From positions 1 to 33,312 of the forward strand of contig CAMTVO010000032.1 of the NCBI GenBank assembly GCA_947085205.1: 33,312 nucleotides of DNA. The letters run 5' to 3'. The position numbers and the translations under genes are program-made. The DNA comes from an uncultured Nitrospiraceae bacterium. GTDB lineage: Bacteria; Nitrospirota; Thermodesulfovibrionia; Thermodesulfovibrionales; Dissulfurispiraceae. The notes beneath the pieces were generated by a model that saw nothing but the letters and a program-made list of their open reading frames with translations, had not been told where the DNA came from and did not search any database. Every line of letters starts with the position of its first letter. The first letter of the stretch is position 1. Below are positions 1 to 33,312 of this stretch, piece by piece.

Positions 1-142
1 AGAGATGGTAATGCCCGGAGACAATATAACCATGACAATAGAACTGATAGCGCCTATAGCAATGGAGAAGGAATTGAGATTTGCGATAAGAGAGGGCGGA
101 AGGACAGTAGGCGCTGGAGTCGTAACTGAGGTTTTGGAGTAG
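1..142 (+). CDS. tuf: Elongation factor Tu, C-terminal fragment (partial)
   Basis: Frame from nt 2 reads [46 protein letters not shown], the EF-Tu C-terminus; directly upstream of rpsJ. Confidence 0.97.
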
Positions 143-146
143 AAAG

Positions 147-452
147 GTGAACCAAAAGATTAGAATAAAATTAAGGGCATACGACCACAGACTTCTTGAC
201 AAGTCTGTAAGAGAGATAGTGGATACAGCGCAGAGGACAGGCGCGAGGATTGGGGGGCCTGTGCCATTGCCTACAAAGATAAGCAAATTTACTGTCCTCA
301 GGTCGCCCCATGTGGATAAGAAGTCGAGGGAGCAGTTCGAGATAAGGACTCACAAGAGGCTTATCGATATCTATGATCCGACTCCCGATACTGTTGATGC
401 ATTGATGAAGCTTGAGCTTGCTTCAGGGGTAGATGTGGAGATAAAGCTATGA
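147..452 (+). CDS. rpsJ: 30S ribosomal protein S10
   Basis: [11 protein letters not shown]...[17 protein letters not shown] start. Confidence 0.98.
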
Positions 453-1060
453 CGGGTATTTTAGGCAAAAAATTAGGAATGACTCAAATATTTACCGAAG
501 ACGGCAGGCTTGTGCCTGTTACGGTTATCGAGGCAGGTCCTTGCTGTGTGGTGCAGGTCAAGACGCCTGAAAAGGACGGATACGAAGCCGTAAAGGTTGG
601 TTTTATCGAAGCGAAAAAGGAAAAGAATGTACCCAAGCCTCTCGCAGGCGTATTCAAAAAGGCAGGAACGTCTGTATTCAGGATATTAAAGGAGTTCCCC
701 ATGTCAGGATTCAAAGCAGGCGATATGATTAGGGCAGATAGCTTCAGCAAGGGTGATACAGTAACCGTATCAGGCATATCAAAGGGCAAGGGCTTTCAGG
801 GTGTGATGAAGAGGCATAATTTCAAAGGCGGACCTGCTTCACATGGGTCAACTCGTTACAGGGCTCCAGGGTCTATAGGCGCCAGCTCTTTTCCGTCAAG
901 GGTATGGAGGGGAATAAGAATGGCAGGACATATGGGAAGCGAAAGGGTTACTCTTAATAATCTGACGGTTGTTGATGTCCGCCCCGAGCAGAATCTTATA
1001 CTTGTAAAAGGTGCAGTGCCAGGCCATGCAAATTCGATTGTAGAGATAAGGAAGGCTTAA
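449..1060 (+). CDS. rplC: 50S ribosomal protein L3
   Basis: [28 protein letters not shown]; operon order. Confidence 0.98.
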
Positions 1061-1075
1061 TACAGGGAGAACGAG

Positions 1076-1756
1076 ATGCTTGAGATAGAGATTAGAGATA
1101 TAAACAACAACCCGAAGGGAAAGGTAAATCTTTCAGAGGCGATATTCAACAATCCAGCCTCTGAGTCGGTAGTGCATTCTGCTGTTGTGAGCTATCTTGC
1201 AAATCAGAGGCAGGGCACCCATGCCACAAAAACAAGGGGATTTGTGAGCGGCGGCGGTAAGAAACCATGGAAACAGAAAAAGACAGGAAGGGCGAGGGCT
1301 GGCAGCACAAGGTCTCCTATCTGGAGGGGCGGCGGCATTGTATTCGGACCTCAGCCGAGGGATTATTCCATTAAACTGCCTCAGAATATGAAAAAGACCG
1401 CCCTTTATAAGGCATTGACAATGAAGCTCTCAGATGGCGAACTGGGCGTTGTGGATTCTATCTCTATGGACAAGCCGAGGACGAAGGATCTGGTAAACAT
1501 TTTAAAGAACATGGGATTGTCTGAAAAGACAGTGCTTATAGTGCTTCCTGAGAAAGGTGACAATATTATGCTCTCTGTCAGGAATATTCCTACTGCGGAT
1601 GTTATCAGGGTGTCCGACCTCAGCGCTTATCATATAGCAGCTTTTGGCCATGTGCTTTTTACTGCGGATGCCATTTCAAAGCTGCAGAGCGGGGTCTCCG
1701 AAAAATCTTGCGATTTTTCGGGGTCTGAGAGCAATGCGGAGGTGGCTGCTGTATGA
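1076..1756 (+). CDS. rplD: 50S ribosomal protein L4 with ~19 aa C-terminal extension
   Basis: RQGTHATKTRGFVSGGGKKPWKQK, GGGIVFGPQPRDY. Confidence 0.97.
   Translation: MLEIEIRDINNNPKGKVNLSEAIFNNPASESVVHSAVVSYLANQRQGTHATKTRGFVSGGGKKPWKQKKTGRARAGSTRSPIWRGGGIVFGPQPRDYSIKLPQNMKKTALYKALTMKLSDGELGVVDSISMDKPRTKDLVNILKNMGLSEKTVLIVLPEKGDNIMLSVRNIPTADVIRVSDLSAYHIAAFGHVLFTADAISKLQSGVSEKSCDFSGSESNAEVAAV
1691..1726. repeat. Small palindromic element inside the rplD 3' end, flanked by GGGGTCT direct repeats
   Basis: GGGGTCT-CCGAAAAATC-TTGC-GATTTTTC-GGGGTCT; 10-bp stem 1698-1707/1712-1721. Confidence 0.75.
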
Positions 1757-2040
1757 GGATAATCTATGATGTAATCAAAAAGCCTCTTTTCACAGAAAAG
1801 GGCATGGATATAAAAGAGAGGGAGAACAAGGTTCTCATAGAGGTTAATACGGCCTCCAATAAGCATGAGATTAAAAAGGCTGTTGAGGAGATATTCAAGG
1901 TAAAAGTTGCAAGGGTTGCCACAATCAATGACAAGGGCAAGATGAAGCGGTTCGGAAAATCTGTCGGCAAGACATCCGACAGGAAAAAGGCAATAATAAC
2001 ACTAAAAGAGGGCGAAAAGCTCGACTTTATCGAGGCCTAA
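1753..2040 (+). CDS. rplW: 50S ribosomal protein L23
   Basis: KPLFTEK, NKHEIKKAVEEIFKVKV, KKAIITL. Confidence 0.97.
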   Translation: MRIIYDVIKKPLFTEKGMDIKERENKVLIEVNTASNKHEIKKAVEEIFKVKVARVATINDKGKMKRFGKSVGKTSDRKKAIITLKEGEKLDFIEA

Positions 2041-2055
2041 AAGGAAGAGAGAGAA

Positions 2056-2874
2056 ATGGGAATAAGAAAATATAATCCGACATCTCCGGGAAGAAGATTC
2101 CAGAGTTCATCAGACTATAAGGATATAACGGCTGACAGCCCGTATAAACCGCTTTCATCTTCTTTAAAGAAAACAGGCGGCAGGAATAACAAAGGGCAGG
2201 TTACTGTATGGCAGAGGGGCGGAGGAAACAAGCGCACATACAGGATAATAGATTTCAACCGTAACAAGATAGGAATCCCGGCTACTGTTAAGACTATAGA
2301 GTACGACCCGAACAGGTCTGCCAGAATAGCCTTGCTGAAATACAGCGATGGAGAGCATAGATACATTCTTGCGCCGGCTGGTATTAGTGTCGGAGATACC
2401 GTAATGGCAGGCCCTGATGCTGAAATAAAGCCGGGGAATGCACTGCCGATAAGCGCAATTCCCCTCGGCACGATGATTCATAATATTGAATTAAGGCCGG
2501 GACAAGGCGCAAGGCTCGTAAGGACCGCAGGCGCGTCAGCGCAGATTGTTGCAAAGGAAGGAAAGTATGCGCAGATAAAGATGCCTTCCGGAGAGGTCAG
2601 ATTGGTAATAACGTCATGTTCGGCAACAATCGGGCAGGTGGGTAATATAGGTCACGAGAATATATCGTACGGCAAGGCCGGAAGGAAGAGATACCTTGGC
2701 AAGCGGCCTCATGTAAGAGGCGTTGCCATGAACCCGGTAGACCATCCATTGGGCGGCGGAGAAGGCAAGTCGTCAGGCGGAAGGCCTGCATGCTCGCCGT
2801 GGGGCAAGCCGGAGGGTATAAAGACAAGGCGTAACAAGAGAACGAATAAATTCATTGTAAAGAAACGGAAGTAA
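2056..2874 (+). CDS. rplB: 50S ribosomal protein L2
   Basis: [30 protein letters not shown]. Confidence 0.98.
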
Positions 2875-2885
2875 CGGAGGTAGAA

Positions 2886-3170
2886 GTGCCAAGATCCTTA
2901 AAAAAAGGGCCGTATGTAGAGCCGAAGCTTATGAAAAAGGTTGAGACCATGATTACTGCTGGAGACAAGAAGATGATCAAGACATGGTCGAGAAGGTCCA
3001 CAGTAATGCCTGAGTTTATAGGCTTTACATTTGCGGTGCACAACGGAAGGAAATTTATACCTGTTTATGTAACTGAAAATATGGTTGGACATAAGTTTGG
3101 TGAATTTGCCCCAACAAAGACATTTAAAGGCCATGCAGGCTCGGCAAAGACAACATCGGTGAAGGGTTAA
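2886..3170 (+). CDS. rpsS: 30S ribosomal protein S19
   Basis: [28 protein letters not shown]. Confidence 0.98.
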
Positions 3171-3174
3171 TAAT

Positions 3175-3510
3175 ATGGAATCAAGGGCAATTTTAAGATA
3201 CGCAAAGATTACGCCGAGGAAGGCGAGAAGGGTTATAGACCTCATAAGGGGCAAGGGGGCTTCGGATGCCCTTATATCACTGAGGTATATGCCGTATAGA
3301 GGGGCAGTAATTATAGCAAAGCTTTTGAAATCTGCAATGGCAAATGCAGAACAGAAAAGCAGCCATGTGGATATAGATAAATTAAAGGTAAAGACCGCCC
3401 TTGTGGATCAGGGGCCTGTTATGAAAAGGATGGAACCCCGTGCTATGGGCAGGGCGAATACAATAAGAAAGAGAACCTCTCATATAACAATCATCCTGTC
3501 TGAGGAATAA
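3175..3510 (+). CDS. rplV: 50S ribosomal protein L22
   Basis: PRKARRVIDLIRG, PRAMGRA, RTSHITI. Confidence 0.98.
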   Translation: MESRAILRYAKITPRKARRVIDLIRGKGASDALISLRYMPYRGAVIIAKLLKSAMANAEQKSSHVDIDKLKVKTALVDQGPVMKRMEPRAMGRANTIRKRTSHITIILSEE

Positions 3511-3527
3511 TTTAAGGAGGTATTGAT

Positions 3528-4184
3528 TTGGGTCAGAAGACAAATCCAATCGGCAACAGGGTCGGAATAATCAGGACATGGGAATCGAGATGGTTCCTTA
3601 AGAAGGGCTATGCCGACAGTCTCATAGAGGATATAAATGTCCGCAGTCAGATTAAAAAGAAATTATTCCACGCAGGTGTCTCCAAGATAGAGATAGAGAG
3701 GCCGGGGCAGAAGCTTAAGATTATTATTTATACAGCAAGGCCCGGAATAATAATAGGCAAAAGGGGCGCAGAAGTAGAAAAACTTAAAAAAGAAGTCGAA
3801 GGCATCACACGAAAGCAGGTTTCTATTGATATAAAAGAGGTAAGAAAGCCTGAGGTGAATGCACAGCTTGTTGCCGAAAACATTGCGCTTCAGCTTGAAA
3901 AGAGGGTTGCATTCAGGAGGGCATTAAAGAGGGCCGTATCTTCTGCCATGAGGTTCGGCGCTCTAGGAATAAAGGTCCAGTGTTCCGGAAGGTTGGCAGG
4001 CGCCGAGATAGCAAGGTCTGAATGGTACAGGGAAGGAAGGGTTCCTCTCAGCACATTCAGGGCAGATATTGACTACGGCTTTGCAGAATCGAGGACTACT
4101 TATGGGAAGATAGGCATTAAGGTCTGGCTATATCACGGAGATGTTCTTCCTGAGCAGACTATAACTTCTTTGGCAGGAGCGTAA
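3528..4184 (+). CDS. rpsC: 30S ribosomal protein S3
   Basis: [26 protein letters not shown] start after AAGGAGG. Confidence 0.98.
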
Positions 4185-4188
4185 TGGT

Positions 4189-4608
4189 ATGTTAGCGCCG
4201 AAAAAGGTTAAATACAGAAAGATGATGAAAGGCAACATGAACGGCAAGGCCTACAGAGGAGCAGATGTCTCCTTTGGCGAGTTCGGCATGAAGGCTATGG
4301 AGCCGGGCTGGATAACAAGCCGTCAGATAGAGGCAGCAAGAGTTGCCATAACAAGGCATGCTAAGAAGGGCTGCAAGGTCTGGATAAGGATATTCCCCGA
4401 CAAGCCGATCACAAAAAAGCCCGCAGAAACAAGAATGGGAAAAGGAAAGGGAAATCCTGAGTACTGGGTGGCTGTTATAAAACCAGGAAGAATACTTTAC
4501 GAGGTGTCCGGCATCAGCGAAGATGTCGCAAAAGAGGCATTTAAGCGTGCCTCTCGGAAGCTGCCTGTTGCTGTAAAATTCGTCAAGAGAGAGGAGGCTG
4601 TATCATGA
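4189..4608 (+). CDS. rplP: 50S ribosomal protein L16
   Basis: [13 protein letters not shown]. Confidence 0.98.
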
Positions 4609-4799
4609 AGCCTTCCGAGCTTAGGGCATTGTCGGTCGAGGAATTAAAGCAGAAAGAGATGGATTTGAGAAAGGAACTGTTCAACCTGAGGTTTCAACTC
4701 TCTAAGGGAGAGCTGCCGAACAATATGAGGGTGCGTGCAGTCCGCAAGGATATAACAAGAGTTCTTACTATAATTACGGAAAAACAAAAAGGGGTATAG
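4605..4799 (+). CDS. rpmC: 50S ribosomal protein L29
   Basis: ELFNLRFQ; operon order. Confidence 0.97.
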
Positions 4800-4802
4800 G
4801 AA

Positions 4803-5051
4803 ATGCCTAAGAAGGTTTATACGGGTAAAGTAGTCAGCGATAAGATGGACAAGACTGTGGTTGTTGCGGTAACAAGGACATTCCAGCATCCATTGTATAA
4901 GAAGACCGTTAAAAAGATCACCAAATTCAAGGCGCACGACGAAGAGAATAAATGCAAGACCGGAGACACCGTCCAGATAATAGAGAGCAGGCCGCTGAGC
5001 AAGGATAAAAGGTGGCAGGTAATTAAAATAGTCGAAGGCGAGGGCAGATAG
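4803..5051 (+). CDS. rpsQ: 30S ribosomal protein S17
   Basis: [25 protein letters not shown]. Confidence 0.98.
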
Positions 5052-5053
5052 AT

Positions 5054-5422
5054 ATGATACAGCCGAGGAGCATTCTTGAAGTGGCAGACAATTCAGGAGC
5101 CAAAAAGGTCCAGTGCATAAGGGTGCTTGGTGGTTCTAACAGGAGATACGCAAGGCTCGGCGACATTGTCGTAGTGAGCGTAAAGGAGGCGATTCCTGAA
5201 GGCAATGTAAAGAAAGGCGCCAAGGCAAGGGCTGTTGTAGTCAGGACAAAAAAGGAGACGAGGAGACCTGACGGTTCATATATAAGATTTGACCAGAACG
5301 CAGTGGTTCTTATCAATGATCAGCTTGAGCCCATAGGAACAAGAATATTTGGTCCGGTTGCAAGGGAATTGAGATGGAAAGAATTCATGAAGATTATATC
5401 CCTTGCCCCGGAGGTTCTGTAG
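5054..5422 (+). CDS. rplN: 50S ribosomal protein L14
   Basis: [28 protein letters not shown]. Confidence 0.98.
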
Positions 5423-5431
5423 GAGGATAAT

Positions 5432-5752
5432 GTGGGTCTAAGAATTAAGAAGGGTGATACAGCGATAGTACTATCGGGAAAGAATAAAGGCAAAAGCGGA
5501 AGGGTTTTGTCTGTCCTGCCTTCAAAGGAACGGGTAATCATCGAGGGCTTGAATATCGTAAAGAAGCATATGAAGCCTAGCAAGAAACATACGCAGGGCG
5601 GGATAATAGAAAAAGAAGCGCCGATGCATATATCTAATGTTATGCTGATGTGCCCTAAGTGCAGCAAGCCTACGAGGATAGGCAATACAGTGTTCGATGA
5701 CGGCGGCAAAAAGCTCAGGACATGCAAGAAGTGTAAGGAGGTCATAGATTAA
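5432..5752 (+). CDS. rplX: 50S ribosomal protein L24
   Basis: [22 protein letters not shown]; two CxxC motifs. Confidence 0.97.
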
Positions 5753-5754
5753 TA

Positions 5755-6297
5755 ATGGCACCGAGGCTGAAGGAGAAATATACAAAAGAGATAGTGCCGG
5801 CAATAATGAAGGAGTTTTCATATAAAAGCGTCATGCAGGTCCCGAGGTTCGAAAAGGTGGTTGTCCATGTTACACTCGGAGAGGCTACACAGAATATCAA
5901 ACTCCTTGATGCGGCAGAGAGGGAGCTTGCTGTAATTACAGGACAGAAGCCCCTTATCACAAAGTCTAAAAAGGCGATAGCAGGTTTTAAGTTGAGAAAG
6001 GGTGTTCCCCTCGGATGCAAAGTTACTTTAAGAGGCGACAGGATGTATGAATTCCTCGACAGACTTATAAGCGTGGCATTGCCGAGAATAAGGGATTTTA
6101 AGGGTTTTTCCGGGAAGTCCTTCGACGGCAAGGGTAATTATACCCTCGGTCTTAAGGAGCAGTACATTTTCCCTGAGATAGATTATGATAAGGTTGAGAT
6201 GGTGCATGGGCTTGACATTACCATATGCACTACGGCAAAAACAGATGAAGAGTGTAAGGCATTGCTGAGACAAATGGGAATGCCGTTTAGGAGGTAA
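5755..6297 (+). CDS. rplE: 50S ribosomal protein L5
   Basis: [26 protein letters not shown]. Confidence 0.98.
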
Positions 6298-6307
6298 GGA
6301 GGATTTT

Positions 6308-6493
6308 GTGGCAAAGACATGCATGATTGAGAAATCTAAAAGACAGCCGAAGTTTAAGGTCAGGGCTCATAATAGATGCAAGGTATGCGGCAGGCCAAAG
6401 GGTTATTTAAGAAAATTTGGCCTTTGTAGAATTTGTTTCAGGACACTTGCTCTCCGGGGACAGATACCCGGAGTGACAAAATCAAGCTGGTAG
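6308..6493 (+). CDS. rpsZ: 30S ribosomal protein S14, short Zn-binding type Z
   Basis: 61 aa; RCKVCGRP...[16 protein letters not shown]. Confidence 0.96.
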
Positions 6494-6502
6494 AGGTGTG
6501 GA

Positions 6503-6898
6503 ATGTTAACTGATCCAATTGCAGATATGCTGACCCGGGTAAGGAACGCAATCCTTATAAAAAACGAAAAGGTGGATATTCCTGCCTCCAAAATAAAGGT
6601 TGAGATAGTAAAGATTCTAAAAGAAGAGGGTTTTATCAAATCCTACAAGATTATTAAGGATAAAAAACAGGGTATTTTAAGAGTGACCCTTAAGTATACG
6701 CCCGAAAACGAGTCCATAATATCCGGACTCCAAAGAATAAGCAAGCCAGGAAGAAGGGTCTATGTAGGAAAGAGCGAGATGCCTAAGGTAATGGGCGGAG
6801 TAGGAATTGCAATCGTCACAACGCCGAAGGGTATATTGAGCGATAAGGACTGCCGCAGGGAAGGCGTTGGCGGCGAACTATTATGCTATGTATGGTAA
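6503..6898 (+). CDS. rpsH: 30S ribosomal protein S8
   Basis: [30 protein letters not shown]. Confidence 0.98.
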
Positions 6899-6908
6899 GG
6901 AGAGATAG

Positions 6909-7451
6909 ATGTCGAGAGTAGGCAAGAAACCTATAGAGATACCTCAGGGTGTAAATGTTGATGTAAAGAGCGATGTCGTCAAGGTGAAAGGGTCTAAGGG
7001 AGAGATGAGCTATTCTCTGCCGGAGGGTGTAAAGGTCTCCCTTGTCGACAGCAAGATAGTCGTGGAAAGGGGCTCCAATACTAAAGTTGACAGGGCATTA
7101 CACGGTCTTGCCCGGAGTTTGATATCCAACATGGTAAGCGGAGTCTCGAAGGGGTATGAAAGGGTGCTCGAGATAACCGGTATCGGTTACAGGGCGCAGG
7201 TAAAAGGCAATAAGATTGTATTTACGCTCGGCTATTCGCATCCTGTTGAGTTTGATCTCCCGGCAGGCGTTTCCGCCAAGGTTGACGACAAGCAGACCAC
7301 AATAACGCTCAGCGGCATAGACAAACAGCTTTTAGGACAGGTTGCTGCAAATATTAAAGAGTTGAGATCGCCTGATGCTTACAAAGGCAAAGGCATCAGA
7401 TATTCCGGTGAGAGGATTAAACTGAAGGCCGGTAAGACAGGCAAGAAATAA
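6909..7451 (+). CDS. rplF: 50S ribosomal protein L6
   Basis: MSRVGKKPI, LGYSHP, PDAYKGKGIRY. Confidence 0.98.
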   Translation: MSRVGKKPIEIPQGVNVDVKSDVVKVKGSKGEMSYSLPEGVKVSLVDSKIVVERGSNTKVDRALHGLARSLISNMVSGVSKGYERVLEITGIGYRAQVKGNKIVFTLGYSHPVEFDLPAGVSAKVDDKQTTITLSGIDKQLLGQVAANIKELRSPDAYKGKGIRYSGERIKLKAGKTGKK

Positions 7452-7455
7452 TTGA

Positions 7456-7506
7456 TGATTTGTGATTGCAGATTTCAGATTTTAAAAAAATTATAAATCA
7501 TAAATC
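7456..7506. repeat. Heptamer tandem array with inverted arms between rplF and rplR
   Basis: TGATTTG TGATTGC AGATTTC AGATTTT ... AAATTAT AAATCAT AAATC. Confidence 0.75.
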
Positions 7507-7516
7507 GGAGGATTGG

Positions 7517-7876
7517 GTGAATATCAAGGAACTGGCAAGACAGAGAAGACATAAAAGGCTGAGAAAAAAGGTGTCAGGGACCACTGAAAGGCCGAGGCTC
7601 AGCGTCCGCAGAAGCCTTAATCATACATATGCACAGATTATTGATGATACAAAAGGACATACCATTGTCTCTGCCTCGACCCTCGACAAAGAGTTAAGGG
7701 ATGATAAAGGACACAAGGGCAATGCAGCGATGGCCAAAAAAGTGGGACAGTTGCTTGCATCAAAGGCGGCAAAGGCTGGACTGAAGAGTATCGTGTTTGA
7801 CAGAGGCGGTTATAAATATCATGGATGTATAAAGGCCCTTGCCGAAGCTGCAAGGGAAGGCGGATTAGAATTTTAA
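7517..7876 (+). CDS. rplR: 50S ribosomal protein L18 (start moved to GTG 7517)
   Basis: [24 protein letters not shown] at 7507-7511 precedes GTG. Confidence 0.95.
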
Positions 7877-7909
7877 ATTTCAAATTTCAAATTTCAAATT
7901 TGAAATTTT
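7868..7909. repeat. AAATTTC heptamer tandem array at the rplR-rpsE junction
   Basis: GAATTTT AAATTTC AAATTTC AAATTTC AAATTTG AAATTTT. Confidence 0.85.
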
Positions 7910-7919
7910 CTTAGGAGGC

Positions 7920-8444
7920 ATGGTGAAAACTGAGAGGATCGACGCCGAGGGGCGTAATCTAAAAGATAAGGTTGTGTATATAAACAGGGTTGCCAAGGTC
8001 GTAAAGGGAGGAAGAAGGTTTTCTTTCAGCGCCCTTGTTGTTGTAGGCGATGAAAGCGGTATTGTGGGCGTCGGTAAAGGCAAGGCAGCCGAAGTTCCAG
8101 AGGCGATAAGAAAGGCTGTTGAGCAGGCAAAGAAGAGATTAATGAGATTCCCTCTTAAGGAGGGGACAATACCGCATAGAATTGTAGGGCGTTACGGCGC
8201 AAACTCGGTAGTTATGAACCCTGCCAAGAAAGGCACCGGATTGATTGCAGGCGGCGCTGTGCGCGCTGTTTTTGAAGTGGCCGGCATACACGACATTGTC
8301 GCAAAGTCTCTCGGCGGCCACAATCCCTTTAATGCAGTCAAGGCAACTCTTAACGGACTGGGCAACCTTAAGAATCTTGATAATGTATTAAAACTGAGGG
8401 GCAAATCTGAGGAAGAGTCCGCATCCGAAGAGACAAGCGAATAG
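7920..8444 (+). CDS. rpsE: 30S ribosomal protein S5
   Basis: [24 protein letters not shown]. Confidence 0.98.
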
Positions 8445-8461
8445 GAGGTAAGGATTAAATT

Positions 8462-8914
8462 ATGAAGATACAGGATTTAACCCCGGCAGGAGGCAGCAAG
8501 AGGAGGGCTAAAAGAATAGGTCGCGGACCTGGCTCGGGACACGGCAAGACAGCCACAAAAGGACATAAAGGACAAAAGGCCCGCTCTGGAGGCACAAAAG
8601 GGCCTGCTTTCGAAGGCGGCCAGACACCTTTACAGAGAAGACTGCCGAAGAGGGGGTTTAAGAACAGCCCGTTTAAAAAGGAGTATGCCGTATTGAATCT
8701 CAAAGATATCTCAAGTCTGGCAAGTCTGGAGGGCATTGAGACCATAACGCCTGAAACGCTTTTGGAGAAAAGGATAATTAAAGACTTGAAGGACGGCATA
8801 AAGATACTCGGCGAGGGCGATATTAAAAGGCCGTTGTCAATAAAAGCCCATGCCTTTAGTGCTTCTGCAATCTCCAAGATAAATGCTGCCGGCGGTAAGG
8901 CCGAGGTGCTTTAA
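8462..8914 (+). CDS. rplO: 50S ribosomal protein L15
   Basis: [28 protein letters not shown]. Confidence 0.98.
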
Positions 8915-8916
8915 CA

Positions 8917-10221
8917 TTGGGAGTCCTCTCAAATATCAGAAACATATTCAAAATCCCTGAGCTCAAAGTCAGGATTCTTTTTACATTAAGCCTCCTTATT
9001 GTTTATAGAATCGGAGCGCATATCCCCACTCCAGGCATTAACGGAGAGGCATTGAGCAGATTCCTCACAGAAAGAGCCGGCGCTCTCATGGGCTTTTTCG
9101 ATATGTTTACAGGAGGCGCCCTTTCACAGATGGCTATTTTTGCCCTCGGAATAATGCCTTACATCAGCGCTTCCATTATATTTCAGCTTCTGACTGTTGT
9201 TATTCCTGCACTTGGCAAGATCGCCAAGGAGGGCGAGGCCGGCAGGAAAAAGATCGTTAAATACACAAGGTATGCAACTATTGTTATAGCGGCAATTCAG
9301 TCATTTGGAATGGCGATAGGCATAGAAGGCATGCAGGGCGGCGAGTTTGTCCAGAATCCCGGCTGGTCATTCAGGCTGCTTACAATGATTACATTGACAT
9401 CCGGAACCGCCTTTTTGATGTGGCTCGGAGAGCAGATAACAGAAAGGGGAATCGGAAACGGCATATCTCTGATAATATTTGCAGGAATAGTTGCAAGCTT
9501 ACCTCGCGCTGTCGTAAGCACTTTAGGTCTCGTAAGGGCAGGAGAGCTTTCGGTATTCTTTGTATTGATACTTGCTATAATGATGCTTGCAGTTGTCGGC
9601 GGCATTATCTTTATAGAGAGGGGGCAGAGGAAGATACCCGTGCAGTATGCCAGAAGAATTGTGGGTAAAAAGATGTTTGGAGGACAGACAACTCATCTGC
9701 CGTTGAAGGTAAATACATCCGGTGTCATACCTCCCATATTCGCCTCGTCCATAATAATGTTTCCGGCAACTGTGGCGGGTTTTATCGCCATTCCATGGGT
9801 CCAGTCCATTGCAAAACAGCTTGCCCCAGGTAATAGTATTTATACGATGTTGTATGTTGGCTTGATATTCTTTTTCAGCTATTTTTATACAGCGGTAATA
9901 TTCAATCCGGTGGATATTGCAGAAAATCTACAAAAGCACGGCGGTTTTATTCCGGGTATAAGGCCGGGACAGAAGACTTCGGAATACATTTACAGGGTAC
10001 TCACGAGGCTTACATTTGTCGGAGCTGTATATCTGGCGGTAGTGTGTGTCATACCTGAGATTTTAATCGCAGAGTTTAATGTTCCCTTCTATTTCGGAGG
10101 AACATCCCTTCTGATAGTTGTTGGCGTTGCCCTCGACACTGTTTCTCAGATAGAGTCGCATCTGGTGACAAGGTCGTACGAAGGTTTTCTGAAAAAGGGA
10201 AGGGTGAAGGGCAGAAGATGA
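8917..10221 (+). CDS. secY: Preprotein translocase subunit SecY
   Basis: ALGIMPYISASII, GIGNGISLIIF, FIPGIRPG, GGTSLLIVVGV. Confidence 0.98.
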   Translation: MGVLSNIRNIFKIPELKVRILFTLSLLIVYRIGAHIPTPGINGEALSRFLTERAGALMGFFDMFTGGALSQMAIFALGIMPYISASIIFQLLTVVIPALGKIAKEGEAGRKKIVKYTRYATIVIAAIQSFGMAIGIEGMQGGEFVQNPGWSFRLLTMITLTSGTAFLMWLGEQITERGIGNGISLIIFAGIVASLPRAVVSTLGLVRAGELSVFFVLILAIMMLAVVGGIIFIERGQRKIPVQYARRIVGKKMFGGQTTHLPLKVNTSGVIPPIFASSIIMFPATVAGFIAIPWVQSIAKQLAPGNSIYTMLYVGLIFFFSYFYTAVIFNPVDIAENLQKHGGFIPGIRPGQKTSEYIYRVLTRLTFVGAVYLAVVCVIPEILIAEFNVPFYFGGTSLLIVVGVALDTVSQIESHLVTRSYEGFLKKGRVKGRR

Positions 10222-10300
10222 TGAGCGTAAAGCGTTATAGAGTACAGCGTTGAGCGTGAATAGAAGCACTATAACGCAATAACGCATAACGCTATAACGA
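10222..10300. repeat. 7-8-mer tandem array with complementary arms between secY and map
   Basis: Left arm AGCGT-containing units (TGAGCGT AAAGCGT..ACAGCGT TGAGCGT); right arm ATAACGC units. Confidence 0.8.
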
Positions 10301-10306
10301 AAAATC

Positions 10307-11056
10307 GTGATAATAGTTAAGTCTCAGTCGGAAATACAGAACATTGCTGCAGCCTGTCGTATAGTGGCAGAGATATTGGAAGCGCTTAAGACCTTTGTCA
10401 TGTTCGGCATATCTACTGCCGAGATAGAGAATTATGTAGATAGAGAGATAAGGAAGAGGGGTGCAATCCCTGCCTTTAAGGGATACAGAGGGTATCCCTC
10501 GAGCGTGTGCATATCGGTAAATGAACAGGTGGTTCACGGGATACCTTCAAGGGCGGTAAAGCTCGGAAACGGCGATATTGTCAGCATAGACTTAGGGGTT
10601 ATTTTAGACGGTTTTTACGGAGATGCGGCAATAACCGTTCCAATCGGCAATATCAGTCCTGATGCCTCAAGGCTTATCAGGGTAACCGAAGAAGCATTTT
10701 ACAAAGGTATTGAAAAGGCAACGGCGGGCAACAGGGTTTCGGATATATCTGCCGCAATACAGGAGCATGTGGAGTCCAACGGTTTTTCTGTTGTTAGGGC
10801 ATTTGTAGGACACGGCATCGGCCGTTCGCTTCACGAAGAGCCGCAGGTGCCGAACTTCGGGAAGCCCGGACAGGGGTCGAGATTGAAAGAAGGGATGACG
10901 CTGGCAGTGGAGCCTATGGTTAATGTCGGCGGTCCTGATGTCAAAATACTGGATGACGGATGGACAGCGGTAACAACAGACGGCAGCCTGTCTGCCCATT
11001 ATGAGCACACGATTGCTATAACAAAAAATGGGCCGGAAATCTTGACTAAGATATAA
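10307..11056 (+). CDS. map: Methionine aminopeptidase type I
   Basis: SVNEQVVHGIP, GHGIGRSLHEEP, LAVEPM, SAHYEHT. Confidence 0.97.
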   Translation: MIIVKSQSEIQNIAAACRIVAEILEALKTFVMFGISTAEIENYVDREIRKRGAIPAFKGYRGYPSSVCISVNEQVVHGIPSRAVKLGNGDIVSIDLGVILDGFYGDAAITVPIGNISPDASRLIRVTEEAFYKGIEKATAGNRVSDISAAIQEHVESNGFSVVRAFVGHGIGRSLHEEPQVPNFGKPGQGSRLKEGMTLAVEPMVNVGGPDVKILDDGWTAVTTDGSLSAHYEHTIAITKNGPEILTKI

Positions 11057-11071
11057 CAAGGCAGGTATAAT
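11042..11071 (+). promoter_or_regulatory. Putative sigma70 promoter for infA-rpmJ-rpsM and downstream genes
   Basis: TTGACT-18 nt-TATAAT. Confidence 0.65.
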
Positions 11072-11085
11072 TATAAGCTTAAAAT

Positions 11086-11304
11086 ATGTCAAAAGAAGAG
11101 AACATTGAACTTCAAGGAACGATTGTAGAGGCATTGCCGAACGCGATGTTCAGGGTTGAACTCGAGAACGGGCAGGTGATACTCGCCTATGTGTCCGGCA
11201 AGATGAGAATGCATTTTATAAAGATACTGCCCGGAGATAAGGTCACCGTGGAGCTTTCCCCATATGACCTCACAAAGGGAAGAATAACGTATAGGTTTAA
11301 ATAG
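11086..11304 (+). CDS. infA: Translation initiation factor IF-1
   Basis: [32 protein letters not shown]. Confidence 0.98.
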
Positions 11305-11308
11305 GATA

Positions 11309-11343
11309 TATGACCTATACGACTTATATGACCTATATTACTA
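11309..11343. repeat. Nonamer tandem array between infA and rpmJ
   Basis: TATGACCTA TACGACTTA TATGACCTA TATTACTA. Confidence 0.75.
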
Positions 11344-11356
11344 TGGAGGATTTGTT

Positions 11357-11470
11357 ATGAAGGTGAGGCCATCTGTGAAGCCCATATGCTCTAAATGCAA
11401 GATTGTTAAGAGAAAAGGCGTTATAAGGATTCTCTGCGAAAATCCGAGACACAAACAGAGACAAGGATGA
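11357..11470 (+). CDS. rpmJ: 50S ribosomal protein L36 (not in ORF track)
   Basis: Hand translation [42 protein letters not shown] upstream. Confidence 0.97.
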
Positions 11471-11474
11471 TAAA

Positions 11475-11507
11475 AAATTTCAAATTTGAAATTTCAGGTT
11501 TCAAATT
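11475..11507. repeat. AAATTTC heptamer tandem array between rpmJ and rpsM
   Basis: AAATTTC AAATTTG AAATTTC AGGTTTC AAATT; same unit as 7868-7909. Confidence 0.8.
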
Positions 11508-11528
11508 AAAATAAAGAAGGAGTAGAAG

Positions 11529-11894
11529 ATGGCGAGAATAGCTGGTGTTGACCTGCCGAAAAATGAGCGAGTGGAGATAGGGCTTACCCGTATATTCGGC
11601 ATTGGAAGGTCTTTATCCAACAAGATACTTGCAGAGACAAAAGTAAACCCGGACACAAGGGTAAAGAACCTTACAGATGAGGATATAGTAAAGATAAGGG
11701 GTCTTATAGAGAAAGACTATAAGGTAGAAGGAGACCTGAGGCGTGAGACATCCATGAACGTCAAGAGGCTTTATGACATCGGATGTTACAGGGGACTCAG
11801 GCATAAGGCTCATCTTCCTGCAAGGGGACAGAGGACAAGGACTAATGCAAGGACACGCAAAGGCCCCAGAAAACTGGTAGTTAAGAAAAAGTAA
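11529..11894 (+). CDS. rpsM: 30S ribosomal protein S13
   Basis: [24 protein letters not shown]. Confidence 0.98.
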
Positions 11895-11916
11895 GCAAGA
11901 AGGAGGAGTATCATAA

Positions 11917-12303
11917 ATGGCTCAGAAAAAGAGAACCGGCAAGAAGGTAAAGAAGAATATACCGAGCGGCTCTGCGCATATACAGACCACTTTTAACAAT
12001 ACAATCATTACAATAACCGACCAGAGCGGCAATGTGATTGCATGGTCAAGCGCAGGCAGCCTTGGTTTTAAGGGGTCAAGAAAAGGCACTCCATTTGCTG
12101 CACAGATAGCATCTGAGACAGCGGCAAAGAAGGCAATGGAGATGGGGCTTAAGCATGTGGATGTCTATGTAAAAGGTCCGGGAGCAGGCAGGGAAACCGC
12201 AATAAGAGCGCTTCAGGCAGCAGGGCTGGAGATTACGCTTATTAAGGATGTAACTCCAGTGCCTCACAATGGCTGCAGACCGCCGAAAAGGAGGAGGGTG
12301 TAA
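11917..12303 (+). CDS. rpsK: 30S ribosomal protein S11
   Basis: [28 protein letters not shown]. Confidence 0.98.
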
Positions 12304-12929
12304 TGGCAAGATATACAGGCGCATTATGCAGGCTCTGTAGGAGAGAGGGAGAAAAGCTCTTTTTAAAGGGCAGCAGATGCTATACTGATAAATGCGCTGT
12401 AGAAAAGAGGAAGTACGCTCCAGGACAGCACGGACAGAAGAGAGGCAAGCTCTCTGATTACGGCATACAGTTGAGGGAAAAGCAGAAGGTTAGAAGAATA
12501 TACGGCGTGATGGAGAACCAGTTCAGGATATGCTTCAAGAAGGCATCTCGCATGAAAGGAGTAACAGGCGAGGCGCTGCTCCAGATTCTTGAGAGAAGGC
12601 TCGACAATGTTGTTTGCAGGATGGGCTTTGCAGCAAACAGGAGAGAGGCAAGGCAGCTTGTAACACACGGACATTTTCTTGTAAACGGCAGGACAGCCGA
12701 TATACCTTCTTATCTCTTGGGAGCCGGTGACATTGTTGAAATAAAGGAGGCCAGCAGACAGCTTCAGGCAATATCCGACAGCCTCTCGATGGCAGAGCAC
12801 AAAGGATTTCCGGAGTGGATAGAGATGGACATGCAGAACCTGAAAGGGAAGTTCGTAAGGATTCCTTCGAGGGAAGAGATACAACTCCCTGTTCAGGAGC
12901 AGCTTATAGTCGAGCTATATTCGAAGTAA
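12303..12929 (+). CDS. rpsD: 30S ribosomal protein S4 (N-terminal 4-Cys type)
   Basis: [32 protein letters not shown]. Confidence 0.98.
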
Positions 12930-12945
12930 GATTTTGAAAAAGGAT

Positions 12946-12977
12946 GCCGGGCGGTATCCGGCCCGGTTTTTATTTTT
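12946..12977 (+). terminator. Intrinsic-terminator-like hairpin between rpsD and rpoA
   Basis: CCGGGCGG-TAT-CCGGCCCGG followed by TTTTTATTTTT. Confidence 0.65.
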
Positions 12978-13022
12978 AAAGAATACATAAAGAGCAGAAT
13001 TCAAGGCATAGGAGGCCTTATT

Positions 13023-14054
13023 ATGGATCTTGTTAAAAAGGGCTTTCAGTTACCCAAAAAGATTATTTTTGACGAGGAAACCCTCACCGATTTTTATGGC
13101 AAGCTAGTAGTAGAGCCGCTTGAGCGCGGCTTCGGGACTACTGTAGGAAATTCGCTGCGCAGGGTTTTGCTTTCCTCTATAGAGGGCGCTGCCGTTACAG
13201 CAGTCAGAATACCCGGTGTTTTACATGAGTTCTCCAAAATAAAGGGTGTTAAAGAAGATATCGTTGACATTTTTTTGAACATAAAGAAGCTCAGATTCAA
13301 GGTGTACGGAGACGGCAAAAAGACAGTTACCGTAAAAGTAAAAGGCCCCAAGGTCGTTACAGGTGAAGACATAGAATGCGTCTCAAATGTAGAGGTGCTT
13401 AACATAGACCACCATATCGCTACCGTGGACAGCGGAACAACGCTTGAAATGGAGATGTATGTAAAGAAGGGAAAAGGCTATGTGCCGGCAGAAATTAATA
13501 AAGAGGAAGGATTGCCTATCGATGTGCTTGCTGTGGATTCCGTATTCAGCCCGATAAAGAAAGTGAACTTCTGGGTAGAAAAGGCGAGGGTAGGAAGGGC
13601 AACAGATTACGACAGGCTGATAATGGAGGTCTGGACAGACGGCAGCATTACTCCCGAGAAAGCGGTAAGCGATGCTGCATCAATACTGATGGACCACCTC
13701 GACCTGTTTATCTTTGTAGAGGAAGAAGAGGCTGCAGACGAGACAGCAGGCACAGCAGTAGTGGCGGCAGCCAATCCTTCTGCGAACGAGAACCTGATGA
13801 AAAACATCGATGAGCTCGAGCTATCCGTAAGGGCATACAATTGCTTGAAGAATGCAAATATCAAAAGCATAGCGGACCTTGTCCAAAAGACAGAGCATGA
13901 GATGCTCAGGACAAAGAATTTCGGCCGCAAGTCTCTGAATGAGATTAAGGAAATACTTCTGAGCATGGGATTAAATTTCGGAATGAGAATAGATGTGGAT
14001 GAATTGCAGGGCAGCGCTGCTCAGAGAGGAGGTAAACAATGCGTCATAAAGTAG
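13023..14054 (+). CDS. rpoA: RNA polymerase alpha subunit
   Basis: EPLERGFGTTVGNSLRRVLLSS, LELSVRAYNCLK, NFGRKSLNEI. Confidence 0.98.
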   Translation: MDLVKKGFQLPKKIIFDEETLTDFYGKLVVEPLERGFGTTVGNSLRRVLLSSIEGAAVTAVRIPGVLHEFSKIKGVKEDIVDIFLNIKKLRFKVYGDGKKTVTVKVKGPKVVTGEDIECVSNVEVLNIDHHIATVDSGTTLEMEMYVKKGKGYVPAEINKEEGLPIDVLAVDSVFSPIKKVNFWVEKARVGRATDYDRLIMEVWTDGSITPEKAVSDAASILMDHLDLFIFVEEEEAADETAGTAVVAAANPSANENLMKNIDELELSVRAYNCLKNANIKSIADLVQKTEHEMLRTKNFGRKSLNEIKEILLSMGLNFGMRIDVDELQGSAAQRGGKQCVIK

Positions 14055-14440
14055 CAGGCAGCAATTTTAACAGAACCGCCAACCAGAGAAAGGCATTGCT
14101 AAGAGGACTTGTATCATCGCTTTTTGATCACCAGAGGATAGAGACAACGCTTGCAAAGGCAAAGGCCATTAAGGGAATAGCAGAAGAACTGGTTACCTTC
14201 GGCAAGCGCGGCGACCTCCACTCAAAGAGGATGGTTATGTCTTATATCCCCAACAGGACTGTTGTTGCAAAGCTTTTTTCAGAAATAGCGCCGAGGTTTG
14301 CAGACAGAAACGGAGGCTATCTGAGAATAATCCAGACAAGGCAAAGGGTTAATGACAGAGCGCCTATGGCCATCATCGAGTTTATAGATTACGAAGACAT
14401 TAAAGTGAAACCTTCTGAAAAGGAGCGCAAGAAGGAATGA
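14039..14440 (+). CDS. rplQ: 50S ribosomal protein L17
   Basis: MRHK, RIETTLAKAK, RNGGYLRI. Confidence 0.97.
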   Translation: MRHKVAGSNFNRTANQRKALLRGLVSSLFDHQRIETTLAKAKAIKGIAEELVTFGKRGDLHSKRMVMSYIPNRTVVAKLFSEIAPRFADRNGGYLRIIQTRQRVNDRAPMAIIEFIDYEDIKVKPSEKERKKE

Positions 14441-14571
14441 GCGACATACTTATCGGAGCAGGCATAATCTTAGTATGGGTAGTTCTGCAATTTTTTGTAT
14501 TTCCCAAGCTCGGCATTCCTACTTGAGCAGTTCCCCAAAAGGGTTCGGAGAACTCAAAGAAGTGTAAATAA
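14437..14571 (+). CDS. Small single-TM protein: 29 aa to UGA (14524-14526) or 44 aa if UGA is read as Sec; candidate selenoprotein
   Basis: ATGA overlap with the rplQ stop; MSDILIGAGIILVWVVLQFFVFPKLGIPT-(UGA)-AVPQKGSENSKKCK-TAA; hairpin right after UGA; lies before the operon terminator. Confidence 0.6.
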
Positions 14572-14600
14572 TCAGATATAGAGATATTTATAAGGAAACG

Positions 14601-14625
14601 GGATTCGCAAAGCGAATCCTTTTTT
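14601..14625 (+). terminator. Intrinsic terminator ending the ribosomal protein cluster
   Basis: GGATTCGC-AAA-GCGAATCC followed by TTTTTT. Confidence 0.85.
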
Positions 14626-14857
14626 ATTTACCGTTTTTAGTAATGAGCGAATAACGTTGTGGGTTTGCGCTCTGTTATCTGTCCGTTGCGGGCAATTCCT
14701 TTTTTTCATCTTATCTAATATTCTTTTCTTAATCGGTTCTGCTTCTGTTTGAATTATTTTGATTTGTTCTCTTACTGACAGATGTTTCATCCTTGTGAAA
14801 CGAGGAATCTTTTACTATCAATGAGTTATAAGACCTCTCGCGGAGCCTGTCCTAATT

Positions 14858-15119
14858 GGGTCTTCATGAAATAGTGTGGGTAAAAAGTGATAAGTTGAGA
14901 GGTGTAGATTGGCTCTGGGTAATGAAAAAATGGGTTCAAGATGTGTGAGAAAATCTGGTAAGATTACCTATGGGGGAAAGCGGTTATTCCAATACGAATC
15001 AAATGGAACGTTTAACATATTGTTGTCATTCCCCGGCCCCCGATCGCAGTCGAGGGCATGCTTAATCGGGGAATGACATGATTTTGCAAGAATTTACCCA
15101 CTTGATTACGCGAAGACCC
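14858..15119. mobile_element. MITE-like 262-bp element with 27-bp imperfect terminal inverted repeats
   Basis: GGGTCTTCATGAAATAGTGTGGGTAAA vs reverse complement of right end GGGTCTTCGCGTAATCAAGTGGGTAAA (21/27 identical); no transposase ORF. Confidence 0.6.
15024..15078. repeat. REP-like palindrome inside the MITE
   Basis: TGTCATTCCCCG ... CGGGGAATGACA, perfect 12-bp inverted repeat. Confidence 0.75.
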
Positions 15120-15306
15120 ACTTTATTGTTCCAGTTTGCAAGCAAATAAACATAATATCTTCCAATTGCAAGCATTTAAGATTTCTCACTTCGTTCGAAA
15201 TGACAATATTACAGCTTATTATATTCCCCTCCCCCTTACTTTAGGGCAGAACCTATTGTCTTATCAAACTTTTTTGTTAAATTTTTCATAAAACTTTTGA
15301 CATTAC

Positions 15307-15348
15307 CTAGTCAATGGCGATATCGGTATCAACGATGACAGTTTGCAT
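15307..15348 (-). pseudogene. Truncated PIN-domain (VapC-like) toxin
   Basis: MQTVIVDTDIAID* matches the PIN N-terminal hhDT(N/D)hhhD pattern; overlaps the antitoxin 3' end; stop after 13 codons. Confidence 0.7.
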
Positions 15349-15568
15349 ACCTGCGCCCTTTTTCTTTTCTGAGCTCCGTGACAATCTCTACGCTGCTCTT
15401 ATCACGCTCTTTCCATTTGCCGAAGCTTGCCACAGCCTTCTCGACATTCTTCTTTCTTATATACTCTTTAAGGGCTTCGGTAACAAGCGCACTAAAATTG
15501 TCAGATGTCTTTTTAGCTTCTGAGAGAACATCTTCAGGTATTGTTATAGATGTTTTAATAAGCGACAT
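15329..15568 (-). CDS. Type II antitoxin, ribbon-helix-helix (VapB/CcdA-like)
   Basis: KTSITIPEDVL..AKK..NFSALVTEALKEY; AAGGAGG upstream; coupled to the PIN fragment. Confidence 0.75.
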   Translation of the reverse strand: MSLIKTSITIPEDVLSEAKKTSDNFSALVTEALKEYIRKKNVEKAVASFGKWKERDKSSVEIVTELRKEKGRRYANCHR

Positions 15569-15619
15569 ATTGCCTCCTTATCGCATTACCTAACAGAATT
15601 CAATATGCATAAAAAACGG

Positions 15620-16138
15620 CTATTTCCCGAAGAATTCTATTGCCTCTTTGACCTTTTCCAAATTGACGCGGGTATTGAAACACGGGCCAAATGGTCTCTC
15701 ATTTGGTATACCCAAAACTGGAAGCGGATAGGAGTCTGCAATGCCGCTGCTTAAATCCCTTTCACATGCAACGGCTACTATAGCCTCGGGTCTTTCGTCC
15801 TTTACTATGCGCCTTGCTAAGTTGCCTCCTGTCGCAACAAAGAGTCTTAGATTATTCTCCTCAGCAATACCTATCAAATCCTTTATCTCGCACTTTCCGC
15901 ATCTTTTGCAGTTATAAATGTCATTTGTTATTCTCACATCGCATTCATTAATCTGAAGGCAGTGCGGCAGAAGCAGCAATATCCTTTTTGTTTTAAGACC
16001 TTGAGCCCTGACAAGCCTGTTGTTAAGCCCGATAACAAATAATTGCAGCTTTTCTTTTTTGTCCTTAAAAAATGCACCTGCAAGCATGAGCATTGGATAT
16101 AGCACTTTTAAGACCATTGCCCTAAGAAAACTTCTCAT
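15620..16138 (-). CDS. DUF116 family protein
   Basis: LLLLPHCL, CKRCGKC, VATGG, AVACERDL, PFGPCFNT. Confidence 0.85.
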   Translation of the reverse strand: MRSFLRAMVLKVLYPMLMLAGAFFKDKKEKLQLFVIGLNNRLVRAQGLKTKRILLLLPHCLQINECDVRITNDIYNCKRCGKCEIKDLIGIAEENNLRLFVATGGNLARRIVKDERPEAIVAVACERDLSSGIADSYPLPVLGIPNERPFGPCFNTRVNLEKVKEAIEFFGK

Positions 16139-17081
16139 AACCTTCCTTTAATTTCCTCCCTGCCAAAAAGGCAGAAGCAGGCATAACTTTCTTTCCTTCA
16201 GGCTGAAGATCTTCTATTAGCAAAAATCCATCCCCTGTCTCAACGATCAATTCGCCTGATGCCTTTACTATTCTTCCATGAATTCTCTCCAGAGCTAACT
16301 CATAACTCATAACTCTTAACTCATCACTGTTTTTAAATACTCTTGCTTTTATAATCTTTATCCGCTCATTATTAAGATAACAAAAAGCAGACGGCCACGG
16401 ATACATGCCCCTCACAAAATTGAACAACTCCTGCGCTGTTTTATTCCAGTTTATTCTTCCATCATCTTTTTTAAGAGGCGGCGCATAAGTCGCCTCTCCT
16501 GCTTGCTGTACAGGTTTTATCTTCCCTTCCCTTATTCCCTTTATTGTCTCAATCAAAGTCTTTGCGCCGAGTTTTGATAATTTCTTTGATAATGTTTCTG
16601 CATTGTCGTCATCCTGAATCTCTAATTCTGCTTTTAAGAGCATATCACCTGTGTCAAGTCCTTTATCCATGAGCATTGTTGTTATGCCGGTAATTTTTTC
16701 TCCTTTAATCAATGCCCATTGTATGGGCGCAGCGCCGCGATATTTTGGAAGAAGAGATGCATGCACATTTATACATCCAAACTTCGGTAAATTGAGAATC
16801 TCCTCCGGGAGTATTTTTCCATAAGCTACCACTATAATAAATTCAGGATTTATAGACCTCAACTCATTATAAAAATTCTCATCCCTGATTTTGTCCGGCT
16901 GCATAACTTTTATATTATTTGACAATGCAAGTTCTTTCACAGGCGGCGCTGAAAGGGCATGTCCCCTTCCCTTTACCTTATCAGGCTGGGTAACAACAAG
17001 GGCAATATCTTCCTTTTCATCAACGAGCGCTTTCAAGGCGGGAACAGCAAATTGAGGGGTGCCGAAAAAGATTAAAGCCAT
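16122..17081 (-). CDS. fmt: Methionyl-tRNA formyltransferase (start moved to 17081)
   Basis: IFFGTPQFA, VVTQPD, INVHASLLPKYRGAAPIQ, LDTGD; adjacent to def. Confidence 0.96.
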   Translation of the reverse strand: MALIFFGTPQFAVPALKALVDEKEDIALVVTQPDKVKGRGHALSAPPVKELALSNNIKVMQPDKIRDENFYNELRSINPEFIIVVAYGKILPEEILNLPKFGCINVHASLLPKYRGAAPIQWALIKGEKITGITTMLMDKGLDTGDMLLKAELEIQDDDNAETLSKKLSKLGAKTLIETIKGIREGKIKPVQQAGEATYAPPLKKDDGRINWNKTAQELFNFVRGMYPWPSAFCYLNNERIKIIKARVFKNSDELRVMSYELALERIHGRIVKASGELIVETGDGFLLIEDLQPEGKKVMPASAFLAGRKLKEGYEKFS

Positions 17082-17087
17082 TTCTTT

Positions 17088-17180
17088 AGTGCCAGTGAAT
17101 AGTGTCAGTGTCAATTTTTAGTGTCTGTTCACTGACACTATTCACTGGCACTTTATTACTGACACTAAACACTGACACTT
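17088..17180. repeat. Perfect 23-bp inverted repeat built from AGTGTC-like units, between def and fmt
   Basis: AGTGCCAGTGAATAGTGTCAGTG (17088-17110) / CACTGACACTATTCACTGGCACT (17130-17152), plus further GACACT units into the def 3' end. Confidence 0.85.
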
Positions 17181-17677
17181 CCCACTTTCTTTAAATATCG
17201 CTTTTTAAAAAACTCTCTCTTGATGGAGCTGAGCCTGTCAATAAATAAAATGCCGTCGAGATGGTCTATCTCGTGCTGAAGCGCCCTTGCAAGCAGTCCT
17301 GAGCCTTCGATTTGAATAGGTTTTCCGTTTCTGTCAAGCCCTTTAACAACAACACTTCCTGCTCTTTTTATGGTTGAAGTGTATCCTGGTACACTCAGGC
17401 ATCCCTCTTCAGAATCGACAAAGCTGTCGGTTTCTACTATCTCCGGATTAATCAAGACAATAAGCGGATGCTTTTCATCCTTTGTGCTCACATCAATAAC
17501 TATAAGCCTTTTTGAGACACCGACCTGAGGAGCGGCAAGACCTATGCCTGGAGCTGCATACATGGTCTCCACCATAGCGTCGATAAGGCGATGCAAATCC
17601 CTGTCGATATTCTCTACAGGCAGGGCTTTTTTCTTCAGGACTTCTTCAGGATACTTTTTAATCTCCAAAACAGCCAT
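17165..17677 (-). CDS. def: Peptide deformylase
   Basis: GIGLAAPQ, EGCLS, QHEIDHLDG. Confidence 0.97.
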   Translation of the reverse strand: MAVLEIKKYPEEVLKKKALPVENIDRDLHRLIDAMVETMYAAPGIGLAAPQVGVSKRLIVIDVSTKDEKHPLIVLINPEIVETDSFVDSEEGCLSVPGYTSTIKRAGSVVVKGLDRNGKPIQIEGSGLLARALQHEIDHLDGILFIDRLSSIKREFFKKRYLKKVGSVSV

Positions 17678-17691
17678 AAAAAATTATAACA

Positions 17692-18894
17692 TTAACAAAT
17701 CGGATATTTCCCTCTGATCAGTTCCATGCAGAATTTGTTTATTTTTGAAAACTCCTGTTCAAATATTTCCTCTGCCTTTTTTGCTATCTCGTTAATCTTT
17801 CTTCCCCTCTCAAGCAAAACCTGCGCGGTAGCCATCTGGGGCTGGTCAATGGGAGTGCCTATCCTGCTTAAAAGAAGGACATAGACTTCCTTTATACCTT
17901 CTATCTTTTCATAAATCTCTTTTGCAATCTTGTGCGCAAGCACATTGTATATCTTTCCCACATGGCTTACAGGATTCTTGCCTGCTGCTGCCTCAGTGCC
18001 CATAGGTCTGTTCATTGATATTAGTCCGTTAACCCTATTGCCGCGGCCGACCTGCCCTGAATCAGCATCCTCTGCAGATGTGCCCAGAAGGTTCAAATAA
18101 ATCCCGCCGAGTCCTCTGCCTTTTTCATCGAGGGTATTGTAGTGGACATCTATCTTTCTAAAGTCCTCGAAACCTTCAAGAAATCTCAGCATTTCTTTAT
18201 GGACAACATCCTTTTTCTCAAAATAATCTTTTTCTGACTTGATATAGCCGGCAAGCAACGGCATAGCAATCGTCAAATCCAGAACATTCCCTCTCCTCAA
18301 TCCCATAACCTTTGTGTCTTCGCCTGTTTCAGGATATCTGCCTTTAAACTTCTTTGAGTTAAGAAATTTTTCAAGCCCGAGTACAACCTTCTCTGTAGGA
18401 CTTAATGGATAGTATCCGACAGCAGCGGATGTGTCATTAGCAGCCCTGACTTTTCCGGGTCTTAAGAAAATATCGGTGAGTTCTTCGGAACCAGGTGCAA
18501 GTACAACACGGTATTTTAAATGTTTTTCTGGATTAACAAATCTCAGATTATCCTTAATCCACTTCTTTGCAGCATCTATGGCAATCTCCGGAACAGGTAT
18601 CTTTTTCCCTGAAGCTACAAATGTCGCCCTATCGCCTATGGTTAATTCCATAGGTTTTACAACCCTTCCGCTTCCGAACCTCTTATTAACCCTGCCGGCG
18701 GCAAGGAGTCCTTTATCAATATTGTGATGGAGGACAGTCCCGAATTCTTTGATGTATTCCTTTGATAATGCCACAGAAATGGCATCCATCATGGAGTCGC
18801 ACATATAATCCGGATGCCCTGTGCCTTTACGCTCCACTATCTCCACACGATGCTCTGTGATGGACTTTCCTTTAAATGTCTCTATGACTATCAT
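17692..18894 (-). CDS. mat: S-adenosylmethionine synthetase, archaeal type
   Basis: EIVERKGTGHPDYMCD, ANDTS, GEDTKVMG, DSGQVGRGNRVNGLI, AAGKNPVSHVGKIYN. Confidence 0.92.
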   Translation of the reverse strand: MIVIETFKGKSITEHRVEIVERKGTGHPDYMCDSMMDAISVALSKEYIKEFGTVLHHNIDKGLLAAGRVNKRFGSGRVVKPMELTIGDRATFVASGKKIPVPEIAIDAAKKWIKDNLRFVNPEKHLKYRVVLAPGSEELTDIFLRPGKVRAANDTSAAVGYYPLSPTEKVVLGLEKFLNSKKFKGRYPETGEDTKVMGLRRGNVLDLTIAMPLLAGYIKSEKDYFEKKDVVHKEMLRFLEGFEDFRKIDVHYNTLDEKGRGLGGIYLNLLGTSAEDADSGQVGRGNRVNGLISMNRPMGTEAAAGKNPVSHVGKIYNVLAHKIAKEIYEKIEGIKEVYVLLLSRIGTPIDQPQMATAQVLLERGRKINEIAKKAEEIFEQEFSKINKFCMELIRGKYPIC

Positions 18895-18914
18895 ATTTAA
18901 AGTTTATCACATTT

Positions 18915-19901
18915 TTAAAAAATGCTGAATTTGAAATATTTCTTCGGATTGGATTTAATATCCTTTGCCAGCTCGCTTAAATCCCTGGTCAAAGCCTTAA
19001 GCTCTGACACGCTTTCTTTGAATTCGCTTTCGAGTTTCTTATCTTTAATCAGACTTCCCGCCACTCCTTCTCCTGCCTCTATTTTTTCTAAGATATCCGA
19101 TAACTGCTTTGATGCCTTGCTTAGATTTTCATACAATGCAGGGTCTTCTGCAAGTTTTTTAAGAGAGCCTGAGCCTTCGGTCGCCTTTTTGCCGAACTCT
19201 TCCACAGACGATGTCGCAGAAAGCATTTTATTGTAAAGAGAAGGGTCTTTTGCGAGTTTCTTCAGAGTCCCTTCGGACTCTTTAAAATCTTTCAATATTG
19301 CAGATAAAGACTTGGAAGCATCCTGAAGATTGTCATAAAGCTGGGGGTCTGTGAGGAACTTTGAATTGGCAATACCCGTTGCGCTCTTTTCTATCTTTTT
19401 AAGAAATGTATCGAGTTCTCCTATAAACTCCGTAATTTTCACGAAGGTATTTGAGCCTGCCTTGACAATATCTTTAATCTCTACCTGCTCAACGCCCTTA
19501 ATTGTATCTCCTGCCGCTATAGGCGCTGCATCAGAAGCCCCCGGACCGATTTCGATATATTTGTCACCCAGAAGTCCGATTGTCTGGACAGTGACAGTCG
19601 AGTCCTTTCGTACATACTTTGCCGAATTCTTATCTATGGATATTGTGACCAAAGTGCCGTATTCTGCATGAAGGTCTATGCTCTTTACAGAGCCTATCTC
19701 TATACCTGATATCCACACAGGCGAGCCTTTCCTTAATCCTCTTACATCCTTAATCTGAGCCTTTATCTCTATCTTTGGAGAAAAAAGGCCTTCTATGCCT
19801 CCTGCAAAAAACACAGTGAATATCAAAATCAGAAGGGCAACGGTTACTACAATGCCGACTTTTAGCTTCGACCACATTAGCTGTCTTTTTACGTCAAACA
19901 T
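18915..19901 (-). CDS. MCE/MlaD-family protein with long helical C-terminus
   Basis: N-terminal TM; GLRKGSPVWISGIEIGSV, GLLGDKYIEI. Confidence 0.9.
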   Translation of the reverse strand: MFDVKRQLMWSKLKVGIVVTVALLILIFTVFFAGGIEGLFSPKIEIKAQIKDVRGLRKGSPVWISGIEIGSVKSIDLHAEYGTLVTISIDKNSAKYVRKDSTVTVQTIGLLGDKYIEIGPGASDAAPIAAGDTIKGVEQVEIKDIVKAGSNTFVKITEFIGELDTFLKKIEKSATGIANSKFLTDPQLYDNLQDASKSLSAILKDFKESEGTLKKLAKDPSLYNKMLSATSSVEEFGKKATEGSGSLKKLAEDPALYENLSKASKQLSDILEKIEAGEGVAGSLIKDKKLESEFKESVSELKALTRDLSELAKDIKSNPKKYFKFSIF

Positions 19902-19917
19902 TTTTCACTCCTCTGGG

Positions 19918-19944
19918 CATAAGGGGGACGAAGTCCGCCTTATG
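19918..19944. repeat. Short intergenic hairpin
   Basis: CATAAGG-G-GGAC-GAA-GTCC-G-CCTTATG. Confidence 0.55.
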
Positions 19945-19957
19945 AAATCCCTCTATG

Positions 19958-20695
19958 CTATATTCCTTCAAGTTTTAATTCACTGATGAAGACCTTGATG
20001 TCAGGAATATCTGAATGTAATAGTTTTTCGTTGTCGCCGTCAAATACCATCTCTCCGTCCTTTAAAAACATAAACCTGCGCGCCACCTTTAATGCATCCA
20101 CAATTTTATGCGTAACTGCTATAAAACCCTTCCCGTCTTTTGAAAGCTCGGATATCAGCTTGCAGATATTATCGGCATTAACAGGGTCAAGCCCGGATGT
20201 GGGCTCGTCATACAAAAACATCTTAGGTTCGTACGCAGCCAATGACCTTGCTATCGAAACCCTCCTGTGCATGCCGCCGCTCAACTCTTCGGGCATAAAT
20301 TCCATTGCATGCTCCACTCCGACAATCCTGAGCAATTCTCTTACCTTTTTATCTATTTCTTCCTCTGTCATATTTGTATATTCCCTCAGGCAGAATGCCA
20401 CGTTCTCCTTCACATTCAAAGAGTCAAAGAGAGCGCCCTCCTGAAAGACAAGACTGAACTTCATCCGCGCTTCCCTCAACCGGTCTTCTGCCCTGTCCGT
20501 TATATCCTCGCCGTCGATGATTATTCTTCCGGAATCGGGTTTTATAAGTCCCATGATTAGTTTGAGTATTGTGGTCTTTCCTTCGCCGCTCCCTCCAAGA
20601 ATTGCAACCCTCTCGTCAAAGTCTATAGAAAAACTCAAATCCTTAATAATCTGTCTTGTTCCGTATGAAAAACAGACCTTGTCGAATACAATCAT
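19958..20695 (-). CDS. MlaF-like ABC transporter ATPase
   Basis: GGSGEGKT, FQEGALFDS, LSGGM, YDEPTSGLDP. Confidence 0.92.
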   Translation of the reverse strand: MIVFDKVCFSYGTRQIIKDLSFSIDFDERVAILGGSGEGKTTILKLIMGLIKPDSGRIIIDGEDITDRAEDRLREARMKFSLVFQEGALFDSLNVKENVAFCLREYTNMTEEEIDKKVRELLRIVGVEHAMEFMPEELSGGMHRRVSIARSLAAYEPKMFLYDEPTSGLDPVNADNICKLISELSKDGKGFIAVTHKIVDALKVARRFMFLKDGEMVFDGDNEKLLHSDIPDIKVFISELKLEGI

Positions 20696-21459
20696 ACCGA
20701 GAACCCCAATGCATAAAGCAATATCCTCGTCAGGATAAAGTCAGAGACTATAATCATTATAATGGATAACACAACAGCCTTTGTTGTCGACTGCCTGAGT
20801 CCGGTTGCTCCTCCCTTTGTGGAGAGTCCTATATAGCAGCATATGCATGCTATGAGATAGCCGAAGACAAAGGGCTTGATTGCGCCTGAAAATACATTTT
20901 CGAAAATTAACTCTTCCCTGATTGAACTCCAGTATAATGTCCCGCTCTGATTGCTCACAAATACAGCTATATAATAGCCGCCGAAGAGGGCGACGGCGTC
21001 GCCTATGATTGTGAGGGCAGGAAGCATTATTATGGAGCTCACTATCCGCGGTGTGACAAGCTTCTTTATCGGGTCAACGCCGAATACCCTGAGCGTATCC
21101 ACCTGATGGCCTAACACCATCAAGCCCAATTCCGAAGCCATTCCGGCTCCGACCCTTCCTGTAAATACAAGGGCGGCTACAACAGGCCCCAATTCTCTTA
21201 TGACAGAGATGCCCACAATCTTTCCAGTATACACCTTCATTCCGAGCCTTGAGAGCTCCGCAGACAACTGGAGGGAGAGTGCCATGCCCACGAACAGTGA
21301 GACTATGAGAATTACGAAGAAAGAGCCGGCTCCTGCATAGTCCATCTGCTCTATCGTGTCCTTAAAATAAAAAGGCCTTTTAAAGATATTCAAAACCCCG
21401 CGAAATGAAAGCAGATAAAACTCCTGAAGGTCTCTTATCAGTTCTTTTAACTTCATCAT
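20692..21459 (-). CDS. MlaE-like ABC transporter permease (start probably 21459 or 21456)
   Basis: IRELGPV, GRVGAGMASELG, LVTPRI, TTKAVV; the MEQWSNGV leader in the track is encoded by repeats. Confidence 0.9.
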   Translation of the reverse strand: MMKLKELIRDLQEFYLLSFRGVLNIFKRPFYFKDTIEQMDYAGAGSFFVILIVSLFVGMALSLQLSAELSRLGMKVYTGKIVGISVIRELGPVVAALVFTGRVGAGMASELGLMVLGHQVDTLRVFGVDPIKKLVTPRIVSSIIMLPALTIIGDAVALFGGYYIAVFVSNQSGTLYWSSIREELIFENVFSGAIKPFVFGYLIACICCYIGLSTKGGATGLRQSTTKAVVLSIIMIIVSDFILTRILLYALGFSV

Positions 21460-21487
21460 TACTCCATTACTCCATTGCTCCATCCCT

Positions 21488-22363
21488 TTACGTCCTCTTC
21501 CACCGCTTATGTATCCAGAGCCACTCGGTTGGATGCTGCATTATGTAATTTTCGATAAAACCGGAAAATCTTTTTGTATCCTCAATTACAGCCTTTCCCG
21601 CATCTTCGTCGGCGGACAAATCGACTGGCGGATAAATATTTATGACATGCTTATCATTATCGCGGTTAATGAAAATAGGCACAACTGCCGCGCCTGTCTT
21701 TCTTGCCATCAATGCAGGCATCCTTGTTGTCCACGCAGGCCTGCCTAAAAAATCTATGATATAACCTTCGTCCTTAAAGACAGCCTGATCCATTAATATG
21801 CCTACTCCTCTGTTTTTCTTAAATTCGGAAAGTATGCCTTTTAATGCTCCTTTTTTGTATATAACCCTGTTTCCGTATTTTGCCCTTATCTTCTCCACGA
21901 TACTGTTCAAATAAGGGTTGTTCTGAGCCCTCGCCACACCAGAGACATTATCGACCTTGACTCCGAAAGTCACTGCCATAAGCTCCCAGTTGCCGCAGTG
22001 GCCGGTTATAAATATAATGCCTCTGTTCTTCGATTTTGCTTCACGATAATTTTCAACGCCTCTTACTTCAACATTATCTATAATTCCTCTGCCGAAGCCG
22101 TAATAAATCTTAACAATTTCTACTAAAGACTTTCCGAGATTTTTAAAGGTTTCCCTTGCTATGCCGACTGCTGACTGCTGACTGCCGACTGCCGACTTTT
22201 CAATATTCTCGACCGCAATCCTTCTCCTGCTCCCCCAGATGTAAAAAACTAAAAGGCCGAGGATTTCCCCGACCTTTAAGGCAATCTTATATGGAAGCAG
22301 AGACAAAGGGAAAGAAAGTGTTATAACAATAGCAGTTTCTACAAGCCACATGAATTTAGTCAT
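21488..22363 (-). CDS. Lipid A late acyltransferase (LpxL/HtrB family)
   Basis: GHCGNWE, LMDQ, FLGRPA, PTEWLWIHKRWK. Confidence 0.9.
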   Translation of the reverse strand: MTKFMWLVETAIVITLSFPLSLLPYKIALKVGEILGLLVFYIWGSRRRIAVENIEKSAVGSQQSAVGIARETFKNLGKSLVEIVKIYYGFGRGIIDNVEVRGVENYREAKSKNRGIIFITGHCGNWELMAVTFGVKVDNVSGVARAQNNPYLNSIVEKIRAKYGNRVIYKKGALKGILSEFKKNRGVGILMDQAVFKDEGYIIDFLGRPAWTTRMPALMARKTGAAVVPIFINRDNDKHVINIYPPVDLSADEDAGKAVIEDTKRFSGFIENYIMQHPTEWLWIHKRWKRT

Positions 22364-22420
22364 TAGTTATTAGTGCAATCAATTAGTCATTGGTCATTAC
22401 TCCAATACTCCATTACTCCA
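22356..22420. repeat. Compound heptamer (TTAGTCA) and octamer (ATTACTCC) array between the Lon-like gene and the acyltransferase
   Basis: TTAGTCA TTAGTTA ... TTAGTCA TTGGTCA; ATTACTCC AATACTCC ATTACTCC. Confidence 0.8.
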
Positions 22421-22426
22421 ACGATT

Positions 22427-24847
22427 TTACTCCTCCTTTTTCTTTTCTTCCTTATCTTCTTCCTTTTCCTTCTTCTTTTCGAGGGCCTCTGCAATCTCCT
22501 CAAGCCTCTTCATCACAAGATAATTCACCGTGCCTTCAGGATACGTGCCATCTTCTTTTAACTCACCGGCAGGCATTCCAGTAAGTATTTCCAGTCCCTC
22601 TTCCATCTTCCCTATCGGATAAATGGAGAACTTCCCATTTTTCACAGCATCAACCACTTCCTGCCTCAGCATGAGATGCTTTACATTCCTTCTCGGGATG
22701 ATAACTCCGTGCCCCTCAAGCCCTCTGATTTTACATAAATCAAAAAAGCCCTCTATCTTTTCATTTATGCCGCCTACAGGTTGGACATCACCGTTCTGGT
22801 CCATAGAGCCTGTGATGGCAATATTCTGCTTCAAAGGAACCCCTGAAATACTGCTTAAAAGGGCATAAAGCTCGGCGCATGTTGCGCTGTCTCCTTCAAC
22901 CATCTCATAAAGCTGTTCAAAGGTTATGGATGCAGAAAGACTGAGAGGTTTTTTGGTCGCATATTTGCTTCCCAAATAGCTCGATATTATCATTATCGCC
23001 TTTTCGTGAATCTTGCCGCTCATCTTGGTCTCGCGCTCTATGTTCACAATGCCGGCTTTCCCGATATATGCCTTCGCTGTTATCCTCGAAGGCTTACCGA
23101 AGCTGTAATCTCCAAGGTCTAAGATTGCAATACCGTTCACCTGCCCTGCTTTCTCTCCTGATGTCTCCACTATGAGGGTGTCTTCAAGTATCATTTCCCT
23201 GATACGCTCCTCTATCATGTTGACCCTGAAAATCTTCTCGTCAATAGCCTTAGTAACATGCCCCGACTTAACAACATTGCTTCCTTCCTTCTGCGACCAG
23301 TAGTAGGATTCACGGATAAGGTCTGCAATATCGCTGAATTTTGTCGAAAGTTTGTCCTGATGCCCTGCGAGCCTTGAGCCGTACTCAACAATCTTTGCGA
23401 CGCCTTCCCTGTCAAAGGGCAGAAGGTTTTCCTCTTTCTGACAGCTCGCAACAAAAAATGCGTATTTATCTATATTCTCCGGGTTCCTATCCATCCTGCT
23501 GTCGAAATCCGCCTTGACCTTGAAAAGCTCCCTGTATTCCTCGTCGAGGTTGTAAAGCAGATAGTAGATGTAGGGATTTCCTATGAGGATAACCTTTACA
23601 TCAAGCGGTATAGACTGCGGCTTCAAAGCCGTTGTGCTCATGAGCCTGTACTGTTCCCATACATCCTCTATCTTTATCTCCCGGTTTTTAATCGACCTCT
23701 TCAAGGCGTCATAAGAAAAGATATTTCTTAAAAGGTCAAGGGCATTTATTACGATATAGCCGCTGTTTGCCCTGTGAAGAGAGCCTGCCTTAATCATCGA
23801 GAAGTCTGTCAATGCCATCCCATACTGGACTTTGTATTCTATCCGTCCAAAAAGATTGAGGTATGTGGGGTTGCTCTCAAATACAACAGGGGCGCCCTTG
23901 CATTCGCTGTTGTTGACTATCACATTGACGCTGTATCTGACAAAAGACGCCTCCGGCTTCGGCATTTTCATAAAAGGCAGCGGAGGCGTCTGTTCTTCGG
24001 CAGATTTAAAGTCATCGAGATGGGATAGAATATCTTCCTGAACAGCCTCAAGATAGGCCGCTATTTTCTCATTGTCTTTGTATTTCTCTTTCATCTCCTC
24101 GATAAAATGCCCGACCGCTCCGAGCGCTATCTCCCTTTCGAGTCGGGCAAGCATCTCTTTTACAAGCTTCTCGGCTTCCCTGACCGCCCTGACTACATCA
24201 TCGAGCCTTTCCTGAAGCATCTTGCCCATATCTTCAACCTTTTTCCGCGTCTTTTCATCGAGGGCTGCAAAATCTTCTTCTGTTAGAGGCTCTCCGCTCT
24301 TTTTAATAGGAACAATCAAAAGCCCTGTTACAGCCTTTCTTATGACGAAACCCTTTGCCTGCGCCTCTTCCTCAAGACTGGTAAAGAGGTTCTTCTGTTT
24401 CTGCTGGAATTCCTCGACAATCTTACTCCTCTGTTTTTCGTATTCCCTCGATTCAAATGCCTTGGGTATCTCCACCCTTAAGGCCTTAATAATGGCATCC
24501 ATATCTTTCTGGAAAACAACAGCCCGGCCCGGCTCAAGGGACATTGCCAGAGGAGTATCGGGGTCCTTGAAGTTATAGACATAGCACCAGTCATTAGGCA
24601 CCTCTTCCTTCGACGCCCTTTCATTGAGCAGTGTCCTTACAGTCCTCATTTTGCCTGTGCCGCTCTCTCCGAGCACATAGATATTAAAGCCTTTGCTTAT
24701 CAAGCCAAGACCGAAGTCCAGAGAACGCAACGCCCTCTCCTGTCCTATCGTTCCCTCGAACTTGCCTATGTCGTCGGTTGTGTCGAATTTTAAAATATCC
24801 AGTTCGCAGCGCTTATAAAGCTCTTCAGGTTTTAGTTTCACTGCCAT
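22427..24847 (-). CDS. Lon-family protease, LonC-like (AAA_32 plus Lon_C)
   Basis: IGQERA, GESGTGK, long coiled-coil insert, GDSA catalytic Ser, GGINEKIEGF catalytic Lys. Confidence 0.88.
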   Translation of the reverse strand: MAVKLKPEELYKRCELDILKFDTTDDIGKFEGTIGQERALRSLDFGLGLISKGFNIYVLGESGTGKMRTVRTLLNERASKEEVPNDWCYVYNFKDPDTPLAMSLEPGRAVVFQKDMDAIIKALRVEIPKAFESREYEKQRSKIVEEFQQKQKNLFTSLEEEAQAKGFVIRKAVTGLLIVPIKKSGEPLTEEDFAALDEKTRKKVEDMGKMLQERLDDVVRAVREAEKLVKEMLARLEREIALGAVGHFIEEMKEKYKDNEKIAAYLEAVQEDILSHLDDFKSAEEQTPPLPFMKMPKPEASFVRYSVNVIVNNSECKGAPVVFESNPTYLNLFGRIEYKVQYGMALTDFSMIKAGSLHRANSGYIVINALDLLRNIFSYDALKRSIKNREIKIEDVWEQYRLMSTTALKPQSIPLDVKVILIGNPYIYYLLYNLDEEYRELFKVKADFDSRMDRNPENIDKYAFFVASCQKEENLLPFDREGVAKIVEYGSRLAGHQDKLSTKFSDIADLIRESYYWSQKEGSNVVKSGHVTKAIDEKIFRVNMIEERIREMILEDTLIVETSGEKAGQVNGIAILDLGDYSFGKPSRITAKAYIGKAGIVNIERETKMSGKIHEKAIMIISSYLGSKYATKKPLSLSASITFEQLYEMVEGDSATCAELYALLSSISGVPLKQNIAITGSMDQNGDVQPVGGINEKIEGFFDLCKIRGLEGHGVIIPRRNVKHLMLRQEVVDAVKNGKFSIYPIGKMEEGLEILTGMPAGELKEDGTYPEGTVNYLVMKRLEEIAEALEKKKEKEEDKEEKKKEE

Positions 24848-24903
24848 GTCTTACCTCCTCTTTTCTAAAAGTTGAAACGTTCAGGAGTTATGGAGTCTCG
24901 TTT

Positions 24904-25965
24904 TCATTTTGCCCTTGGATGGTGTTCGAGATAAACCTTTCTTATCCTTTCACTGGTTACCTTTGTATAAACCTGTGTGGTCGATATGTCTGCATGTCCC
25001 AGCATCTTCTGAACAGACCTCAAGTCAGCCCCGCCCTCTAAGAGATGTGTGGCAAACGTATGTCTTATGGCATGCGGCGTGAGTTTTAATCCGGCCGTGT
25101 TACCGAATGCTTTCAACGCCTGCCAGAACCTCTGTCTTGTCATCGGCATTCCCCTGTTCGTTAAAAACAGATAGGGTGATTGTTTGTCTTTCAGTAGATT
25201 AGGTCTCAGTTCCTGCATATATCTTTTTATCTTGTCTACGGCCCGGTGGTTCATCGGGACAACGCGCTCCTTTGAGCCTTTACCCATCACCCTCAAAAAT
25301 CCGCTTTCGAAATTCAGGTCATTCACTTTAATCGATACTGTCTCGCTCACACGCAGGCCGGATGAGTACATAAGCTCAAGCATAGCAGAATCCCTGATAA
25401 ATAAAGGCTGAAGGCTGAAGGCTGAAGGCTGAAGGTCTATATTAAGCAGCTTTTTAATAGCATCCATACCGAGAGCCTTCGGAAGCCTTTCCCACTGTTT
25501 CGGCGTCCTTAGCGTTTCTGTCGGGTCTTCGGATATTAGTTTTTCAATTATTAGAAATTTCGAAAAACCCTTTATTGAAGAGATGAGCCTGCATACACTT
25601 GCAGTGGAGCGTCTATTCTCCTTAAGCTTGCCCATGTAATTCACAATATCTTCTCTCGTAAATAGTAACGAGTGACGAGTAACAAGTGACGGGTTTTGTG
25701 AATCGGTGAAGAAAAATTTCTCCGTGTCTTCGTGTCTCCGTGTCTCCGTGTCTTCCTGACTCTTGCCCATTGCCTCTTGCCCCTTTTTAGCAAGATACTC
25801 GAAGAACCCCTTTAAATCCATATAATAGGACTCTACCGTATTTTTAGAAAGTCCTCTTTCAACAGAAAGGTATGAGAGAAATCTGTTAAGCAATGAAACA
25901 GTTTCAGTATTTAAGGGCTGAATAGCAGAAACTTTTCTTTTATTTCTCAACTTATTACTCATCAC
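24904..25965 (-). CDS. xerD: Site-specific tyrosine recombinase XerD with repeat-derived insertions
   Basis: ERGLSKNTVESY, SGLRVSE, GKGSKERVVP, MTRQRFWQ, HAIRHTFATHLLEGGADLRSVQKMLGHADISTTQVYT. Confidence 0.88.
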   Translation of the reverse strand: MMSNKLRNKRKVSAIQPLNTETVSLLNRFLSYLSVERGLSKNTVESYYMDLKGFFEYLAKKGQEAMGKSQEDTETRRHEDTEKFFFTDSQNPSLVTRHSLLFTREDIVNYMGKLKENRRSTASVCRLISSIKGFSKFLIIEKLISEDPTETLRTPKQWERLPKALGMDAIKKLLNIDLQPSAFSLQPLFIRDSAMLELMYSSGLRVSETVSIKVNDLNFESGFLRVMGKGSKERVVPMNHRAVDKIKRYMQELRPNLLKDKQSPYLFLTNRGMPMTRQRFWQALKAFGNTAGLKLTPHAIRHTFATHLLEGGADLRSVQKMLGHADISTTQVYTKVTSERIRKVYLEHHPRAK

Positions 25966-26750
25966 GCATTACGCATTACGACGTTTATATACTCCTCTAT
26001 GCCGGTAGATATTTTCAACCGGCGGTACAGAATATCCGCAAGTATTAATAAATTAATGGTATCCTCTTTGTTGTATGCCAGCAGCAAATCTCTTGCCTCT
26101 GAACTCCCTCTCTTCGCCTGTTCCCAAAGCTTTACCGCTGCATAACCGTCCATTCCTTTTACAGAGTCGTTCCTTTCTATTCCGAAGAGCATTTCCAGTT
26201 TCTTCAATCCGCCGTCAATCTTAAGCCTCCTTGCGGCAAAGCAGAGGTCAAAATGTGGAATATCAAACCTGACTCCGGGAAATGACCTTAAAAGAAAAGG
26301 CACGTCAAACACAGCGCCATGAAATGTTATAAGACATTTGTAGCCCGAAAGTTCCCGGTTAAGATTTTCTACTGTAAGGTTTTGGCCTTTTACAAGACAT
26401 TTCCAGTTATATCCGTCGTAAAGTCCTACGACAGTAACATAACCTCCCTGTCCCGGCTGAAACCCGTTTGTTTCGATATCGAGACATACTGCGCCGTCTT
26501 TGAACACATCAAAGAGCCGCCAGTGCTCCCTTCGTTTCATTATCTTTGCGAAATACTCTGCATTGCCGATGCCAAGCTCCATAGAAGACTGCATCAACTG
26601 ATTATCATAAATACTCTTCCTCTCAGGGCTTATCCAGTCTATTTCCTTACAGTTGCAGAAATCGTCCCATGTAAGTATTCCCTTTCTCCAGATGTGGCGC
26701 TCAAGCTTTTCGCCTATGCCGTTAAGCAATGAAAATGTGTGCCGTATCAC
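25962..26750 (-). CDS. YprB/MrfB-like RNase H-fold exonuclease
   Basis: CLDIETNG, ITFHGAVFDVPFL, HFDL, GGLKKLE, YNKEDT; near a DUF1998 helicase. Confidence 0.85.
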   Translation of the reverse strand: MIRHTFSLLNGIGEKLERHIWRKGILTWDDFCNCKEIDWISPERKSIYDNQLMQSSMELGIGNAEYFAKIMKRREHWRLFDVFKDGAVCLDIETNGFQPGQGGYVTVVGLYDGYNWKCLVKGQNLTVENLNRELSGYKCLITFHGAVFDVPFLLRSFPGVRFDIPHFDLCFAARRLKIDGGLKKLEMLFGIERNDSVKGMDGYAAVKLWEQAKRGSSEARDLLLAYNKEDTINLLILADILYRRLKISTGIEEYINVVMRNA

Positions 26751-26776
26751 AAATTGCTCCTTTATTTTTTGCTCTT

Positions 26777-26805
26777 ATTATAACCTTTATCGGCAGTTGC
26801 TACAA
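26777..26805 (-). promoter_or_regulatory. Putative sigma70 promoter upstream of the exonuclease-xerD genes
   Basis: Minus strand TTGTAG-17 nt-TATAAT, then AAAGGAG SD. Confidence 0.55.
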
Positions 26806-26857
26806 GGTTTGACAAATAACCGAAAAACAGAGATAGAAAATTGCTCTCCCAGTAAAT

Positions 26858-26947
26858 TCCCCTCCCCTTGACGGGTTAGGGTGAGGGTGAATAGTTCACC
26901 TTTAAGGTTACCACTCCCCTTAATCCTCTCCTGTCAAGGGGAGGGGA
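26858..26947. repeat. REP-like palindromic element
   Basis: TCCCCTCCCCTTGACGGG ... CCTGTCAAGGGGAGGGGA (17/18 inverted match). Confidence 0.75.
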
Positions 26948-27058
26948 TTGTGAAGCCAGATAGTAATTTTGTTGAAAGATACTACTAAGGAGAAAGAAAC
27001 TGAACTATAATGTTGTCATACTCGCGAAGCTTGTCCCCGAAGGTCGTATGTTTATTAA

Positions 27059-27289
27059 TTAATAAAGAGAACTGTCCCCTTTAATTAACGCATACTCTGC
27101 AAAGGAAGTTGACTGAGGGATAGACAGCCCATCTTCCTTCAGCCCTTGCAAGTGCAATTCAATGGCTTCATACATATTTTGCTCTGCTTCTTCGCGCGTA
27201 GCCCCTGTAGCTGCACATCCGGGCAAGTCAGGTGAATATGCAGAATAGTTTCCATTTGCCTTCTCGATTACAACAAGAAAACGATACAT
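27059..27289 (-). CDS. hicB: HicB antitoxin (short form, no DNA-binding tail)
   Basis: YSAYSPDLPGCAATGATREEA..NMYEAIELHL. Confidence 0.92.
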   Translation of the reverse strand: MYRFLVVIEKANGNYSAYSPDLPGCAATGATREEAEQNMYEAIELHLQGLKEDGLSIPQSTSFAEYALIKGDSSLY

Positions 27290-27290
27290 C

Positions 27291-27485
27291 TTATTTTACC
27301 TCCTTCAATTTAGCCTGCTTCAAAATACTGTTTAAAGTTCCTGGCGCCAAATCATCATTAGGATGACCGGCAATTGTTACCCTGCCTGACTTCGTAGGGT
27401 GTTTATATTGACGATGGCTTCCTCTCGTATCAACTTGATACCAACCATCGATTTCTATCAATTTTATAATATCACGAATCTTCAT
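27291..27485 (-). CDS. hicA: HicA toxin
   Basis: DGW...RGSHRQYKHP..GRVTI..H..DLAPGTLNSILKQA. Confidence 0.93.
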   Translation of the reverse strand: MKIRDIIKLIEIDGWYQVDTRGSHRQYKHPTKSGRVTIAGHPNDDLAPGTLNSILKQAKLKEVK

Positions 27486-27514
27486 TCTTGTCTTTCTATT
27501 CGAGTATCTTGTTT

Positions 27515-27580
27515 ATAAGCGAACCAAGTTCGTTTATACCCCCGAATTTGGGGTTGTAGACGAACCTGTTTTGTATATCC
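27515..27580. repeat. Imperfect long hairpin upstream of hicA
   Basis: GTTCGTTTATA-CCCC..GGGG-T-TGTAGACGAAC core (27528-27565), extendable outward. Confidence 0.5.
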
Positions 27581-27659
27581 CGATTCTGCCTGAGCAATGT
27601 CTTTACCCATATTCACCCCGATTCCATGAACTAAATACTATCAAAGCATCCCCCTCCTG

Positions 27660-29927
27660 TCAAGAACCCGATAAACTCTCCAGAAAATACATTGCCCCTT
27701 TTTTGTCCAGCGGCTGATTTGCGGAGCCGCAATGGGAGTCCTGCACGCATGAGGGGCATCCTTCTTCACAGTCGCAGTTCTGTATTATCTCAATCGAGGA
27801 TTTTATCCACCCCTGAGGTGCATTGAGGACTCTCTTTGTGAGTCCTATACCGCCTTCGTATCCGTCATAAATGAAAATTGCAGGCAGCTTGAATTCAGGA
27901 TATATCGGATAGCTGTAGCCGCCTATGTCGCCTTTGTCGCATAATGCAAATAAGGGCATACATGCAATGGTTACATGTTCTGCTGCATGGAGTGTTCCCG
28001 GTAGGTTAAAACCCCTGTCAATGATCTTTTCGGCGAGATTCTTATGGATGACCATCCATATGCCCTCTGTGTCGAATATGTATTCAGGCATTTCCACAGT
28101 GTGCCTTGATATTTTTGTTCCGTCAAAAATATTCTTTTTATCATAGCCTATCACCTTATATGTGATTCTCATCCTGCCGTGATAAAACTCGACATCACGG
28201 CTTAACCGGCTCTTATGCCTCATTAAAACATCTGTAATCTCCACATGCTCGTTTGACAATGCATTTGTATAATAATTTGCATCGATCTCCCTGCATACGG
28301 CTTCGTTTCTTTCAAGGTCAAGCTCCAACACCTGATATTGCTTTCCTCTGTGAAGATATATTGCGCCCGGAAACGCCTCTCTGTAAATTCTTCTTCCGTC
28401 TAAATCTCCAATGTGCCTGTTGTGCTGGTCTTTTACCTTTAGCGGCCTTCCTATGCTCCTGATTCCGATTTCCCTCTGCGGCATTCTCTTTTTTGAAAAC
28501 CAGATGTCGCCGAGTTTTCCTGCTCTTAGGCTGTTTTCACTTATAAGTTCTTCGATAATATCATGCATTTTATCCATGTCATATACTTTATCGTCTGCCC
28601 TCAGATAAACCTCATCAGCAGCGCACACGAGATGTTTTTTGAGAAGGTTCCTGTTATTTGGGTCGCAGGTCGATGTCTCATGCGGCTTTTCGAAAAATGC
28701 TTCAGGATGAGCTGTAAAATACCGGTCGAGCGCATCTTTTATCGCAACCATTACTATCAATGATTCCTGCCCGTGCCTTCCGACCCTGCCTGCACGCTGC
28801 CATGTGCTTGAGATTGATCCCGGATAGCCGCAGAGTATGCATACATCGAGTCCTCCGATATCGACGCCTAATTCAAGGGCGCTTGTTGAGATAACTCCCA
28901 TAAGCTCGCCACTAAAGAGTTTTTGCTCGATCTCTCTTCTTTCTGATGGAAGGAATCCTGCCCTGTAAGGGCTTATTTTATGAGCCATTAGTGGCGCACG
29001 TTCGATGCTCCATTTATAGATTAATTCCGTAATCTTCCTTGCCTTTGTGAAGAGTATTGTCCTTAATCCTGAATTGATGCTTTTCAGAAATATCCTTGTC
29101 GCCTCTGTATAAGAACTGTCAAGGGGATTTAGGAACAGGAAATGTTTTCCCGACTGCGGAGCGCCTGTTTTATCTATGACATCAAATGGAGTTCCAATGA
29201 GTATTTCTGCGAGTTCCTTTGGATTTGCAATAGTGGCTGAGCATGCTATGAATTGTGGATTACTTCCCCAGTAATCGCATATTCTTCTTAATCTTCTGAA
29301 GACATGGCTGACATTCGAGCCGAACACGCCCCTGTATGTATGGATTTCATCAACGACTATGTATTTTAAATTCTTAAAAAACTCTTCCCATTTCTTGTGG
29401 AATGGGTTAAGCGCAAGGTGAATCATGTCTGGATTTGTGAATATGGCATTAGGGATTTTCTCTCTTATCTTCTTTCTTCTGTAAGGTGTTGTGTCGCCGT
29501 CATAAACGGCACAGAGTTGAGAGTTATGGGTTACTCGAACCATGTTAAGAAGTTCATTCAGATTCTTTACCTGATCTTGCTCCAGCCCTTTTAGAGGAAA
29601 TATGTAGAGAGCCCTTGTTTCAGGGTTTTCGAGGATGGATTCTATTACAGGGATATTGTAGATAAGGCTCTTTCCGCTGGCAGTGGGAGTCATGACAACA
29701 ACATTATGTCCTTGTCTTATAAGCTCAATGCCTTCTGCCTGATGATTGTAAAATTTTTCTATTCCTCTATTTTTCAGGACATGCCTTAATTCTTTCTTTA
29801 TTTCTATATCCTTATAATCCGCCTCTTTCGAATGGATGTATTCATGGGCTGTGATCCCGATGCTGATATGGCGGTCATTTTTCAGCGTCTCGATGAAATC
29901 CCTGACGGTTATCAAATCCTGCATCAT
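27660..29927 (-). CDS. DEAH-box helicase with C-terminal DUF1998 Cys cluster (YprA/MrfA/SftH family)
   Basis: TPTASGKS, VDEIHTY, SAT, STSALELGVDIG, QRAGRVGR, CDCEEGCPSC. Confidence 0.9.
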   Translation of the reverse strand: MMQDLITVRDFIETLKNDRHISIGITAHEYIHSKEADYKDIEIKKELRHVLKNRGIEKFYNHQAEGIELIRQGHNVVVMTPTASGKSLIYNIPVIESILENPETRALYIFPLKGLEQDQVKNLNELLNMVRVTHNSQLCAVYDGDTTPYRRKKIREKIPNAIFTNPDMIHLALNPFHKKWEEFFKNLKYIVVDEIHTYRGVFGSNVSHVFRRLRRICDYWGSNPQFIACSATIANPKELAEILIGTPFDVIDKTGAPQSGKHFLFLNPLDSSYTEATRIFLKSINSGLRTILFTKARKITELIYKWSIERAPLMAHKISPYRAGFLPSERREIEQKLFSGELMGVISTSALELGVDIGGLDVCILCGYPGSISSTWQRAGRVGRHGQESLIVMVAIKDALDRYFTAHPEAFFEKPHETSTCDPNNRNLLKKHLVCAADEVYLRADDKVYDMDKMHDIIEELISENSLRAGKLGDIWFSKKRMPQREIGIRSIGRPLKVKDQHNRHIGDLDGRRIYREAFPGAIYLHRGKQYQVLELDLERNEAVCREIDANYYTNALSNEHVEITDVLMRHKSRLSRDVEFYHGRMRITYKVIGYDKKNIFDGTKISRHTVEMPEYIFDTEGIWMVIHKNLAEKIIDRGFNLPGTLHAAEHVTIACMPLFALCDKGDIGGYSYPIYPEFKLPAIFIYDGYEGGIGLTKRVLNAPQGWIKSSIEIIQNCDCEEGCPSCVQDSHCGSANQPLDKKGAMYFLESLSGS

Positions 29928-29987
29928 TTATTAAAACAGATAATTGGTGGTTTGTTCTACATTTCTGAAAAGGATGGATGGGAAGAA

Positions 29988-31268
29988 CTACTTCACAACC
30001 ACTACATGCACAGAACATGATATGCACGGGTCATAGCTTCTGATGATCTTTTCGCTTTGCTTTTTGATGAAATCTTCAGATTTATCTCCATTGTTTTGGA
30101 GAAAGTGGTATATATCCCTTTCCATAGGTCCAAGGTTCTGGGATGTGGGTGGAATAATAGTGCAGCCTTTCACATGTCCATAATCGTCCAGTTCATACCT
30201 GTGAATGAGAATACCCCGCGGAGCCTCTGTTATCCATACAGCCTCACCTGCTCTCGGTTCGAAGTCAATGAAAGGTTTACCAGGCTTCTCGTATTCTTTT
30301 ATAATTCTTATTGCCTCATGGAATGCATATGCCAATTCCACCGACCTTGCAATTATGCCCATCTGGGTGTTTGTTATGGGAAGCGATATGCCTGCCTCTT
30401 TAATAATATTTTTAATCTCTGACGGAAGTTTATCGCAATTCAGATTCAGCCTTGATACAGGGCCAACGATGTAAGGGCTTACTGATGAGTCCCTCTTAAT
30501 TCCTGAGTGAAGGGCTGTCGAATATTCCACCTGATATTCCTGAATGATTTCCAGAAATTTATCCATGGGCATATCCAATCCTTTATTTGATACGACATTG
30601 CCGTGATTCATGGGATATTCATCAGGATGACTCAGAGAAACATATTCCATATCCCAAGAATTGCCGTTGAATTTAAGCCCAGATGCCCACATTATTTCTT
30701 TCAGGGATTCTTCATATGCCTTTTCAAGTTCAGGCAGTAGTGGTGTTAGCGCTTTTCTGTCAGGTATCCTGTAAAAACCCCCAACCCTTACAGATACTGG
30801 ATGTACAGACCTCCCTCCGAGTATTGAAAGAATCTGATTGCCGAGTTTTTTGAAACTCAGTCCCTTTTTTGCAATGGGGATATATTCTTTACCTCCCCAA
30901 GCGCTCTCAATCCCGTAAAAATCAGGGCCCTGAAGGAGGTATATATGCAAGGCATGGCTTTCTATCCATTCGCCGCAATACAATAACCTTCTTAATTTCC
31001 GTATCGGTTTTTCGACAGTTATCCCGAATATCTTTTCTATTGTGTGCACCGAGCTCATCTGGTATGCCACAGGACATATGCCGCAGATCCTCGCAGTAAA
31101 GTCCATAACATCAGAATGGGGTCTTCCCTTCAGGAATGACTCAAAGAATCTGGGTGCCTCGAAAATATTTACATGGAGTTTTGCCGGCCTGCCGTCTTTT
31201 ATCTCGATGGTAAGACCGCCTTCTCCTTCGACCCTCGATAGATAATCAATCTTAATAATTTTGTTCAT
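29988..31268 (-). CDS. Group 3b [NiFe] hydrogenase large (alpha) subunit (start moved to 31268)
   Basis: RVEGEG, RICGIC, EAPRG, DPCISCSVH plus 5-aa tail. Confidence 0.92.
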   Translation of the reverse strand: MNKIIKIDYLSRVEGEGGLTIEIKDGRPAKLHVNIFEAPRFFESFLKGRPHSDVMDFTARICGICPVAYQMSSVHTIEKIFGITVEKPIRKLRRLLYCGEWIESHALHIYLLQGPDFYGIESAWGGKEYIPIAKKGLSFKKLGNQILSILGGRSVHPVSVRVGGFYRIPDRKALTPLLPELEKAYEESLKEIMWASGLKFNGNSWDMEYVSLSHPDEYPMNHGNVVSNKGLDMPMDKFLEIIQEYQVEYSTALHSGIKRDSSVSPYIVGPVSRLNLNCDKLPSEIKNIIKEAGISLPITNTQMGIIARSVELAYAFHEAIRIIKEYEKPGKPFIDFEPRAGEAVWITEAPRGILIHRYELDDYGHVKGCTIIPPTSQNLGPMERDIYHFLQNNGDKSEDFIKKQSEKIIRSYDPCISCSVHVVVVK

Positions 31269-31288
31269 TCTGTCTCTCCACCACTCCA

Positions 31289-32074
31289 TTACCACTGCTT
31301 GCTGCTTTCAATTCGCACCTTCCTGTAAGCGTATGAGTTCATCTTGTCCAGAAGCGAGACACATTCCTTCTGTGTTAATTTTATGTTCTGGCCCATGTTC
31401 TGGAAATGCTTTAAAAGGGATTCTATATTTGCATCATCCTTGGGGCCGAAACATCCGTAACACGGCCTTCCGAATGATGTGCATATGGCTCCGCATCCTG
31501 CCTTTGTAATGGGGCCGAGACAAGGCTCTGCCTTTGAAACAAGGATGCATGGGATGCCGTGCCTTTTGCATTCCATGCACAAACTGTATCGCGGTATGGT
31601 AGGTCTTTTCCCTATAAGGAATGATATGAGCGTCTCTGAAAGGGCGTCCTTATTTATGGGACATCCCCATAGTTCGTAATCAACATATACATGATCCGAT
31701 ATGGGTGTTGATGTTGAAAGGGCATTGATAATGTCTGGCGATGGATAGACATATTTTTTATAGGATGAAATGCTTGCCCAGTTCCTCAATGCCTGAAGCC
31801 CTCCTGATGTGGCGCATGCTCCTATGGTAATCAATAACCTTGACCTTTCCCTGACATCTATGATGTCTTCTTTTTGCCAGTCCGTGGATATGGAACCCTC
31901 TACAACGGCTATGTCGAATTGTCCTTTCAGAGGCTTGTCTGTGGCTACACGGAAATAAGCGATATCAAAGAGTTCGAGGATGTCTAAAATCTCATCCTCC
32001 ATATTCAGGATAGTAAGCTGACAGCCGTCGCATGATGTGAATTTAAATACGCCTATCCTTGGTCTCTTCATCAT
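31289..32074 (-). CDS. Group 3b hydrogenase small (delta) subunit
   Basis: SCDGCQ, IGACATSGG, GCP, CMECK, CLGP, CYGCFGP. Confidence 0.9.
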   Translation of the reverse strand: MMKRPRIGVFKFTSCDGCQLTILNMEDEILDILELFDIAYFRVATDKPLKGQFDIAVVEGSISTDWQKEDIIDVRERSRLLITIGACATSGGLQALRNWASISSYKKYVYPSPDIINALSTSTPISDHVYVDYELWGCPINKDALSETLISFLIGKRPTIPRYSLCMECKRHGIPCILVSKAEPCLGPITKAGCGAICTSFGRPCYGCFGPKDDANIESLLKHFQNMGQNIKLTQKECVSLLDKMNSYAYRKVRIESSKQW

Positions 32075-32084
32075 ATCTCACTCA

Positions 32085-32120
32085 CCCTCCCAAAAGTCTC
32101 TCGACTTTTTGGAAACCTCC
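32085..32120. repeat. Second copy of the small palindromic element, flanked by GGAGG direct repeats
   Basis: Minus strand GGAGG-TTTCCAAAAAGTC-GAGA-GACTTTTG-GGAGG. Confidence 0.65.
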
Positions 32121-32966
32121 TTAGATTTCTTTTATCCCCAAGAAACCTTCAATATCCGTAAACCTGAATACAGGTCCGTCCTTGCACACAAACCTCGGGC
32201 CGAACATGCAGTGTCCGCAGACGCCCATACCGCAGTTCATATTCCTCTCCATGGAAATGAATATCTTTTCCCCTGGAACGCCTCTCAATATCAGCTCTTT
32301 TGTCATGCTCTGTATCATTACTTCAGGCCCGCACATAAAGACTACAGTATTGAGGGGGTTGAATGAAACCTTGTTTAGAAGCCCGGTTATAAGACCTACA
32401 TCACCCCTCCAATATTCCTCTGGGTCTGCCTTGTCCACAGTAAGAAAGACCTGAAACGCATCTGCATATCTTGGAAACTCATCCCTGAATATCATATCTT
32501 TTGGTGTTTTAGCGCCATAAAGTATTATCGGCGGCTTTTGCAAAGGTGATTTTACTCCTTTTGAGCGCTTTAGTATATGTCTTATGACGGACCTCAAAGG
32601 TGCAATGCCCAGTCCGCCGGCAACTAATATCAAATGCCTGTCTTCTATCTCCTCAAGGGGCCAGCTGCTGCCGAAAGGCCCTCTCACGCCTATGACATCA
32701 CCGGCATTCAGCCTCGAAATGTACGTGGTAACATCCCCGGCAATCCTTATTGTATGCATAAGGTCGTGATCCGATGGTGCGGAGCTTATGGATATGGGGG
32801 CTTCGCCGATGCCAGGGATATAGAGCATATTGAACTGTCCGGGCTTAAAAGTATAATACCTCTGAATCTCCCTGCTGTTGATCTTCAGGGCGTATGTGGC
32901 TGTATCCCTCGTCTCTTTTTTAATCCACCTTATTGTGGCCTCAAATGGAATGGATTTATCGTACAT
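32121..32966 (-). CDS. Group 3b hydrogenase gamma subunit (FAD/NAD(P)-binding, 2Fe-2S; start moved to 32966)
   Basis: PGQFNML, RGPFG, AGGLGIAPLR, CGPEVM, CGMGVCGHC, CKDGPVF. Confidence 0.92.
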   Translation of the reverse strand: MYDKSIPFEATIRWIKKETRDTATYALKINSREIQRYYTFKPGQFNMLYIPGIGEAPISISSAPSDHDLMHTIRIAGDVTTYISRLNAGDVIGVRGPFGSSWPLEEIEDRHLILVAGGLGIAPLRSVIRHILKRSKGVKSPLQKPPIILYGAKTPKDMIFRDEFPRYADAFQVFLTVDKADPEEYWRGDVGLITGLLNKVSFNPLNTVVFMCGPEVMIQSMTKELILRGVPGEKIFISMERNMNCGMGVCGHCMFGPRFVCKDGPVFRFTDIEGFLGIKEI

Positions 32967-33013
32967 ATTTTCTTCCTTTCCCCAACATTTCTCTCCAATA
33001 CTCCATTGCTCCC

Positions 33014-33312
33014 TCACTTCCTCATCGCGTCCAGTTCCTGTGTAATGTCTATCCCGACAGGGCACCATGTGATGCACCTGCCGCAGCCCACACATCCAGG
33101 CGAGCCGAATTGGTCTATCCAGTAAGCAAACTTATGGGACATCCATTGCCTGTATCTCGCCTTTCTTGAAGGTCTGAAATTGCCTCCATGCACCCTTGCG
33201 AAATTTGTGGAAAAACAGGAATCCCATGTCCTTATCCTAAAACCGGAGAATTCGGGTGATTTCTTTGATATGCTTGATAACCTGATTTGGTCATAACTCG
33301 AATTGCAGAAAC
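33014..33312 (-). CDS. Group 3b hydrogenase beta subunit (4Fe-4S), C-terminal part (partial; not in ORF track)
   Basis: Hand translation ...RTWDSCF...[47 protein letters not shown]. Confidence 0.92.

Follow-up and report, generated by a model that had tools for sequence, protein, structure and literature searches.

A predicted 44-residue membrane selenoprotein encoded behind rplQ in an uncultured Nitrospiraceae bacterium

The DNA analysed here (the window, 33,312 nucleotides from an uncultured Nitrospiraceae bacterium of the class Thermodesulfovibrionia) contains the spc and alpha ribosomal clusters, with rpoA and rplQ as terminal genes. rplQ is the final ribosomal gene of the alpha operon, and secY lies within the same cluster. 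A small reading frame starts on the rplQ stop codon, its ATG (14437-14439) overlapping the TGA of rplQ (14438-14440) as ATGA, and runs through 29 codons to a TGA at 14524-14526 and then through a further 14 codons to a TAA at 14569-14571. A first-pass annotation had the coordinates, the ATGA coupling and the frame right, and the terminator it placed downstream corresponds to a terminator-like hairpin with a T run. The features are listed below.

14039..14440, + strand, rplQ, encoding 50S protein L17 (TIGR00059, 131.9 bits against a cut-off of 70.05)
14420..14425, + strand, AAGGAG inside rplQ, 11 nt upstream of the ATG, Shine-Dalgarno-like in sequence and putatively in function
14437..14571, + strand, predicted small selenoprotein gene, 44 codons plus TAA, or 29 codons with the UGA as stop
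14446..14502, + strand, predicted single transmembrane helix, residues 4-22, likely N-out/C-in (hydropathy, K/R bias, AlphaFold)
14503..14523, + strand, family signature P-K/R-L-G-I/V-x-T, residues 23-29, directly before the predicted selenocysteine (Sec; alignments)
14524..14526, + strand, in-frame UGA, putative selenocysteine 30 (homologue codons, selA co-distribution)
14541..14555, + strand, predicted bacterial SECIS hairpin GGGTTC-GGA-GAACTC, loop G at +21 from the UGA (conservation, covariation, consensus model)
14563..14565, + strand, TGT codon of Cys43, 13 residues past Sec, a putative partner thiol
14600..14630, + strand, intrinsic-terminator-like hairpin with a T run, downstream of the small gene

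Positions 14226-14576 are covered, with 0 differences, by a contig of an independent DNA run, and the TGA is thus no assembly error. A metatranscriptome contig of 151 nt lies on 14445-14576 with one difference, carries no strand information and could stem from DNA carry-over. Other short metatranscriptome contigs lie on rpoA and rplQ as separate contigs, with no joint transcript visible. From the ATGA overlap and the terminator, the small gene would be co-transcribed with the ribosomal cluster; a crude scan located a terminator after the gene in 24 of 83 loci of the class. Further downstream, positions 15023-15075 hold a 53-nt palindromic REP-like element (-31.5 kcal/mol for a 70-nt stretch), of which five more partial copies occur elsewhere in the genome. 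A 79-residue ORF on the minus strand (15329-15568), which we take to be VapB-type antitoxin-like, overlaps the start of a PIN-domain-like frame (about 15290-15345, minus strand) that stops after 15 codons, so that the toxin gene seems broken.

Homologues of the small protein were collected within the class, where the single-protein query matched 98 of 201 genomes and a 48-sequence profile matched 101, with one in-frame TGA in each best match. Ninety class loci were fetched and three were dropped as spurious: L052 in genome G096, which has no motif and is absent from the 48-sequence profile matches, and the second matches in G130 (L089, inside an unrelated ORF) and G132 (L094). The 87 loci left come from 87 of the 101 genomes and include the gene's own. 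Codon 30 was TGA in all 87 (85 in an automatic set, 2 read by hand), and past it the frame extends for 14-31 residues in 84 of 85 members, the last one running off its contig. For 13 codons after the UGA this frame is free of stops in 84/84 members, against 15/84 and 57/84 for the other two frames. Differences between 42 close pairs were distributed over codon positions 1/2/3 as 127/31/384 upstream of the UGA and as 129/150/221 downstream of it, where the residue signal is weak.

The family extends far beyond the class. A scan of GTDB genomes, with a pattern leaving codon 30 free, confirmed at least 536 loci among 600 candidates, and the best 80 of these, ranked by likeness to a Cys-form query, derive from Planctomycetota, Acidobacteriota, Myxococcales, Desulfobacterales, Spirochaetota, Melainabacteria, Chloroflexota and other groups. 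In the best 80, codon 30 was TGA in 72, TGC in five and TGT in three, and neither TAA nor TAG occurred in any of the 167 members read there and in the class. The stop that ends the extension uses all three codons (60 TGA, 46 TAA and 42 TAG of 149). A profile search retrieved 1464 representatives at E up to 0.001. Among 193 database proteins, 143 end right before position 30, 34 have Cys there, eight Trp, three Gly and one Arg; the rest are two without the motif and two long repeat proteins, which were dropped as spurious. The Trp and Gly residues probably come from gene callers using other genetic codes, as we presume.

The 143 shortened entries bear out the earlier statement that gene callers miss the full product, and they would equally be expected if the UGA were an ordinary stop and the product a 29-residue membrane peptide, a reading to which the low residue conservation past the UGA also lends itself. 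An ordinary stop would nonetheless drift to TAA or TAG, as the stop of the extension does, and this was seen in 0/167 members. In the Cys forms, moreover, the frame continues across the position, and these forms go with a lack of selA; the hairpin behind the UGA covaries as well, so that termination as the sole outcome is hardly credible.

The genome, 89.7% complete, contains selA, selB and selD above cut-offs, the selD gene itself carrying an in-frame TGA, together with a tRNA-Sec gene (selC) with anticodon TCA. In the class, selA was found in 188 of 201 genomes. Three class genomes with a match to the gene lacked selA; two of these have selB, and G196 (92% complete) has neither. Outside the class, selA was found in 15 of 16 TGA-form genomes (16 picked from 72), one being without it, versus two of eight Cys-form genomes (Fisher p = 0.0013, with kin that are not independent and genome completeness not given). 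The first-pass annotation had presented the gene as a candidate selenoprotein, and this proposal gains support on every side: the homologues have TGA (87/87 in the class, 72 of the best 80 elsewhere) or Cys (the other eight of these 80 loci, and 34 of the 46 database proteins extending beyond position 29), TAA and TAG are missing, the frame stays open beyond the codon with a Cys conserved in it, and selA, selB, selC and selD are all present.

Several other observations concern selenocysteine in this genome and class. A 119-nt match to the tRNA-Sec model at 4307-4425 of contig C52 (minus strand; 55.2 bits, above cut-off) was not called by ARAGORN and is possibly an unusual or interrupted tRNA. 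Genes with a UGA and a hairpin occur at C2:30493, C59:15079, C22:11145, C38:33910, C38:34783, C38:37745, C46:2962 and C16:8844; by their motifs we assume them to be DsbG/C, a peroxiredoxin, FdhA, a YeeE/YedE-type protein (possibly with two UGAs), a rhodanese and two unnamed genes. Two NuoB genes (C28 near 23583 and C59 near 36829, both on the minus strand) have TGA for the first Cys of the CC pair, in the context F-G-L-A-U-C-A-I-E-M, each with a hairpin with a CGGGA loop from +23 (L199:1210-1731 and L200), and the C28 copy scores above the NuoB cut-offs. NuoB with UGA is thus a candidate for a selenoprotein not yet listed, whose Sec would stand where an Fe-S ligand does; it did not appear in the accessible parts of a table of 119 selenoprotein families (PMC13188914) or of the deep-Sep supplements.

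Downstream of the UGA, the hairpin at 14541-14555 consists of 6 bp, with a pair probability of about 0.5 and -7.9 kcal/mol for 45 nt. Of 85 N-free class rows, 69 share its register and were used (15 with a shifted register and the spurious L089 were left out); across these 69, its six pairs show 78% pairing and 94 double-sided changes, a level reached by 0/500 shuffles and by no slid version, these figures being inflated by relatedness and by the choice of rows. Hairpins with a loop G and a stem of 4 bp or more were present at 73 of 86 class loci, where the mean of a synonymous-recoding control was 11.7. The corresponding hairpin with a loop G was present at 70 of the 72 other TGA loci (control 16.6) and at four of the eight Cys loci (control 2.3, maximum 4); across the genome, such a hairpin accompanies 8% of all in-frame TGAs. 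The bacterial SECIS consensus asks for a stem of 4-16 bp, a 3-9 nt loop that has G at its first or second position, a distance of 16-37 nt from the UGA and an energy of -7.5 kcal/mol or lower (PMC13188914), values within which the gene's hairpin falls only just. The stem first proposed as SECIS, AGTTC with GAACT plus CCC with GGG, did not hold up: it is a minor fold with a pair probability of about 0.12, not conserved, being 48% paired in the class with covariation reached by 88/500 shuffles.

Taken alone, the gene's own hairpin is weak relative to shuffles (z = -0.95), and it is the weakest among eight Sec-type genes of the genome that were folded, the other seven lying between -8.2 and -18.1 kcal/mol, so that the 29-residue product may be common. 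On this weakness one can build the view that the UGA acts as a selenium-dependent switch or sink, in which the ratio of the 29- and 44-residue forms, or the Sec consumed, would report the selenium supply alongside ribosome synthesis, and in which expression of a coupled downstream gene would, in other phyla, depend on read-through, the stop overlapping or nearly touching the next start in L110, L130, L133, L144 and L161. Here the gene is the last before the terminator, with nothing downstream to gate. That tail and motif are retained in the Cys forms suggests, moreover, that the residue acts chemically; such a switch is accordingly very unlikely. Judged from codons, hairpin and selA distribution together, the gene is real and almost certainly encodes a selenoprotein, with Sec inserted at the UGA.

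The product is predicted to be a single-pass membrane protein. The hydrophobic helix already recognized in the first reading is predicted at residues 4-22 (mean hydropathy 2.69), and the AlphaFold model has one helix at residues 2-24 with low-confidence coil behind it. The gene's own motif is F-P-K-L-G-I-P-T-U, and in the family the helix end and the P-K/R-L-G motif are more conserved than the tail. According to the positive-inside rule, the basic flank of a helix stays cytoplasmic, and K/R are richer on the C-terminal than on the N-terminal side in 156 of 157 members; the tail that bears Sec would therefore be cytoplasmic.

The tail also tends to keep one Cys. Outside the class, Cys stands at +5 or +6 from Sec in 75 of the best 80 of at least 536 loci. 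Inside the class (85 members), it occurs only at +7 to +9 in 27, only at +12 to +20 in 51, at both in one and at neither in six, the main positions being +8 (27), +13 (24) and +14 (16), along with others. In a RplQ tree of 75 rows, made by a quick method and with many forks open, the place of the Cys needs 5-6 changes, of which at least three switches are forced by well-supported branches. The class thus behaves as if one Cys must remain in reach of Sec, and a Cys that is kept while its place shifts fits a resolving thiol on a flexible tail. The move of the partner Cys from +5 to +8 or +13/14 in the class, as read from these alignments, is new here.

The family itself has been listed before. 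A table row labelled 'Unknown (Geobacter lovleyi)', with five organisms, stands in supplementary file 4 of Peng et al. (2016; PMC5029168); the row prints no sequence, and its identity with the present family rests on the shared name. The deep-Sep supplement (Data S1) contains predicted selenoprotein entries with the same helix and motif, given as names, counts and sequences only. Six printed entries resemble the gene by eye in their hydrophobic helix, their L-P-K/R-L/M-G-I/V-x-T-U motif and a short polar tail with Cys, and their motif is the consensus of a wide alignment, including Desulfuromonas and Geothermobacter loci, which matches the class alignment at 99.6% probability in a profile comparison. 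All six have U-x4-C, in contrast to U-x12-C in the gene here and U-x7-C in other class members, but no definition found in the literature makes this spacing required; with its Cys at +13 instead of +5, the gene was therefore filed as a variant of the listed family. The listed family also differs from the class in that the place downstream of rplQ is fixed in the latter, and its range goes far beyond five organisms.

The earlier claim that the protein is unannotated thus stands for the annotation gap, whereas the family is not new to the literature: the supplements of two papers already list it as a predicted selenoprotein of unknown function, without description. The literature search found no description of the family in any main text and no original source of the 'Geobacter lovleyi' label. 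The family was not seen in searches of deep-Sep Table S1, and no matching entry appeared in the accessible part of the table of 119 selenoprotein families (2026 review, PMC13188914). The BSepDB supplement, whose accessible text is possibly incomplete, gave no match for the motifs or for 'hypothetical protein'. Adjoining literature includes the Haft and Gwadz preprint, BSepDB, SelCysML, GOS 2008, the YgaP structure and the MccSep preprint. Pfam had no hit for the gene's protein, 48 class members or seven Cys forms; NCBIfam gave nothing above a curated cut-off (best E-value 0.03, unrelated families); the best PDB match had E = 0.93; positions 14300-15300 had no Rfam match; there was no plasmid match; and close rows of the ESM Atlas were unnamed hypothetical clusters only.

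New here, on the loci counted above, is the range of the family (at least 536 loci in hundreds of genomes and many phyla), about a hundred times the 2016 table. The coupling to rplQ in the class, read from the same loci, is likewise new: the gene immediately upstream is rplQ in 75 of 85 class members, and of the other ten, as read from their sequences, three follow a secG-like, four a DsbC/G-like and one an FKBP-like gene. There was no profile match in 100 of 201 class genomes, including 14/14 of family f5 and 50/50 of family f18, and since most of these have selA the gene is dispensable. In ten of the no-match genomes the region after rplQ was inspected; nine had no such ORF and the tenth held a divergent TGA member, so that the profile undercounts. 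This divergent member (L191, in G056:C42, after rplQ) has no P-K-L motif and has the TGA, the same hairpin and a terminal K-K-C. The rplQ of the same genome has a long tail of five-residue repeats of K/Q/D/A/E/T. No match was obtained in the families of the phylum outside the class (f23-f35).

Like other genes read by bacterial SECIS elements and SelB, the gene combines an in-frame UGA with a stem-loop that has an early loop G at a distance and energy within the consensus. It differs from them in that the SECIS fills almost all of the coding region past Sec in a protein of 44 residues, and in that the product has no thioredoxin fold or enzyme domain. In design, and as an analogy only, it recalls the eukaryotic SelS and SelK, single-pass proteins with a cytoplasmic, disordered C-terminal part containing Sec. 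SelS pairs Sec188 with Cys174, 14 residues apart (PMC3628699), compared with 13 in the gene here; unlike the latter, SelS has 189 residues, with Sec penultimate and after the Cys and the SECIS in the 3' UTR.

A further comparison is with DUF2892/YgaP-like proteins (PF11127), small membrane proteins ending in L-G-I-x-T-C, some with a further Cys 3 to 5 positions on, which are found beside similar RND, SQR-like and ArsR genes and have Sec forms in the class. They have two helices and an invariant C-P, whereas the present family has one helix and no C-P. Only 11-17 columns align, at 14-36% probability, and the invariant C47-P48 of the PF11127 alignment has no counterpart; the likeness is best regarded as a common motif only. 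No PF11127 protein was found in the gene's genome. Among class DUF2892/YgaP-like genes (L242-L261), TGA replaces the invariant Cys (F/W-U-P) in 20/20 TGA-containing matches fetched, most having the same stem GGTGCT...AGCACC with a CGGGAT loop downstream, and no link of DUF2892 or YgaP to Sec was found in the literature searched.

The neighbourhoods outside the class suggest a function. Within 4 kb, rhodanese-domain, MBL-rhodanese, TauE or SQR-like genes occur at 16 of the best 80 loci, in at least four phyla, compared with 1.7% of random windows of one unrelated genome (the gene's own), the loci including kin. SQR, persulfide dioxygenase and rhodaneses form sulfide-oxidation operons (PMC9163753); the SQR and dioxygenase names given to the neighbours here lie below NCBIfam cut-offs. 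Such sulfur genes, RND efflux genes or DUF302 accompany 29 of the 80 loci, and 51 have none of them. Other neighbours in the best 80 are RND efflux genes (13), ECF sigma/anti-sigma genes (12), DUF302 (6) and ArsR-type regulators (5). At L110, a small membrane ORF with a C-A-S-G-T-C-P loop (3744-4001), a Cys-form member whose start it overlaps and a DsbD-thioredoxin gene come one after another, so that two C-x-S-G-x-C peptides stand in one operon.

Because of the sulfur-gene neighbours, the kept but movable Cys and the cytoplasmic tail, the protein is interpreted as a membrane-tethered, cytoplasm-facing Sec-Cys redox or sulfane-sulfur carrier, a role that is likely at about even odds. In the proposed mechanism, ribosomes leaving rplQ would re-initiate on the small gene, SelB would bind the hairpin and Sec would be inserted, all with near certainty. 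The helix is predicted to insert N-out/C-in, so that Sec30 would lie in a flexible, basic tail, about seven residues away from the membrane. There Sec30 may attack a persulfide, polysulfide or disulfide, a step that as a whole has roughly equal chances of being right or wrong. The protein's Cys would resolve the adduct to a selenenylsulfide, and cytoplasmic thiol systems would reduce this again; the Cys in question is Cys43 in the gene here, while most other phyla have it at +5 and part of the class at +8. For the whole explanation, from SelB read-through to a one-helix, 44-residue selenoprotein acting as a redox or sulfane-sulfur carrier at the cytoplasmic face, we estimate a probability of about 0.55. 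Counting against the sulfur role are the 51 of 80 loci with none of these neighbours, the crude control and the housekeeping genes that neighbour the gene in the class, and against a Sec-Cys carrier the six of 85 class members without a partner Cys in the windows counted. The gene's genome, in addition, had no match to the TauE, SQR-like, DUF302 or rhodanese-YgaP neighbours at 1e-8.

The same neighbours have been weighed for two other roles. The selenoprotein could belong to a membrane machine as a small subunit with an accessory or redox-sensing task; this machine would be an RND transporter in many phyla, or the export and folding machinery in the class. RND or membrane-fusion genes stand within 4 kb in 13/80 loci; in L130, L133 and L161 the gaps before a membrane-fusion gene are -4 to 3 nt, and several members come right after an RND gene. 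In the class the gene sits behind rplQ, in the cluster of secY, or else behind the secG-, DsbC/G- or FKBP-like genes, and the better conservation of the helix end and P-K/R-L-G over the tail is what a binding surface would impose. Yet no one neighbour is retained across the family, the RND neighbours are often inside sulfur clusters, and these sites are also just where strongly expressed operons end, which leaves this role rather unlikely. Alternatively, Sec and Cys of the selenoprotein could serve as ligands for a soft metal or metalloid (Cu, Hg or As), which would make the protein a sensor or chaperone located at the membrane. Besides the five ArsR-type regulators, the 80 loci have five arsenite-methyltransferase-like genes and three heavy-metal ATPases, with an ArsA-like ATPase adjoining one locus, and a U/C-x4-C motif could chelate on general grounds. 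The Sec-Cys spacing of 5 to 14 residues is loose for a fixed metal site, however, and in these loci the ArsR-type regulators flank sulfur clusters, so that metal binding seems improbable.

The carrier reading leaves room for a bolder and quite unlikely view, in which few bacterial selenoproteins would be as widespread as this family and no membrane selenoprotein smaller, the protein being no more than a Sec-Cys redox relay on one helix. In the class it would have been built into the ribosomal/secY operon, and in sister lineages placed after secG or a Dsb-type oxidase, for membrane-protein biogenesis and not for sulfur detoxification. If this were true, selenium supply would be tied to growth, and the protein would be a bacterial counterpart in design to SelK and SelS. 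More generally, with no Pfam or NCBIfam model and with annotation cutting the protein at 29 residues or omitting it, a selenoprotein would be missing from hundreds of genomes. Where the earlier listings offered a convenience name and five organisms, testable leads to function now come from the range of the family, from its Cys forms and their link to a lack of selA, and from the neighbourhoods. Cultured Desulfuromonadia appear to carry the family (deep-Sep Data S1), which would make a laboratory test possible. A Sec peptide coupled to rplQ would place selenocysteine insertion in the output of a core ribosomal operon.
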